Positions 1-63,323 are shown, numbered from the whole stretch's first letter. The stretch: DNA of 63,323 bases, filler included, from an uncultured Acidimicrobiia bacterium (GCA_964347285.1; 3 parts of 3 records of this genome joined end to end with filler, not necessarily neighbours in it), one strand, 5' to 3'. The notes: generated by a model not told the origin, from the letters alone. Made by a program: numbers and translations.

Positions 1-567
1 GACCCCGCGCACTCGTCGGCCGTCCACCAGGATCTCCTCCACCGGGCAGCCCTGAACGATGCCCGCGCCCATGGCCGCAGCGGCCCGGGCATAGCCCAGG
101 GCGACGGCCTCCGGGGTGGCGTAGCCGTCGGTGGGGCAGAAGGTGGCCGCGGCGACGTCGTCGAGACCGAGTCCGGGAACGATCCCGAGGGCCTCGCGGG
201 GAGTGATCAGACGGGACGGCACCCCGAGGCGGTTCTGCAGCGCCACCGCCTCCTCGAAGGCGGGGACCTCCTCCTCCCGGAGCAGGAAGAGGTAACCCCA
301 CTGCTTGAAGTCGATGTCGTCCCCGGGCTCCTCGCCGAATCGTCGCAGCCGCTCGATGGACTCGAGGGCGATGCGGATGTTGAGCTCGTCGGAGAACTGG
401 GCCCGGAACCCGCCGGCCGCCTTGCTGGTGGAGCCCGATCCCAGGGTGTCCCGTTCCAGGAGGAGCGTGTCGGTACAGCCGGCCCGGGCGAGGTGATAGA
501 GGGTGCTCGTCCCCACGACGCCTCCGCCGATGACGACGATCTTGCGGGATTCCGGCAGGGCGGCGAT
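1..567 (-). CDS. FAD-dependent oxidoreductase (sarcosine oxidase beta / DAO family), runs off the window edge; probable non-canonical start
   Basis: Minus frame reads IAALPESRKIVVIGGGVVGTSTLYHLARAGCTDTLLLERDTLGSGSTSKAAGGFRAQFSDELNIR (Rossmann GxGxxG plus the GSTxxAAG motif). Not in the ORF track. SD GAAGGAGGT at 579-571. Confidence 0.85.
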   Translation of the reverse strand, partial: MAALPESRKIVVIGGGVVGTSTLYHLARAGCTDTLLLERDTLGSGSTSKAAGGFRAQFSDELNIRIALESIERLRRFGEEPGDDIDFKQWGYLFLLREEEVPAFEEAVALQNRLGVPSRLITPREALGIVPGLGLDDVAAATFCPTDGYATPEAVALGYARAAAAMGAGIVQGCPVEEILVDGRRVRGV

Positions 568-738
568 GGCACCTCCTTCGGGGGGACGCTACCGGAGGGC
601 CAGCGATCTGTGCGCCTGTAACGAGGGCCCATGGCACTCCCAACTGGGCGAACAGTAGGGCGACCACGGGCCGCGCGTTGGGTGTAGAATCCACCGATCA
701 GCACCACGTTCCGTGGTACCCGAGGGAGGGAGGTCATA

Positions 739-1227
739 GTGAGGAAACTCCTGTTGGCTATCACATTGGCTGTCGCATTGGTGGCGGCAGCGGCGGCTCC
801 GGCCGGCGCTGCGGCGGCCAACACCGTACCCCTGGTGGTTTGGTGTGAGGGAGAGGAAACCCCAATCGACGTCATCGAGGCCCAGGGGAGTCTGGTCGGT
901 TTCGTGGAGGGCCATGCGGTCGTCATTCACAAGGTTGATCTAGTAGAGACGGACACCGTCACCATTGGTTCAACGCTCCAAGTATTTGAGTACGACTTTG
1001 CCCTCGAGGCAGGTAGGGGTTCGGGCATCACAGACAAGTTGACGGAATGCAGTTTCGAGAACCAAACGCTCTTCGAAGAGGACCTCGGTCCCCTCGACGC
1101 CCGAGTGGCGAGGCTTCTTCTCAGGTTCTACCCCGAGCTGGAGATCTCCGAGACTGATTTTGGACAGAATGTCACAGTGGAGGCGGTGGGAACCGGAACG
1201 GTGTGGATTCAGTTCCCGGGCAACTGA
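739..1227 (+). CDS. Secreted hypothetical protein
   Basis: SD GGAGG before GTG; signal peptide MRKLLLAITLAVALVAAAAAPAGA; followed by a terminator. Confidence 0.75.
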   Translation: MRKLLLAITLAVALVAAAAAPAGAAAANTVPLVVWCEGEETPIDVIEAQGSLVGFVEGHAVVIHKVDLVETDTVTIGSTLQVFEYDFALEAGRGSGITDKLTECSFENQTLFEEDLGPLDARVARLLLRFYPELEISETDFGQNVTVEAVGTGTVWIQFPGN

Positions 1228-1260
1228 GCGCTGCACCCCGAACATCGACAAGCGAACGAG

Positions 1261-1293
1261 AAAAGGACCCCTGCTCCGCCAGGGGTTCCTTTT
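1261..1293. terminator. Rho-independent terminator, likely bidirectional
   Basis: AAAAGGACCCCTG-CTCCGC-CAGGGGTTCCTTTT hairpin flanked by A and T tracts. Confidence 0.75.
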
Positions 1294-1401
1294 GGCGCCC
1301 TTGAAACCAGACCGCTGCGACGGCTACCGCCAGCTTCTCTTCGCTAGTGTCGAGCCAAAGCCGCACGGGGAGGCGGCTCGATGCGCACGAGGGGGTGGAT
1401 C

Positions 1402-2373
1402 ATGCGCCGCTCGACGGTTCTTCTCATGGTTGGATTGGTCCTCAGCGCCTGCGGCGGAGGCGGCGAGGGATCTCCCACGACGGCGGAAGTGGTGACGGCG
1501 GCTCCGGCCACGACGATCCCGGCCCCGGCGACGACTGTGGCGGCCCCAACGACCACCACGGCGTCGACCACCCCGACCACCACGACAACCGCTCCCGCGA
1601 CCACGACCACTGTGGCCGCCGGCGAGGCGGTCGTCGTCACGAGGGACGTCCCCTACAGCGGGCCCCAGCTGCTCGACGTGTGGGCACCGGAGTCTGATGG
1701 TCCGTGGCCGGTGCTGGTCATGTTCCACGGATACGCCGGACCCTCTCCAACGAATGCCCGGGGGGGATACGACGCCCTGGCCGAGGCCATTGCCGCAGGC
1801 GGGGTCGTCGTCTACAACGCCGAGTGGCCCATCCAGGACCGGTTCGTAGAGGAAGCGGGGATCGCTGCCTGCGCAGTCGGATTCGCCCGCTCCACCGCGG
1901 CCGACCACGGAGGCTCGCCCGATCGGGTGACGATTCTGGGCCACTCGTCAGGGGCGGGGGTGGCCACAACGGTGGCTTTCTCGGCCGAGCTTCTCGAGCC
2001 GAGCGAGGACTGCGCCGCGACGGACACCTCGATCGTCCCCGATGCACTCGTCTCAGTGGCCGGCTACCCCGACTATTACATCTCGGGACCGGGAGCCTTC
2101 CTCAAAGACATCGATCCGGCGGCCTGGGAGATCGTCGACCCTTACACCAACATCGGCAGGAACCCCGACCTTGCGGTGTATCAGGTGCACGGGGACATCG
2201 ACGACGTTTCCCCGGTGCAGTCGGCGATCGATTTCGATCAGGCACTTGGAGATGCCGGCTATGAGGTACACCTCACCGTGCTGGAGGGAGTCGGCCACGG
2301 CAGCGTGGTGGCACCGACCTTCGACGCATTCCGCGTGACGGTGGACGTGGCAGTCGAAGCGGCGCACGGCTGA
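1402..2373 (+). CDS. Lipoprotein alpha/beta hydrolase (esterase/lipase) with Thr/Pro/Ala linker
   Basis: Lipobox LSAC; GHSSG nucleophile elbow; HGDIDD and GVGH motifs. Confidence 0.85.
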   Translation: MRRSTVLLMVGLVLSACGGGGEGSPTTAEVVTAAPATTIPAPATTVAAPTTTTASTTPTTTTTAPATTTTVAAGEAVVVTRDVPYSGPQLLDVWAPESDGPWPVLVMFHGYAGPSPTNARGGYDALAEAIAAGGVVVYNAEWPIQDRFVEEAGIAACAVGFARSTAADHGGSPDRVTILGHSSGAGVATTVAFSAELLEPSEDCAATDTSIVPDALVSVAGYPDYYISGPGAFLKDIDPAAWEIVDPYTNIGRNPDLAVYQVHGDIDDVSPVQSAIDFDQALGDAGYEVHLTVLEGVGHGSVVAPTFDAFRVTVDVAVEAAHG

Positions 2374-2398
2374 AGTTCCGCCGACCGGGGAAGAAACG

Positions 2399-2424
2399 GG
2401 AAGGTACCGAGGTCCGACGGCGTT
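2399..2424 (+). promoter_or_regulatory. Possible SigR/SigH-type ECF promoter for pirin
   Basis: GGAAG-N18-GTT upstream of the pirin SD. Confidence 0.35.
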
Positions 2425-2452
2425 ACACCCTCCGACCCGCTACGGAGGTGTC

Positions 2453-3337
2453 GTGACCGATTCGACCGATGAGCGCCCGGTGGCCGGCGTCGTCGACGGC
2501 ATGCGCGCCCTCGAGGGCGAGGGCTTCATGGTGCGCCGGCCCTTCCCCAACTACCAGCTCGACCACTTCGGCCCCTTCCTCCTCCTCGACGAGATGGGCC
2601 CCTCCGACAACGCCCCCGGAGAGGCCAAGGGGGCTCCCGACCACCCGCACCGGGGATTCGAGACGGTCACCTACGTCCTCGACGGCGAGATCAGGCACAA
2701 GGATTCGATCGGCGGGGGAGGGTTGATCACGCCCGGCGACGTGCAGTGGATGACCGCCGGAGCCGGCATCGTCCATTCCGAGATGCCCTCCGACGTGATC
2801 ATGAACGAGGGAGGCCGCGTCCACGGCTTCCAGCTCTGGGTCAACCTGCCCACCAAGGCCAAGTGGCACCGGCCTCGCTACCAGGATCTGGTGGCGGATC
2901 ATCTGCCCAAGGTGGAGCTCGATGGGGGACGAGCGGTCATCATCGCCGGCCGGGCCTACGACACCGTCGGCACCGCCAACACGTTCCTGCCGATCACCTA
3001 TCTGCACCTCAGCCTGGAACCCGGCGCATCTACCAGCATCGACGTCGAGACGGACGAACTGGCGTTCGTCTACGCGTTTCGGGGCAACGGTGGGGTCGGC
3101 AAGACCCGCGAGCCGATCGTCACCGGGCAGATGGCGCTGTTCGACGTCGGCGGTGGGCGCATCCCGGTGGCGGCGGGGGAGCGGGGCCTCGAGGCGATTG
3201 TCGGCGCCGCCCGGCCTCTAGAGGAGCCGGTGGTCCGCTACGGGCCATTCGTGATGAACACCCGGGCCGAGATCCTCCAGGCCTTCGAGGACTATCAGGC
3301 CGGTCGCCTCGGCCGGATCGAGCCCGAGCGGGCCTGA
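2453..3337 (+). CDS. Pirin family protein
   Basis: HPHRGFETVTY, QWMTAGAGIVHSE and GPFVMNT motifs. Confidence 0.95.
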   Translation: MTDSTDERPVAGVVDGMRALEGEGFMVRRPFPNYQLDHFGPFLLLDEMGPSDNAPGEAKGAPDHPHRGFETVTYVLDGEIRHKDSIGGGGLITPGDVQWMTAGAGIVHSEMPSDVIMNEGGRVHGFQLWVNLPTKAKWHRPRYQDLVADHLPKVELDGGRAVIIAGRAYDTVGTANTFLPITYLHLSLEPGASTSIDVETDELAFVYAFRGNGGVGKTREPIVTGQMALFDVGGGRIPVAAGERGLEAIVGAARPLEEPVVRYGPFVMNTRAEILQAFEDYQAGRLGRIEPERA

Positions 3338-3338
3338 G

Positions 3339-3668
3339 CTACTTGGGCGGCAAGGAGCCGGCGAAGTCCAGGCCTCGCTGAATCCAGCCGCCGAGGGCCT
3401 CGTCGTCCGAGATGCCGGGGCCGCCCACCATCACCCAACCCTTCATCGGCCTCCCCGAGAAGTCGAAGAGGCGCACCCCGGGCTCGCCGAGAGCGTCCTC
3501 GTAGGCAACGGGGCCCACCCGGAGGCAGAGCTCGTCACCGATCACGCCGCAGGCCAGGTTGCCGTTCAGCATGAAGGACAGGCCCCCGAACATCTTCTTC
3601 TCCTCGATGCCGGCCACCCCCTCCAGATGAGCCCGCATCCGATCGGCCAGTGCTTCGTCGTACGCCAT
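3339..3668 (-). CDS. TfoX/Sxy N-terminal domain protein
   Basis: MAYDEALADR, EKKMFGGLSFMLNGNL, GRPMKGWV, ends SLPPK. Confidence 0.9.
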   Translation of the reverse strand: MAYDEALADRMRAHLEGVAGIEEKKMFGGLSFMLNGNLACGVIGDELCLRVGPVAYEDALGEPGVRLFDFSGRPMKGWVMVGGPGISDDEALGGWIQRGLDFAGSLPPK

Positions 3669-3764
3669 GGTCTCCAGAGAGCCTAGGCGGAGAGGGATAT
3701 AGCCGAGTCATGGTGGGCGACCCGGTCCGGCGGCGATGGAAGTGGTGGGGGGACGCCGACCATA

Positions 3765-3792
3765 ACTTGACATAACGTGGATTATGGGCGCA
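3765..3792 (-). other. Chromosomal dif site (XerCD)
   Basis: Minus strand TGCGCCCATAA-TCCACG-TTATGTCAAGT: 11-6-11 layout with the actinobacterial XerD arm TTATGTCAAGT; intergenic. Confidence 0.85.
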
Positions 3793-3878
3793 CTGGAAAA
3801 GCCCCGGACGGGAGGGCTTTCCTGGGCGGACCCCTCCCCGGCCTGACGGGCCGGCGGCCACGCGCCAGAATTGAGACG

Positions 3879-4805
3879 ATGCAGTCACGGATCGCATGCT
3901 TCGGGGCCGCCCACTTGGATCGAAGGGCGCGCGCGCTGGAACCGATCGTGGCGGCCACGTCCAACCCGGTGACGGTTCGCGAGTCGGCGGGAGGGGTGGC
4001 CCGCAACGTGGCCGAGAATCTGGCCCGGCTGGGAGACGACGTGGCGCTGGTGACTCGGGTGGGTCGGGATCGTTCTGGGCAATTGGTGGCGGCGATGTTG
4101 ACCGAAGCTGGAGTAGACACGACATGGCTCGACCGGTCGGAGGACACCCACACCGCTTCTTACACGGCGCTCCTCGAGCCCGACGGTCGTCTGTATGTCG
4201 GCTTGGCGGACATGGCGATCTACGACGAGATGACCCCCGACACCCTCTACGACGCGGCCGACGAGCTGGGCAGTGCCGATGGTTGGGTATTCGACTGCAA
4301 CCTGCCCACCGATTCGCTGAAGTGGCTGGCCGATCGTGCTCCCGAGGGAGCCCTCACCGTGGTCAACACCGTGTCGACGGTCAAGGCGGTGCGAGCCGCG
4401 GCCGTGCTCGACTCGATCGACCTGCTGGTCGTCAATCATGAGGAGGGCATGGCCCTCTCCCCCGGTGCGGGAGAGGAGTCGGAGGTAGCGGCCCGGCTTC
4501 GTGAGGCCGGCGTGGGCATCGTGGCGGTGACCGACGAGGGCGGCGGCGCCTACATCAGCGGAAGGGGCGTGTCTCAGTTCCTGCCGGCCCTCGATGCCGA
4601 AGTGCGGGACGTGACCGGTGCCGGAGACGCTTTCACCGCGGCGCTGGTGCACGGGTTGCTGGCCGGTCGAAATCTGATCGTCGCCGCCGAGCTGGGTCTG
4701 GCCGCTGCGGCGCTGACGATTGAATCCGAGGACGCCGTTGCCTCCGATCTCGACGGCACATCTGTGAGACGCCGGGCCGGTCTCGTGGAGAAGGATGGCC
4801 CATGA
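3879..4805 (+). CDS. psuK: PfkB-family kinase, probable pseudouridine kinase
   Basis: GGVARNVAENLARLG and DVTGAGDAF motifs; overlaps psuG start (ATGA). Confidence 0.8.
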   Translation: MQSRIACFGAAHLDRRARALEPIVAATSNPVTVRESAGGVARNVAENLARLGDDVALVTRVGRDRSGQLVAAMLTEAGVDTTWLDRSEDTHTASYTALLEPDGRLYVGLADMAIYDEMTPDTLYDAADELGSADGWVFDCNLPTDSLKWLADRAPEGALTVVNTVSTVKAVRAAAVLDSIDLLVVNHEEGMALSPGAGEESEVAARLREAGVGIVAVTDEGGGAYISGRGVSQFLPALDAEVRDVTGAGDAFTAALVHGLLAGRNLIVAAELGLAAAALTIESEDAVASDLDGTSVRRRAGLVEKDGP

Positions 4806-5710
4806 AGGACCGTTTAGCCCTGCACGAGGACGTCGAGGCGGCCCTGGCGAGGGGCGCCGCCATCGTGGCACTCGAATCCACTTTGATGGCCCATGGACTC
4901 CCCAGTCCCGAGAACCTCGAGGTCGCCGTGGCCCTGCGAAAGGCCGTTTTGGCGGCCGGAGCCGTCCCCGCCACGGTGGCGGTGCTCGATGGAATCATCC
5001 GGATAGGGCTGGAAGCCAGCGCGGTGCAGCGTCTGGTGACCGCCGAACTGCCCAAGACGAATGCCGCCGATCTGGCTGCGGTACTCGGCCGCCGCGGCAA
5101 CGGCGCCACCACGGTCTCCGCCACGATGCGCTGCGCCCAGCTGGCCGGGATCCGCCTCCTGGGCACCGGGGGGATCGGGGGGGTCCACCGTAACGCCGCC
5201 GAGACGTTCGACCTGTCCACCGACCTCTACGAATTGGCCCGGACTCCGGTCGCCGTGGTCTGCTCGGGGGCCAAATCGGTCCTCGATCTCCCCGCCACCC
5301 TCGAGGTGCTGGAGTCCCTCGGTGTTCCCGTGCTCGGTTATCGCACCAACTACTTTCCGGCCTTTCACGCCCGCAGCAGCGGTCTCCCCCTCGAGCATCG
5401 GGTCGACACTGCCGAGGAGGTGGCGGCCGTGGCTCAGGCCCATTGGGAGCTCGGCGGAGCGGGCATCGTCGTCGCCAACCCCGTTCCCGAGGAAGCTGCC
5501 ATCGATTGGGCAGACCTGGAGGCCCTCGTCGATCGAGCCCTGGCCGAATCCGTTCTGGAGCAGGTGACCGGAAAAGACATCACGCCGTTCCTGCTGGCCC
5601 GGCTCGCCGATCTCAGCGAGGGAGCCACGGTTCGAGCCAACGTGGCACTGGTCGAGGCCAACGCCGGCCTCGCCGCCGAGGTGGCCTGCGCTCTAGCCGC
5701 CCCGGACTGA
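4802..5710 (+). CDS. psuG: Pseudouridine-5'-phosphate glycosidase
   Basis: VALESTLMAHGLP, ATTVSATM, TGGIGGVHR and GKDITPFLL motifs. Confidence 0.95.
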   Translation: MKDRLALHEDVEAALARGAAIVALESTLMAHGLPSPENLEVAVALRKAVLAAGAVPATVAVLDGIIRIGLEASAVQRLVTAELPKTNAADLAAVLGRRGNGATTVSATMRCAQLAGIRLLGTGGIGGVHRNAAETFDLSTDLYELARTPVAVVCSGAKSVLDLPATLEVLESLGVPVLGYRTNYFPAFHARSSGLPLEHRVDTAEEVAAVAQAHWELGGAGIVVANPVPEEAAIDWADLEALVDRALAESVLEQVTGKDITPFLLARLADLSEGATVRANVALVEANAGLAAEVACALAAPD

Positions 5711-5715
5711 AAGGT

Positions 5716-7269
5716 CTACCGAGGCTCGCCGCGAGCCGCGGCGACCAACTCTCGTTTCAGGTCCCAGAGCCGCTCGGTGAGCGACACGTGGTAGCGGTGC
5801 GGATTTATGAGGCGGCGCACGCCGGGATCGAGTCGGTCCAGATCGACCCGGCGTCGCTCTCGGATCTCGTCCATGGACGGCGACTCGGCGACGCGCTCCC
5901 CCTCTGTCAGGACATCGACCAGTAAAGGCTCTACCGAGGTGATCTCGTCGCTCTCCAGGGTGCGGGTGCTCTCCGATCGCACCGGGTGGTGGAGCACGAG
6001 TGGTCCGGGGCTCGACAGGTCTTCGTCTGCGACTGCCAGCACATCTACCGAGGCCCGGTTGCGCTCGTCGTAGACGCGCCACACCCTCTTCTCCCCCGGA
6101 TTGGGCACCTTCTCTGGTGTTTCGGACACCTTCAACATCGGCGTCCAGACTCCCCCGCGCTGCAGTGCCACCGCCTTGTACACCCCGTCGAGAGCGGAAG
6201 CGCCGTGTGAGGTGATCATCCGGGTTCCCACCCCGTAGGTGAGCCGTCCGATGAGGTGGTCGGCATCGACGCCGTAGCGGGGCGCCTCTTCTTCGATCTG
6301 GGTGAGAATCTGCCAGATGGCCAGCTCGTCGAGTCCGCTCGACAGGACGATCGCGGTATCGGGGAAGCCGGCCCGGTCCAACATGTCGGCCGCCTGAATG
6401 GCGAGGTAGGCGAGGTCGCCCGAATCGAGACGGATGCCGATGGGCTGATGGCCCTTGCGGCGCAACTCCTCGAACACCGTGATCGCGTTGGGAATGCCGC
6501 TCTGCAGGGTGTCCACTGTGTCGACCAACAGGAGGCAGTCGTCCGGGTAGATGTCGGCAAACGCCCGGAACGCTCCCAACTCACCCTCCCCCATCGCCAT
6601 GAACACCTGGACCAGGCTGTGGGCGTGGGTTCCCTTGGGCGGGAATCCGAGAACATGGGATATGCCCACATTGGAGGTGAAATCGGCGCCGCCGATCAAT
6701 GCCGCCCTGGCCCCGGCGTTGCCGCCGCGTTCGGGAGCCCGGCGGAGTCCGAACTCCAACAGCGGCCTCCCCCGCCCGGCGGCGGCCACCCGGGAGGCCT
6801 TGGTGGCGATCAGGATCTGGTAGTTGAGGTGGTTGAGAAGTGGGGTTTCCAGTATCTGTGCCATGGCCAGCGGGCCCTGCACAATTGTCAGGGGAACATC
6901 GGCGTGGACGACCCGCCCTTCGGGGATGGCCCGGAGTGTGATCCCGGTGAAATCACCGTTGGCGCGCAGCCAATCGAGGAAATCTCGCTCGAACAGGGGT
7001 CGGCCCGTGGAGCCGGTCTGGCTCGCCAGATGGCCCACGTCCTCATCCGTAACCCGGGCCTGCTCCATCCAGTCGAGAAGCCACTCCAGTCCGGCGTTGA
7101 TGCAGTAGCCCGCTTGATGCTCTCCGTAGTTGGGAGCGGTCCGGAAGAAATGGTCGAACTGCACCGGCAGTTCGGCGAGACCCATGCGGAAGTAGAGCTG
7201 AGCCGAGGCGAGGTGGTATTGATCGGTGAAGAGGATGCCCTCGGCTGTGGCGCGCTCGTCCGGCTTCAT
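5716..7269 (-). CDS. pncB: Nicotinate phosphoribosyltransferase
   Basis: LFTDQY, EFGLRRA, GTHAHS, LLVDT and GIRLDSGDL motifs. Confidence 0.95.
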
Positions 7270-7277
7270 GGTGATTC

Positions 7278-7287
7278 ACGATAACCT
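7278..7287. promoter_or_regulatory. Overlapping divergent -10 elements for leaderless pncB and pncA
   Basis: ACGATAACCT gives TAACCT (+) 7 nt before ATG 7295 and TATCGT (-) 8 nt before ATG 7269. Confidence 0.65.
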
Positions 7288-7294
7288 CCCCTGC

Positions 7295-7879
7295 ATGGTC
7301 GAATACGACGCTCATACCGCCCTGATCGTCGTCGATATGCAGAACGACTTCGCGGATCAAAAAGGAAGTCTCTACGTCACCGGCGCCGAACAGGTGATCC
7401 CGGTGGTTAACACCGAGATAGAGCGAGCCCGCAGCGCCGGGGCCTTGGTGGTCTATACCCGGGATTGGCATCCTGAGGTCACTCCCCATTTCGCCAAGGA
7501 CGGCGGCATCTGGCCCGTGCACTGTGTGGCCGATACCTGGGGGGCTGCCTTTCATCCCGACGTGGTCGTCGAAGGGCCAACGATCTTCAAAGGGACCGGT
7601 GGAGAGGATGGGTACTCGGGGTTCGCCGTGCGCGATCCGCGTACCGGAGCCACCTCCAGCACCGGCCTCGACGATCTATTGGAGGCCCACGAAATCACCG
7701 GCGTCGTGGTGACGGGATTGGCCCTGGACTACTGCGTGAAGGCCACGGCATTGGACGCAGCCGCCGCAGGCCTCTCCACCCGGCTGCTGCGGGACGGTAC
7801 CCGGGCGGTCAACCTGGAAGAGGGGGACGACCGCCGGGCTCTCGAGGAACTGGAAGAAGCAGGAGTCGAAGTCGTCTGA
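7295..7879 (+). CDS. pncA: Nicotinamidase/pyrazinamidase
   Basis: ALIVVDMQNDF, DWHP, WPVHCV and GLALDYCV motifs; divergent from pncB. Confidence 0.95.
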   Translation: MVEYDAHTALIVVDMQNDFADQKGSLYVTGAEQVIPVVNTEIERARSAGALVVYTRDWHPEVTPHFAKDGGIWPVHCVADTWGAAFHPDVVVEGPTIFKGTGGEDGYSGFAVRDPRTGATSSTGLDDLLEAHEITGVVVTGLALDYCVKATALDAAAAGLSTRLLRDGTRAVNLEEGDDRRALEELEEAGVEVV

Positions 7880-7882
7880 GGC

Positions 7883-8890
7883 CTAGGGCGGCCCGGCAAC
7901 CGGAGCCGTGGAGCCCCGATCGATCACTTCGACCGGAAGCCCGATGACGGCGCCGGCCTCGAGGTCGGACACGCGGCGCTCCATGAGGTCGATGAGGAGC
8001 TCGACTGCGATCGAGCCTGATTTCTCGAGCGGCTGGCCGACCGTGCTGAGGCCGAACCGGGCCCCGAGGTCGATGCCTTCAAACCCGATGATGCTGAGAC
8101 GAGTCGGAACGGGCAGGCCCGATCTCCAGGCCCAAGCGAGCACGGACAAGCCCACCAGGTCCGAGGCGGCCACGACTGCGGTCGGGGGACGATGCAGGGC
8201 GTACAGGCTGGTCATCCGGCGGTCGATCGGGCCCGCCCGATCTTTGTCGGCCCGGTGGTAGCTGCTCGGAACCGCGATGCCGGCCGCTTCGAGAGCGGCT
8301 CGGTATCCCGCGAGTCGATCGGACGCGGCCGGGGAGGGTTCCCCTTCGGTCACAAACGCGATGGCGTTGTGTCCCAAGGCGAGAAGATGCTCGGTGGCCA
8401 CCCGTCCCTCCGCTACGTGGTCGCTGCAGACACTGTGGACCCGCTCGGCGGTGCGATCGAGAAGCACCACCGGCAGGCCCGCCTCGCCCAATCGGGCCAG
8501 ATCTGCGTTCCTGAGGTCGACCGAAATCACCAATACACCACCCACCGCCTGGGGCCGGGCGAGATCCTGGATCACACGCTCGGCCTCCTCGCCGGACCCG
8601 AGGAAATAGAGGGACAACTCATGGCCGGCCAGCATGGCTCGATGAGTGGCTCCTTCGAGTCGCTGGGCGGCACCAGGGTCGGGACCGGGCGGGATCACGG
8701 CCGCCACCGTGCTGCTCCGCCCCAACGAGAGGCTGCGGGCCAAGTTGGAGGGTCGGTACCCCAACTCGGCTATGGCGGCCAGGACGCGCGCTCGAGTCGC
8801 TTCCGCCACCGTGGCAGTGTCGTTGACTACACGCGAGACCGTCGCCTCGCTCACACCCGCCCTGGCCGCCACGTCTCTGATCGTGGCCAC
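7883..8890 (-). CDS. LacI-family transcriptional regulator
   Basis: TIRDVAARAGVSEATVSRVVN HTH, LGYRPS hinge, periplasmic-binding-fold C-terminus. Confidence 0.95.
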   Translation of the reverse strand: MATIRDVAARAGVSEATVSRVVNDTATVAEATRARVLAAIAELGYRPSNLARSLSLGRSSTVAAVIPPGPDPGAAQRLEGATHRAMLAGHELSLYFLGSGEEAERVIQDLARPQAVGGVLVISVDLRNADLARLGEAGLPVVLLDRTAERVHSVCSDHVAEGRVATEHLLALGHNAIAFVTEGEPSPAASDRLAGYRAALEAAGIAVPSSYHRADKDRAGPIDRRMTSLYALHRPPTAVVAASDLVGLSVLAWAWRSGLPVPTRLSIIGFEGIDLGARFGLSTVGQPLEKSGSIAVELLIDLMERRVSDLEAGAVIGLPVEVIDRGSTAPVAGPP

Positions 8891-8922
8891 CGGACCATCT
8901 CCGTCTCAGTGGCTGTCGGCTG

Positions 8923-9015
8923 CTATCGCAGAAAATACACGTCGGCCGAGGCCCCCTGGACGAGGAGTGCCAGGAAGACAGCCGCCGTTGTGGCAACCGT
9001 GATGATGCGCCGCAC
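8923..9015 (-). CDS. 30-aa secreted pre-peptide MRRIITVATTAAVFLALLVQGASA|DVYFLR (candidate signalling peptide)
   Basis: AGGAGG SD (9028-9023) 7 nt before GTG 9015; basic n-region, hydrophobic h-region, ASA cleavage motif, then six residues and TAG. Confidence 0.75.
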   Translation of the reverse strand: MRRIITVATTAAVFLALLVQGASADVYFLR

Positions 9016-9050
9016 AGTCATACCTCCTGATCGTGCTGCCGGGAAGATGA

Positions 9051-9066
9051 CACAGACCTCTCTGTG
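9051..9066. promoter_or_regulatory. Inverted repeat upstream of the peptide gene, candidate operator
   Basis: CACAGA-CCTC-TCTGTG next to a possible minus-strand -10 (CATCTT). Confidence 0.35.
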
Positions 9067-9148
9067 CGATGTCTCAGCCGCGCCGGCCGCGGCGGGCCGG
9101 CGGGCGCTCATCGCTACTCTTTGTACCCAGAAGCGGCCCTATGGGCCC

Positions 9149-12100
9149 TCACTGACTGCCTCGGGTAGGCAGGTGTTGGCCGGAGCGGCGCAGAATCGCC
9201 AAATCGCGACGAATGGTGGCCACGCTCACGTCCAGGGCAGCGGCCAGGTCCTCCACACGGGCCAGGGCCCCCTGCGCGGCAGCTTCCGACATCACGCGCC
9301 GCAGGCGCGCTCGCCTCTGCTCCGGTCCGGACAGCTCGGCGTCGGCCGGCTCGGCGATGGTCAGGACCACCTCCACCATGTCTCGATCCCGAAGCGTCCG
9401 GCCGAGAGCCGCCGCCGCAGCCGGAAGCCGAATGGTCACCAGGGTCGGCTCGGTGCCTCGCCAGGCCGCCGTGATGGCCCGGTGCTCGGGAACGCCTTCG
9501 ATGGCAGCGCGTTGCTCTTCCTCTCCGAGGTCGGCCAGCGCCTCGAGCAGGCCGCCGTGCGCCTCGGCCAGCAGGCGGCGGGCCTCCTCCGTCTCGCCGG
9601 CCCGGTCCATAGCCTGGTAGCACCACAGGCTCACCAGGTAACCCTGCTCCACTCCCTGGAGGTCTTCGGTGGCCAGGCGGCGGGCCAGCGCCAATGCCTC
9701 CCCTTCCTCTCCGATGGCCAGAAGGGCTGGGATACGGAGCGCCCGGATGCTGATCAAGAGGTCGGGCAGCCCGAGATCGGCACACATGGTCTCGGCCCGC
9801 TCGACCAGAACGAGGGCTTCTGAGGGTCGACCTGCATCCAATGCCACGGTTGCCGACGACCTGAGCAGCTGGGCGGTGAGCCATCCCTCTGAGGAACCTT
9901 CGACGGCGCTCAGACCTTCTTCGATCAGAGCGCCGGCTCCGGCCAGGTCACCCCGGCGACGGGCTACACCACCCAGAACGCTGAGGCACAGTGCTTGGCC
10001 CAGGCCGTCGCCGATCTCCCGGTAGTACGCCAACGCTCGTCGGGCATCTTCGGAAGCGGCACCGTCGTCGCCGAGGACGCGGTGCACCATCGACGCCCGG
10101 TTGGCAAGAGCCGTCGCCTCGCCGCGCCGATCGCCGATCGATCGCATCACGGAGCGGGCCTGCTCGAAGTGCTCGAGCGCCTGTCCCACCCGTCCCGTGA
10201 GGTGGCACAGGCTGGCCAGATTGACGAGATTGACCGCCTCTCCCCCTCGGTAACCGATCTCCCTGGCGATATCGATCGCATTCCGAAGGGCAGACATGGC
10301 CGTGCCGGTGTTGCCTCGCTCCGCGGCGATGACGGCCAACAGCGATGCCACCTCGACCACACCCCGGCGATCGTGGAGAGACTCGTAGATGGTGCCGGCT
10401 TGCCGGAGGACGTCTTCCGCCTCCTCATGACGCTGGACGTAGCTCAGGGCCAGTCCAAGGGCGTATCGGCCGTCGGCTGTGACGGTGGGATCGCCGGATG
10501 CAATCGCCGACTCCAGCACTCCGATGGCGTCGGTGTAGCGTCCGGTACGGCTCAGGACCAGGCCGAGCTCGACGAGGGGCCGGGCTACCTCGTGCTCTGT
10601 AGCCGAGGCGACTGCAGCCCGTGCGGCATGCTCGGCTTCGGCGAAGCGACCGACGTTGGCGTAATAGCGTGCCTTGCGAACAGCGAGCTCCGGTCGGAGC
10701 CGGGGATCGTCGCCCACTTCCCTCGTCAGGGATTCGATGATCCGGGACTGTTCATCGCGACGGCCCAGCACATCGAGCACCCCCTCGTAGATGGACAGCA
10801 CTTCGTAGCGCCGTTCTCTGGAGGCCACCGAGAAGCCCCCCGAAGCCAGAGCCTGGGCGTAGTGGCGGGCCGCGATCTCGTAGGCGTGTACGGCCACGGC
10901 CCGCTCGCCGGCCGCCGACAGGTACTCGAAGGCCTTGTCCGGGACTTCCGCCCTCGAGTAGTGGTGGGCGAGAGCATCGACGCGGTGATGGTGGAGTTCC
11001 TCGAGGTACTCGGCCGCCCTGCGGTGCAAGTCCCGGCGAGCCGTTTCGGGCATGCCGTGGTAGACAACGCGCCGCATCTGGGCATGGCTGAATCGGAATC
11101 CGTCGCCCTCGTCCACCAGCAGCCCCCTGCGGAGCGCTTCGTCCAGATCGGCCAGAACTTCCAGAGAGGGTCGTTCCGAGAGCCGAACCAGGCCGGGGGT
11201 GTCGGCAGCTTCGAGGACCGAAACGCCCTCGAGGACGGTCCGGACGCCGGGAGACAAGCGCTCCAGCCGCCCCTCGATCACGCTGGTCACGCCGGAACCC
11301 AAGGGCAGCTCCGCTTCTTCGGGCGCGGTGGTGTCCAAGACGGCCTCACCCACTTCCCCCGGTAACAGGGTTCCCGTTTGCTCGTGCAGGGCCTTGAGCG
11401 TCTCCAGGACGAGCAAGGGATTGCCGCCGGTGTCGTGGTAGACGGCATCGACAAAGCTCGAAGGAGCCCCAGTCCAGCCGAGTGATCTCTGAATGAGCTC
11501 TGCGGTCTCCTCGGGCGCCAGGGGGACGATTTCGAGGCGTTTCGTTCCGACGGTGCCGTCGAGGGCCAACAGGGTTTCCCAGGCTTCAGGGCGCTCTCTG
11601 GCCTCGCTGCTCCGGTAACTGAGAACGAGGAGCACTCCCGACGCGGCCAGTCGCTCCCCCATCAGGCCCAGGATCCGGAGCGAGTCGGCGTCGGCCCACT
11701 GCACGTCTTCCAGAACCACGACGTGTGGACTGACCAGGCCGAACGTCTCGACGATGCGAAGCAGCGCCTCGCGGAGCCGCTCGCCTTCTTCAGCGGTCTT
11801 GAGCGGTGGGGGCGGAAGCAGTTCGGGCAGGTGATCGAGGAGCGGGCCGATCAGGCGGGCCGCTTCTCGCAACCACACTTCGTCGACGAGCTCCACCAAC
11901 TGCCCGACCCGAAGGGCCGACAGGCCGCCCTCCAGGGCCCGTACCAACACCGAGTACGGTACGTAGGTCTCGAGCTCTCGACTCTCTCCCCACAGCACGC
12001 CCAAGCCTCTCCAGTGAGCATCCTCAGCCATGGCGCGCAGCAGGCGGGACTTCCCGACCCCCGGCTCGCCCTCCACCAGCACCACTCCCCCTCTCCCGGC

Positions 12101-12961
12101 CAGGGTGTCCTGCATCCGTCCCAGGAGGGCGGTCCGCTCGTCGGCGCGGCCCACCAGCGGAGTCGCGGTGGGTCCCTCTAGCAGCGGGGCCTGCGGTGCC
12201 GGTACGAAGGGAGGATCGGATTTCCGGCGTCTCTCCAGAATGTCGCGATAGAGGGCGGTGGTGGCCCGATCGGGTTCGGCTCCCAGCTCTTCTTCGAGGA
12301 TCGAGCAGCATCGCTCGTACTGCTGTAGTGCTTCGTTGAACCGACCGGCCAGGAAGCAGAGCCTCATCACCTCACGATGGGCCTCCTCGCGCAGCGGGTC
12401 GTGAATGACGACTCGTCGGGCGTACACCAGACCCTGTTCGTAGTCGCCGCTGGCCTTGTAGAACTGGACCAGCCGAGAGAGCGAGCCGAGGTACCTCTGG
12501 CGGAGCGACTCTCGTTCCACCAGACCCCAGTCGTCGTAGAAGCCGGCCAGGAAGTCCCCTCTGTAGAGGTCGACGGCCCGAATCAGGGTCCCGACGTCGG
12601 CCACGGCCCCCTCGTCGGGGTCTTCGCCGAGAAGGCTCTGGAACTCCCCCACGTCCAGCCAGAAGGGCGCATCCGTATTGAACCGGACGGTGTCGGCGGT
12701 GGCGATGATGTACGGCTCTGGCGATCCGATCTCACCGAGCACGCTCTGGATCTGCCAGAGGGCGTGGCTGAGTCGCCGACGGGCCCGTGATTCGTCGAGC
12801 TCCGGCCAGAACGTCCCCGCCAGGAGATCCCGGGTGTGCTCTCGGTGCAGGTTGGTCACCAGGTACGAGAACAGGGAACGGGCGACACGCGAGGGTATAG
12901 GTGGAAGGGCTTTGTCCCCCAGTTGGAGGAGGAACCCACCGAAGAGATAGATGCGAAGCAC
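9149..12961 (-). CDS. Large SARP/BTAD-STAND ATPase-TPR transcriptional regulator with C-terminal DUF1670-like HTH
   Basis: N-terminal wHTH and BTAD (DPLREEAHREVMRL); Walker A GEPGVGKS; Walker B VVLEDVQWAD; GGNPL; long TPR-like region; ends EDLAAALDVSVATIRRDLAILRRSGQHLPTRG. Confidence 0.9.
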   Translation of the reverse strand: MLRIYLFGGFLLQLGDKALPPIPSRVARSLFSYLVTNLHREHTRDLLAGTFWPELDESRARRRLSHALWQIQSVLGEIGSPEPYIIATADTVRFNTDAPFWLDVGEFQSLLGEDPDEGAVADVGTLIRAVDLYRGDFLAGFYDDWGLVERESLRQRYLGSLSRLVQFYKASGDYEQGLVYARRVVIHDPLREEAHREVMRLCFLAGRFNEALQQYERCCSILEEELGAEPDRATTALYRDILERRRKSDPPFVPAPQAPLLEGPTATPLVGRADERTALLGRMQDTLAGRGGVVLVEGEPGVGKSRLLRAMAEDAHWRGLGVLWGESRELETYVPYSVLVRALEGGLSALRVGQLVELVDEVWLREAARLIGPLLDHLPELLPPPPLKTAEEGERLREALLRIVETFGLVSPHVVVLEDVQWADADSLRILGLMGERLAASGVLLVLSYRSSEARERPEAWETLLALDGTVGTKRLEIVPLAPEETAELIQRSLGWTGAPSSFVDAVYHDTGGNPLLVLETLKALHEQTGTLLPGEVGEAVLDTTAPEEAELPLGSGVTSVIEGRLERLSPGVRTVLEGVSVLEAADTPGLVRLSERPSLEVLADLDEALRRGLLVDEGDGFRFSHAQMRRVVYHGMPETARRDLHRRAAEYLEELHHHRVDALAHHYSRAEVPDKAFEYLSAAGERAVAVHAYEIAARHYAQALASGGFSVASRERRYEVLSIYEGVLDVLGRRDEQSRIIESLTREVGDDPRLRPELAVRKARYYANVGRFAEAEHAARAAVASATEHEVARPLVELGLVLSRTGRYTDAIGVLESAIASGDPTVTADGRYALGLALSYVQRHEEAEDVLRQAGTIYESLHDRRGVVEVASLLAVIAAERGNTGTAMSALRNAIDIAREIGYRGGEAVNLVNLASLCHLTGRVGQALEHFEQARSVMRSIGDRRGEATALANRASMVHRVLGDDGAASEDARRALAYYREIGDGLGQALCLSVLGGVARRRGDLAGAGALIEEGLSAVEGSSEGWLTAQLLRSSATVALDAGRPSEALVLVERAETMCADLGLPDLLISIRALRIPALLAIGEEGEALALARRLATEDLQGVEQGYLVSLWCYQAMDRAGETEEARRLLAEAHGGLLEALADLGEEEQRAAIEGVPEHRAITAAWRGTEPTLVTIRLPAAAAALGRTLRDRDMVEVVLTIAEPADAELSGPEQRRARLRRVMSEAAAQGALARVEDLAAALDVSVATIRRDLAILRRSGQHLPTRGSQ

Positions 12962-13026
12962 CCGGCGAACATAGCAACCCGGCCGGTTTCACGTTCCGTG
13001 CAGTAGCGTCCTCTTCGGAGGTGACC

Positions 13027-13578
13027 ATGACGAAGCCTCGAGCGCTCCATTTCACCGAAGATCCCCAGGCGAACGAGCTGCTGGCCACCGAGCCCGTCGC
13101 TCTACTCATCGGCATGTTGCTCGATCAGCAGGTCCCCATGGAGCGGGCCTTCCTGGGGCCGTATCTGTTGAAGGAGCGTCTGGGAGGCAAGCTGGAGACA
13201 TCGACGCTTGCCTCGATCGATCCCGAGGAACTCGCTGCGATCTTTGCCGAGAAGCCGGCGCTGCACCGCTTCCCGGCCAGCATGGCCAAGCGCACTCAGG
13301 CACTGTGCGCCTTCATAGAGGAACGCTATGGGGGCCGTCCGGAAACCATCTGGCTCGAGGTGGACAGCGGTGGCGAGCTCTACCGTCGCCTGCTCGAGCT
13401 CCCCGGATTCGGGAAGGAGAAGGTGGGCACGCTGATCGGCATCCTCGCCAAGCTGATGGGGATCCGTCCGCAGGGGTGGGAAGAGCGCGCACCCGATCAC
13501 ATGACGCTCGCCGATGTGACGTCATTTGACGACGTTGCAGATTTGCGCGAGGCCAAGCGGGCCCGCAAGGGACGGTAG
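13027..13578 (+). CDS. HhH-GPD-type base excision repair family protein
   Basis: LLIGMLLDQQVPMERAF, PALHRFPASMAKR and LPGFGKEK motifs; SD GGAGG. Confidence 0.85.
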   Translation: MTKPRALHFTEDPQANELLATEPVALLIGMLLDQQVPMERAFLGPYLLKERLGGKLETSTLASIDPEELAAIFAEKPALHRFPASMAKRTQALCAFIEERYGGRPETIWLEVDSGGELYRRLLELPGFGKEKVGTLIGILAKLMGIRPQGWEERAPDHMTLADVTSFDDVADLREAKRARKGR

Positions 13579-13583
13579 AGCGC

Positions 13584-14720
13584 TCAGATTCCGGCTACGG
13601 TGTCTTCCACGAGCATGTCGACGACCGACTGCAGGGCCTTGCGTTCATCGGCTCCACCGGCCAGTTGCTTCTGATAGACCTCCAGCTGACGGTCGGCGCT
13701 GGTGCCCGTGGCGACGATGTGGCGGGCCCGCTCCACTTCCTCAACGACCCCGAAGTGAGCGGCGTCGTCGGCGATCAACTCCAGGATCTCTTCGAGGAGA
13801 TCCGGATAGGGCACCAGCTCACCTTTGCCAAAATCCATCAAACCGCCGGAGAGGCCATATCGCTGGGCTCGCCAGCGGTTCTCGGTCACCAGCATGTTGC
13901 TGTACTCACGCCAGCGCTGGTTTTCGATGCGTCGTCGGAAGAGCATCCGCAAGAGGCAGAGGTAGATGGCCGCCACCGTGAGGGTGTCCTCCAGAAGCGT
14001 GCAACTATCGGCAATTCGCATCTCGAGCGTCGGATACCGCACGCTGGGTCGAACATCCCACCAGATCTTGGAGGCGTCCTCGATGATGCCGGCTTCGGCA
14101 AGGACGGCAACGTGTCGATTGAACTCGGCCCAGCTGTCGAAGTGCTCGGGAAGGCCCGTCCGGGGCAGGGCATCCCACACGGTGAGGCGGTAGCTCTTCA
14201 AGCCGGTGTCGATCCCCTGCCAGAAAGGCGATGACGTCGTCAATGCCAACAGGTGGGGAAGGAAATAGGAGATCTGGTTCATCAGGTCGATCCGCAGCTC
14301 GTTGTCGTCGATCCCGACGTGCACGTGCATCCCGCAGATCAGGAGCCGCCGGACCACGCCCTGCATGTCTTCGGCCAGCACGTTGTAACGCTCGTGGTCG
14401 GTATGGCGCTGCCTCTCCCAGTGTGCGAAAGGGTGAGTGGAGGCAGAGATGATGGCCAATCCGTGACGCTCGGCGACATCGGCGACGCCGCGTCGCAGGC
14501 GAATGAGGTCCTGGCGCAGATTGTCGATGCTCTCGCAGACGGTCGTTCCCACCTCTATCTGGGAGCGGAGGAACTCCGGAGTGACCTGCATCTGCACCAG
14601 GTCACGGCACTCCTCGACCAGCTTGGGGGGAGGTTCGATCACGAGGTCGCGGGAATCCTGCTCGACGAGCAGGTATTCCTCCTCGACGCCGATGGTGAAC
14701 GGGGGTGTGTCGATTGCCAG
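13584..14720 (-). CDS. Carboxylate-amine ligase (YbdK/GCS2 family); start uncertain, CTG at 14720 favoured
   Basis: FTIGVEEEY, CGMHVHVG, SSPFW, IWWDVRPS and TLEMRIAD motifs. Confidence 0.9.
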   Translation of the reverse strand: MAIDTPPFTIGVEEEYLLVEQDSRDLVIEPPPKLVEECRDLVQMQVTPEFLRSQIEVGTTVCESIDNLRQDLIRLRRGVADVAERHGLAIISASTHPFAHWERQRHTDHERYNVLAEDMQGVVRRLLICGMHVHVGIDDNELRIDLMNQISYFLPHLLALTTSSPFWQGIDTGLKSYRLTVWDALPRTGLPEHFDSWAEFNRHVAVLAEAGIIEDASKIWWDVRPSVRYPTLEMRIADSCTLLEDTLTVAAIYLCLLRMLFRRRIENQRWREYSNMLVTENRWRAQRYGLSGGLMDFGKGELVPYPDLLEEILELIADDAAHFGVVEEVERARHIVATGTSADRQLEVYQKQLAGGADERKALQSVVDMLVEDTVAGI

Positions 14721-14798
14721 CGGGATCCTTCGATCTGCGCGGTCAAAGATACCGACATTGCTTCTCAAGCGCGCCGGGTAGAGTCGCCCGACGGAGAA

Positions 14799-15290
14799 AT
14801 GGAATCCTCCCCTGTCCTGCCGGGTCCGGTGGCCGCCACCCTCGAATCGGTCGAGGCGAGCTTCGAGGTGCTTCCCTGCGATCCCGCCTACGCCGACACG
14901 GCCGCGTTCTGTGCCCACTACGGCTATCCGCCTCGGAATTCGGCCAACACCATCATCGTGGCTTCACGGCGCGGACCGAAGATCTATGCCGCTTGCGTGA
15001 TCGCGGCCGATGCTCGCCTGGACGTCAACAGGCGGGTGCGCGAACTGCTCGGAACCTCCAAGTTGTCCTTTGCTTCCCCTGAGGAGGCCATCTCCGTCAC
15101 TGGAATGGAACTCGGTGGGGTGACCGTCCTCGGATTGCCAACCGGACTCACGACCTTCGTCGATCGCCCTCTCACCCGGCTCGACTACGTCATTCTGGGC
15201 GCCGGCACCCGCTCGGCGAAGATCAAGGCCGACCCGGCCCTTTTCGAGGAGCTGGCCGACGTCCAGATCGTCGACCTCGCTCTCGACTGA
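14799..15290 (+). CDS. YbaK/EbsC (aminoacyl-tRNA editing) family protein
   Basis: ADTAAFC, KLSFAS, TGMELGGVT, GAGTRSAKI motifs; SD GGAG before ATG 14799. Confidence 0.8.
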   Translation: MESSPVLPGPVAATLESVEASFEVLPCDPAYADTAAFCAHYGYPPRNSANTIIVASRRGPKIYAACVIAADARLDVNRRVRELLGTSKLSFASPEEAISVTGMELGGVTVLGLPTGLTTFVDRPLTRLDYVILGAGTRSAKIKADPALFEELADVQIVDLALD

Positions 15291-15310
15291 TGGATCACTC
15301 GACACCCGAC

Positions 15311-16048
15311 TCAACGGCGCTTCACGCGCGCCGTTTGGTACAGGAGGATGCCGTAGCCGACGATGACGATGGCGGCAAACGAGAACCACTGGATGGCGTA
15401 GCTGAAGTGGTTTCCCTCATCCGGCTCGACCGACTCGGGGGGAACCGGTGCCGGTGAGGATCCGCCCGGAATCTCGGAGGTCAATTCCAGATAGACGGGC
15501 AGGAGGCTCTCCTGCCACACATCGGCAAGCACAGCAAGATCGACCTGGGTGATCCTCCGTCGGTCGCCGTTCTCGGCCGCCTCCAGGAGCTTCCCCTGAG
15601 CCGGTAGGCGGACGATGCCGGTGATGGATGCCTCTCCGGATGCCGCTTCGTAGCGGCGGGCTCCGTCGAGTGGAATCCATCCCCGATCGACGGCGACAGC
15701 TCGACCGTCGGTGAGTTCGAACAGGGCCAGCAGGTGAGATCCGGCGGCCCCACCACGGCTCCGCAGAGGGATTTCGAGTTCCTCGCCCCCGGCCCAGATC
15801 CCATCGGTCCGCACCCTGCGGTGCTCCAATCCCCCGAGATCGCTTTGGGCAGCGGCCAGGGCTTCGGCAAAGGGGACCACCGGTAGGTTGCGGGCCTCCT
15901 CCAAACGAACGTTGTTCTCCTTGCGCTCATCCCAGCGTCGCAGCTGCCAGAGGCCCAGATTCACGAACAGAGCGGCCAACACGACCACCACGACACCACC
16001 GACCACCCACCTCGATCGGTACACACGGGCCCAGTCCACTTCGCCCAT
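15311..16048 (-). CDS. SURF1 family protein
   Basis: LGLWQLRR, VDRGWIP and NHFSYAIQWFSFA motifs. Confidence 0.9.
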   Translation of the reverse strand: MGEVDWARVYRSRWVVGGVVVVVLAALFVNLGLWQLRRWDERKENNVRLEEARNLPVVPFAEALAAAQSDLGGLEHRRVRTDGIWAGGEELEIPLRSRGGAAGSHLLALFELTDGRAVAVDRGWIPLDGARRYEAASGEASITGIVRLPAQGKLLEAAENGDRRRITQVDLAVLADVWQESLLPVYLELTSEIPGGSSPAPVPPESVEPDEGNHFSYAIQWFSFAAIVIVGYGILLYQTARVKRR

Positions 16049-16075
16049 GCCGGCGATGGTATTGAGGCGCTGCGT

Positions 16076-17593
16076 CTAGCCGCCCACCGCCGTTCCTCCG
16101 GCGCGCCGAGGGTCGGCGGCAGCCTGCAGCCCGGTTTCGGGGTCGAAGAGGGCGGCGCTCAGGCCGCCGAAATACATCGACTTGGCGGAGAAGGGCCTCA
16201 ACGAGAACCCCTCCTTCTCGGTCACCGGCAGGCCGGGCTCGTAGGCGATGGTGGGCCGGCCTTCGAAGATCTCGGCATGGAGTCGCGGGTGGGAGACCGC
16301 TTCTTCCAGGGGAAGGCCCAGCCGGAGGTAGTTGAACAGGGTCTGGGCGATGGCGCTGGTGATTCGATCGGCCCCGGGTGATCCGACGGCCAGCACCGCC
16401 CCGCCGGTGTTTCGGGCGATCGTCGGGGCCATGTTGGAGGGAAGTCGGGTGCTGGGCTCGAGAGCATGAAAGCCCCGAGGATGAAGCTCGGTCTCACCCA
16501 GCGAGTTGTTCAGCCAGATACCACTTCCGGGGATCATCGCGCCGGATCCGTATCCGGCTGAAGTGGTGATCGAGCATGCCAGGCCGCTTTCATCGACGGT
16601 GGACACGTGGATGGTCGACGGGGCGGTGAGCAGGCCCCGGTAGTCTCCCAGCTCGGCCAGCTCGAGCAACCGTTGCGCCTCACCGAAGCGATCGTCGCCG
16701 ACCTCCCAGTGGTTGCGCCGGAAGCTGATCACGGCATGGAGCGCCTCGGCGAAGGTGCTCCACCCTTCCCAGCCATCGACGTCTCGTGCCAGGAGTAGAA
16801 CGGCTGCCACCGCAGCTCCGCCGATGGCCGGAGGAGGGTTGGTCGCCAAGCGCCAGTCGCCCAGCTCGATCTGGAGCGGGTCACGCAGAACGGCCTCGTA
16901 GGCGTCGAGGTCGGCCATCGTGATCAGACCTCCGTTGGCCCAGTTATCTTCGGCCAACCGCCTCCCCAATTCGCCGCTGTAGAAGCAGTCCGGTCCTTCG
17001 GCGGCGAGGAGCTGCAGGCTTTCGGTCAGGCCGGCGATTTTGACGATTTCGCCTTCCTGGACATGGCTGCCATCGGGATGATGGAGGATGCGATAGCTCT
17101 CGGCGTGCCAACCGAAGATGACTTCATGGGCATAAGTCATGTACTCGGCCGCCGCACCCGACAGCGGAAAACCACGCTCCGCCCAGTACAAGGTGGGCTC
17201 GAACAGCGCCGGCCACGGCAGGGAGCCGAAGCTTCTTGACGAAACCCCGAACCCGGCTACGGCTCCGGGCGCGGCGACGGAGCCGTGGCCCACGATCGTC
17301 GTCATGCCTCCCCCGTAGGCCATGTACACCTCTTCGGCGCCGGTACCGAACCGTTCCGGAGGCGCCTCCCGGCCGGGCATTTCCGCATAGGCATCGACGA
17401 CCAGCGGATCTTCGTCGGGCGGCCAGATCACGATGAAGCTGCCGCCCCCCAGAGCGATGATGCCCGGGTCGGTGCACATGGAGGCGATCGACGCGGCAAT
17501 CGCGGCATCCACGGCGTTCCCGCCGTTGGCGGCTGCAGCCGCTCCGGCGTCGGCGGCAATCTGCGAGCCGGCGGCAATGGCGACCCTGGCCAT
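16076..17593 (-). CDS. ggt: Gamma-glutamyltransferase family protein
   Basis: GGNAVDAAIA, STIHVSTVD (autoprocessing Thr), SNMAPT, GSPGADRI and ADPRR motifs. Confidence 0.85.
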   Translation of the reverse strand: MARVAIAAGSQIAADAGAAAAANGGNAVDAAIAASIASMCTDPGIIALGGGSFIVIWPPDEDPLVVDAYAEMPGREAPPERFGTGAEEVYMAYGGGMTTIVGHGSVAAPGAVAGFGVSSRSFGSLPWPALFEPTLYWAERGFPLSGAAAEYMTYAHEVIFGWHAESYRILHHPDGSHVQEGEIVKIAGLTESLQLLAAEGPDCFYSGELGRRLAEDNWANGGLITMADLDAYEAVLRDPLQIELGDWRLATNPPPAIGGAAVAAVLLLARDVDGWEGWSTFAEALHAVISFRRNHWEVGDDRFGEAQRLLELAELGDYRGLLTAPSTIHVSTVDESGLACSITTSAGYGSGAMIPGSGIWLNNSLGETELHPRGFHALEPSTRLPSNMAPTIARNTGGAVLAVGSPGADRITSAIAQTLFNYLRLGLPLEEAVSHPRLHAEIFEGRPTIAYEPGLPVTEKEGFSLRPFSAKSMYFGGLSAALFDPETGLQAAADPRRAGGTAVGG

Positions 17594-17605
17594 GGTGGAC
17601 GCAGA

Positions 17606-17938
17606 TTAGTGAAGGTCGTCGTCCCGGGAATCGAGGCTCGTTCGCAGACACACCTGATCGGCGACCACCTCCAAACGACTGCGGCGGCCCTCCGGTGCCG
17701 ACCAGAAGCGACGCTGAACGGTGCCGGCGACCCAGAGTCGTCGGCCCGGGGCCGGTTCAGGCTGGAGGAGGTCGTCCGCGGGGTCCCACAGCGTGACCGG
17801 CACGACATCGGTGCGCCGGCGGGGTTCCTCACTGAGCACGGTGACCAGATAGCGGGCCATCCGGGCCCCGCTGTCGAACCGGCGCAATTCGGGCGGGGCG
17901 GCGAGCCGCCCGGAGAGCACGACGAGGTTGAGATCCAT
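17606..17938 (-). CDS. Short single-stranded DNA-binding protein paralogue (110 aa)
   Basis: NLVVLSGRLAAPPELR, VTLW, VAGTVQRRFW, LEVVA OB-fold pattern; SD GAAGGA before ATG. Confidence 0.85.
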   Translation of the reverse strand: MDLNLVVLSGRLAAPPELRRFDSGARMARYLVTVLSEEPRRRTDVVPVTLWDPADDLLQPEPAPGRRLWVAGTVQRRFWSAPEGRRSRLEVVADQVCLRTSLDSRDDDLH

Positions 17939-18012
17939 GATGGTCCTTCCTGGGGAAGGCGGGTTGATGCCGAACGTAGAGGGGTGCTGCGACAAGAAAG
18001 TTGGCCCCGGGA

Positions 18013-18684
18013 CTAGCCGGTGACCATCACTTCGCCCAGTGGCTTGCGTTGCAGATCCGGGACCAGGCAACCATCGGCCGGAAAGCCGACGGGAAACAGC
18101 GCGAAGGGCCGCTCGTTTTCCGGACGGTTCAGGACCGTCGTCAAGAAGCGCATCGGACTCGGCGTGTGGGTGAGGGTGACGAGCCCCATGTAGTGGATGG
18201 CGGCGACGAACAGCCCACACGCCATGCCGACGCTCTCCTTGGTGTAGTAGTTGTGGCGCCGAGAGCCATCTTCTCCGATGTCGTAGCGCTCCTCGAAGAC
18301 CACGACCAGCCACGGGGCAGTCTCCAGAAATGGCTTGTGCCAATCCGTACCCAGGGGGGCCACCGCCCGACGCCATTCCTCCGACATCCGCCCTTCCTCG
18401 TAGTTCTTTCGCTCCTCCGTCTCGGCCGCTCTGCGGATCTCTGCCTTGGTGTCGCGATCGCCGACCACGACGAACTTCCAGGGCTGGCGGTGGGCGCCCG
18501 ACGGTGCGCTGGAAGCGGTGTGGACCGCCAGTTCGATCAGGCGACGCGGCACCGGCTCGGGGCTGAAATTCCGCACGCTGCGTCGTTCGTTCATCAGCTC
18601 GTCGAAGGCCTCGGCTCGCGCCAGTATCTCATCGGGTCCGAGCCGCTCGAAGGCGTACGGCACGAACGGGTACTCCTCGGCCAT
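18013..18684 (-). CDS. Nitroreductase-fold protein, iodotyrosine deiodinase-like
   Basis: RRSVRNFS, APSGAHRQPW, AETEERKNY, KPFLETAP and LTHTPSPM motifs. Confidence 0.85.
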   Translation of the reverse strand: MAEEYPFVPYAFERLGPDEILARAEAFDELMNERRSVRNFSPEPVPRRLIELAVHTASSAPSGAHRQPWKFVVVGDRDTKAEIRRAAETEERKNYEEGRMSEEWRRAVAPLGTDWHKPFLETAPWLVVVFEERYDIGEDGSRRHNYYTKESVGMACGLFVAAIHYMGLVTLTHTPSPMRFLTTVLNRPENERPFALFPVGFPADGCLVPDLQRKPLGEVMVTG

Positions 18685-18735
18685 AGTTCCTCCTGGTCGC
18701 GGCCCACCATATCCGAGCGCTTCTAGGCTCCCACT

Positions 18736-19653
18736 GTGACCTTCGAGACCCGACTCCTCGGCGACGATCTGTATCTCATCGACGGGGGTATGCACGGTGA
18801 GCCGGAGCGTCTTGCCTGCTACCTGTTCGACACCCCGAATCCCACCCTCATCGAGTGTGGTCCATCGGCCTCTCTCGAGCACCTTCTCGACGGGCTCGAC
18901 ACGCTCGGCATCGACGACCTGGCCGCCATCATCGTGACCCACATCCACCTCGATCACGCCGGGGGTGCCGGTCACCTGGCCCGTCGGTTTCCCGGTGCCA
19001 GAATCGGCGTGCATCGCCTCGGGGCCCCCCACCTGGTCGATCCCTCGCGGCTTTTGGCATCGGCCACTCGGGTCTACGGCGAGGAGGGCATGCAGCGCCT
19101 GTGGGGGCCAGTGGAGCCGATCGCCGAAGATCGTCTGCTCGTCGTGGACGATGATGACATGATCGATCTGGGAGGTGGCCGTCGCCTCGATGTGCTTTAC
19201 ACCCCCGGGCATGCCAAGCACCACGTCGTCTACTACGACCCGGAAACGGGCGGCTGCTTTGTCGGAGATTCGGTGGGAATAGCGTTTCCCCACGCCCACT
19301 TCGTCCAGCCGGTCACACCCCCGCCCGACTTCGATCCGAAGCTGGTGGTCCACCAGCTTCATCGAATCGGGCAGTTGCATCCTGCCTTCTTGGGTTTTGC
19401 CCACTACGGGCCGGACATCGATCCGGAGGCTTCGCTGGCCCAGGCAGAAGAGCGACTCGGAGAGTGGGTCGGTGTGGTCGAGCACCTTCCCGAGGACGAT
19501 GAGACGGCCGCCGCCGCCTTGCGCTCGTGGGTATTGGAGGGGTACCGGGACCGAGGGGTGTCCGACGAGATCATCGCCACCTACGACGTCAATACGTTCT
19601 GGCCCATGCAGGTCGCCGGGATCCGGCGCTGGCTGGCCGCCGGCCGGGGTTGA
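18736..19653 (+). CDS. MBL-fold metallo-hydrolase
   Basis: THIHLDHAGG, TPGHAKHH, GD and AHYG motifs. Confidence 0.9.
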   Translation: MTFETRLLGDDLYLIDGGMHGEPERLACYLFDTPNPTLIECGPSASLEHLLDGLDTLGIDDLAAIIVTHIHLDHAGGAGHLARRFPGARIGVHRLGAPHLVDPSRLLASATRVYGEEGMQRLWGPVEPIAEDRLLVVDDDDMIDLGGGRRLDVLYTPGHAKHHVVYYDPETGGCFVGDSVGIAFPHAHFVQPVTPPPDFDPKLVVHQLHRIGQLHPAFLGFAHYGPDIDPEASLAQAEERLGEWVGVVEHLPEDDETAAAALRSWVLEGYRDRGVSDEIIATYDVNTFWPMQVAGIRRWLAAGRG

Positions 19654-19654
19654 G

Positions 19655-20434
19655 TCACCCGCCCTGTTTACGGGCTTTCCAGACCTCCTCGGAGGGCCAG
19701 CGCCGCGCCCACGAGATGTCGACGAAGTCGTAGCGAGTCGTGGCGTCGGCCCCGGGCCGGATCTCGATGAGATCCTCGATTACGAAGTCGTTCTGGCGAA
19801 GGAGCCGAATCCAGTCGCCGTGACCGAGGTGGAACTCGATGCCCTCGCCGTCCGGCCACTCCATTCGGTGCATTCCGAAGTAGGCGCGGCGCAGCTGAGC
19901 TCGGGCGGGGGCGCCTTGATGATCGGGCACGCACAACATCAGCAGTGAGCTGTTGCGCAGAAAGATGAGCAAGCCTCCGGGGCGGAGAACCCGGGAGGCC
20001 TGGGGAATCCACAGGTAGGGATCCGACCAGATGCTCGCCCCATACTCCGAGATCACCAGGTCGAAAGAGCCGTCGCAGAACGGGAGGTTTTCGGCAACAC
20101 CGTGCACGAGGGGAAAGGAGACGGAGAACTCCCGTTGGAGCCGCCTCGCGTTCGCGAGTTGTCGGGCCGAATTGTCGATGCCCACCGGCCTGGCCCCGCC
20201 ACGAGCCAGCCACGCCGAGACGTAACCGGTACCGCACCCGGCCTCGAGCGCCTCGACTCCCTCCAGGTCCTCGGGCAGCACGCCCAGGGAATCCTCGGGA
20301 ACTCCGAAGATTCCCCACCGAGGCTCGCCTGTCCACAGCTCCCGCCCCGGCTTCTCGTACTCGTCGGCCAGGCGATCCCACATCTGCCGGTTGGAGGTGA
20401 GATAGTCGGCCGCGGGAAGGCGGTCCGCGGCCAC
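19655..20434 (-). CDS. Class I SAM-dependent methyltransferase
   Basis: LEAGCGTG, FDLVISEYGA and RVLRPGG motifs; GTG overlaps the upstream stop. Confidence 0.9.
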   Translation of the reverse strand: MAADRLPAADYLTSNRQMWDRLADEYEKPGRELWTGEPRWGIFGVPEDSLGVLPEDLEGVEALEAGCGTGYVSAWLARGGARPVGIDNSARQLANARRLQREFSVSFPLVHGVAENLPFCDGSFDLVISEYGASIWSDPYLWIPQASRVLRPGGLLIFLRNSSLLMLCVPDHQGAPARAQLRRAYFGMHRMEWPDGEGIEFHLGHGDWIRLLRQNDFVIEDLIEIRPGADATTRYDFVDISWARRWPSEEVWKARKQGG

Positions 20435-21324
20435 TAGAACCTCTCGATGTGCCGCAGCGCCACTCGAGGACCGAAGCGGGGCGGCGTGCGGCCGCCGACC
20501 TCGAGCAGGCGTACCACCCGGGCCCGATGGCCCCGATACGGCTCCAGCAGCTCCAGCATCCGGGCGTCGTCGGCCCGGGGCTCCCCGGCCAGGTTCCAGG
20601 CCACGAGCGAGGGCTTGTGGTAATCGCCGACCGCAACGGCGTCGGCATCGCCTGCCGCCACCTGGGCGACCTTGGCGGCCGTCCATGGGCCCACCCCGGG
20701 GATGGCGACCAGGGTGCGGGTCAGGAGGTCCGAAGAATCGGCCTCCCGCTCCAGGCGCCCGGCACCGGCAGCACTCCGCCGGATCGTATCGGCTCTCCTT
20801 TTCTCGATCCCCAGCGGGTGGTAGTCCTCGTAGCGGAGCTCGGCCAGGGTCTGGGCTTCGGGCTGCAGTAGGAGCCCGCCCGGCCCCGGGGCTGGCTCGC
20901 CGTGGGTCTGGAGCAGTCGGTGGTAGGAGCGGCGGGCCTCCTTCCCTGTGACCTTCTGGGCGATGACGGTGGGCAGCATCGCTTCGAAGACCGAGCGGGT
21001 CTTGGTGAAGCGGAGGCCTCGGTAGCGACGATGCAGTCGCCGCACCAGGCGGTCGTCGGGTTCGAATCGGGTCGGATCATCGCCTGCTCCCACGAGGTCG
21101 CCGAGCATCTCGAGCGCCCATTCGGCACCCGGCCCCCAGGCTTCGGCCGCCACCTCGTCTGCTCGGCGTTCGATCCGCAGGCTGGCGGCACCGAGGGGAG
21201 TCCGCGTCGCCCGCCACACTTCCTGGGGCGAGAGGCGGATGGAGGGATCGCCGCGCCCGTGTCGAAGCCACGACATGGTAAGACCGAGGTCAAAAGGGCC
21301 CGTGAACCGAAGCCGCCTGCGCAT
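20434..21324 (-). CDS. AlkA-like DNA-3-methyladenine glycosylase family (HhH-GPD)
   Basis: IAQKVTG, IPGVGPWTA and VGDYH motifs. Confidence 0.85.
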   Translation of the reverse strand: MRRRLRFTGPFDLGLTMSWLRHGRGDPSIRLSPQEVWRATRTPLGAASLRIERRADEVAAEAWGPGAEWALEMLGDLVGAGDDPTRFEPDDRLVRRLHRRYRGLRFTKTRSVFEAMLPTVIAQKVTGKEARRSYHRLLQTHGEPAPGPGGLLLQPEAQTLAELRYEDYHPLGIEKRRADTIRRSAAGAGRLEREADSSDLLTRTLVAIPGVGPWTAAKVAQVAAGDADAVAVGDYHKPSLVAWNLAGEPRADDARMLELLEPYRGHRARVVRLLEVGGRTPPRFGPRVALRHIERF

Positions 21325-21363
21325 CGGGGAAGCAGGATATCGGCGCCGTTTGGGACGGGCAGC

Positions 21364-22173
21364 TCAGATCATCACAGGCTGGCCGGAACGGGGAACATCG
21401 GCGGGGGGCGGATCGGTGCGCTTGCCGTAGACCAGCACCGGCATGTCTAGATCGAACTCCCCCCAGAGGTAGTCCATGTCGGAATTGGGGACGCGAATGC
21501 ACCCGTGAGAGGCCGGATAGGCAGGCACGCTCGGAGAACCGTGGATGGCGTAGCCGCCTCGGAAGTAGAAGGGCCGATACAGCACTCCGAGATACGACCG
21601 CCGCAGACCGTTGATGCGGCTGTGGAAGGAGAACCGGCCCTCCGGCGTCGTGGCCCGCACGGTCCGTCCGGTCTTGTTGATGTAGGTGGCACCGTTGCCC
21701 GAGGACACCGGCACGATGCTCTTGATCGTGTTGTCATCGACCAAGAACAGCACTTGCCGGCCAAGGTCGACCTCCACTCTGGTGGCCTGTTCCCTCCATG
21801 GAAGGGCGATCTCCGTGACGAGGAGATTCCAGTCTTCGATGCGAAAAACCGCGTCCCGCTCCAGATCGTGCACTTTTTGAAACGCAATCACCGCGTGACG
21901 GGTGGCCGAGTCGAACCCGTCCGCCTCCCCGGGTCGAAAGCCCTTCTCTGCGAGGGCCTGGTTGAGAGCGGCTACCAAGGGACCGGTATCACCCGGAATG
22001 AGGTCGCGAAGAACTCGGGCGAGCTCCGGCGACTCCACCGTGGGAGCGGTGGGCGCCGCAGGCAGGTCGGCCCACGGCAAAGGCGGGTTGCCCGTGATCG
22101 TCAAGAGCACCAATGCACTGAGAGTCAGCATCAGCACGGAGACTATCGGAAGAATCCAGATGGGCCTTGACAC
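21364..22173 (-). CDS. L,D-transpeptidase with peptidoglycan-binding domain
   Basis: N-terminal TM; PG-binding motif AVIAFQKVHDL; YkuD motif AIHG...SHGCIR. Confidence 0.9.
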   Translation of the reverse strand: MSRPIWILPIVSVLMLTLSALVLLTITGNPPLPWADLPAAPTAPTVESPELARVLRDLIPGDTGPLVAALNQALAEKGFRPGEADGFDSATRHAVIAFQKVHDLERDAVFRIEDWNLLVTEIALPWREQATRVEVDLGRQVLFLVDDNTIKSIVPVSSGNGATYINKTGRTVRATTPEGRFSFHSRINGLRRSYLGVLYRPFYFRGGYAIHGSPSVPAYPASHGCIRVPNSDMDYLWGEFDLDMPVLVYGKRTDPPPADVPRSGQPVMI

Positions 22174-22195
22174 TCGGGGGCATTCTCGAACGCGC

Positions 22196-22222
22196 ACAGG
22201 GGCCGCCTGTGGCGACCCCTGT
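22196..22222 (-). terminator. Hairpin downstream of 5S rRNA
   Basis: ACAGGGGCCGCC-TGT-GGCGACCCCTGT. Confidence 0.55.
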
Positions 22223-22229
22223 CGCAAGA

Positions 22230-22344
<115 letters not shown>

Positions 22345-22398
22345 GACCCGACTCGAGCTTCCTCGAGCACTCCATAGCGAGCACGAACGCCCGGATTC

Positions 22399-22712
<314 letters not shown>

Positions 22713-22812
22713 NNNNNNNNNNNNNNNNNNNNNNNNNNNNNNNNNNNNNNNNNNNNTTAATTAATTAANNNNNNNNNNNNNNNNNNNNNNNNNNNNNNNN
22801 NNNNNNNNNNNN
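22713..22812. other. Artificial contig linker
   Basis: 44 N + TTAATTAATTAA + 44 N. Confidence 0.98.
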
Positions 22813-23180
22813 TCCGAGGTCGAGTGGGCCGGCGCCTACGAAGGCCGTTGGGGGGTCCGCATGGCTCAGCAGGTGCGCGACTACACGACTGTCTGGTTCG
22901 ACGTTGGAGACCGAACGCTGGGATACGAGGCGCACGTAATACCATCGCCGCTGCGGGGTTGTCAGGAGGTGTATCGCCGGTGCCTCTTCCGCAATGCCTC
23001 GGGCTGGCGGGCACACTTTGCCCTCGACGCAGCAGGCGGCTGCTCCTGCGGGGCAGGATCCCGCTCGAATGCCTGTCGCTCTTCGAGCTCGACGCCATCC
23101 TCGACGCTCTGTACGACATGGTGGAGGTGGCCTTGCGCAGCCTCGTTCGGGCCGGTTTCGGGCGCGAAAAAAACGGCTGA
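22813..23180 (+). pseudogene. YbjN-domain protein, 5'-truncated by contig start, with an apparent 1-nt deletion near 23040
   Basis: One frame reads TTVWFDVGDRTLGYEAHVIPSP...HFALDAAGG; the homologous tail LLRGRIPLECLSLFELDAILDALYDMVE is in another frame ending at TGA 23178-23180. Confidence 0.65.
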
Positions 23181-23243
23181 AATTCCACATGTCGACAAGC
23201 GTTGTGCACAACCTCTTGTGGATTTGTGTGGACATGTGGACAG
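23181..23243. promoter_or_regulatory. Cluster of DnaA-box-like 9-mers
   Basis: TGTCGACAA 23190, TTGTGCACA 23202, TGTGGATTT 23217, TGTGGACAT 23227, TGTGGACAG 23235 (1-2 mismatches to TT[A/G]TCCACA or its complement), plus weak AATTCCACA 23181. Confidence 0.65.
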
Positions 23244-23334
23244 GCTGCCGATTTGGAGGTCAAGAGGCCCCAGCAAACAGCAAATAACGAGGCAGATCCC
23301 CGCCAGAACGCGAAAGCGCGTCGTATCGAGATCC

Positions 23335-23362
23335 TTGACGTACGGGGGCGGGTCTCAATACT
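23335..23362 (+). promoter_or_regulatory. Sigma-A-like promoter
   Basis: TTGACG-N16-AATACT with no plus-strand gene downstream. Confidence 0.55.
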
Positions 23363-23369
23363 GTCGGCC

Positions 23370-23478
23370 GCACCAGGCCCAAGGTGCCGCACGCGCCGCA
23401 GCCTCGTTCGGGGAAGTGCGGGGAACGGCGTAGAGGTTCCTTGGGCCTGGGCACGCTAGCGGGCCCACCGCCGCTTTC
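23370..23478 (+). ncRNA. Candidate structured small RNA, family not recognised
   Basis: Perfect 12-bp closing stem CCAGGCCCAAGG (23373-84) / CCTTGGGCCTGG (23439-50) starting at the predicted TSS; inner stems; downstream AGCGG/CCGCT-TTC hairpin. Confidence 0.5.
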
Positions 23479-23489
23479 GCAAGTGGTCT

Positions 23490-24383
23490 TCAGTCTCCCA
23501 GCCCGAACATCACCTCGCGCAGCCGCACCCCCTCGGTACCGAAACCATCGAGATCGATGCGCAGCGAGCCGAGGCGCAGACCCCGCATCTCCTCTCCTCG
23601 GTTGGTAGTGACCAACAGCCCCCCGCCCTCGAAGACCAAGGCTCCCAGGCCTTGGCAACGGCCGCTCCCGTCGTGGAGCCCGACGAGCATCCGGTCCAGC
23701 CGACCGAGGTCGAGACCCGCCGGTAAGGTCGGCGCAAACACGGTGGGGCGAACGCGCCACCGTTGGAGAGGAGGGGCGAACGCCTCGGCAAATCGTTCGG
23801 CCCGAAGAGCCCGGCGCTCTTCGACCGACACGGGGACGACGGCCGGATCGACGCCTGCGATCTCGACCCGAACCGTGAAGAATCGACGCAGCATCCCGAC
23901 CACCGGCTCCATCTCACCGCCCCGCTGCAACGCGACGATCGCCTCGGGTCGGCACAGCTCGGTCTTGTAGTACTTCAACGTCTGGCCGATGACTCCCGAA
24001 ACAGCCCCGGTGGTATCGACGACGACCAGATCGGCTCTCGATCGGGCCATATCGACGAGGGAAGCGGTGGCCACGACCTGAGGCAGCACGAGGCCCTCCG
24101 GAGAGACAGAGCCGACGAAGCGGAGCTGGTCCGCCTGCCCCACCCGGTCGAGATCGTCTTCCGACTCCACCCACTTCAACCCCACGCAGGCGGGGGGGCC
24201 CACCGTGGTCTGTCCGACGTCGGCGTCCACGTAAGCGGCCCGGCGGCCCGACCGGGCCGCTTGGCGTAACAGGCGGAGGGCCAGGGAAGTCTTCCCGGTG
24301 TCGGGGGCGCCGAGCAACATCACGACGCCGCGAACACCCACCAGATCTTCGACGACGGCGTCGGAAACGGCTTCGAGGCTCAT
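23490..24383 (-). CDS. Clp1/Grc3-like polynucleotide 5'-kinase
   Basis: Walker A GAPDTGKT, DADVGQTTVGPP, FVGSVSP and VVDTTG motifs. Confidence 0.85.
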   Translation of the reverse strand: MSLEAVSDAVVEDLVGVRGVVMLLGAPDTGKTSLALRLLRQAARSGRRAAYVDADVGQTTVGPPACVGLKWVESEDDLDRVGQADQLRFVGSVSPEGLVLPQVVATASLVDMARSRADLVVVDTTGAVSGVIGQTLKYYKTELCRPEAIVALQRGGEMEPVVGMLRRFFTVRVEIAGVDPAVVPVSVEERRALRAERFAEAFAPPLQRWRVRPTVFAPTLPAGLDLGRLDRMLVGLHDGSGRCQGLGALVFEGGGLLVTTNRGEEMRGLRLGSLRIDLDGFGTEGVRLREVMFGLGD

Positions 24384-24440
24384 GCGCGCATCTTAGGAAG
24401 GGCGAGACGGCTCCCTCACCGGCCCCGGTAAGCTCGACCG

Positions 24441-25250
24441 ATGCCTCACCCCATCGCTTTCTTGTCGGACTTCGGGCTCACCGACGAGTTCGTCGGCGTG
24501 GTGCACGCCGTGCTCGCCCGCATCTCTCCGGAGTCGCGGGTCCTGGACATCACCCACCAGGTGCCCCGGGGGGACGTGCGGGCCGGGGCCCTGACTCTGG
24601 TGCGGGCCATCCAGTACCTCCCCGGAGGGGTGGTCCTGGCCGTGGTCGATCCCGGTGTAGGCACCGGGCGGCGGGCCATCGCCGCCTCCACCGAGTGGGG
24701 CTACCTGGTGGGCCCCGACAACGGCCTTCTCGCTCCGGCCACCCAGATGGTCGGCGGAGCCGATCGCATCGTTTCCATCGAGAACACCGAGTACCGACTG
24801 CCGGGTGCCGCCGCCACTTTCGACGGTCGCGACGTGTTCGCCCCGGCGGCTGCCTTGCTAGCCGCCGGCGAGATCGAGTTGGGCGACCTCGGGCCCACCA
24901 TTTCCACTGAGAGTGCCATGCCGCTGATACTGCCGCTGGTCGACCACACCGATGAAGGTCTGCGCGGAGAGGTACTGTGGGTGGATACCTACGGTAACTG
25001 TCAGACGAACATCACCCCCGAAGACATGGCAACCGCCGGCCTCTCCCCCGGGAACCCGGTCGAGCTGTCGATCGGGGCGACCACCTACTCCTTGGAGTGG
25101 GTGACTGCCTACGGAGACGTCGAGCCCGGCGAAGGGCTCGTCCACGTCGACTCGTACGGCCAGGTGGCAGTGGCGGTACGGGAAGGGCGGGCCGACGAGG
25201 ATTTCAACCTGACCGAAGGACGGGCGGTCGTGCTCAAGTCCCCACAGTGA
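24441..25250 (+). CDS. DUF62 SAM hydroxide adenosyltransferase / chlorinase-fluorinase superfamily
   Basis: LSDFGL, VVDPGVGTGRR, GPDNGLL, TFDGRDVFAP and VDTYGN motifs. Confidence 0.92.
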   Translation: MPHPIAFLSDFGLTDEFVGVVHAVLARISPESRVLDITHQVPRGDVRAGALTLVRAIQYLPGGVVLAVVDPGVGTGRRAIAASTEWGYLVGPDNGLLAPATQMVGGADRIVSIENTEYRLPGAAATFDGRDVFAPAAALLAAGEIELGDLGPTISTESAMPLILPLVDHTDEGLRGEVLWVDTYGNCQTNITPEDMATAGLSPGNPVELSIGATTYSLEWVTAYGDVEPGEGLVHVDSYGQVAVAVREGRADEDFNLTEGRAVVLKSPQ

Positions 25251-25323
25251 AGACCCATATGGCAAAAGCGCCGAAGATGACCACCAACAGGACCACGACG
25301 ACTATGGCGGTGACGGGGCGCAC
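25234..25323 (-). CDS. 29-aa single-pass membrane micro-protein MRPVTAIVVVVLLVVIFGAFAIWVFTVGT
   Basis: GTG start 6 nt after a TACCCT -10 (leaderless); one hydrophobic helix; fills the gap between DUF62 and glutaredoxin. Confidence 0.6.
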   Translation of the reverse strand: MRPVTAIVVVVLLVVIFGAFAIWVFTVGT

Positions 25324-25343
25324 GGGGCGAGGGTAGCCAGCGC

Positions 25344-25607
25344 GTGAACAGGCCCACTGTCGAGTTCGTCACCCGCGACGACTGCCCACTGTGCGATGAG
25401 GCTCGGTCGGTACTGGGCCGATGGGCTCGCCGCCTCGGCATCGAGGTGGTCGAGCGCAACATCGACCGAGATGCGGAATTGGCCGAGGCCCTCGGCGATT
25501 CCGTGCCGGTGGTCCGAACCCCGGTCGGCTCAGTGATTGCCGCAGGCCGCTGGTCGCAGCCCAAGCTGGCGGCCGCGCTGTTCCTTGTGCGGATAAGAGG
25601 GCACTAG
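25344..25607 (+). CDS. Glutaredoxin-like protein (DUF836 type)
   Basis: CPLC motif and cis-Pro VPVV. Confidence 0.8.
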   Translation: MNRPTVEFVTRDDCPLCDEARSVLGRWARRLGIEVVERNIDRDAELAEALGDSVPVVRTPVGSVIAAGRWSQPKLAAALFLVRIRGH

Positions 25608-25660
25608 GCGTCGACCGTTCTCGGCGGGCGATCACAGTCACCCGGTAGAATCCGCCTCCC

Positions 25661-25731
25661 GCGGATGTAGTTCAGTGGTAGAACACAAGCTTCCCAAGCT
25701 TGGAACGGGGGTTCGATTCCCCTCATCCGCT
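25661..25731 (+). tRNA. tRNA-Gly(CCC), CCA not encoded
   Basis: Acceptor GCGGATG/CATCCGC; anticodon arm CAAGC-TTCCCAA-GCTTG; T-loop GTTCGATT; -10 TAGAAT at 25646. Confidence 0.97.
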
Positions 25732-25767
25732 CCGAGAGGCGCCCAAACGGGGAGCCGACGCCGTACC

Positions 25768-25983
25768 TCACCCGGATAGCAGGCTGGCAAGGCCCCACAC
25801 CCCTATCACCGACCCCACCGCCAGCAGAAACCAGGCCCGACCCGGCCGGAACTCGCCCGCGGCTCCCTTGGGTTTGCGGCCCCGCCGGTTCTGATAGATG
25901 GCCCAACCGTTGCCGGCCACCAGCGCCCCTCCCAGCGCAGTGGTGAGCTGCATGAACAACGTGTCGAAGTCGAAGATATCCAC
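25768..25983 (-). CDS. Small two-TM hypothetical protein
   Basis: Two hydrophobic helices with a basic loop; leaderless -10 TACCGT. Confidence 0.7.
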   Translation of the reverse strand: MDIFDFDTLFMQLTTALGGALVAGNGWAIYQNRRGRKPKGAAGEFRPGRAWFLLAVGSVIGVWGLASLLSG

Positions 25984-26009
25984 CGAGGCTCACGGTAGCG
26001 TCGCCCCCA

Positions 26010-26792
26010 ATGGTCGACGTCCAGGTGCTGCGCGTGTTCACCAGAGCCGGCGAAGGCGGCAACCGGCTCGGGGTGGTCGCCGAAGCGGCCGGCCTGGGTA
26101 CCGCTCGCATGCAGGAAATCGCCGCCGAGCTGGGCTTCTCGGAGACCATCTTCCTTTATCGGGGCGCCGAGGACGACCGAGTGCGCATCTTCACCCCGGC
26201 CACCGAGTTGCCCTTCGCCGGCCATCCGCTGGTGGGAGCGGCCTGGATCCTGGGCGCAGCAACCGACGGCGCCGGCGGCGTCCTGACCTGTGGTATTGGT
26301 CGGCTGCGGTACGGGATCGATGGAGGCATTCCCTGGCTCGAGGTTCCTCATCCGCCTACTGCTCGGCCCTTGGCCCTGGGTGCCGAGGTAGCCCGGACCG
26401 CCCGCCTCCCCTTTCCGCATCGCTCGTGGATGGTCTCACTCCCGCTTCGATATCTCGTACTCGAAGTGAGCGACGTAGCGGCCACACCCGATTTCCAGGC
26501 CCTGGCTCGTGACGATCTGGACGCGGTGTACGTGGTGGCCCAGGTGGGTGACCGGGTACGGGCCCGCTTCTTTGCGCCCTCCCTCGGTGTAGACGAGGAC
26601 CCGGCGACCGGCAGCGCGGCAGTAGCCCTTGCGGCGGTCCGCACCGCGCAGGGCACCCATACCGGAGAGCTGATCATCCACCAGGGGGAAGAGGTGGGGA
26701 GCCCCTCCCAGATCTTCCTGCGATGGAGCCCTCGGGTGGTCGCCATCGGCGGAGCCGTAGACGTGGATGCCCGGCGTCGCCTGCCCGACTGA
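26010..26792 (+). CDS. PhzF family protein
   Basis: GNRLGVV, SET, RIFTPATELPFAGHP and EDPATGSA motifs. Confidence 0.92.
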   Translation: MVDVQVLRVFTRAGEGGNRLGVVAEAAGLGTARMQEIAAELGFSETIFLYRGAEDDRVRIFTPATELPFAGHPLVGAAWILGAATDGAGGVLTCGIGRLRYGIDGGIPWLEVPHPPTARPLALGAEVARTARLPFPHRSWMVSLPLRYLVLEVSDVAATPDFQALARDDLDAVYVVAQVGDRVRARFFAPSLGVDEDPATGSAAVALAAVRTAQGTHTGELIIHQGEEVGSPSQIFLRWSPRVVAIGGAVDVDARRRLPD

Positions 26793-26900
26793 CCGGCGCC
26801 AAACGCGGCCGGTCATGATCCCTGGGTTCCCGTTGGGCCCATCCGGTGAGTCGGCGGACGCCGACCGGTCCGGCCATCCAAGCTGCTGGGGCTGACGTCC

Positions 26901-26928
26901 GGAACTTTTCGCGTCCTTCTGTGTCAAA
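26901..26928 (+). promoter_or_regulatory. ECF (sigma-E-like) promoter
   Basis: GGAACTT-N16-TCAAA about 50 nt upstream of ATG 26979. Confidence 0.6.
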
Positions 26929-26978
26929 GCCCGAGAAACGCCGCACTCTGTGGCTCAGGGAGAGGAGGACGGGTAGCC

Positions 26979-29126
26979 ATGGATCGCTGGCAGTCACATG
27001 CGGTTCAGAGCTGGCTGATCCGGATCCTGGCCGTCGTGATCCCGGTTGTTGCGGCGGTAGCCGCTGCGGTCGTGGTCGGCAACTCTTTGCCCGAACCCGA
27101 CGGACTGGTGGCGATGCTGGGGTGGTGGGCAGCCCTCATCGGCGCTTCGCTGGTGGTCCTGGCCCTGGCCCGCAAACTGGCCGGCCGCTTCCTCCCTCTC
27201 GCCGTCCTCCTTCAGCTCTCCCTGACGTTTCCCGATCGGTTCCTGGTCGACCAAGCGGCTGGCCCGCCGGGTGGCCGAGGCGAGAGAGAGGGGTTTCGAA
27301 GACGACGCCACGAAAGCGGCAGAGTCCCTCCTCACTCTGGTCGCCGCCCTGGGACGCCACGACTCTCGCACCAGAGGTCACGCCGAACGGACCCGTGCCT
27401 ACACGGAATTGCTGGCCGAGGAGCTGGGGCTCGACCAAGACGATCGGGAAAGGTTGCGTTGGGCAGCACTTCTCCACGACATCGGAAAACTGGCCGTCCC
27501 GGCCGAGATCCTCGGTAAACAAGCTCCTCTAGGCCACGACGACTGGAGCGACCTCGTCCACCACCCGGAACGCGGCTTCGAATTGATCAGGTCACTCCAC
27601 GATTTCCTCGGAGAGTGGGCCCAGACCGTCCTCCACCACCACGAGCGTTTCGACGGCTCCGGCTACCCGGCCGGACTGTCCGGTGAGGAGATCTGCCTCG
27701 GGGCCCGAATCGTGGCGGTGGCCGACGCCTTCGACGCCATGACCTCCATCCGCTCCTACCAACCGCCCCGGCCCGTCGCGGCCGCCCGCAAGGAGCTGGC
27801 CTATCGGGCCGGCAGTCAGTTCGACCCCGAGGTGGTACGTGCCTTTCTCAACGTGTCGATCGGAAGCCTGCGGTGGATCCTGGGGCCCATTTCGTTCATG
27901 GCCGCCTTGCCGTTCGTCGGCGGATTGCGGCGCCTCGGACAAACGGGTGGCCTGGTCGCCACCGCCGCGGCCGGCGTATTCGCTCTGACCATGGGTGGGA
28001 TCATCCAGGGCCCGATGACGGCCGACCGAGCGGCGGTGCTTGGAGAGGCCATCGGGACCCCGGCCATCCTCATCGACGTGGCCGCCGAGGGCGACGTCGA
28101 TCCGGCCTCGATATCGATCGTTACGCCACCGGCCGCGGGCATCGCCGTCGTCAACGGCGACGGCACCATCAGCTACCAGGCCCCGTCCGGATTCGCAGGC
28201 GTCGTATCCCTGAGGTACCGGGCCTGCTCTGACGACGGCATCTGTTTCACCGAGGAGCTGACGCTTCAGGTAGACGGGCTCGGCAAGCCACGGTTGGCGG
28301 CCGCCCCGGAGGGCGCCGTCACCCGCGCGCAAAAGAAGGCCCATCTCCGGCCGCTTCGGTACCTACCACCAGCCATCCGCCCACGACATCCACCACCGCA
28401 TCCTCCCCCACATCGACGAGCTCGACGACTACCACCGTGCCCCCGACCACCCCCACTGCGCCCACCACCACGGTCGCCGTCCCGCCGACCACGACCACCA
28501 CCGTCCCACCGACGACGACCACGACGACCACGACCACGACAACGCTGCCGCCCAACCAGCCGCCCGTCGTGGCCGACGACACGGCGTCAACACTCGAAGA
28601 CACTGCGGTGGTTGTGCCCGTTCTGACCAACGACTTCGACCAGAACCTCGATCCTTCGACGCTCACCGTATGGGACGATGCCAACTGGGGTAGCGCGGTG
28701 ATCAGCGGATCCGGAGTCGCCTATACGCCCGACCCGGACTTCAACGGGAGCGACTTTTTCAAGTACTCGGTGTGCGACACCGACGGCGTGTGCCGCAACG
28801 GGCGCGTCGACGTGACCGTGCATCCCGTCAACGACCCCCCGGTGGCCGACAACGATGAAGCCACCACCGATGCCGGAAACTCGGTGAACATTGCTGTCCT
28901 CGACAACGACTTCGACGCAGACGGCGACCCACTGGTGGTCGCGACGTTCGACGCCGCCTCGGCCCTGGGCGGCTCGGTCGATTGCACGGCCGGGGCCGGC
29001 ACGATATGCACCTATGACCCTCCCGCCGCCTGGGACGGCGCCCCGGACACTTTCACCTATCTTGCGAGCGACGGCAATGGGGGCGTTGCCACGGCGTTGG
29101 TGACGATCACCCAAAGCGGGGCCTAG
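26979..29126 (+). pseudogene. Membrane HD-GYP phosphodiesterase with extracellular Ig/cadherin-like repeats, split over three ORFs
   Basis: TM N-terminus (26979 frame); LLHDIGK and HHHERFDGSGYP (27271 frame); Thr-rich linker with NQPPVVADD, YTPDPDFNGSD and VNDPPVADND repeats (28437 frame). Confidence 0.75.
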
Positions 29127-29231
29127 GGAGCATCCGACCGATTGCCTCAGCGAGGCGACCGGGTGGCCCCGCCCGGAAAGCCGGGTATGGCACCGGGAGC
29201 ACGCCCACGGGTCCGTAGACTCACATCCCCG

Positions 29232-30137
29232 ATGGCCACCGAGTCCCGCGTCCTCGTTCTCCTGGCCCTGTTGGCCAACTCGCTCATCGCCGTCCTCAAG
29301 TTCGTGGCCGCAGGGATCTCGGGAAGCTCGGCGATGCTGGCCGAGGCCTTCCACTCGGTCGCCGACACCGGAAACCAGTTGTTCCTGCTGAGGGGCACTG
29401 CCGTCTCCCGTTATGCCGCCGATGCCCGCCACCCGTTTGGCCGCGGCAAGGAGGTCTTCTTCTGGAGCTTCATGGTGGCCGTCTTCCTATTCGTCGGTGG
29501 GGCCGTCGTCTCGATCCTCCACGGATGGGAGAGGCTGCTGCATCCCGAGGAACCAGAGAACCTGGTCCTCAACCTCGTGGTCCTCGGACTGGCCGCGTTG
29601 TTCGAATACGTCATTGCCTACCGTCCGGCGATGCGCGAATTCAATCGCACCCGGGGAGGACGGAGCATCCGCCGCAGCATCAGTGAGGGAAAGGATCCGG
29701 CGCTTCTGGTGGTGCTGTTCGAGGACACGGCGGCAATGGTCGGGGTCCTCATAGCAGCCACCGGGGTAGTGGCGGCTCACGTCACCGGCAATGGACGTTG
29801 GGATGCCGCAGCTTCGCTCGCCATTGGAGTGCTGCTGGCACTGACGGCCTGGGTGCTCGCTTTCGAAACCAAAGCGCTCTTGGTGGGCGAGGCGGCCAGT
29901 CGAGAGGACCGTTCGGCCATACGGGCGGCGGCGCTGGCGGTGCCCGAGGTCTCCAGCATCGGGCGCCTGCTCACGATGCAGATAGGAGCCGACAAGATCC
30001 TCGTCAACATGGAGGCCGACTTCGAGCGAGGCCTGACCACCGCCGAAGTCGAGGAGGCCGTGGACCGGATGGAGGCCGCCATCCGAGAGGCGGTGCCGGC
30101 CGCCCAATTCGTCTTCGTCGAGCGCCAGACGCTGTGA
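29232..30137 (+). CDS. Cation diffusion facilitator transporter
   Basis: SAMLAEAFHSVAD, HPFG and EDTAA motifs. Confidence 0.92.
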   Translation: MATESRVLVLLALLANSLIAVLKFVAAGISGSSAMLAEAFHSVADTGNQLFLLRGTAVSRYAADARHPFGRGKEVFFWSFMVAVFLFVGGAVVSILHGWERLLHPEEPENLVLNLVVLGLAALFEYVIAYRPAMREFNRTRGGRSIRRSISEGKDPALLVVLFEDTAAMVGVLIAATGVVAAHVTGNGRWDAAASLAIGVLLALTAWVLAFETKALLVGEAASREDRSAIRAAALAVPEVSSIGRLLTMQIGADKILVNMEADFERGLTTAEVEEAVDRMEAAIREAVPAAQFVFVERQTL

Positions 30138-30979
30138 TCGGACGCGCCTCGGCACCCGCTTCGTCCGCCAACCTCGGTCCCGGTTTTGACTGCCTGGCGC
30201 TGGCGCTCGAGTTGCGCTGCACGGTGACGCTCCAAACAGCCGATTCCTGGAAAGCGACCTCCAACGGCAAGGAGGTGGAAGAGAACGCCCTTCGCCTGAT
30301 TGCCGCTGCCGCCGAGCAAGCTGGAGCGGTTGGAGAATTCGACGTGTCCATCGCCACCGGCATCCCCATCGCACGGGGCCTGGGTTCGAGCGCCGCTCTG
30401 GTTGCGGCCGTAGCCGCCGCAGTCGCCCGCCATCAAGGCCGGAAACCCGAATCGGACCGCATCTTCGACATCACGGCCCATCTCGACGGACACCCCGACA
30501 ACGCCGCCGCAGCGGTCTTCGGCGGCCTGGTGGCGGTGGCCGACCGGCACGTCCGCCCTCTCCCCCTGGCTTCAACCCTCATGCCGGTGGTGGCCGTTCC
30601 GGCATACCGGCTGTCCACAGACGAGGCTCGGCGCGCCCTTCCGGCCCAGGTGACCCACTCCGCCGCGGCCCGCAACGTCGCCCGGGCCGTCTTCCTCGTC
30701 GAGGGGCTGCGCAGCGGCGATCCCGCTGCATTCGCGGCGGCGGCCGGAGATGAGCTCCACGAGCCCCACCGCAGCACCCTCTCCCCGATCACCGCCGACC
30801 TGATCGATGCGGCCCGCGGTGCCGGGGCATTACACGCATGCTGGAGTGGAGCGGGCCCCTCAGTGCTGGCGCTGACCGTGGCCGAAGCACGCCCTTCGGT
30901 CGTGTCCGCCCTATCGAGCGTGCTGGGCGACGCCGGACGGGTGGTGACCCCCGAGGTAGCGGCCTCCGGGCTCCTCTAG
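30134..30979 (+). CDS. thrB: Homoserine kinase
   Basis: PASSANLGPGFD, PIARGLGSSAA, GHPDNA and SGAGPS motifs. Confidence 0.95.
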   Translation: MIGRASAPASSANLGPGFDCLALALELRCTVTLQTADSWKATSNGKEVEENALRLIAAAAEQAGAVGEFDVSIATGIPIARGLGSSAALVAAVAAAVARHQGRKPESDRIFDITAHLDGHPDNAAAAVFGGLVAVADRHVRPLPLASTLMPVVAVPAYRLSTDEARRALPAQVTHSAAARNVARAVFLVEGLRSGDPAAFAAAAGDELHEPHRSTLSPITADLIDAARGAGALHACWSGAGPSVLALTVAEARPSVVSALSSVLGDAGRVVTPEVAASGLL

Positions 30980-31704
30980 CGGGCGGCCGCTTCGACCAAG
31001 GACTCGAAGAGGCGAAGGGCGTACACATCGCCCTTCTCGCTCAGGTACTCCGGATGCCATTGGACCGCGGCGAAGGGCCAGTCGTCGTCCTCGTGCTCGA
31101 GAGCTTCGACGACGCCGTCGTCTCCCCAGCCCACCGCTCGGAGGCCCGGGGCCAGATCGAGCACGGCCTGGTGGTGAATCGAGTTGACATCGAACCGGTG
31201 CTCGCCCAACAGTCTGGCGAGCCGGCTGTCCGTGTCGAGGGTCACGGTGATGCGTGTCTCGTACACCGCATCCCCAGACAGGAAGTGGTCGTGGGCCCCC
31301 GGAAGCTCACTGAGAATGTCGACGATCAGCGTGCCGCCGAGGGCGACGTTGGTCACCTGCATGCCGCGGCATATGGCCAAGGTGGGTAGCTTTCGCTGGC
31401 GGACTTCTCGTACGAGCGCGAACTCGAACGTGTCCCGGGCCGGCTCCAAACCGTAAAGCGTCTCGTGGTCCGCTGCGCCGTAGACATCGGGCACGATGTC
31501 GCCTCCGCCGCTGAAGATCACCCCATCGAGACGGGACGCAATCGAGGGGACCGCGGCCGGATCCTGAGTGGTCAGCAACATCGGGATTCCTCCGGCCCTT
31601 TCCACCGCCAGTGTGTAGGAGCGGTTCAGAGTGTGCGTCGGACTGGTTCCGGCCGAGCTCTGCACCTCGCGCTGGCGCGTTGTGATGCCGATAATGGGTC
31701 CCAC
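30976..31704 (-). CDS. Gamma-glutamyl-gamma-aminobutyrate hydrolase family (peptidase C26)
   Basis: SGGGD, AICRGMQ, NSIHHQA and VQWHPE motifs. Confidence 0.92.
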   Translation of the reverse strand: MGPIIGITTRQREVQSSAGTSPTHTLNRSYTLAVERAGGIPMLLTTQDPAAVPSIASRLDGVIFSGGGDIVPDVYGAADHETLYGLEPARDTFEFALVREVRQRKLPTLAICRGMQVTNVALGGTLIVDILSELPGAHDHFLSGDAVYETRITVTLDTDSRLARLLGEHRFDVNSIHHQAVLDLAPGLRAVGWGDDGVVEALEHEDDDWPFAAVQWHPEYLSEKGDVYALRLFESLVEAAAR

Positions 31705-31814
31705 CGCCGCTACCTTACTGTGGGCGTTTGCGGTCCGGCCCAGGAGCCACCAAGCTATGGCATCGTCGGCCCCCGCGCCGGCGCGGTCGGGCCTCCGTAG
31801 GACATGAGGTGAGC

Positions 31815-31907
31815 ATGGGTTCGCTCATCAAGAAGCGGCGCAAGAAGATGAGCAAGCACAAGTACCGCAAGCGTTTGCGCGCCAACCGCCACAAGCGGAA
31901 GACCTGA
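31815..31907 (+). CDS. 30S ribosomal protein bS22 (AURKAIP1/COX24 domain)
   Basis: MGSLIKKRRKKMSKHKYRKRLRANRHKRKT; SD GAGGTG; below the ORF-track size cut-off. Confidence 0.92.
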   Translation: MGSLIKKRRKKMSKHKYRKRLRANRHKRKT

Positions 31908-31989
31908 CCTGCGGCTTCCCCGAGCACGAGGGCCGGGAAGGGAATCTGCGACCCCACCGAAACCCGTACCCTGATCAGGAGTTGCCTCC

Positions 31990-33120
31990 ATGGACTCCCA
32001 GCGGCACCTATTCGAGCTCCCCGATGGAGTGGCCTATCTCAACGCGGCGTACCTGACGCCTCAGCTCCGATCGGTTACCGCCGCCGGGCAAGCTGCGGTG
32101 GGCCGCAAGGCACGACCGTGGAACGTCACGGCCGACGACTTCTTTACCGAAGGCGAGCAAATCCGGCGGCTCTTCGCCGAGTTGATCGGCGGCGATCCGG
32201 ACGGCGTGGCCATCATGCCGTCGGTTTCGTACGGGATCGGCATCGCCGCCGCCAACTGTCCGGTAGGCCGGGGAGACGCCATCGTCGTCCTTGCCGAACA
32301 GTTTCCATCCAACGTGTACCCGTGGCGAAGACTGGCCGAGGTCACGGGCGCCAGAATCGTCACCGTCCCCAGACCGGCGGACCTCGACTGGGCCGCGTCG
32401 GTGCTCGATGCCATCGATGAGCGGACCGCCGTGGTGGCCGTGCCCATCTGCCACTGGACCGACGGCAGCCTGGTCGACGTGGCCGCCGTTGGAGAAGCTG
32501 CCCGAGCCGTCGAAGCAGCCTTCGTCATCGACGCCACCCAATCTCTCGGACCCGTCCCCTTCGACGTGGCCTCCGTGGCACCCGACTTCCTGGTCGCCGT
32601 CGGATACAAATGGCTGCTCGGGCCCTACAGCTTCGGCTACCTGTATGCCTCACCCGAGCGCCGCATGGGGGTCCCGCTGGAGTTCAATTGGATCACCCGT
32701 TCCGGCAGCGAGGACTTCGCCCGTCTCGTCGACTATCGGAACGACTACCAACCGGGGGCCCGCCGGTACGACGTCGGGGAACGGAGCAACTTCGTACTCG
32801 CCCCTATGGCCATCGCCGCCCTCTCCCAGATCCTGGCGTGGGGCTCCAAAGCCATCGGCGACTACATTGAGGTGTTGACCGCCCGCGTGGAGCGACATGC
32901 GACCAGGATCGGCCTGGAACCGGTGCCGGCCCGTCGACGGGGGCCTCACCTGATCGGCGTCCGGATGCCCGCCGGCCTAGCGGCCGGCCTGGGAGAGGAG
33001 CTCGCCAGGGCCGACGTCCACGTCAGCCTGCGAAGCGACTCGATCCGCATCTCCCCCCATGTCTACAGCGTTCCCGAGGATGTCGATCGGCTCTTTGAAG
33101 TGGTAGCCGACCTCGTCTGA
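31990..33120 (+). CDS. Class V PLP-dependent aminotransferase-fold enzyme
   Basis: YLNAAY, DATQSLG, GYKWLLGP and IRISPHVY motifs. Confidence 0.9.
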   Translation: MDSQRHLFELPDGVAYLNAAYLTPQLRSVTAAGQAAVGRKARPWNVTADDFFTEGEQIRRLFAELIGGDPDGVAIMPSVSYGIGIAAANCPVGRGDAIVVLAEQFPSNVYPWRRLAEVTGARIVTVPRPADLDWAASVLDAIDERTAVVAVPICHWTDGSLVDVAAVGEAARAVEAAFVIDATQSLGPVPFDVASVAPDFLVAVGYKWLLGPYSFGYLYASPERRMGVPLEFNWITRSGSEDFARLVDYRNDYQPGARRYDVGERSNFVLAPMAIAALSQILAWGSKAIGDYIEVLTARVERHATRIGLEPVPARRRGPHLIGVRMPAGLAAGLGEELARADVHVSLRSDSIRISPHVYSVPEDVDRLFEVVADLV

Positions 33121-33125
33121 CCCGG

Positions 33126-33977
33126 CTACGGCTGGTTTCGCAGGAACTGCTCGATGTCGGCGATCAGTTGCTCCCCGGCCACCTCGACGCCTTCTCCAGC
33201 CGCCTCGGGGGCCTGCTCCTCGAGGCGCCGCACGTACTTGGACAGGTCGTCGGACGACTGCATCGCCTCGGCGACCTTTTCCTCGAACTCGGCGGCGACC
33301 TGCTCCAACTCGCCGGTGTCCACAGCAACATCGAGGATCTCGGCGGCCTTGTGGAGGAGCGCCAGCATCGCCTTGGGATTGGCATTGGCGGCCAAGTAGT
33401 GAGGAGTCGCCGCCCACAGCGACACGGCCGGTATGCCCGCTTCCCGACATGCCTCGAGGATCACGCTCAGGACCGCGGTGGGACCCTCGTAGCGGGAGGT
33501 GAGGAGGGCGTAGTCGGCCACGACCGCCGGGTCGGTGGCAACACCGATGATCGGTACCGGGACCGTATGAGCTACCTGGCCGACGAAGGCGCCCAGGGTG
33601 ACCACTTGCTCCACACCTACGTCCGTGAGCACCTGGATCACGTGCCGAGCGAAGGTCTTCCAGCGCAAGTTGGGCTCTTCTCCGAGCACGACCACCAAAT
33701 CGTGGGCTTCCTTGGGTTGCGGCACGGCGAAAACCCGGGTCACCGGCCAGGTCAGCGCGCGAGTCCCACCTTCATCCACCTCGACCAGGGGCCGACGAGC
33801 CTGGAAATCGAAGAACTCCTCCGGATCGATGATGGCAAAGGGCTCCAACTCATGCTGTCCCAGCACATACGCCAGGGCACCGGAAGCGGCATCGCAGGCA
33901 TCTCCCCAGCCTTCCATGGCCACAAGCGCTCTGGGCCGGCGGAGCTCCGGTTTGTCGAACCGGTGAATGGGATCCAC
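33126..33977 (-). CDS. PAC2 family (proteasome assembly chaperone-like) protein
   Basis: EGWGDA, IDPEEFFDFQARRP, EPNLRW, WAATPHYL motifs. Confidence 0.9.
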   Translation of the reverse strand: MDPIHRFDKPELRRPRALVAMEGWGDACDAASGALAYVLGQHELEPFAIIDPEEFFDFQARRPLVEVDEGGTRALTWPVTRVFAVPQPKEAHDLVVVLGEEPNLRWKTFARHVIQVLTDVGVEQVVTLGAFVGQVAHTVPVPIIGVATDPAVVADYALLTSRYEGPTAVLSVILEACREAGIPAVSLWAATPHYLAANANPKAMLALLHKAAEILDVAVDTGELEQVAAEFEEKVAEAMQSSDDLSKYVRRLEEQAPEAAGEGVEVAGEQLIADIEQFLRNQP

Positions 33978-34025
33978 GAGCCGAGGGTAGCGGTACCTCG
34001 TAGCCGCTCGCCGATCCAGGTGATG

Positions 34026-36194
<2,169 letters not shown>

Positions 36195-36205
36195 CCGTGT
36201 TGGGG

Positions 36206-36415
36206 TCAGTCGGCTACGACGTAGCCCTGCTCCTCGATGGCATCGATGATGGCCCGTCGTTCGACGTCATCGTCCCGGTAGTCGACGTCGACGCTCCGCC
36301 CCTCGATGTCCACCTCGACGCGCACCACACCGGGCAAAGCTCCCACCGCTCCCTCGATTGAAGACTTGCAGTGGTCGCAATGCACCTCGGGTACCGACAG
36401 CTTCTCTCTTCTCAT
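36206..36415 (-). CDS. copZ: Copper chaperone
   Basis: HMA domain with HCDHC, between csoR and copA. Confidence 0.92.
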
Positions 36416-36705
36416 CGTGCTCCTTTGGCCGGCCCGGTCACCGCCGGCGTGTACTTCAAGGTCTCCAAAAGCTCATCGACGATCTGTTCGGACCTTCCCG
36501 CCGCGACTCCTTCGAGAACACACGTCTCGACGTGGTTCTGGAGGAGGATCCGATTCACCTTCTCGAGTGAACCCTGAACCGCCGACACCTGTTTCATGAT
36601 GTCGGGGCAGTAGCGCTCCTCCTCGACCATGTCGATCACGCCGTCGAGGTGCCCGCGCACCGTCTTCAGGCGATTGAGAGCCGACCGCTTGTGACCCTGT
36701 TTCAT
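36412..36705 (-). CDS. csoR: Copper-sensing repressor
   Basis: RLKTVRGHL, YCPDI and HVETC (Cys-His-Cys ligands); SD AGGAGGA. Confidence 0.92.
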   Translation of the reverse strand: MKQGHKRSALNRLKTVRGHLDGVIDMVEEERYCPDIMKQVSAVQGSLEKVNRILLQNHVETCVLEGVAAGRSEQIVDELLETLKYTPAVTGPAKGAR

Positions 36706-36732
36706 GCCGCTCCTCCTCGCGCCTGTCGGGTT

Positions 36733-36752
36733 CCCACCCCACCCGGGGTGGG
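36733..36752. promoter_or_regulatory. CsoR operator
   Basis: CCCACCCC-ACCC-GGGGTGGG, the C-tract/G-tract inverted repeat typical of actinobacterial CsoR sites, just upstream of csoR. Confidence 0.8.
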
Positions 36753-36770
36753 TGGTCCCGCCGACCGCCT

Positions 36771-36797
36771 CAACCGGACCCGGCCTCGCCGTATTCC
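36771..36797 (-). promoter_or_regulatory. SigR/SigH-type promoter for csoR-copZ-copA
   Basis: Minus strand GGAAT-N18-GTTG. Confidence 0.6.
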
Positions 36798-36846
36798 GCT
36801 GTGGTGGCACCGAGCAGAAGCAGCGCGGTGCCTAGCCTGGAGCATC

Positions 36847-37803
36847 GTGGACGTATTCGCAAACGTCGCCGAGGCGGTCGGAAACACCCCTCTAGTCAGG
36901 CTGGGGCGGATCCATCCGGCCGGAAACCTCGTAGCCAAGCTGGAATACCTCAACCCGGGAGGATCGGTCAAAGACCGCATCGGCCTCCCCATGATCGAGA
37001 GAGCAGAGGAACTCGATCTGCTCCACCCGGGGGGCACGATCGTCGAACCTACCAGTGGCAACACCGGCGTCGGCCTGGCCATGGCCGCTCGGCTGAAGGG
37101 CTATCGGCTCATCTGCGTGATGGCCGACAAACAATCGAAGGAGAAACAGGATCTCTTGCGTGCCTACGGCGCCGAGGTGGTCCTCTGTCCCAGCGACGTG
37201 CCGCCCGAGGATCCGCGCTCGTACTACTCAGTCGCCGAGCGATTGGCCCGGGACACCCCGGGGGCCTACCGGCCCGATCAGTACTCGAATCCGGCCAACG
37301 CCGAGGCTCACTACGCCACCACCGGTCCCGAGATCTGGAACCAGACGGACGGCGAGATCGCAGTCTTTGCCGCCGGGATCGGCACAGGCGGAACCATTTC
37401 GGGAGCGGGCCGCTATCTCAAGGAGATGAAGCCCTCGATAACGGTGGTCGGCATCGACCCCGAAGGCTCGATCTACACCGCTGAGGACGAAGAGGGGGTG
37501 CACCCTTATCTCACCGAAGGCGTCGGCGAGGACTTCTGGCCTGAAGCCTTCGACCGATCGGTGGTGGACCGTTACGAGACCGTATCCGACGCAGCCGCGT
37601 TCAAAATGACCAGACACTTGGCTGAAATGGAGGGACTGCTCGTCGGAGGCTCGTGCGGCATGGCCGTCGAGGGAGCACTCCGGGTGGCTCGGGAGCGGAC
37701 CGACGACCTCGTCGTCGTCCTGCTCCCCGACAGCGGACGCAACTATCTGAGCAAGATCTTCAACGACGAGTGGATGCGAGAGCAGGGATTCTTGGAGGAA
37801 TGA
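36847..37803 (+). CDS. Cysteine synthase / cystathionine beta-synthase family (no CBS domains)
   Basis: NPGGSVKDR, EPTSGNTG, GIGTGGT and LPDSGRNYLSK motifs. Confidence 0.92.
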   Translation: MDVFANVAEAVGNTPLVRLGRIHPAGNLVAKLEYLNPGGSVKDRIGLPMIERAEELDLLHPGGTIVEPTSGNTGVGLAMAARLKGYRLICVMADKQSKEKQDLLRAYGAEVVLCPSDVPPEDPRSYYSVAERLARDTPGAYRPDQYSNPANAEAHYATTGPEIWNQTDGEIAVFAAGIGTGGTISGAGRYLKEMKPSITVVGIDPEGSIYTAEDEEGVHPYLTEGVGEDFWPEAFDRSVVDRYETVSDAAAFKMTRHLAEMEGLLVGGSCGMAVEGALRVARERTDDLVVVLLPDSGRNYLSKIFNDEWMREQGFLEE

Positions 37804-37869
37804 CCTCGCTCGGCGCTGCGATCGGGTCCCAGGATGGGGGGTACACGCCGCCCTAGGCTGGCCGCCGCA

Positions 37870-38778
37870 ATGCTGGGCCAAACGCTACCGCCGCTCGTCG
37901 GGCTCGCTCTCCTCGCTGCGGCATGCGGCCGTTCGGCCGAGACGAGCACGACACCACTCGCCCCACCGACCACTGCCGCTCCGGCCGCGGACCAGCAGCA
38001 GACGACCGAGGGACCGACCACGACCGCTGCACCCATCGATACGGCGCCGCCGACGACCTCACTCCAGCTCCAGATCATTGGCCGAGAGCGCAACCAATTG
38101 ACTGCCGACGGAGACCTCTCCCCCGAAGCGATCGAGGTCATCGCCCCCTACATCGACGTCCTGGTGACGATCCCGCAACTCGAGGGCCTACCCGATGAAA
38201 CGATACAGGAGAGGATCAACGGTGAACTGGCCAACCACGTCGAGACGCTCGAGACAGGTTTCGTCGTGGACCAGGCCGATTATCTGGATCTCCTCGCCGA
38301 GCAAGCGGTGGATCCGGCCGCCCAGCCGCCCAGCTTCATAGCCATCACATACGACGTCCGCACCCTCAACCCCCGGGTCCTCAGTATTCGCTTCGACGAG
38401 ACTTTCTACAGCTCGGGCGCCGCCAACCCCCTGGCGGCCGTGGATACGTTCAACTTCGATCTCACCACCGGTCGGCCACTCGAGCTCTCAGACGTCTTTG
38501 GGGGCTCGGAGTTCGGATTCGCGCTGGACGCCCTGGCCCGTCAACACATCATCGACGAGCTGTACGACGGGGATGTCGAGGCGCTGGCGGCCTGGGTCTC
38601 CGATGATGAGCTGCTCATCTCCCCCCATTGGGCACTCGGGCCGGCGGCCTTCGAGATGAGCTTCGAGGAGCTGGAGATCGGGCCGGGCGTATTCGGGGCT
38701 CCGACGATATCGATCCCTTACCAAGAGATTGGGGTCTATGTGAACCCGGAAGGACCGATCGGGAGCTGGGGCGAGTGA
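37870..38778 (+). CDS. Lipoprotein with DUF3298/RsiV-like domain
   Basis: Lipobox LAAAC; Thr-rich linker; GAANP...FNFDLTTGRPLELSDVF pattern. Confidence 0.7.
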   Translation: MLGQTLPPLVGLALLAAACGRSAETSTTPLAPPTTAAPAADQQQTTEGPTTTAAPIDTAPPTTSLQLQIIGRERNQLTADGDLSPEAIEVIAPYIDVLVTIPQLEGLPDETIQERINGELANHVETLETGFVVDQADYLDLLAEQAVDPAAQPPSFIAITYDVRTLNPRVLSIRFDETFYSSGAANPLAAVDTFNFDLTTGRPLELSDVFGGSEFGFALDALARQHIIDELYDGDVEALAAWVSDDELLISPHWALGPAAFEMSFEELEIGPGVFGAPTISIPYQEIGVYVNPEGPIGSWGE

Positions 38779-38887
38779 GATGCCCGGATCCGCGGCGGGC
38801 CGCCCGGACCCTCGGAAGGACTGGGAGGTGGCGGTAGATCATGGTCCAGCGGGCCGGTCGGCTCGGGGGCAACGTCCTTGCCGAGCG

Positions 38888-39277
38888 TCAGTGGAGGGAC
38901 ACCGAGTCCGCTTCGATCGTCACCGACACCCGCTGCATTCCCGGCGTCCGCCACGGATAGACGTCCAGTCCCAGGTACTTGCCGGCCAGCCGATCGATCT
39001 GCTCATCAGCACCTTGATGGCTCATCCCTACGACCCGCCCTCGTAGGGAGGCCGCGACCAGAGGGTCGGCGGCGTCGTGGACGGCAATGGCCACCCGGCC
39101 GTCTCGCCGCAGGTTGTCGACCTTGGTCCTCCCCTCGGCGGTGTTGAAGGTGATCAAATCCCCATCCCGCTCGATCCAAATCGTCGAGCATTGAGGGGAT
39201 CCGTCGGGCATGAGCGTGGCCACGACGGCCATATTCGGGCCGTCGAGCAGGTCCTTCAGCGTCCGGGGCAGTTCCAC
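38888..39277 (-). CDS. PPOX class F420-dependent oxidoreductase
   Basis: ATLMPDGSPQ, GRTKVDNLRRDGRVA and LAGKYLG motifs. Confidence 0.9.
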   Translation of the reverse strand: MELPRTLKDLLDGPNMAVVATLMPDGSPQCSTIWIERDGDLITFNTAEGRTKVDNLRRDGRVAIAVHDAADPLVAASLRGRVVGMSHQGADEQIDRLAGKYLGLDVYPWRTPGMQRVSVTIEADSVSLH

Positions 39278-39351
39278 GTTCACCTCCGTCGGGCTCGGCG
39301 ACAGTAGCAAGGCCCGGGCGCCGAACCACCCTCGCTGCATACACTCCCGCA

Positions 39352-40122
39352 ATGGAAACCGGGCTCGACGGAAAAGGGGTGCTGATCACCGGAGCTGCCG
39401 GTGGAATCGGGCAGGCGCTGGTGCGGGCCTTCGCCGGCGAGGGATCGAAGGTGGCCATCCACTATCGCACCTCGCAACGAGAGGCCAAACTCCTCGCCGC
39501 CGAGGTCGACGGGGTGGCGCTCAGAGCCGACCTCACCGTCGAATCCGAGGCCGATGCCCTGGTGCCCGCGGCGGTGCATACACTCGGTCGGCTCGACGTC
39601 TGCATCGCCAATGCCGGAGCGTGGCCGTCCGAAGACCTCCCGATCTGGGAACTGCCTCTGGAACGGTGGGAGGGGACTATCCGCTCCAACCTCACTGCCG
39701 CCTACCTCACTGCCAGGGCATTCCTGCGCCATGCCACAGTCACCGAGTCGGGATCTCTCGTTCTTGTAGGCTCGACCGCCGGCATCTTCGGTGAAGCCGG
39801 GCACGCCGACTACGCGGCCGCCAAAGGGGGCATCCTCACCGGGCTGCTCCTCAGCGCCAAGAACGAGGCGGCCCGTATCGGAGACGGGGTCCGCGTGAAC
39901 GCCGTGGCTCCGGGCTGGACGCTGACCCGGATGATCGGCGAGAGAGGCATCGATACCGCCCAGGAGGAACGAGTCACATCGACCATGGCCCTCAAGAAGC
40001 TGGGTCGACCCGAAGACGTGGCCGCCCAGGTGGTCACCCTGGCCTCGGACCGCCTCTCGGGACACGTGACGGGAGCAGTAGTCACGGTCGCCGGCGGAAT
40101 GGAGGGACGGCTCATCCCATGA
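39352..40122 (+). CDS. SDR family oxidoreductase
   Basis: TGAAGGIG, NAG, YAAAK and VNAVAPG motifs. Confidence 0.92.
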   Translation: METGLDGKGVLITGAAGGIGQALVRAFAGEGSKVAIHYRTSQREAKLLAAEVDGVALRADLTVESEADALVPAAVHTLGRLDVCIANAGAWPSEDLPIWELPLERWEGTIRSNLTAAYLTARAFLRHATVTESGSLVLVGSTAGIFGEAGHADYAAAKGGILTGLLLSAKNEAARIGDGVRVNAVAPGWTLTRMIGERGIDTAQEERVTSTMALKKLGRPEDVAAQVVTLASDRLSGHVTGAVVTVAGGMEGRLIP

Positions 40123-41303
40123 TGATCGATGTGGCGCGGGCCCGACGGGAAACGCCGGGCTGCCAGCGAGTGCTCCACTTCGACAACGCCGGGGCATCGC
40201 TGATGCCTCAACCAGTGCTCGATCGAGTGGTGGAGCACCTGCGACTCGAGGCCGAGATCGGCGGCTACCAGGCCGAAGCCGAGGTCGCCGACGAGCTGGC
40301 CGGGGTCTACGGGTTGGTCGCCGCGCTGATCGGCTGCCATCCCGCGGAAGTCGCCATCGTCGAGAACGCCACTCGAGCATGGGATATGGCCTTCTATTCG
40401 ATTGCGTTCGAGCCCGGAGACCGGATCCTGACCTCTCGGGCCGAGTACGCCTCCAACTACATCGCCTACCTGCAGGTTGCCGAGCGAACCGGCGCCGTGG
40501 TCGAGGCGGTGCCCAACGACGACGCGGGACAGATCTCGGTGGCGGCGTTGGAGGAGATGATGGATCACCGCGTCCGGCTGGTCTCGATCACTCATGTGCC
40601 CACCAACGGCGGATTGGTCAACCCTGCTGCCGCCGTCGGCCGGATCGCCCGAAACCACGGCGTCCTCTATCTGCTCGACGCCTGCCAGTCGGTGGGCCAG
40701 ATGCCGGTCGACGTGACCGAGATTGGCTGCGACATGCTGGCCGGCACCAGCCGCAAGTACCTGCGCGGCCCGCGCGGGGTGGGCTTCCTGCATGTCCGCC
40801 GCCCACTGATCACCGAGCTCGAGCCCCCTCTGCTCGACCTTCAGGCCGCCGAATGGACGGCCGCCGACGGCTATCGCATCCGTGACGACGCCCGCCGCTT
40901 CGAGAACTGGGAGGGCAACGTGGCGGGGCGGCTCGGCATGGGAACGGCGATCGAATACGCCCTTTCGATGGGCCTGGACACCATCGCCCACTTCGTACGG
41001 ACCTTGGCCGATCTGCTGCGGGAATTGCTGACCGACCTTCCGGGGGTCCGGGTCACCGACCTCGGGGCGGAGAAGTGCGGCATCGTCACCTTCGTCACCG
41101 AGCGGCTTTCGGCTACTGCCGTCAAAGAGGTCCTCGCCGACCAGGCAATCAACGTCTCGGTGTCGACCCGTTCCTCGACGCTCCTCGACATGGACGAGCG
41201 CGACCTCGACGAAGTGGTGCGGGCCTCGGTGCACTACTTCAACACCGAGCAGGAGGTGCACCGCTTTTGCTCGGCTGTAGCCGGCCTCCTCCGGGCCGGC
41301 TGA
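40119..41303 (+). CDS. Class V PLP-dependent enzyme (SufS/EgtE-like C-S lyase fold)
   Basis: HFDNAGAS, DACQSVGQ, RKYLRGPRG and RASVHYFN motifs. Confidence 0.88.
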   Translation: MMIDVARARRETPGCQRVLHFDNAGASLMPQPVLDRVVEHLRLEAEIGGYQAEAEVADELAGVYGLVAALIGCHPAEVAIVENATRAWDMAFYSIAFEPGDRILTSRAEYASNYIAYLQVAERTGAVVEAVPNDDAGQISVAALEEMMDHRVRLVSITHVPTNGGLVNPAAAVGRIARNHGVLYLLDACQSVGQMPVDVTEIGCDMLAGTSRKYLRGPRGVGFLHVRRPLITELEPPLLDLQAAEWTAADGYRIRDDARRFENWEGNVAGRLGMGTAIEYALSMGLDTIAHFVRTLADLLRELLTDLPGVRVTDLGAEKCGIVTFVTERLSATAVKEVLADQAINVSVSTRSSTLLDMDERDLDEVVRASVHYFNTEQEVHRFCSAVAGLLRAG

Positions 41304-41323
41304 ATCGACGCTACCGTGACGCC

Positions 41324-41557
41324 GTGGACATCAGTATCGAGTACTGCGCCGTTTGAGGCTACAGGGGCCGTGCCGTGAGCATGGCAACGCAGCTCCTCGA
41401 CGAGTTCGAGTCGAGTGTCGACCGGCTGAGCCTCGTCCCTTCCGGTGGAGGGCGCTTCGAGATCACCGTCGACGGCGACCTCGTCTACTCCAAGCTCGCC
41501 ACCGGACGCCACGCCGAGTACGACGACGTGGCCGTACCGATCCGGGAGCGCGACTGA
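41324..41557 (+). CDS. Rdx (SelT/SelW/SelH) family selenoprotein, CxxU, 77 aa
   Basis: MDISIEYCAV-UGA(41354)-GYRGRAVSMA...GGGRFEITVDGDLVYSK in one frame; leaderless -10 TACCGT at 41312. Confidence 0.88.
41364..41396 (+). promoter_or_regulatory. Candidate bacterial SECIS hairpin
   Basis: TGCCGT-GAGC-ATGGCA apical stem with a G-first loop, extended by GGGGC/GCTCC, just 3' of the UGA. Confidence 0.6.
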
Positions 41558-41687
41558 AACCCGAGCTCAGAATGCCTCGGTGGACGACATCTACAGCCCC
41601 CGGCCCTGCGATCGGTGATCCGTCCGGCTGCGACGTGAAGCCCTGCCTGAACTCCGGTGGCCTGCTCTGGGCGCCGTGGACCCCAGC

Positions 41688-42035
41688 TCAGCCGTATAGC
41701 GTGGCGTCGACCGCTTGCTTGTAAAGCGCGTTCGTCCAGCTACCACTCTGCTGATCGAAAAAAGCCATCAGCTCGTTGGTCAGCCTGCCGTACGTGGAGT
41801 CGCTCCGGCCCAGCGCCGCCAGCTCGTCCTGAGCCCCGTAGCTGTCGAGCTCGGTGAACATGTGGACGAACCCCCCGCTCTTGTCGGTGGTATACACCGC
41901 AAAGAAGGTGCCCAGGTATTTCACCCCCTCCGGCATCGAGTCGGCGTACTCCTTTTCGTTGGCGATGAGCCAATCCTGAAACTCGCGGTACTTGCCCTCC
42001 TGGAGGTCACCGCCCAAGTGCGCGATGAAGCGCAT
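41688..42035 (-). CDS. Hypothetical protein
   Basis: Purine-rich SD; globular composition and GC3-biased codons; no family recognised. Confidence 0.7.
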   Translation of the reverse strand: MRFIAHLGGDLQEGKYREFQDWLIANEKEYADSMPEGVKYLGTFFAVYTTDKSGGFVHMFTELDSYGAQDELAALGRSDSTYGRLTNELMAFFDQQSGSWTNALYKQAVDATLYG

Positions 42036-42128
42036 CCCTCTTCTCCTCTCCTCCTCCGGAGCCCCCTGCGAGCCCCTCGTGTTCGGCCAACCTAACTCTC
42101 CCCGCTTCCCGGCGCAGCCCGGGCATGC

Positions 42129-42917
42129 TCAGAGGTACTGGGCCACTCCGCGGGCCACGATCGCCCGCAGCTCCTCATGAAACAACCCGTTGGAGGCCAC
42201 CAAGACGGTGCTGCCCGGGCCGGCGGGATCACCCCGCTCATCGGTCACGATTCCCCCCGCCTCTGAGATCAGCAGGAGGCCGGCAGCGATGTCCCACGGC
42301 GAAAGGGCGAGCTCGAAGAAAGCGTCGAAACGACCGGCGGCCACCCACGCCAGGTCGAGCGCCGCCGAGCCGAACCGGCGTATGCCCTGCACCCGGGCGA
42401 GGACGCCGGCCAGCACCGCGGTATATGCCTGGGCATGATCACGGTGGTCGTAAGGAAACCCGGTGGCGATCACCGCCAGGTCGAGATCGCCCTGGGGACT
42501 GACGTGCACCGGCCGATCATCCATGAACGTTCCCCCGTCCCGCCGGGCAGTGAACGTCTCATCACGGGCCACGTCGATCACCGCCGCCGCCGCCGCTCCT
42601 CCCTCGTCGTAGAGAGCCACCGACACGCCGACCTGGGGGATCCCACTGAGGAAGTTGACGGTCCCATCGAGGGGATCGACGAACCAGCGTCGGCCCGCGT
42701 CGGCGCCGATGCCGCCCCCGCCCTCTTCGGCCACCACGGCGTCTCGGGGACGGGCACGTTCGAGGATCGCCAGCACCGCTCGCTCTGCGGCCCGATCGAC
42801 CTCGGTGACCGGGCTGGCGTCGGCCTTGTACTCGGCACGCCCGGCCCGGCCCATCCCGGCGCGGACTACCTCGGCGCCGGCTCGGGCAGCTTCCACGGCC
42901 ACGGCCAGGTCGTCCAT
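42129..42917 (-). CDS. Inositol monophosphatase family (SuhB-like)
   Basis: VDPLDGTVNF, RRFGSAALDL and WDIAAG motifs. Confidence 0.92.
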   Translation of the reverse strand: MDDLAVAVEAARAGAEVVRAGMGRAGRAEYKADASPVTEVDRAAERAVLAILERARPRDAVVAEEGGGGIGADAGRRWFVDPLDGTVNFLSGIPQVGVSVALYDEGGAAAAAVIDVARDETFTARRDGGTFMDDRPVHVSPQGDLDLAVIATGFPYDHRDHAQAYTAVLAGVLARVQGIRRFGSAALDLAWVAAGRFDAFFELALSPWDIAAGLLLISEAGGIVTDERGDPAGPGSTVLVASNGLFHEELRAIVARGVAQYL

Positions 42918-42971
42918 GGTCGAGACTCTACGGCACCGGCGAAGCCGCTCATGCGGGTAACCTCGCCGCCG

Positions 42972-44474
42972 ATGACCGCCCTGCTGGCCACATTGGCATC
43001 GGCTGCGCTCATGTGGGCGGCCTTTCCACCGCTCGACTTGGGCTTCCTGATCTTCGTCGCTCCGGCCCCGTTCCTGTGGGCTCTTCGCCACGTCGACCGG
43101 CCCGGCCGGGCTGCCTGGCTTGGATTCGTCTTCGGAGCGGCCTTCTTCGGAGCCTTGCTGCGCTGGATAATCCTGCTCGGGGCAGTGGCATTCTTCCCGC
43201 TCGTACTGGCCGAGGCGTTGTACGCCGCACTGTTCGCCGCGGTGGTGTGGATATTCCGCGCCCTCCCGCCGACCCGCTGGTGGCTGGTCACCGTCGGTGC
43301 CTGGGCGCTGTGGGAGTTTTCCCGGGAGCGGTGGCCCTTCGGCGGATTCCCTTGGGGAGCACTGGGCAACGGAATCGGGGGCCTGGCCTGGCCTCGTGGC
43401 GCCGCCCAATGGATCGGCACCACCGGTTGGTCGGTCGTCGCCGTCGGTGTTGCTGCCGGCGTTGCCCTGCTGGCCGACGCGGCACCGGCCCGGCTGCCGC
43501 TACGGATTTCCATCGGGTCCGCACTGGCCTTCACCCTGCTCGGCACGCTTTGGCCGCCTTCGGCCGACGGCGAACCGTTCTCCATCGCCATCGTTCAAGG
43601 GGGAAGCCCGTGCCCCCGGGTCCACTGCCCCAACGAGAACCGACTCATCCTGGAGTCCCACCTCGAGCTGACCCGCAGCCTGCAGCCGGGGACGCTCGAC
43701 CTGGTGGTGTGGTCGGAAAACTCCACGGGGAGCTCGACCAGCCCGGTCACCAATCCCCAGGTGTTCGCCGACCTGTCTGCCGAGGCGCGCCGCTTGGACT
43801 CCAACCTGCTGGTGAGCGGCACGAGAGTTGCCGAGGATCCCGACCGCTTCATCAACGCCAACTTGCTCCTATCGCGCCGGGGCGATCTGATCGGCGAGTA
43901 CATGAAACGGCATCCGGTGCCCTACGGCGAGTACGTGCCGTTTCGCGACGCGCTCACGTTCATCCCCCAGCTCGACGCCGTGCCCCGTGACATGGTGCGG
44001 GGGGACCGGCCGGTGGTATGGGACCTTCCCGAAGGAGTGCTGGGTTCGGTCATATCCTTCGAGGGGGCGTTCGCCCGTACCGTCCGCAGCGTCTCCAAAG
44101 AGGGGGCCGAGATCCTCGTTGTGCTGTCCAACGAGGGCAGCTACGGCCGCTCCGAAGCCTCCGACCAGTTCATCGGCCTCACCCGAATGCGAGCCGCCGA
44201 GTTGGGCACGCCCCTCATTCACGGAGCGATCACCGGCAAGTCGACCCTCATCGACGCCGACGGGTCGCTCAGCGAAACCACGAGCCTCTTCGTGCCCGAG
44301 GTGTTGCTTGGTGAGCTGCGGTGGAGGACGGCCGGCCCCACGCTCTACGCCCGGCTCGGCGACTGGCTGCAGATCGCCGCCATAGTGGCCGGAATCGTGG
44401 CACCCGTTTGGCGGCCGCAGGACCGACCGACCCGTCTTTTCACGCCTCCCTGGGCGCACCGCCGAACCGAGTAG
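42972..44474 (+). CDS. lnt: Apolipoprotein N-acyltransferase
   Basis: PFGGFPW, VVWSEN and YMKRHPVPYGEYVP motifs; ISFE at the nucleophile position (Ser in place of Cys). Confidence 0.9.
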   Translation: MTALLATLASAALMWAAFPPLDLGFLIFVAPAPFLWALRHVDRPGRAAWLGFVFGAAFFGALLRWIILLGAVAFFPLVLAEALYAALFAAVVWIFRALPPTRWWLVTVGAWALWEFSRERWPFGGFPWGALGNGIGGLAWPRGAAQWIGTTGWSVVAVGVAAGVALLADAAPARLPLRISIGSALAFTLLGTLWPPSADGEPFSIAIVQGGSPCPRVHCPNENRLILESHLELTRSLQPGTLDLVVWSENSTGSSTSPVTNPQVFADLSAEARRLDSNLLVSGTRVAEDPDRFINANLLLSRRGDLIGEYMKRHPVPYGEYVPFRDALTFIPQLDAVPRDMVRGDRPVVWDLPEGVLGSVISFEGAFARTVRSVSKEGAEILVVLSNEGSYGRSEASDQFIGLTRMRAAELGTPLIHGAITGKSTLIDADGSLSETTSLFVPEVLLGELRWRTAGPTLYARLGDWLQIAAIVAGIVAPVWRPQDRPTRLFTPPWAHRRTE

Positions 44475-44522
44475 TACCCAGCCGCCGCCGCTGCGACAAT
44501 GGTTGCGAAGGGAGACGGGCTC

Positions 44523-45510
44523 GTGCTGGACACCATCGCGATGATCATGGCGGGCGGCAAGGGGTCTCGCCTGGCCCCGCTCACGTCGCACCGGGCCAAG
44601 CCGGCCGTTCCGTTCGGAGGTCGCTACCGGATCATCGACTTCGCCCTCTCCAACTTCGTCAATTCCGGCTACCGGCGCATCTTCGTTCTCACCCAGTACA
44701 TGGCCAGCAGCCTCATCCAGCACCTGAGTCGCAACTGGCACCTGTCCGGGATAGACGAGTTCATCGAGGTCTCTCCCGCTCAGATGCGATTGGGCGAGCA
44801 TTGGTACCGGGGCACGGCCGACAGCGTTCTCCAGAACCTCAACCTGGTGCGCGACTTCCGGCCGGCCCACGTCGCCGTCTTCGGAGGCGACCACATCTAT
44901 CTCTTCGACATCTCCCAGATGGACCGCTTCCACCGCGACACCGGAGCCGACGTCACCGTGGCGGCGATCCCGGTGCCGGTCGCCGAGGCCCACCAGTTCG
45001 GAATCCTTGAATGCGACCAGTCGGGCCGCATCGTCGGCTTCGACGAGAAGCCGGCTCGACCCAAGGAGATGCCCGACCGGCCCGGGCATGCGCTGGTCAG
45101 CATGGGCAACTACATCTTCCGGGCAGGTCTTCTGCAGCGGGCCCTGCTGGCCGAGCTCGAGGAACCGGACAGCACGCTGGATTTCGGCCGGGATGTGATT
45201 CCCCGGCTCATACGCGAGGGCGAGCGAGTGTTCATGTACGACTTCGCCAAGAATGCTCTACCCGGCCGGCCCGAGGGAGCCGAGCCGTATTGGCGTGACG
45301 TGGGCACGGTCGACGGGTATGTCGCCGCCAATGCCGAGGTGCGCGATCGGATGCCGGCATTGGATCTGTACAACCGGGCGTGGCGGATTCGCACCGCTCA
45401 ACGCGACTATCCACCCGCCCGCTTCGTGCGAGAAGCGGGAGACCGGACCACCGAGCTCGTGGACAGCCTGATCTGCGAGGGAAGCATCATCGGCAACGCG
45501 TCGCTTCGAG
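44523..45510 (+). CDS. glgC: Glucose-1-phosphate adenylyltransferase, 3'-truncated by contig end
   Basis: AGGKGSRL, RAKPAVPFGG, WYRGTAD, SMGNYIF and YWRDVGT motifs. Confidence 0.95.
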
Positions 45511-45610
45511 NNNNNNNNNNNNNNNNNNNNNNNNNNNNNNNNNNNNNNNNNNNNTTAATTAATTAANNNNNNNNNNNNNNNNNNNNNNNNNNNNNNNNNN
45601 NNNNNNNNNN
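45511..45610. other. Artificial contig linker
   Basis: 44 N + TTAATTAATTAA + 44 N. Confidence 0.98.
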
Positions 45611-46715
45611 TGTCGTCGAAGAAGTCGGCGAGCGGGATCGACACGAGCTGCCAGCCGCCGCCGGCCTCGGCGCAGGGCCCGCCCGCCGCCACCACGCAGT
45701 TGAACTGGAACTCGTCGTCGTCGGGTGCGTTGATGGCACCGTCGCCGTTGTCGTCCTCCTGCAGGTTGATCTCCAGCGTGTAGTCCTGGCCGGCGTCGGG
45801 GTTGATCCAGAAGTTGAAGTGGTCGGTGCCCGAGAGGTCGGAGGGATTGGTGCGGCCGAACCCACCGAAGAAGCCGGGAACGCCGCCCGATCCCCAGCCG
45901 CTCTCGAGCGAGAACGCGCCGCCGTCGGCCGGGGGCAGATCGGTCGAGTTGGCGCCGATCCCGCCGCCGCCGACCGAGCCGTCGAACGCGAACCACCCGT
46001 TGCCGAGCGGGTCGCCGTGCTCCATGTCGTCGAAGAGGACCTCGTCGAACAGCTGCGGGCCGCCGGAGGTGAACGAGAACAGGTCGAAGTCGACCTCGAC
46101 CGTCGAGCCGCTGTCGCCCACGACGTCGGAGATGACGATGACGACCTCGTCGAGGTCACCGTTGAACGTACCGTCCCCACCGGTGAAGAGGTCGGTGAAC
46201 CCGCTGACCGGGGCGCTGATCAGCGTCCACTGGTCGTCGAAGGAGGTGGAAGGGAACATCGTGTCGAGGCGGAAGGAGTCGTCGACTCTGCCGGTATAGC
46301 CGTCGCCGGCGAGGTCTTCGCGGATCGTGATCTCGAGGGTGTACTGGTCGACCGTGGCGTCGCTCTGATTGAGGACCCACACGTTGAACCAGGGATCGGT
46401 AGGCAGCGTCACCTGAGCGGCGTCGTCGAAGTTCTTGAACGCCCCGCCGTAGAGGCCGCTGGTCGTTCCCTCGCCGCCCCAGCCGGTGCTCATGTAGCCG
46501 CCGCCCTCCTGGGGTCGGTCGGAGAGGACTCCGCCTCCGCCCCCCGCAAGGTTGCCCCCGAAGAAGCCCCAGTCGAAGGTGCCCTCGAAGTCGTCGATGA
46601 CCGCACCGGCAGGATTGAGCGCGGCCCGAGAGGCCCCCTGGACTACGAAGAGCGCGCTCGCGATCAGCGCCACCACCACAGTCAGTCTCAGCGTCTTCCG
46701 CGTGCCGGCGCGCAT
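45611..46715 (-). CDS. Secreted protein with tandem CBM11-like carbohydrate-binding modules, 3'-truncated
   Basis: Signal peptide; two related modules (IDDFEG/FDDMEH, YTLEI, WTLISAP/WQLVSIPLADF). Confidence 0.7.
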
Positions 46716-46741
46716 GTCCCCTCCTCGTTCGAAGAATCACT

Positions 46742-46759
46742 CCTGGGAGCGCTCCCAGG
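46742..46759. promoter_or_regulatory. CelR/CebR operator
   Basis: Perfect TGGGAGCGCTCCCA (46744-46757) inside an 18-bp palindrome, between -10 TATAGT (46795-46790) and the SD. Confidence 0.88.
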
Positions 46760-46985
46760 CAGTGGCCATCGACCGTAGTCGTCTCGCGCACTATATCTCA
46801 ACAGGGCCACCTCCTCGGGATGGCGTTGATCAGCTCGCCCGACTAGGCCCGGCCCCCATTCAGCCCCGAAGTCGCCTTCGCCGCTGACCCGAACCCCACG
46901 CCAAGGCCACCCGGGCAGCTCGAAGGGCCGGATCAGGGATACGAGCGGCCGTCCTCGAGGCCGTCCCGGTAGCGCCTCAACGTCA

Positions 46986-47190
46986 AGCTATGGGTCCGAA
47001 CTGAGTCGAGCGCTACGCACCGCCATCATCGTTGAGAATGCCGCCCAGCCGACGCTGTTGGCGGCCGCTCTGTGGGACAACAGGCGCTGCCGGGCCGCCT
47101 AGATACGGGGACCCAAACAGGCATGGACCGCCGCGGCTTTCATCAACTTCGTCGGGCCGATCGCCTATTTCCTGTTCGGGCGGAAGCGGC
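46986..47190 (+). pseudogene. Decayed PLDc_N-domain small membrane protein
   Basis: SELSRALRTAIIV...LLAAALWDNRRCRAA*IRGPKQAWTAAAFINFVGPIAYFLFGRKR with in-frame TAG at 47100 and no clear start. Confidence 0.65.
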
Positions 47191-47231
47191 CGCGTCGGGC
47201 GGATGGTCCCGTCGAGGCAGGGGCCGGCCGC

Positions 47232-49799
47232 CTACTCGAGGATCAGTTCCCCGTTCTTGGCGGTGACCCGTGCCGTGTCTCCCTCGCCGTAGGTGCCCTC
47301 GAGCATCGCCAGCGCCAGGCGATCGCCGAGCTCCTTTTGTATGAGCCGTCGCAGAGGCCGGGCTCCAAAGCTGGGGTCGTAGCCATGTGCGGCCAACCAG
47401 TCGGCGCCCTCCTCGGTGACCTCCAGGCCGATCTTGCGCTCGACCAGGCGGCGGCGCAGTTCCTCGAGCTGGATGTCGACGATACGACGCAGATCTTGGG
47501 GTGACAGCCGGTCGAAGACGATGATGTCGTCGACCCGGTTGAGAAACTCCGGCCGAAAATGGTCGCGCACCGCCCCGAGTACCCGGTCGGCAACAATCTC
47601 CGGTGCCAGGTCGGGATCGATGAACTCCGAGCCCAGGTTGGACGTCATGATCAGCACGACGTTGGTCAAGTCGACGGTACGGCCGTGGCCATCCGTCAAG
47701 CGGCCGTCATCCATGATCTGAAGAAGCACGTTGAAGACTTCGGGGTGGGCCTTCTCGATCTCATCCATCAGCACCACCGAATAGGGACGCCGGCGAACCG
47801 CCTCGGTGAGCTGTCCACCCTCCTCGAAGCCGACGTATCCGGGAGGAGCCCCGATCAGGCGACTGACCGTGTGCTTCTCCATGTACTCGGACATGTCGAT
47901 ACGGACCATGGCCCGCTCGTCGTCGAAGAGGAATTCGGCGAGGGCTCGGGCCAGCTCGGTCTTACCCACGCCGGTGGGGCCCAGGAAGATGAACGAGCCA
48001 ATCGGTCGGTTGGGATCGGAAAGCCCGGCCCGGGAGCGGCGAATGGCGTTGGCTACCGCCTCCACGGCAGCGTCTTGACCGACCACCCGGCGATGGAGGT
48101 GCTCCTCGAGGCGGATGAGCTTCTCCACCTCTCCCTCCATCAGTCGGGACACCGGAATGCGGGTCCACCGACTGACGACCTCGGCAACGTCCTCCTCACC
48201 CACTTCCTCGGTAAGCATCTTCTGGGAGGCCTGGAGCTTCTCCAGCTCCTCCTGCTCGGTGCCGAGGCGGGCCTCGAGATCTCGCAGGGTTCCGTAGCGG
48301 AGTTGAGCGGCCTTGTCCAGATCGCCATTCCGCTCGGCCCGGTCGGCTGCGGAGCGAGCCTCCTCCATTTCCTGCTTGGTCTGGCGAATGCGCCCGATGG
48401 CCTCCTTCTCGGTGTTCCAGTGGGCCACCATTGCGTCCACTTCTTCGGAGGCATCGGCGATCTCCTTCTCGAGGGAGGCGAGCCGCTCCTTGGAAGCTTC
48501 ATCGGTCTCCTTCAAGAGCGCGGAGCGCTCGATCTCGAGTTGGCGGCGGCGGCGCTCCAGCTCGTCGATCTCCTCGGGCATCGAGTCGATCTCGATACGC
48601 AGCCGGCTGGCAGCCTCGTCGATGAGATCGATCGCCTTGTCGGGAAGCTGGCGGGCGGTGATGTAGCGATCGGAGAGCACCGAGGCAGCCACCAGTGCGG
48701 CGTCCGTGATGCGGACACCGTGGTGTACCTCATAGCGTTCCTTGAGGCCCCGCAAGATGCCGATGGTGTCCTCCACCGAGGGCGGCTCGACGACGATCGG
48801 CTGGAAGCGCCGCTCCAGGGCTGCGTCCTTCTCCACGTGCCGCCGAAACTCTTCGAGAGTGGTGGCGCCGATCATGCGCAGCTCGCCTCGAGCCAGCATC
48901 GGCTTGAGCATGTTGGAGGCATCGACCGCCCCTTCGGCTGCGCCGGCTCCGACGATGGTGTGCATCTCGTCGATGAAGCTGATGATCCCGCCCTCGGAAG
49001 CCTTGATCTCGGCCAGGACCGCCTTCAGCCGCTCCTCGAATTCACCTCGGTATTTGGCGCCGGCCACCATGGCGCCGATGTCGAGCGCGATCACCCGCTT
49101 GGTCTTGAGCCCCTCCGGCACGTCACCGTCCACGATCCGCTGCGCCAGACCTTCGACGATGGCGGTCTTCCCGACTCCGGGCTCCCCAATCAGGACGGGG
49201 TTGTTCTTCGTGCGCCGGGACAGCACCTGGATGACCCGGCGGATCTCGTCGTCCCGCCCGATGACCGGGTCGAGCTTGCCGGCCGCCGCCGATTTTACGA
49301 GGTCGCGCCCGTACTGCTCGAGAGCGTTGAAGGTTGCCTCGGGGTCGGGGCCTGTAACCCGCTGCGATCCTCGCAGCTCGGTCAAAGCCGAAAGCAGGCC
49401 TTCACGGTCGAGGCCGAATTGAGACAACACCTTGCCGGCCGCCGACTTCGAGGCGGCGATGGCCAGGAGCAAGTGCTCCACCGACACGTAATCGTCCTTG
49501 AGCGCCTGCCGCTCTCGATCGGCATCCTCGAGGAGGGCGGCCGTAGCCGGGGACATGGTGGGTGCCGTGCCGCCGTAGACCTTGGGCATTCCCCGCAAGG
49601 CCTCATCGAGGGCCCGGCGCACGTCGGCCGGGTTGGCGGCGGCCCGGGCCAGCAGAGGTACTGCAATCCCGTCGCCCTGGCCCAACAAGGCGAAGAGCAG
49701 GTGGGCCGGATCGACGTTGGCGTGGTTCCGCCGGCCCGCCTCCTCGACCGCGGCCGCCAAAGCCTGCTGCGCCTTGGCGGTGAACGTGTTCAGATCCAT
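47232..49799 (-). CDS. clpB: ATP-dependent chaperone ClpB
   Basis: Two AAA+ modules ([16 protein letters not shown]) and the long coiled-coil M domain. Confidence 0.97.
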
Positions 49800-49860
49800 C
49801 TCCCTTGGTCACCTCCTCCACTGGGGACAACCCGGATTGCCGCCCATACATGCCAGAAAA

Positions 49861-49881
49861 TCTAAGTCGAATGCTATCATA
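49861..49881. promoter_or_regulatory. Degenerate HAIR (HspR) site overlapping a bidirectional -10
   Basis: TCTAAGT-N7-TATCATA versus CTTGAGT-N7-ACTCAAG; ATGCTATCAT gives TAGCAT (-) and TATCAT (+). Confidence 0.4.
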
Positions 49882-49941
49882 TTTGCCGATGAGCGCCCCG
49901 AACATCCCGAGGCCGACCCGGCCCTCCAGCCCGGCGGCGCC

Positions 49942-50418
49942 ATGATCGGGCGCCGATCGTTCTTGGCCAGTGGGGGGCTGTGGGTGATCGCCCAGTTGGC
50001 GCTGTTCGCCGTGATCGTGGCCCTGGTGTTGTGGGGGCCCGGCCTGGGTGATCCGCCTGGGGCCGTACGGGCCGTCGGCGCCCTGGTGTTGGTATCGGGT
50101 CTCGCCGAATTGGGGGCCGGCTTGGCCTACCTGGGGCGCAACCTCACCCCGTACCCCGAACCCACCGAGGGCAGCACGCTGGTCGAGGCCGGCATCTACC
50201 GACTCGTCCGCCATCCCATCTACGGCGGGGTTGTTCTGACCTTTGCCGGACTGGGCCTGGCGGCAGGCGCCCTCGTCGCTGCGGCGGTGGCCTTGGCTCT
50301 GATCCCCTTCTTCCTGGCCAAGTCCGCCCACGAGGAGCGGCGCCTCTCGGCCCGCCATCCCGAGTATGAGGCCTACCGTCGCCGTGTTCCCAAGCGGCTC
50401 TTCCCCGGCTTGCTGTGA
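49942..50418 (+). CDS. Isoprenylcysteine carboxyl methyltransferase (PEMT/STE14) family protein
   Basis: GIYRLVRHPIY, EERRL and YEAYRRRV motifs. Confidence 0.88.
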   Translation: MIGRRSFLASGGLWVIAQLALFAVIVALVLWGPGLGDPPGAVRAVGALVLVSGLAELGAGLAYLGRNLTPYPEPTEGSTLVEAGIYRLVRHPIYGGVVLTFAGLGLAAGALVAAAVALALIPFFLAKSAHEERRLSARHPEYEAYRRRVPKRLFPGLL

Positions 50419-50424
50419 AAACGC

Positions 50425-50452
50425 GGAACTGATCGAGGGCCGACGGGTCCAA
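50425..50452 (+). promoter_or_regulatory. ECF promoter for mscL
   Basis: GGAACT-N16-GTCCAA, same spacing as the motif at 26901. Confidence 0.45.
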
Positions 50453-50481
50453 GTCGCACAAGCGCGAGGAGGAAGGAAGCC

Positions 50482-50868
50482 ATGCTCAAAGAGTTCAGGG
50501 AGTTCGCCTTCGGCGGAACCCTCGTGGAAACGGCCATAGCCCTGGTGCTGGCCCTCGCCTTCGCCACGTTGGTGGGCTCGTTCGTCGAGAACATCATCAC
50601 CCCGATCGTCGCCGCCATCTTCGGTCAGCCCGATTTCTCGCAGCTCACCATCGAAGTCGGCGACAGCGCCATCTTCTATGGGGCGTTTCTCAATGCGCTG
50701 ATCACGTTCACGGCCGTGGCCTTTGCGGTGTTCTTTTTCGTGGTCAAGCCGTACAACGCCTACAAGAAGCGCCGGGCCCAAGGCGCCGAGCCCGAGCCCG
50801 AGGCTCCGCCCACCGAGGACATCCAGCTGCTGAGGGAGATCCGCGACACCTTGACGGCTCGTACGTGA
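50482..50868 (+). CDS. mscL: Large-conductance mechanosensitive channel
   Basis: MLKEFREFA, two TMs, YGAFLNALI and LLREIRD motifs. Confidence 0.93.
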   Translation: MLKEFREFAFGGTLVETAIALVLALAFATLVGSFVENIITPIVAAIFGQPDFSQLTIEVGDSAIFYGAFLNALITFTAVAFAVFFFVVKPYNAYKKRRAQGAEPEPEAPPTEDIQLLREIRDTLTART

Positions 50869-50890
50869 CGGCGCCCGACCCGGGAACCCC

Positions 50891-50917
50891 GAGAGCCCTC
50901 CTCCACGGGGGGCTCTC
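50891..50917 (+). terminator. Hairpin after mscL
   Basis: GAGAGCCCTCC-TCCAC-GGGGGGCTCTC. Confidence 0.5.
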
Positions 50918-50967
50918 TCGCGAGGGAATAGAGAACCCTCGGCGCTGTTGTCTGCTTCGGAGGAACG

Positions 50968-51273
50968 ATGCCCAGAGCAGTGTGGAACGACCAGGTGATC
51001 GCCGAGAGCGACGACACCGTCATCGTCGAGGGCAACCACTACTTCCCGCCCGAGGCCGTCAACGAAGAGCTCCTGCAGCCCAGTGAGCACCACACGGTGT
51101 GCCCTTGGAAGGGAGTGGCCAGCTACTACGACGTGGTGGTGGACTGTGAGGTGAACGCGGCGGCAGCGTGGTACTACCCCGATCCCAGCCCGGCGGCCGA
51201 TGCGATCAAGGACCGCATCGCCTTCTGGAGGGGAGTGCGCGTGGAAGGCGGCTCCCTCTTCCGGCGACGCTGA
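50968..51273 (+). CDS. DUF427 domain protein
   Basis: VEGNHYFPP, CPWKGVASYY, AAWYYPDP and IAFW motifs. Confidence 0.92.
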   Translation: MPRAVWNDQVIAESDDTVIVEGNHYFPPEAVNEELLQPSEHHTVCPWKGVASYYDVVVDCEVNAAAAWYYPDPSPAADAIKDRIAFWRGVRVEGGSLFRRR

Positions 51274-51471
51274 GGTCCCCGGGGGCCGCCCGCTGGAATC
51301 AATGCACTGGTTGCTTTCCCCGCTCTTCGCAGCCGGCGGCCGATCGCAGATAGCGCGGGGCAGCCTCGTGGCCGGGGAGCTGAACGTGGCTCTGTTGAGT
51401 CACGAGGTGTGACCTCGATCGGCCGAGTCGGGCGTCGGCTTCGACGGACTGACGACTCCAGCGACTCGCCC

Positions 51472-52344
51472 TCAGAGAGCCGCCCAGCGATGAGGCCGAT
51501 CGCGCCAGCGACTCAGTCCCAGCTCGTCGCAGAGCTCCTCGAAGGGCTCTCGGTGGACACCGCTCCACGCCAGATCGCCCGCAGCTTCGGCGAGGGGAAC
51601 GTCCCGGCGGAGCTGGGCCAGGTACCGGAACAGCAGAACGTCACCGAGGCCCTCCCGGAGCGCGGCCGCCAGCCGGGACGGTCCTCGGACGGCTACTTGC
51701 CACCGATCGGGGTCCAGGGGTATGTGCTCGATGTGGCGGTAGTGGTCGAGCACCGCGGCCGCCGACTTGGCACCCCAACCCGGTAGGCCGGGAAAGCCGT
51801 CGGCGCTGTCGCCGACCAATGCCAGGTAGTCGGGGATCGACTCTGGGGCCACGCCGAACTTGGCCCGCACCGCCCCCTCGTCGACGAAGGCTCCCTTGCG
51901 CCGGTCGTAGGCCACCACCCGGTCGCCGACTACGCATTGGGCCAGGTCCTTGTCCGGACTCAACAGCACCACCTGCTCGAACTCTCCAACGTACTTATGG
52001 GCGGCGGTGGCCAGCGCGTCGTCGGCCTCGTAGTAGACCATCGGCCACACGGTGACGCCGAGGGCGTCGAGGGCCCGTTCCGCCAGGGGGAATTGGCACA
52101 ACAGCTCATGCGGGACGCCGGCCTCCGTCTTGTACCCCGAGTAAAGCTGGTTGCGGAAGGACTCGATCACGGTGTCGAAGGCCGCCGCCACGTGCGTTAC
52201 CCCTGGTTCTTGGAGCAGGTTCAGGGTGCTGGCGATGATGCCCGCTACCGCCCCGACCGGTCGGCCGTCGGGGGCGGGCCGCTCCGGCGCTCCGAAGTGG
52301 GCGCGAAAGAGCTCGTAGGTCCCGTCGAGCAAATGGAGGCGCAC
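51472..52344 (-). CDS. Stand-alone 5'-3' exonuclease / flap endonuclease
   Basis: LLDGT, YEADDALA, SPDKDLAQ and ALVGDSADGFPGLPGWG motifs. Confidence 0.92.
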   Translation of the reverse strand: MRLHLLDGTYELFRAHFGAPERPAPDGRPVGAVAGIIASTLNLLQEPGVTHVAAAFDTVIESFRNQLYSGYKTEAGVPHELLCQFPLAERALDALGVTVWPMVYYEADDALATAAHKYVGEFEQVVLLSPDKDLAQCVVGDRVVAYDRRKGAFVDEGAVRAKFGVAPESIPDYLALVGDSADGFPGLPGWGAKSAAAVLDHYRHIEHIPLDPDRWQVAVRGPSRLAAALREGLGDVLLFRYLAQLRRDVPLAEAAGDLAWSGVHREPFEELCDELGLSRWRDRPHRWAAL

Positions 52345-52386
52345 GGCGACGATGGTACCGGCGAACTCCCGGAGTCTCGGGGGGAC

Positions 52387-52854
52387 CTACTCGTCGACGC
52401 GGCGGCGGGTGAGCGCGATGGCGTAGGCCAGGCTGAAGCCGAAGAACAGCAGCGAGCCGGGATTCGACAGCATGTGGCTCGATACGAACCCTCGCTGGAA
52501 CTCGCTCGGGAGGAAAAGCGGTAACGAACCGTAGCCCTCCTTGGCCAGTTCGATCAGCACGAGGCGTCGAAACAGGAAGTACTCCGTGACGAGGATGGCC
52601 GCCAGGGTGATGGTCACCCCGGCGGCCTGGAGCAGCACCGAGCCCCGCCGGCCGCTGCCGTGGTAGAGGGCGAACCCTGCGGCCGGACCTACTGCAATGG
52701 CGGCCACGCTGCCCCGTTCGGCGAAGAGCGCCTCGGACCCAAACCACAGCGTTGCCGCGGAGCCGGCGGCCACCGCGCCCATCACAGCGGCCCTGGCCCA
52801 GATGAAGGCGTTGCCGTATGAGGCGGAGGTCTTCTCCGCAGTCGTCTCGTACAT
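52387..52854 (-). CDS. Hypothetical membrane protein
   Basis: About four hydrophobic segments; fills the gap between called genes. Confidence 0.65.
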   Translation of the reverse strand: MYETTAEKTSASYGNAFIWARAAVMGAVAAGSAATLWFGSEALFAERGSVAAIAVGPAAGFALYHGSGRRGSVLLQAAGVTITLAAILVTEYFLFRRLVLIELAKEGYGSLPLFLPSEFQRGFVSSHMLSNPGSLLFFGFSLAYAIALTRRRVDE

Positions 52855-52952
52855 GCGCGGTCCAACGCGAGGCTTGATCTCTCCATCGGCGGGCGGCCCC
52901 GTTCTCTTGATGAAAGCCGGCTCGATAATGGCCCGCCAGCACTAGCTTCTTC

Positions 52953-53783
52953 GTGGTGCAGACCGACGAGGGATTCTTCGGCCCCGACAGCGTGGTGTGG
53001 AGGGTCAACCGTGAGACCACCGTGCTGTTCGGCGGTGCCCGCGCCCTGCTCATGCATGCCGCCCATCCTCTGGTGGCGGCGGGAGCCCGCCAAACCGGCG
53101 GCTACCGCCGTGATCCGTGGACCCGCCTCCTTCGTACCGTTCAGCTACAAAACCTGGTCACCTTCGGGTCGAGGTCCGAGGCCCGAGAAGCCGCCGATCG
53201 CATCAACAAGCTGCACCGGGTCATCAACGGGACCGATCCGGTGACGGGCCGCTACTACGACGCCCTCGACCCGGAGTTGCTCCTGTGGGTGCATGCCGCC
53301 CTCGAGGTGAGCACGCTGCTCTTCTACGAGCTCGCGGTCGAGCCCCTGAGCGCAGCCGACAAGGACCGCTACCACGTCGAGAACAAAACCGCCGCCGAGC
53401 TGCTCCTGCTGGAACCGGGCCTGGTACCCGCCACGTACCGCGACCTCGAGGCCTACGTCGACGAGATGATCGGCGGCAAAGACCTCTTGGCCACCGACGT
53501 GTCCGATGAGGTCGCCCACCTGATCGGCACCGGAGGGGCAGTACCGGCCCGTATCAAGCCGCTGTGGCTGTTCATCGCCTTTGCCGCGGTCGGCACCCTC
53601 GATCCGAGACTACGGGCCCTGTACGGGCTGAGCTGGAGTGACGGCCGCCAAAGGTGGTTGGACTGGAACCTGGCCCTGATCAAGCGGTTCCGGCCACTCT
53701 TGCCCTACCGCTTCCGCATCATCCTCCCCGCTCGGTGGGCGGAGCTGCGGCTGGCCGATGCCGTTCCCCACGGAGTGAGATGA
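52953..53783 (+). CDS. MpaB/DUF2236 oxygenase family protein
   Basis: FGPDSVVWRV, RALLMHAAHPLVAAG and YDALDPELLLWVHA motifs. Confidence 0.88.
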   Translation: MVQTDEGFFGPDSVVWRVNRETTVLFGGARALLMHAAHPLVAAGARQTGGYRRDPWTRLLRTVQLQNLVTFGSRSEAREAADRINKLHRVINGTDPVTGRYYDALDPELLLWVHAALEVSTLLFYELAVEPLSAADKDRYHVENKTAAELLLLEPGLVPATYRDLEAYVDEMIGGKDLLATDVSDEVAHLIGTGGAVPARIKPLWLFIAFAAVGTLDPRLRALYGLSWSDGRQRWLDWNLALIKRFRPLLPYRFRIILPARWAELRLADAVPHGVR

Positions 53784-53820
53784 TGGATGTCGAGGGCCCG
53801 TCCCAGCATCTCGGCCCGGC

Positions 53821-55266
53821 ATGACCCCCCCGTACGATGCAGTGGTGGTCGGCTCAGGGCCCAACGGCCTGTCCGCCGCCATCGAGATCGCCCGGTCGGG
53901 GCGCTCGGTGGTGGTCCTCGAAGCCGCGGATGAGATCGGGGGAAGCACCAGGACTCGAGAGCTCACGCTGCCCGGTTTCCTCCATGATGTCTGCTCCGCA
54001 ATCCACCCTGCCGGGGTCAGCTCGCCCTTCTTCAGAGAGTTGCCGCTCGAGGAGCACGGCTTGGAGTGGATCCAGCCGCAGCTGCCCCTGGCCCACCCCC
54101 TCGACGGGGGCAGAGTGGCGCTGCTGCACCGCTCAGTCGAGCAGACCGCCGCCGAACTCGGAGTCGACGGCCCCGCTTACCGCCGGCTCATGAGCCACTC
54201 GGCCGAGCGATGGAGAGACCTGGCCGAGTACGCCCTCGGTCCTCTTCTTCGGGTCCCCCGCCATCCCGTCACCGTGGCCCGCTTCGGCCGTTGGGCCATG
54301 TTGTCGGCACGCCGCCTCGTCGCCCGGTTCCAGACCCAAGAGGCCCGTGCCCTCCTGGCCGGTCTGGCAGCCCACTCCATAGCCCCGCTGGAACAGCCGT
54401 TCACGGCAGCGATCGGGCTCGGCCTGGCCGCCGCCGGGCACGCCGTCGGCTGGCCGGCCGCCGTACGTGGCTCGCAGGCCATAACGGCTGCCCTCGGGTC
54501 CTACCTGGAGAGCCTGGGCGGCGAGATCCGCACTGGATCTCCGGTGACCGCGATCGACGAGCTTCCCCCGGCGCCGGCCGTGCTCCTATCGGTGACTCCG
54601 GCCCAGTTCCTCACCATGGCCGGAGGTCGGCTCCCCGCTCGGTATCGACGGCGCCTGGAGCGATATCGGTACGGTCCGGCGGTGTTCAAGGTGGATTGGG
54701 CCCTCGATGCCCCGATCCCTTGGACGGCCCCCGAGTGCTCGGGGGCCGGCACCGTGCACGTGGGTGGCAGCTTCGAAGAGATCGCGGCAGCCGAGCGGCG
54801 CGCCTGGGAAGGGGAGCTTCCGGATCGGCCCTTCGTCATCCTGGCCCAGCACTCGGTGTTCGACCCGTCGCGCGCTCCGGCCGGGCGACACACTGCCTGG
54901 GGGTATTGCCATGTGCCCAACGGTTCGAACCCGGACATGACCGAGGACGTCGAGGCCCAGATCGAACGCTTCGCCCCGGGATTCAAGGACCTGATTTTGG
55001 GCCGCCACACCATGGGGCCGGCCCAAATGGAACTGTTCAACCCCAACCACGTCGGGGGGGACATCTCTGGAGGGGCCCTCACCATGCGCCAGCTGCTGTT
55101 TCGACCCGCCGCCCGACTCGATCCGTACCGCACCCCCCTCCCCGGGGTGTACCTATGCGGATCCTCCACGCCGCCGGGCGCCGGGGTGCATGGAATGTGC
55201 GGCTATCGCGCCGCCCGGTCGGCCCTTGGCCGCGAGCTGTCCGGGGTCGGTCCCCGCCCCCGATAG
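53821..55266 (+). CDS. Phytoene-desaturase-like FAD oxidoreductase
   Basis: VGSGPNGLSAA, HDVCSAIHP and STPPGAGVHGMCG motifs. Confidence 0.9.
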   Translation: MTPPYDAVVVGSGPNGLSAAIEIARSGRSVVVLEAADEIGGSTRTRELTLPGFLHDVCSAIHPAGVSSPFFRELPLEEHGLEWIQPQLPLAHPLDGGRVALLHRSVEQTAAELGVDGPAYRRLMSHSAERWRDLAEYALGPLLRVPRHPVTVARFGRWAMLSARRLVARFQTQEARALLAGLAAHSIAPLEQPFTAAIGLGLAAAGHAVGWPAAVRGSQAITAALGSYLESLGGEIRTGSPVTAIDELPPAPAVLLSVTPAQFLTMAGGRLPARYRRRLERYRYGPAVFKVDWALDAPIPWTAPECSGAGTVHVGGSFEEIAAAERRAWEGELPDRPFVILAQHSVFDPSRAPAGRHTAWGYCHVPNGSNPDMTEDVEAQIERFAPGFKDLILGRHTMGPAQMELFNPNHVGGDISGGALTMRQLLFRPAARLDPYRTPLPGVYLCGSSTPPGAGVHGMCGYRAARSALGRELSGVGPRPR

Positions 55267-55283
55267 GGGACTTTCGGCCCTAG
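55264..55283. promoter_or_regulatory. DosR/DevR-like box
   Basis: TAGGGGACTTTCGGCCCTAG resembles TTSGGGACTWWAGTCCCSAA (GGGAC...GxCCC core). Confidence 0.5.
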
Positions 55284-55359
55284 TGCGGTTGGCGCTCCTC
55301 CCGGGCCGGGAAATGCGGATTCCGCCGCAAATGCCGATGGCCGGCTTGAGGGGCGCGAC

Positions 55360-55770
55360 GTGTCTACCGGCGCAACCGAGCTCCAGGTCCTCGAGCGCAA
55401 GCTCGACCTCCTCGCCGGTGAAGTCCGGGCTCTAACCGACAACGCTCGGTCCGACACCCGGCGGCGCGAGTCCTGGGAGGAGCTGCGAGCCGACCTCGCC
55501 CGGCTCGCCGTCGAAGCCTGTCCCCGCATTGCCGAGCGCCTGGAGGACTCCGACATCGATGCCGCCCGGCCGGTCGGTGTCTCCCACCTCTTGGTCATAT
55601 GCAACGCGCTCGAGCGCCTTGAGTGCAACCGACCTCGTCGGCGGATGCCGAAGGGGCGCAGCGGCGGGAAGTGTCGGCTCGGTACGGGGCCACTACGAGC
55701 TGCCGGTGGCCGAGCCGGTGATCACGCCGCGGCCATCGACATCCGCGCCCCGGGAGAAACCGTCACATAG
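55360..55770 (+). pseudogene. Possible remnant of a DUF1641-like helical protein
   Basis: Coiled-coil N-terminus (LERKLDLLAGEVRAL...RRRESWEELRADL) decays into non-protein-like sequence; assignment from memory of the family only. Confidence 0.3.
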
Positions 55771-55831
55771 ACCGAGTCCCTCCGTTTGATCCGCGTCGAA
55801 GGACCGCCCCACGGAGCGCGGAACAGCAGCC

Positions 55832-56425
55832 TCACAGCTCCTGACGCCCCACCAGGGCCCGACCCAGCGTCAGCTCGTCGGCGTAGTCGAGGTCGCCGCC
55901 GACGGGGAGGCCGCTGGCCAGCCGGGTCACCTTGACTCCCAGCGGCTTGAGAAGTCGAGCCAGGTAGAGAGCGGTGGCATCTCCCTCGACCGTCGGATTG
56001 GTGGCGGCGATGACCTCCTTGATGCCTTCGGTCTCGACCCGCTCGACCAGCTGTTTTGTATGAAGCTGATCGGGCCCGATGCCCTCGATAGGGGATATGG
56101 CACCGCCCAGAACGTGATAGCGACCCCGAAACTCCTGCGTCCTCTCTACCACGACGATGTCCTGGGCACGCTCAACGACGCACACCTCGGTCGTATCCCG
56201 GCGCAGATCCGTGCAGATGGAGCATTCCTCCTCACCGGTGACGTTGAAGCAGCGACGGCACAGCCTCACCCGGCGCCGGAGATCCTCGATTGCCTCCGAC
56301 AAGGCCAGGGCATCGGCTTCTTCCACATGGAGGAGGTGAAAGGCGAGCCGCTGCGCCGATTTGGGCCCGATACCCGGCAAGCGCGCCAGCTCGTCGATCA
56401 ACCGTTGTATGGGTGGCTCGAACAT
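55832..56425 (-). CDS. recR: Recombination mediator RecR
   Basis: [14 protein letters not shown]4 zinc finger, [15 protein letters not shown] motif. Confidence 0.97.
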
Positions 56426-56766
56426 CAGCCGATGAGGCCGTCGAGACCGTCGGCATCCAGCCCCATGCCGCCCCCCACGGCTTCCACCATGGCCTGCTGC
56501 GCCGACTCCAGGGCCTGGTTGACGGCTGCCACCACCAGGTCGCCGACCAGCTCAGGATCGTCGGGATCGAGAATGGAGGGATCGAATTCGACCGCCACCA
56601 CCGTGCCTTCGCCGCTCACCGTTGCCTTGACCACGCCGCCGCCGGACGTAGCCTCGAAGGTTTGACCGGCGACCTCCTGCTGCGCTCTCTTCACCTGGGC
56701 CTGCATCTCCTGGGCCCGCTGCATCAGCTTGCGCATGTCGGGTTGTCCGGGGCTTCCTTTGGCCAT
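56425..56766 (-). CDS. ybaB: YbaB/EbfC nucleoid-associated protein
   Basis: [12 protein letters not shown] and [11 protein letters not shown] motifs; sits between dnaX and recR. Confidence 0.95.
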
Positions 56767-56828
56767 GGAGGAAGGGTAGAGGAGAGAACGGACGACGGAT
56801 GGTGACTAGTCGGGAGGCGCTGTCCGAC

Positions 56829-58547
56829 TCATTCCTCGCTCACCACCTGGCCGCCGAGGTGTTCGACGACCAGCTCGGTGGGATCCACTCCGCCCTCGCC
56901 TTCTTCGAGAAGCTGGTCGGCATCCGGTGCCTTGCTTTCGACCTGCTCCAGAGCCGGTTCTTCTGAGGCGGCGGCCTCGCTTTCCCGATACTCGATCACT
57001 ATTGCGCCACCGAAGAGCTCCGCGCCGATGGACTCTGCGGTGGTCTTGAGTAGGTCGTCCTGGCGAAGCTGCTCGAGATGAAAAGGGAGGTGATTGGGAA
57101 CGCCCAGCACGATCCTCGATCCGTCGACCTCCACGGGAGCCGCCTCTCGAAAGAGAGCGTGGCGTCGGGGCCCCGACTCCTCACGCAGCCTGGCCACGAG
57201 CGCCGGCCACGACGCTTCGACCGTGTCGAGTTCGAGGTCCTCGGCCGGAGCCATTGCCGCCTCATCGGCCTGCTCGGATTCGGCTGTTGGTCGGGGGATG
57301 GCCCGTGCCTCCTCCACCGGAGGGACCTCGTCCGCAGTTCGACTTCTGGGAGCCGTTTCAGCCTGGACGGGGGCCGGCTCCGATTTGGCCGCTCGCCTCA
57401 CCCTCTCCTCCATCCGCTCCAGTCGAGCAGCCAGTGAAGCGGGGTCCACTGCGGTCTCCGGGCGGGCCAGGCGCAGCAACGCCAGCTCGACCACCAGCCG
57501 CTCCTCCTTGCCCTCCCGAAGCTGGACCAGTGCCTCGGAGAGCTGGTCGATTGCCCGCAATACGTCGGTCGAGGAAAGCTCCCGGGCGTGATGCCTCCAT
57601 TCGTCGACGATCTCCTTGTTTTCGTCGACGATCTCTTCGAGGTTGGGAGCGTACTGGGCGAGGAACACTCCCCGAAAGAACTCCAGGGCCTCGGCCACGA
57701 ATCGGCGCAGGTCGGCTCCTTGCGAAGAGAGCGTGCCTACCAGCGTCAGCGCCGCCGGAGCATCGCCCTCGGCGATCGCCCCCACCAGGCGGCCGAACAC
57801 TTCCCGGTCGGCCAAGCCCAGAGCCTTGGTGACCATGGCCGGCTCCACCGCCCCGCCTCCCAGCGCCGCAACTTGCTCGAGAAGGCTCAGCGCGTCCCGC
57901 ACCGATCCCGTCGCATGATGGGCGATGAGGGTCACCGCCTCCGGTTCCATGGCGAACTCTTCCCGCCCCCCGACCTGCTCGATGTGGGTCTTGAGCAGAT
58001 CGGTGGGCACCGGGTGGAAGTCGAAGCGCTGGGCCCGGCTCCGAATGGTGTCGAGCAGCTTATAGGGCTCGGTGGTCGCCAGTACGAAGTGCACGTGGTC
58101 GGGGGGTTCTTCCAAGATCTTGAGCAGGGCATTGGATGCGGCCCGAGACAGCATGTGAGCCTCGTCGAGGATGTACACCCGCTTCGCCCCGCCCACCGAA
58201 GCCACCGTTCCGGCGTTGACTCTCATCTCACGCACGTCCTCCACCTTGTTGTGAGAGGCCGCGTCCAGCTCGATGACATCGAGCGAGGTTGCGTCGGTGA
58301 TGGCCCCACAGGAGAGGCACTGATTGCACGGTTCTCCGCCCTCCCGGAGATCTGCGCAGTTGAGAGATTTGGCGAGGATGCGGGCGGTGGTGGTCTTCCC
58401 GGTCCCCCTCGGTCCGGCAAACAGGTAGGCATGGGCCACCTTTCCGGCCGACACCTCGCTGGCCAAGGTCGACGTGACGTGGTCCTGGCCCACGATCTCG
58501 GCAAAGGTCTGCGGCCGGTACTTCCGATAGAGGGCCTGGTAGATCAC
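56829..58547 (-). CDS. dnaX: DNA polymerase III gamma/tau
   Basis: YQALYRKYRPQTF, GPRGTGKTT, CNQC, ELDAAS and DEAHML motifs; leaderless GTG. Confidence 0.97.
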   Translation of the reverse strand: MIYQALYRKYRPQTFAEIVGQDHVTSTLASEVSAGKVAHAYLFAGPRGTGKTTTARILAKSLNCADLREGGEPCNQCLSCGAITDATSLDVIELDAASHNKVEDVREMRVNAGTVASVGGAKRVYILDEAHMLSRAASNALLKILEEPPDHVHFVLATTEPYKLLDTIRSRAQRFDFHPVPTDLLKTHIEQVGGREEFAMEPEAVTLIAHHATGSVRDALSLLEQVAALGGGAVEPAMVTKALGLADREVFGRLVGAIAEGDAPAALTLVGTLSSQGADLRRFVAEALEFFRGVFLAQYAPNLEEIVDENKEIVDEWRHHARELSSTDVLRAIDQLSEALVQLREGKEERLVVELALLRLARPETAVDPASLAARLERMEERVRRAAKSEPAPVQAETAPRSRTADEVPPVEEARAIPRPTAESEQADEAAMAPAEDLELDTVEASWPALVARLREESGPRRHALFREAAPVEVDGSRIVLGVPNHLPFHLEQLRQDDLLKTTAESIGAELFGGAIVIEYRESEAAASEEPALEQVESKAPDADQLLEEGEGGVDPTELVVEHLGGQVVSEE

Positions 58548-58617
58548 GAGTGGAGATGGTACCGGGGGCAGGCAACCGTCGCGCGGGCCGGAGCGCGGAG
58601 GGACTACCTTCGTCCCC

Positions 58618-59172
58618 ATGCGACTCGGCATAGATCTCGACGGAGTGGTGGCCGACTTCACGAGCGGCTGGATCACCCGGTACAACCAACAGTTCGGTAC
58701 CACCATCCCGGTTGAAGCGGTGACCGTCTGGGACGGCCTGCATGAGCTCACCCACTTCCCCGACATGGAGGCGTTCTGGGACTGGGCCAAGGGCCATGGA
58801 GGAGGGAGCCTCTTTCGCCACCTTGACACCTTCGATGGGGCGATCGAGGCCCTCGAACGGCTGCAGCGGGAACACGACGTGGTGATCCTCACGACCAAGC
58901 CGGACTGGGCCGTTCACGACACTTTCGCCTGGCTCGCCGAGAAACGCATCCCCACGAAGGAGGTGCACATCCTCCACCGCAAGTGGCGAGTGCCTTGCGA
59001 CGTCTACCTCGACGACGCCCCCCACCAGATTTCTGCCATCCACGAGCACCGCCCTGAGGCTGCCGTGTGTCGCTTCGTGAGGCCCTGGAATGGGCCGATT
59101 TCCGGCGTCCATGATGTCCACAATTGGGGCCAGTTCCTCTCCCTCGTGGGTCGTTTGTCAGGAACTGGTTAG
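58618..59172 (+). CDS. HAD 5'(3')-deoxyribonucleotidase (NT5C) family
   Basis: IDLDGVVADF, YLDD and RPWN motifs. Confidence 0.88.
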   Translation: MRLGIDLDGVVADFTSGWITRYNQQFGTTIPVEAVTVWDGLHELTHFPDMEAFWDWAKGHGGGSLFRHLDTFDGAIEALERLQREHDVVILTTKPDWAVHDTFAWLAEKRIPTKEVHILHRKWRVPCDVYLDDAPHQISAIHEHRPEAAVCRFVRPWNGPISGVHDVHNWGQFLSLVGRLSGTG

Positions 59173-59221
59173 CGGTCGGCGTGAGTAGCCTGGTGGATGG
59201 CGGAGAGGAGGAACACTCTTT

Positions 59222-60403
59222 ATGCCATTCCGCAAGCTGATATTCGCAGTGCTCGCGTTCGCCCTGGTGGCCGCCGCCTGCGGCGATACGGCAGAAACGA
59301 CCCAGGCCCCGGCGACGGAGGCCCCGGCGGCGGAGGCCCCGGCGGCGGAGGCCCCGGCGACGGCGGCCCCGGCGACGGCCGCGGGGGCCACGACGGCTCC
59401 GGAGGAAGAGCCCGGTGTTCCCGACGACTGGCCCGACACGATCGTGGTCGGATTCATCCCGAGTGAGCGGGCCGAGACCCTGCAGGACGACATCCAGCCG
59501 ATCATGGAGGCGCTCTCCGAGCGACTCGGCATCGAGGTCGAGGGCATCGTGACCGTCGACTACAACGGCTTGGTGGTCGCGCTCGGTACCGGCCGGGTCG
59601 ACTTCGGCGCCTTCGGGCCGTTCGGCTACGTGCAGGCGCAGGACCAGTATCCCGACATCGAGGTGCTGATCCAGTCGATCCGCTTCGGCTCGCCGACTTA
59701 TCACGGCCAGTGGTTCGCCACCCCCGAAGCGGTGTCTCAGATCTGCGCCGAAGAACCGGCCCGGGGCGCGCTCGAGAACGTCGGCGGTGAGCCGACACTC
59801 GTCGATGCCTTCGACGCCGTCGCCCTCCAGGTGGGCGTCGACTTCGACGACGAGGGCAACAAGATCGACGAGGTCCTCGAGGACGGGACCCCGGTCGACG
59901 GCGGCCTGGCCTGCCTGGGGGACCTGAATGCCATCCAGGGTCTCAGGGTCGCCTTCGGCAGCGCCACATCGACGTCGGCATCGGTCTACCCCCGGCTGCA
60001 GCTGCTCAATCTGGGCTTCGACATCGAGTCCGCCATCGAGTACGAGTATCTCGGCTCGCACGACGACGCGGTTGCCGCCGTCTACAGCGGTGACTTCGAC
60101 GTCGGCGTTTCGTTCGACGATGCCCGGCGCCTCCTGCGCGAGGAGAACCCCGACGTGGGATCGAAGGTGATCGTCTTCAACATCACCGGAGAGATCCCCA
60201 ACGACGTCGTGGCTGTTCGTGGCGAGCTCCCCGATTCCCTCAAGCAGGCCTTCTACGACGCCGTGGAGGACTATCTGGCCACCGACGAGGGTCAGGAGGC
60301 GTTCGATACGGTGTACGAGTGGACCGCAATTCGCCCCGCCGTGGACTCCGATTTCGACATCGTGCGTGAAGCCGCCGAGAAGCTCGGCGTCGCTGGAGAC
60401 TGA
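59222..60403 (+). CDS. phnD: Phosphate/phosphite/phosphonate ABC substrate-binding lipoprotein
   Basis: Lipobox VAAAC; GFIPSE, STSASVYP, GSHD and IPND motifs. Confidence 0.88.
   Translation: MPFRKLIFAVLAFALVAAACGDTAETTQAPATEAPAAEAPAAEAPATAAPATAAGATTAPEEEPGVPDDWPDTIVVGFIPSERAETLQDDIQPIMEALSERLGIEVEGIVTVDYNGLVVALGTGRVDFGAFGPFGYVQAQDQYPDIEVLIQSIRFGSPTYHGQWFATPEAVSQICAEEPARGALENVGGEPTLVDAFDAVALQVGVDFDDEGNKIDEVLEDGTPVDGGLACLGDLNAIQGLRVAFGSATSTSASVYPRLQLLNLGFDIESAIEYEYLGSHDDAVAAVYSGDFDVGVSFDDARRLLREENPDVGSKVIVFNITGEIPNDVVAVRGELPDSLKQAFYDAVEDYLATDEGQEAFDTVYEWTAIRPAVDSDFDIVREAAEKLGVAGD
59306..59380 (+). repeat. Five 15-bp tandem repeats encoding APA(T/A)(E/A) linker units
   Basis: GCCCCGGCG[A/G]CGG[AG/CG/CC] x5. 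Confidence 0.9.
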
Positions 60404-60420
60404 TCACGAGTCGTAGTTGA

Positions 60421-60445
60421 CGGACCGCCCTCCGGGGGCGGTCCG
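60421..60445 (+). terminator. Hairpin between phnD and phnC
   Basis: CGGACCGCCC-TCCGG-GGGCGGTCCG, followed by -10 TATCCT 7 nt before the phnC GTG. Confidence 0.55.
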
Positions 60446-60462
60446 GCTCTATCCTCTGCCCG

Positions 60463-61236
60463 GTGATCGAAATCAAGGGCCTCTCGGTCGTCTACCACGG
60501 GGGTTTGCGCGCCCTCAACAACGTCGACCTGTCTGTCGGGGAAGGCGAGTTCGTGGTCATCGTCGGGCTGTCGGGGGCGGGAAAATCGACGCTGCTGCGG
60601 GCCGTCAACGGCCTGGTACCGATCACCGAGGGCTCCGTCCGTGTCCACGGTCGCGAAGTCAAGGGAGCCTCGGCGGCCGAGCTTCGTGATATTCGATCCG
60701 GGATCGGTCTCATCTTCCAAACGTTCAATCTGGTCAACCGATCTACGGTCATCAACAACGTGCTGATGGGTCGTCTCTCCAAGGTGCCTCGGTGGCAGTC
60801 GACGTTCGGTCTGTGGCCTCATGCGGACATGGAGATAGCCCTCCAGTCGCTGGAGAGAGTCGGCATCGTGGAGAAGGCGTACGTCCGGGCATCCAACCTG
60901 TCCGGTGGACAGCAACAGCGGGTGGGAATCGCCCGGGCCCTGGCCCAGGAGCCCGACGTCATCCTCGCCGACGAGCCGGTGGCATCGCTCGATCCGGTGA
61001 CCTCTCACATGGTCATGCGAGACCTGCAGCGCATCAACCGGGAGCTGAGCATCACCACCCTCATCAACCTTCATTACCTCGACCTGGCCCGCGCCTACGG
61101 CAAACGGCTGATCGGGCTCCAGGGCGGCGAGCTGGTGTTCGACGGAGACATCTCCGATGTCGACGACACGGTGTTCCGCGGCATCTACGGCCGGGCGATA
61201 ACGCCCGACGATCTCCTCGAGAGCGCCTCGGTGTGA
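60463..61236 (+). CDS. phnC: Phosphonate ABC ATP-binding protein
   Basis: GLSGAGKST, LSGGQQQRV, ILADEPVASLDP and NLH motifs. Confidence 0.95.
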   Translation: MIEIKGLSVVYHGGLRALNNVDLSVGEGEFVVIVGLSGAGKSTLLRAVNGLVPITEGSVRVHGREVKGASAAELRDIRSGIGLIFQTFNLVNRSTVINNVLMGRLSKVPRWQSTFGLWPHADMEIALQSLERVGIVEKAYVRASNLSGGQQQRVGIARALAQEPDVILADEPVASLDPVTSHMVMRDLQRINRELSITTLINLHYLDLARAYGKRLIGLQGGELVFDGDISDVDDTVFRGIYGRAITPDDLLESASV

Positions 61237-62597
61237 CCGGGGAGGCCCCGGCCCCGGCTCAGCTGCGGCCTCCTGCCCCACCCCGCTCCGGTCCGTACAT
61301 CGTGCCCCTCCTGAGCATGGCCGTGGCGGCCGCCGTGGTCAGCGGCCTCGCCGGGAACATCACGCTGGCCTGGGGGGCGCTCCTCGGAGCGGTGCTTGCA
61401 GGCGGGTTGGCGCTGGTGCGTCTTCTGCGCGGCTGGATCGAAGCCGGGATCATCGTGGTCACGGGCGCCGCCGGCCTGGCCTTCGTCGCCTCGGTGCTGG
61501 ACGACCGCAGCGGTCCGATCAGCTTCACCGAGAGCGCCCAGGCTTCGATCGGCTGGTTGATCCTCGGGGTCGGCTTCGCGTTCGCCCTGTGGCGAGCCGA
61601 TGCCGGCCTCGGTCTCCCGGCCGCGGCCGTCACCGCGGTCGCCTGGGCCGTAGGCGGCCTCGTTGCCTTGCAATGGGCCGCTCCCAGCGGCTACCTCGAA
61701 GAGCTGCGATCTTCGCAATACGAGGCCGGGGAGGTCCAGGAGCTCGCCGCGTCGTTCTATGCCTGGAGTGCCGGCATCACCACCCTCCTGGGAGCCGGTG
61801 CCGGGCTAGCGCTCCATGTGGGCAGGGCTGCACTCATCGCCCTCAGCGGCTCGACCGTGTTCACGATCTTCGCCGCCAACAAGATCGCTTTCTCCTTCCG
61901 CAATCTGATCAGCGAAGCGGGCCGCTTCGGCGAATTGGCCCAGGAGTTCTGGCCGCCCCGGTGGACCTGGGCGAACCTCGCCGGTCAGCCGGCCGAATTG
62001 CAGATTCTCGAGCCCATGATCGAGACCCTGCAGATCGCCATCGTCGGCGCCACGGTGGGTTGCCTCATCGCCCTGCCGATCGCCTTCTTGGCCTCCCGGC
62101 CCACGACGTACAACGGTCCGGTGTTCTGGGCGTCCCGAACCATCATGAACGTGCTGCGGACGATCCCCGATCTCTTCTGGGCCATCATCTTCGCCACTGC
62201 CGTCGGCTTCGGCACACCGTTTGCCGGTGCGTTGGCCATGGTGATGTTCTCACTGGCGATCATGGCCAAGCTGTTCTCCGAGACCGTCGACACCATCGAC
62301 CTCGGGCCCCTCGAGGCGGGGCGGGCGTCGGGCGGACGGCACTTCCAGACCGTGCAGTACGCGGCCATGCCCCAGGTGCTGCCCAACTACGTCGCCTACG
62401 CCCTGTACATCTTCGAGTTGAACATCCGCGCCTCGGTGGTGATCGGCGTGGTCGGCGCCGGCGGCATCGGGCGTCTGCTGGACGAGCAGCGCAACTTCTT
62501 CCAATGGGACCGGGTGATGGCGATCGTCATCGTGATCTTCGTCGCCGTCCTTCTCATCGAAGTGGTGAGCGTCACGCTGCGCCGGAGGCTGGTGTGA
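61233..62597 (+). CDS. phnE: Phosphonate ABC permease with long N-terminal membrane extension
   Basis: LRTIPDL, AKLFSE and FELNIRASVVIGVVGAGGIG motifs in the C-terminal half. Confidence 0.9.
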   Translation: MTGEAPAPAQLRPPAPPRSGPYIVPLLSMAVAAAVVSGLAGNITLAWGALLGAVLAGGLALVRLLRGWIEAGIIVVTGAAGLAFVASVLDDRSGPISFTESAQASIGWLILGVGFAFALWRADAGLGLPAAAVTAVAWAVGGLVALQWAAPSGYLEELRSSQYEAGEVQELAASFYAWSAGITTLLGAGAGLALHVGRAALIALSGSTVFTIFAANKIAFSFRNLISEAGRFGELAQEFWPPRWTWANLAGQPAELQILEPMIETLQIAIVGATVGCLIALPIAFLASRPTTYNGPVFWASRTIMNVLRTIPDLFWAIIFATAVGFGTPFAGALAMVMFSLAIMAKLFSETVDTIDLGPLEAGRASGGRHFQTVQYAAMPQVLPNYVAYALYIFELNIRASVVIGVVGAGGIGRLLDEQRNFFQWDRVMAIVIVIFVAVLLIEVVSVTLRRRLV

Positions 62598-63323
62598 GCA
62601 CGGCCTCAACGGCGGCCCTCGAGACGCAGCGCCCCAAGCGTCCGCTCGGGCCCCGCCTCATCCGCTGGGGCATCACGCTGGCCATCGTGGGCCCGTTGAT
62701 CTGGGCCACGCTCGGGCTGGAGATCTCGCCGGGCCGGATCACTAGAGGCGTTTCCAGCGTGTGGACGATCCTGAACGAGATGATCCCGCCGGCCTGGGAG
62801 AACACCGGGAGAACGTTCGAGAAGATACTCGAGTCCCTCCACATCGCCTGGATCGGCACGATCATCGGCGCCGTGTTTTCGTTCCCTCTGGCCTTCCTGG
62901 CCGCCACCAACATGGCGCCCCGCTGGGTCAACGCTCCGGTACGGGCCCTGCTGAGCGGCATTCGGGCCTTTCCGGAACTGGTGCTGGCGATCATCCTCAT
63001 CCCCGCCTTCGGGTTGGGACCGTTCACCGGCACCCTGGCCATCGGGCTCCATTCGATCGGAACGCTCGGCAAGCTGAGCTCGGAGGTGATCGAAGGCATC
63101 GACCCCGGACCCCTCGAGGCCATCCAGGCGGCCGGGGGGACCCGGCTGTCGGAGATCAGGCTCGGCGTGCTCCCACAGGCGATGCCCAACATCCTCGCCT
63201 ATTGGATCTACCGCTTCGAGATCAACATCCGCGCCTCGGCGGTGCTCGGTGTCATCGGTGCCGGTGGAGTAGGCGCCGAGCTGGTCAGCCGCCTTCGCTT
63301 CCGCGACTTCGCCGAGGCCGGAA
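62594..63323 (+). CDS. phnE: Second phosphonate ABC permease, runs off window
   Basis: IRAFPELV, HSIGTLGKL and RFEINIRASAVLGVIGAGG motifs; absent from the ORF track (no stop in window). Confidence 0.92.
   Translation, partial: MSTASTAALETQRPKRPLGPRLIRWGITLAIVGPLIWATLGLEISPGRITRGVSSVWTILNEMIPPAWENTGRTFEKILESLHIAWIGTIIGAVFSFPLAFLAATNMAPRWVNAPVRALLSGIRAFPELVLAIILIPAFGLGPFTGTLAIGLHSIGTLGKLSSEVIEGIDPGPLEAIQAAGGTRLSEIRLGVLPQAMPNILAYWIYRFEINIRASAVLGVIGAGGVGAELVSRLRFRDFAEAG

Follow-up and report, generated by a model that had tools for sequence, protein, structure and literature searches.

In STAND activators of the MalT type an effector domain is joined to a NOD ATPase and a repeat-containing sensor; binding of a small inducer to this sensor releases auto-inhibition. 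This scheme has been stated in part for AfsR of Streptomyces (PMC10936776), a large SARP-NOD-TPR regulator with a small adjacent gene, afsS, under a SARP box (PMC10832544, PMC10936776). As reported, the NOD and TPR regions inhibit the SARP domain, phosphorylation and ATP act as controls on AfsR (PMC10936776), the short repeats of AfsS bind AfsR (PMC10832544), and afsS is the main AfsR target (bioRxiv 10.64898/2026.09.02.748808). A second group of described systems is RRNPP(A) of the Bacillota (Rap-Phr, NprR-NprX, PlcR-PapR, Rgg-SHP, AimR-AimP), whose receptors are reported to be 285–473 aa long with an XRE-type HTH or phosphatase domain (PMC10075063).

The locus described here lies in a window of 63,323 nucleotides (the whole stretch of DNA analysed, filler included) from an uncultured Acidimicrobiia bacterium, phylum Actinomycetota, and consists of a large regulator gene and a tiny gene directly downstream (Table 1). 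The pair is conserved in many actinobacteria; it looks like a peptide cell-to-cell signalling system and is a strong candidate for one new to that phylum. The closest known system is AfsR/AfsS and not RRNPP, and with moderate confidence we read the locus as a two-gene AfsR/AfsS-type signalling module in which the small partner has turned into an exported peptide. The first-pass annotation had likened the locus to RRNPP systems and knew of none of its kind in Actinobacteria. The layout that it recognised, with an adjacent tiny pro-peptide predicted to be secreted, is borne out by sequence features, but the closest relative lies elsewhere, and because AfsR/AfsS is already described the claim of novelty holds only for the exported-peptide form.

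Table 1. Features of the regulator-peptide locus (positions in the window)
Feature	Position	Strand	Basis or remark
Regulator gene, 1270 aa, GTG start, TGA stop 9151-9149	9149..12961	-	Large SARP + STAND ATPase + TPR + C-terminal HTH
SARP domain (OmpR-type wHTH + BTAD), residues 1-250	12212..12961	-	Pfam BTAD 4e-23; AF2 model
STAND/NOD P-loop ATPase (AAA_16), residues 268-446	11624..12160	-	Pfam AAA_16 1.7e-24
TPR solenoid (presumed sensor), residues about 700-1180	9422..10864	-	Pfam TPR_12 2e-23
C-terminal HTH (HTH_DeoR / DUF1670), residues 1186-1270	9152..9406	-	Pfam DUF1670 7e-11, HTH_DeoR 1.4e-8
Upstream motif TGAGCGCCCGCC, 35 nt before box	9099..9110	-	Family consensus TGAGCG[CG]AAGGT
SARP-type direct repeat GAGACAtcgcaCAGAGA, 11-nt period	9059..9075	-	PWM score
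-10-like hexamer CATCTT, 9 nt past second repeat	9044..9049	-	32 aligned promoters
Ribosome-binding site AGGAGG	9023..9028	-	7 nt before GTG of small gene
Small gene codons 1-24, predicted Sec-type signal peptide MRRIITVATTAAVFLALLVQGASA	8944..9015	-	-1/-3 Ala conservation
Codons 25-30 DVYFLR (predicted mature hexapeptide) + TAG stop	8923..8943	-	
LacI-family regulator gene	7883..8890	-	Pfam LacI/Peripla_BP_3; starts 32 nt after peptide stop

The regulator is a large SARP, with an N-terminal SARP domain followed by a STAND/NOD P-loop ATPase and then a C-terminal TPR region. The AF2 model of residues 1–260 (pLDDT 92.8) predicts a SARP fold, matching the AfsR SARP structures 8k60 and 8hvr (E 3e-11 to 2e-10) and EmbR 2fez over ~250 columns with TM 0.67–0.72. 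The wHTH has no Pfam match (Trans_reg_C was not hit), and NB-ARC is absent from the regulator's Pfam matches. The TPR region is modelled as all-helical repeats (pLDDT 92.5) and its best PDB folds are the LGN/Pins peptide-binding TPRs; the 50 best PDB fold matches listed for it include no RRNPP receptor, and the PDB sequence hits no RRNPP structure. The wHTH-BTAD-ATPase-TPR order given by the first-pass annotation agrees with Pfam for BTAD, AAA_16 and TPR_12 and with the model for the wHTH, but it missed the C-terminal HTH_DeoR/DUF1670 domain, which is modelled as a beta-hairpin plus helices. Full-length orthologues with 30–45% identity are present in 35 of 61 related genomes (E≤1e-99). The regulator was rejected as an AfsR equivalog, scoring 68.5 bits with NCBIfam NF053617 against a cut-off of 1430, and no match to the equivalog was found in its own genome at E≤1e-150.

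The likeness to AfsR/AfsS extends from a SARP domain of the same fold, ahead of the STAND ATPase and TPR, to the small gene that follows immediately in the same orientation. In place of a −35 this gene has two 11-bp direct repeats, set at a fixed distance from a weak CAnnnT −10. The repeat periodicity is the same, with a box-to-−10 distance within 2 nt (5/5 AfsR loci examined), and both agree with the published SARP rule (PMC10936776). Both regulators have very few genomic targets (here by PWM; for AfsR as reported in bioRxiv 10.64898/2026.09.02.748808), and both small products contain a short peptide motif, which in Streptomyces binds the regulator (PMC10832544). The departures are in the box (GAGACA here, CGTTyAT there), in the extra C-terminal HTH domain, and in the small product: AfsS is a cytoplasmic protein of 57–80 aa with 3–4 repeats, whereas here there is a predicted Sec signal and a single 6–7 aa tail. 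The small proteins at 41 loci (see below) have a signal peptide and one tail, and do not have the 2–5 tandem short repeats of a cytoplasmic AfsS-type protein. A further difference is that the family occurs in small-genome (2–4 Mb) lineages and not in Streptomyces.

With RRNPP(A) the locus shares a cytoplasmic TPR regulator beside a tiny pro-peptide gene, a mature signal of 5–8 aa from the C-terminus (here by sequence features only), clade-specific tails with diverged peptides in duplicated pairs, and peptide units tandemly duplicated in some lineages; its leaderless variants recall the SHP/LCP classes. It differs in phylum, in a 1270-aa receptor with a SARP domain and a STAND ATPase, and in that signal peptidase alone is predicted to suffice, with no further proteolysis. 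The regulator does not have the 250–500 aa, the XRE-HTH or phosphatase domain alongside TPR, or the homology to Rap, NprR, PlcR, Rgg, PrgX or AimR that define such receptors. The combination of effector domain, NOD ATPase and repeat sensor is also that of the MalT-type activators, from which the locus differs in having a SARP rather than a LuxR effector and, as proposed, a peptide encoded by the neighbouring gene as inducer.

The small gene runs on the minus strand from GTG at 9015-9013 to TAG at 8925-8923, its 30 codons specifying MRRIITVATTAAVFLALLVQGASA followed by DVYFLR, and is separated from the regulator by 133 nt (9148-9016). The first-pass annotation had described this arrangement, including the AGGAGG and the length of the regulator, correctly to the base. 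GGAGG-like sites precede the small-gene start in nearly all relatives. A mechanical ORF list starts the gene at ATG 9111 (62 aa), a start already called wrong in that annotation. This ATG is 5′ of the predicted promoter (box 9075-9059, −10 9049-9044) and falls within a conserved DNA motif whose first bases supply it, and the 30-codon reading is therefore the better one. A 32-aa start at ATG 9021 was also rejected; it is just 1 nt from the ribosome-binding site, and relatives begin at MRR.

Following a check suggested in the first-pass annotation, we scanned downstream of orthologous regulators for ORFs of 26–36 aa on the same strand within 400 nt. The rule called for K/R close to the N-terminus, at least 15 uncharged residues in a row, small residues at −1/−3 and a tail of 5–8 aa. 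Such an ORF is present at 41 of 44 loci. As controls, the same rule gave 5/880 in shuffles and 1/373 in tiles within the regulator gene, and at the 44 loci themselves 1/44 for the opposite strand and 0/44 for the DNA upstream of the regulator. The 41 share a common build of 29–34 aa with MRR, a hydrophobic core, A-x-A and then a 6–7 aa tail; the remaining three loci carry leaderless versions of 13–21 aa. In the ILRPGH clade, where four genera share that tail, five of the six tail codons vary synonymously with no replacement, and the type of stop codon varies. Within one 90% cluster of 15 members the tail is altered in one member, compared with ~9 varying signal-peptide positions. The small gene is thus real, with its tail under purifying selection. 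An outcome that the earlier annotation had named as fatal, that the TAG is a premature stop in a longer secreted protein, was not seen: the stop after the 6–7 residue tail is conserved using all three stop codons, and is therefore not such a stop.

The predicted promoter 5′ of the peptide gene has the form GAGACA-N5-GAGACA, 9 nt, then xANNNT. A occupies hexamer position 2 in 93% of 32 aligned promoters, and 84% have T at position 6; these columns had been left out of building the alignment. The box scores at least 9/12 in 33 of 40 loci (113 of 2000 shuffles), and the regulator presumably binds it. With a PWM trained on 32 sites that included the window's own, the box scores 28.0 bits, the next best of 5.24 million positions 15.7 bits, and no other site in the 2.63-Mb genome stands out; this leaves the peptide gene as the one strong target predicted for the SARP domain there. 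An upstream motif lies 33–37 nt from the box in 26/32 loci, with at least 9/11 matches in 18/32 loci (6/960 random windows). The five loci of the AVVN[IM]R clade have no GAGACA box, though the recognition helix is unchanged. Between the peptide stop and the LacI-family gene no terminator was found (there is no strong hairpin, z −1.0), which with the 32-nt spacing suggests that the two genes may be co-transcribed; another locus (L024) likewise has a LacI-family neighbour.

The tails vary in a manner expected of a specificity determinant, as judged from sequence comparison. Regulator pairs that are 50–70% identical (31 pairs) have tails 78% and h-regions 50% identical, and pairs that are 40–50% identical have tails at 18% and h-regions at 27%. 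Four genomes of one family each encode two regulator copies in sister clades (support 95), one with the tail AVVN[IM]R and the other with NGNWGS, NGDWGV, DANWGN or DIAHMP. Covariation was assessed by partial correlation of tail distance with distance in 60-aa regulator windows among 33 regulators, one of them from an unpublished genome. On a test suggested in the first-pass annotation, the tails do co-vary with the TPR region: the correlation peaks at residues 801–980 (max 0.35), with a mean of 0.21 over TPR windows that is reached by 0/276 pseudo-traits from the same proteins (2/276 reach the maximum), a descriptive statistic in which the null keeps the tree and pairs are not independent. The signal-peptide part used as a trait gives 0.04. 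A [DN]-hydrophobic-[HRGS] motif is present in 20 of 27 tail types, and the window's DVYFLR departs from the commonest tail motif.

In the mechanism that we propose, the regulator would activate the SARP-box promoter, with direct repeats in place of a −35 and then a weak −10, and so drive the 30-codon gene. The Sec signal peptide would be cleaved after A-S-A to release DVYFLR outside the cell, where it would accumulate before uptake, plausibly via an Opp/Dpp-type permease; there are three SBP_bac_5 genes in the genome, a generic feature. The peptide would then bind the TPR solenoid of its own regulator, gate the ATPase switch and relieve the NOD and TPR auto-inhibition of the SARP domain, closing a positive, density-dependent loop. 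Output beyond the peptide gene is probably lineage-specific, here maybe the co-transcribed LacI regulator and in another family an EAL c-di-GMP phosphodiesterase.

The lack of any other strong target predicted for the SARP domain supports such an autoinduction loop, but a one-way output from regulator to peptide fits equally well; afsS is likewise the main AfsR target (bioRxiv 10.64898/2026.09.02.748808). In the one-way case the regulator would respond through NOD/TPR to a different signal, be it a metabolite, a protein or phosphorylation, and the secreted hexapeptide would act away from its regulator, whether on other cells, through another receptor or as an effector, with no feedback. AfsR is under phosphorylation and ATP control (PMC10936776), and in 5 of 28 downstream ORFs scanned the next gene encodes a soluble PAS histidine kinase; however, the sequences of these neighbouring kinases contain no membrane segment able to see an external peptide. 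We consider a one-way output unlikely, as tail divergence follows the TPR region specifically, tails have diverged between duplicated regulators, and AfsR is itself bound by AfsS (PMC10832544).

The small product has the features of a Sec/SPase I signal peptide, a call based on rules (a basic n-region, an uncharged h-region of at least 15 residues and small residues at −1 and −3) and on alignment. In the window these are an MRR n-region, an uncharged IITVATTAAVFLALLV and QGASA. Ala is at −1 in 30/30 signal-bearing peptides and at −3 in at least 90%, and Pro is frequent at −4. The first-pass description of a textbook Sec signal with six residues of cargo is upheld in its features, with cleavage a prediction, and such a signal on the small partner points to an exported autoinducer. 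The leaderless versions at three loci retain both a basic N-terminus and the tail, as in MKRTRTS-GVVSIK and its relatives; one of these loci has three tandem genes and one an internal duplication, and two copies of the peptide unit occur only in the leaderless form of G003. As these versions are not Sec-exportable, a Sec signal is not required for the tail to function, and they would also fit an intracellular role of the tail. We note that these three loci, and the action of AfsS inside the cell in the known relative, stand against an exported signal.

An AfsS-like intracellular cofactor, with the tail binding its regulator inside the cell, either prior to export or with none at all, and the hydrophobic segment serving removal by export, membrane sequestration or instability, would account for the leaderless versions. 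AfsS is likewise cytoplasmic and binds AfsR (PMC10832544), and the commonly found tail motif is similar to D-[MLFA]-H, the core of the AfsS repeats examined. We nonetheless regard this role as quite improbable, since A-x-A is kept in 30/30 signal-bearing peptides, cleavage-site selection that is hard to explain without export and cleavage, and the positive-inside rule predicts a tail that faces outward. Length and hydrophobic core would also suit an uncleaved 30-aa single-pass micro-membrane protein that acts at the membrane as merely a regulated SARP target, but we consider it very unlikely: the small −1/−3 residues and frequent Pro at −4 are conserved, the 6–7 aa tail is better conserved within clades than the hydrophobic core, and the leaderless variants wholly lack a membrane segment. 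A chance ORF in GC-rich intergenic DNA, as might be suspected of something so short and with no matching family in Pfam or NCBIfam, is refuted by its recurrence relative to the controls and by the synonymous variation of tail codons, and stands against a conserved ribosome-binding site and promoter and the fact that public annotation already has genes for 9 of the 10 relatives' peptides that were looked up (‘hypothetical protein’ where named).

More tentatively, and on the doubtful side, large SARP-NOD-TPR regulators in general may be receptors for a short peptide motif from an adjacent gene, with the AfsS repeats and these tails as two forms of one ligand, an intracellular tandem-repeat form in Streptomyces and a Sec-fused extracellular autoinducer in small-genome actinobacteria. 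If true, Actinomycetota would gain their first example of gene-encoded linear-peptide quorum sensing, which would also be the first to use a STAND ATPase receptor, and the long-sought native activating input of AfsR would be named.

The 30-codon ORF noted beside the regulator in the first-pass annotation is borne out in the sequence, including its coordinates, the spacing of the AGGAGG and the tail DVYFLR (Table). The mechanical ORF list gives this gene as 62 aa from the ATG at 9111, a start that the annotation had considered wrong; the 30-codon reading is preferred because that ATG is 5′ of the predicted promoter and falls within a conserved DNA motif. Within window positions 8600–9400 no consensus sigma-70 promoter was found, and the single terminator-like site that a scan gave is weak and on the other strand; none was detected between the peptide gene and the LacI-family gene, which is a possible further output of the module, and a strong hairpin is present 3′ of the peptide gene in 14 of 41 loci. 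The LacI-family gene converges with an isochorismatase-family gene and may control some of the NAD-salvage and nucleoside genes in the neighbourhood (window 3777–7879). The contig (C36, window 1–22712) is part of a 2.63 Mb assembly in 187 contigs that is 90% complete with ~67% G+C; window 22713–63323 is N or sequence outside this contig. Four WhiB genes are present in this genome, and therefore the organism belongs in the Actinomycetota, as had been assumed; among 14 control genomes the WhiB family matches Corynebacterium only.

Table. Locations of the regulator, the small peptide genes and associated features
Feature	Location	Strand	Remarks
Regulator ORF, 1270 aa	window 12961–9149	-	GTG start
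BTAD	regulator residues 121–242		Pfam
AAA_16	regulator residues 268–446		Pfam
TPR_12	four stretches of the regulator		Pfam
HTH_DeoR/DUF1670	regulator residues 1186–1270		Pfam
TGAGCG[CG]AAGGT-type motif	window 9099–9110	-	
AGGAGG	7 nt 5′ of small-ORF GTG	-	sequence
Small ORF, 30 codons, MRRIITVATTAAVFLALLVQGASA-DVYFLR	GTG 9015, TAG 8925–8923	-	133 nt after regulator ORF
LacI-family regulator gene	window 8890–7883	-	starts 32 nt past small-gene stop
Isochorismatase/nicotinamidase-like gene	window 7226–7879	+	
Nicotinate phosphoribosyltransferase gene	window 5716–7269	-	
PfkB kinase and indigoidine-synthase-A-like (pseudouridine) gene pair	window 3777–5710	+	
PAS/HisKA/HATPase kinase	L009:193–1218; L021:5579–6595; L045:215–1336; L049:208–1305; L057:4476–5636; also L029, L061		
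Loci without GAGACA box	L013, L014, L016, L011, L019; L029, L040		two clades
Membrane EAL-domain (c-di-GMP phosphodiesterase) genes	L146:1690–2925; L148:1780–3000	-; +	PF00563, 1e-47 and 4e-42
Leaderless peptides MKRTRTSGVVSIK, MRRIRTSGVVSIR, MKRTRTSGRVSIK	genome G006		three tandem genes
Leaderless peptide MKHTRKTGVVGIQ	genome G001		
Leaderless peptide MRRTLASGSVIIRRSGSVIIR	genome G003		unit duplicated internally
Leaderless peptide genes, 13–21 aa	L064:442–483, 590–631, 824–865; L065:421–462; L066:377–442		
Conserved ~200-nt stretch	L064:155–370; L065:128–345; L066:84–300 and 480–600		

A structural model of regulator residues 1–260 (pLDDT 92.8) matches the AfsR SARP domain in transcription complexes (8k60, 8hvr; E 3e-11 to 2e-10, TM ~0.7) and EmbR, and a model of residues 700–1270 (pLDDT 92.5) has a long TPR solenoid followed by a small beta-hairpin/HTH domain. 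The best solved folds for this second model are LGN/Pins TPR domains, which fold around extended peptides; the 50 best fold matches listed for it include no RRNPP receptor, nor was one found at the sequence level. The nearest ESM Atlas clusters also have the BTAD/AAA_16/TPR_12 architecture, one with a DeoR-like HTH, and their few taxon labels read Chloroflexota. The regulator is not an AfsR equivalog, scoring 68.5 bits with NCBIfam NF053617, for which the cut-off is 1430.

Full-length regulator orthologues (30–45% identity across query residues 2–1269, E≤1e-99) are present in 35 of 61 related genomes. In a phylum-wide sample of 301 genomes, 10 have a match at E≤1e-80; seven fall outside the order of the window, with six of the seven in a single family. 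We compiled 44 distinct loci from 40 genomes, each with the regulator C-terminus and at least 200 nt downstream, and by an explicit rule 41 of the 44 have a 29–34 aa ORF of like build 58–209 nt downstream on the same strand. The same rule is matched on the opposite strand at one locus, upstream of the regulator at none, in 5 of 880 shuffled sequences and in 1 of 373 tiles within the regulator gene, so that the small signal-peptide ORFs predicted to lie next to orthologous regulators are indeed there. The gene pair is real and widespread. One locus from an unpublished genome (L056; G322) is included in this count, in the 33 of 40 box count below, and in the matrix, tree and covariation analyses, and no claim depends solely on it. 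Such an ORF is missing beside four shorter STAND relatives that have no C-terminal domain (one, L052, from an unpublished genome).

The neighbours 3′ of the small gene vary among loci (LacI, PAS histidine kinase, hydantoinase and others), and therefore the small gene travels with the regulator. This variation rules out a leader peptide for a downstream operon and, together with the few residues that follow the signal peptide, a translation-arrest peptide of the SecM/ApdA type, because the entire chain would still be inside the ribosome tunnel at termination. In several families the gene directly 3′ of the peptide gene encodes a soluble PAS/HisKA/HATPase histidine kinase, which may have been a third component of the ancestral cassette. 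One genus has three assemblies (G014:C14, G043:C29 and G052:C19; loci L047, L050 and L048) in which the regulator is split into several frames with in-frame TGA stops and the peptide gene is intact; the breaks could reflect errors of assembly or decay of the receptor. Of ten peptides from relatives that we looked up, nine are publicly annotated genes, called 'hypothetical protein' wherever named; no public record of the window's 30-aa form was found, and Pfam and NCBIfam searches place it in no family. A metagenome contig search with the regulator alignment yielded 79 loci, the majority of them on short contigs from generic BTAD-AAA relatives. Two matches extend to the C-terminus (27–29% identity) and neither has a signal-peptide ORF; one has a site like the small-gene promoter box before a longer ORF. 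A genome-contig search with the regulator protein alone found only five distant TPR/STAND matches.

An alignment of 30 peptides shows an invariant Ala at -1, Ala at -3 in at least 90%, a common Pro at -4, an M-R/K-R start and an uncharged core, and by rule these are predicted to be Sec/SPase I signal peptides; a lipoprotein signal is ruled out, as there is no Cys. Only six or seven residues follow the predicted cleavage site. The position of the stop is conserved and TAA, TAG and TGA are all used, which rules out a premature stop in a longer secreted protein, a possibility raised for the TAG in the first-pass annotation. The tails are clade-specific (ILRPGH(P), TWRPGHG; S[ILV]SDMS; AVVN[IM]R, AIMNMR, AVRNMH, SVVNIHL; GLDNMRP, GIDNMRL, EITNMHG; G[IV][KR]N[LM]GL, GGSNLGF; NGDFHR, TGDFHR; NGNWGS, NGDWGV, DANWGN; DIAHMP, DIGWAR, GTAYMI, SYYLIK; and DVYFLR in the window). 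In the ILRPGH clade, where four genera have a common tail, five of the six tail codons have synonymous changes and there are no replacements, and a 15-member 90% cluster has one tail change compared to approximately nine variable signal-peptide positions. For regulator pairs that are 50–70% identical (n=31) identity is 78% in the tails and 50% in the h-regions, and for pairs that are 40–50% identical it is 18% and 27% respectively; the tail is thus kept within a lineage and exchanged from one lineage to another, as would be expected of a specificity determinant. Variants inside 90% clusters (P0032, P0017) include one GLDNMRP peptide that lacks the stop and is 13 residues longer, and one with AVVNIL in place of AVVNIR; the NGDFHR 90% cluster also holds SGDWHR and NGDWHR.

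Tails track the clades of a regulator tree (36 rows), and in one family a regulator duplication has given two sister clades (support 95), both present in four genomes, one with AVVN[IM]R and the other with NGNWGS, NGDWGV, DANWGN or DIAHMP. It had been predicted that the tail co-varies with the TPR region, and for 33 regulators we compared tail distance with distance in 60-aa windows by partial correlation, whole-protein distance being the control variable. The correlation is highest at residues 801–980 (the TPR_12 region), with a maximum of 0.35 at 881–940 and a mean of 0.21 over the TPR windows, in line with the prediction, although the statistic is descriptive, as the pairs lack independence. 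This mean is reached by none of 276 pseudo-traits (sets of six contiguous columns from other parts of the regulator, on the same tree) and the maximum by two, and for the signal-peptide part of the small gene the value is 0.04. Three residues within the 801–980 region (N914, R946 and N954) are invariant; in other TPRs, residues of this kind clamp the backbone or C-terminus of a peptide.

A SARP-type direct repeat (the box, GAGACA-N5-GAGACA) precedes the small gene in 33 of 40 loci at 9 or more of 12 matches (113 of 2000 shuffles) and in 29 at 10 or more (13 of 2000). Nine nt past the second repeat is an xANNNT (A in 93% and T in 84% of 32 distinct sequences), the columns of which were left out of the promoter alignment step. 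In SARP-dependent promoters as published, the direct repeats are spaced by one helical turn and 8 bp separate the 3′ repeat from a weak -10 (PMC10936776); the predicted small-gene promoter has this architecture. A weight matrix of box and -10, built from 32 sequences including the window's own, scores the window site at 28.0 bits, and the next best of 5.24 million genome positions at 15.7. In 26 of 32 loci a second motif, TGAGCG[CG]AAGGT, is present 33–37 nt 5′ of the box, with 9 or more of 11 matches in 18 of the 32 (random windows, 6 of 960). Overlap with the regulator stop codon is frequent, but the motif is retained where the stop is elsewhere, as in the window, and may be bound by the extra HTH domain at the regulator C-terminus; an own-genome scan with TGAGCGNAAGGT found no perfect site and no informative match. 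There are no Rfam matches at E≤1 in loci L001, L002, L004 and L044.

The box is absent from two clades. One has NGDFHR or TGDFHR tails and an altered recognition helix (VARERLRSVLYR versus RARRRLSHALWQ); the other (AVVN[IM]R, five loci) has an unaltered helix and other conserved upstream sequence (TTTCGATTCTGCCGATTTC...). Homologous membrane EAL-domain genes follow perfect GAGACA-N5-GAGACA boxes with a -10 in two complete genomes from a different family. One of these genes is just upstream of the regulator gene, and both are candidate regulon members.

The nearest described system is AfsR/AfsS. The afsS gene is directly 3′ of afsR behind an afs box, and AfsS has two to five short repeats, with pull-downs reported to show AfsR binding only when the repeats are present (PMC10832544). 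The AfsR SARP domain is described as inhibited by NOD and TPR, with ATP relieving inhibition (PMC10936776), and AfsR is reported to have very few genomic targets and a native signal that is called unknown (bioRxiv 10.64898/2026.09.02.748808). All five afsS promoters examined (CGTTCAT-N4-CGTTTAT, then CAnnnT) have the same repeat periodicity as the small-gene box, and their distance to the -10 differs by no more than 2 nt. The AfsS-like ORFs found (57–80 aa) repeat D-[MLFA]-H-A-T-x-E-P, and 20 of 27 tail types contain [DN]-hydrophobic-[HRGS] (e.g. NGDFHR, AVRNMH and SISDMS), with the cluster variant NGDWHR bridging the F and W forms; this resemblance of the tail motif to the repeat core is suggestive only. 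The regulator differs from AfsR in its extra HTH and in falling below the equivalog cut-off, and seven other AfsR-like non-equivalog loci have no convincing small downstream gene. The RRNPP systems, to which the first-pass annotation likened the layout, are alike in logic but have a different receptor. Their receptors are given as 285–473 aa, and a detection tool that takes only 250–500 aa (PMC10075063) could therefore not have found a 1270-aa regulator. Among the openly licensed PMC and bioRxiv texts searched, we found none that describes a secreted peptide as the partner of a SARP/STAND regulator.

In the most likely scheme, to which we give about an even chance as a whole, the regulator would activate the box promoter of the small gene, the pre-peptide would be exported and cut after ASA, and DVYFLR would accumulate, be taken up, and bind the TPR solenoid, releasing the SARP domain for autoinduction. 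There are three SBP_bac_5 genes in the genome. We infer each biochemical step of this interpretation, of which export, re-import and sensing by the TPR region were the annotation's own; the proposed computational tests on adjacent ORFs and on tail/TPR covariation favour it, and what was called a new system is better described as an AfsR/AfsS module with a partner whose export is predicted. A complex prediction of residues 640–1270 with the full 30-aa pre-peptide scored 0.02, which speaks neither for nor against binding. That the peptide is instead a one-way output of the regulator is the foremost alternative, and we consider it unlikely.

A signal-peptide ORF is missing at the locus in three genomes (G006, G001 and G003; assemblies 71–74% complete), and a peptide profile search found no full-length copy elsewhere in them. 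Instead, the promoter box is present there a second time, with an RBS and tiny ORFs 3′ of it, the locus with three tandem genes also having a decayed fourth. These leaderless forms retain the basic N-terminus and an xVVxI[KR]-type tail and lack the hydrophobic core and A-x-A site; a small peptide gene is therefore present at all 44 loci, with the tail as its constant part. They favour an intracellular AfsS-like cofactor, although we regard this as improbable for the module. We give still less weight to an uncleaved micro-membrane protein, and a chance ORF is refuted. In the three leaderless loci (L064, L065 and L066) the first box promoter (-10 TACGTT or TACCGT) precedes a conserved ~200-nt stretch without an Rfam match, which has a repeated unit ending GGCTCCGCTAGGGC that recurs between tandem peptide genes. 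This stretch may encode a small RNA or act as an element for processing or termination.

Actinobacteria are described as signalling with small molecules (PMC10075063), and quorum sensing by peptides that act on cytoplasmic receptors is seen as a hallmark of the Bacillota. If the favoured scheme is true, gene-encoded peptide signalling would extend to the Actinomycetota, coupled to an NLR-like STAND switch, and a regulator class whose activating signals are mostly unknown would have a simple genetically encoded ligand. The naturally orthogonal paralogue pairs would suit synthetic circuits in high-GC hosts, as would the simplicity of a module with one promoter and one peptide. The module also offers an idea on AfsR/AfsS, the global switch for antibiotic production in Streptomyces: the ligand that the AfsR TPR sensor recognises may be the repeats of AfsS.
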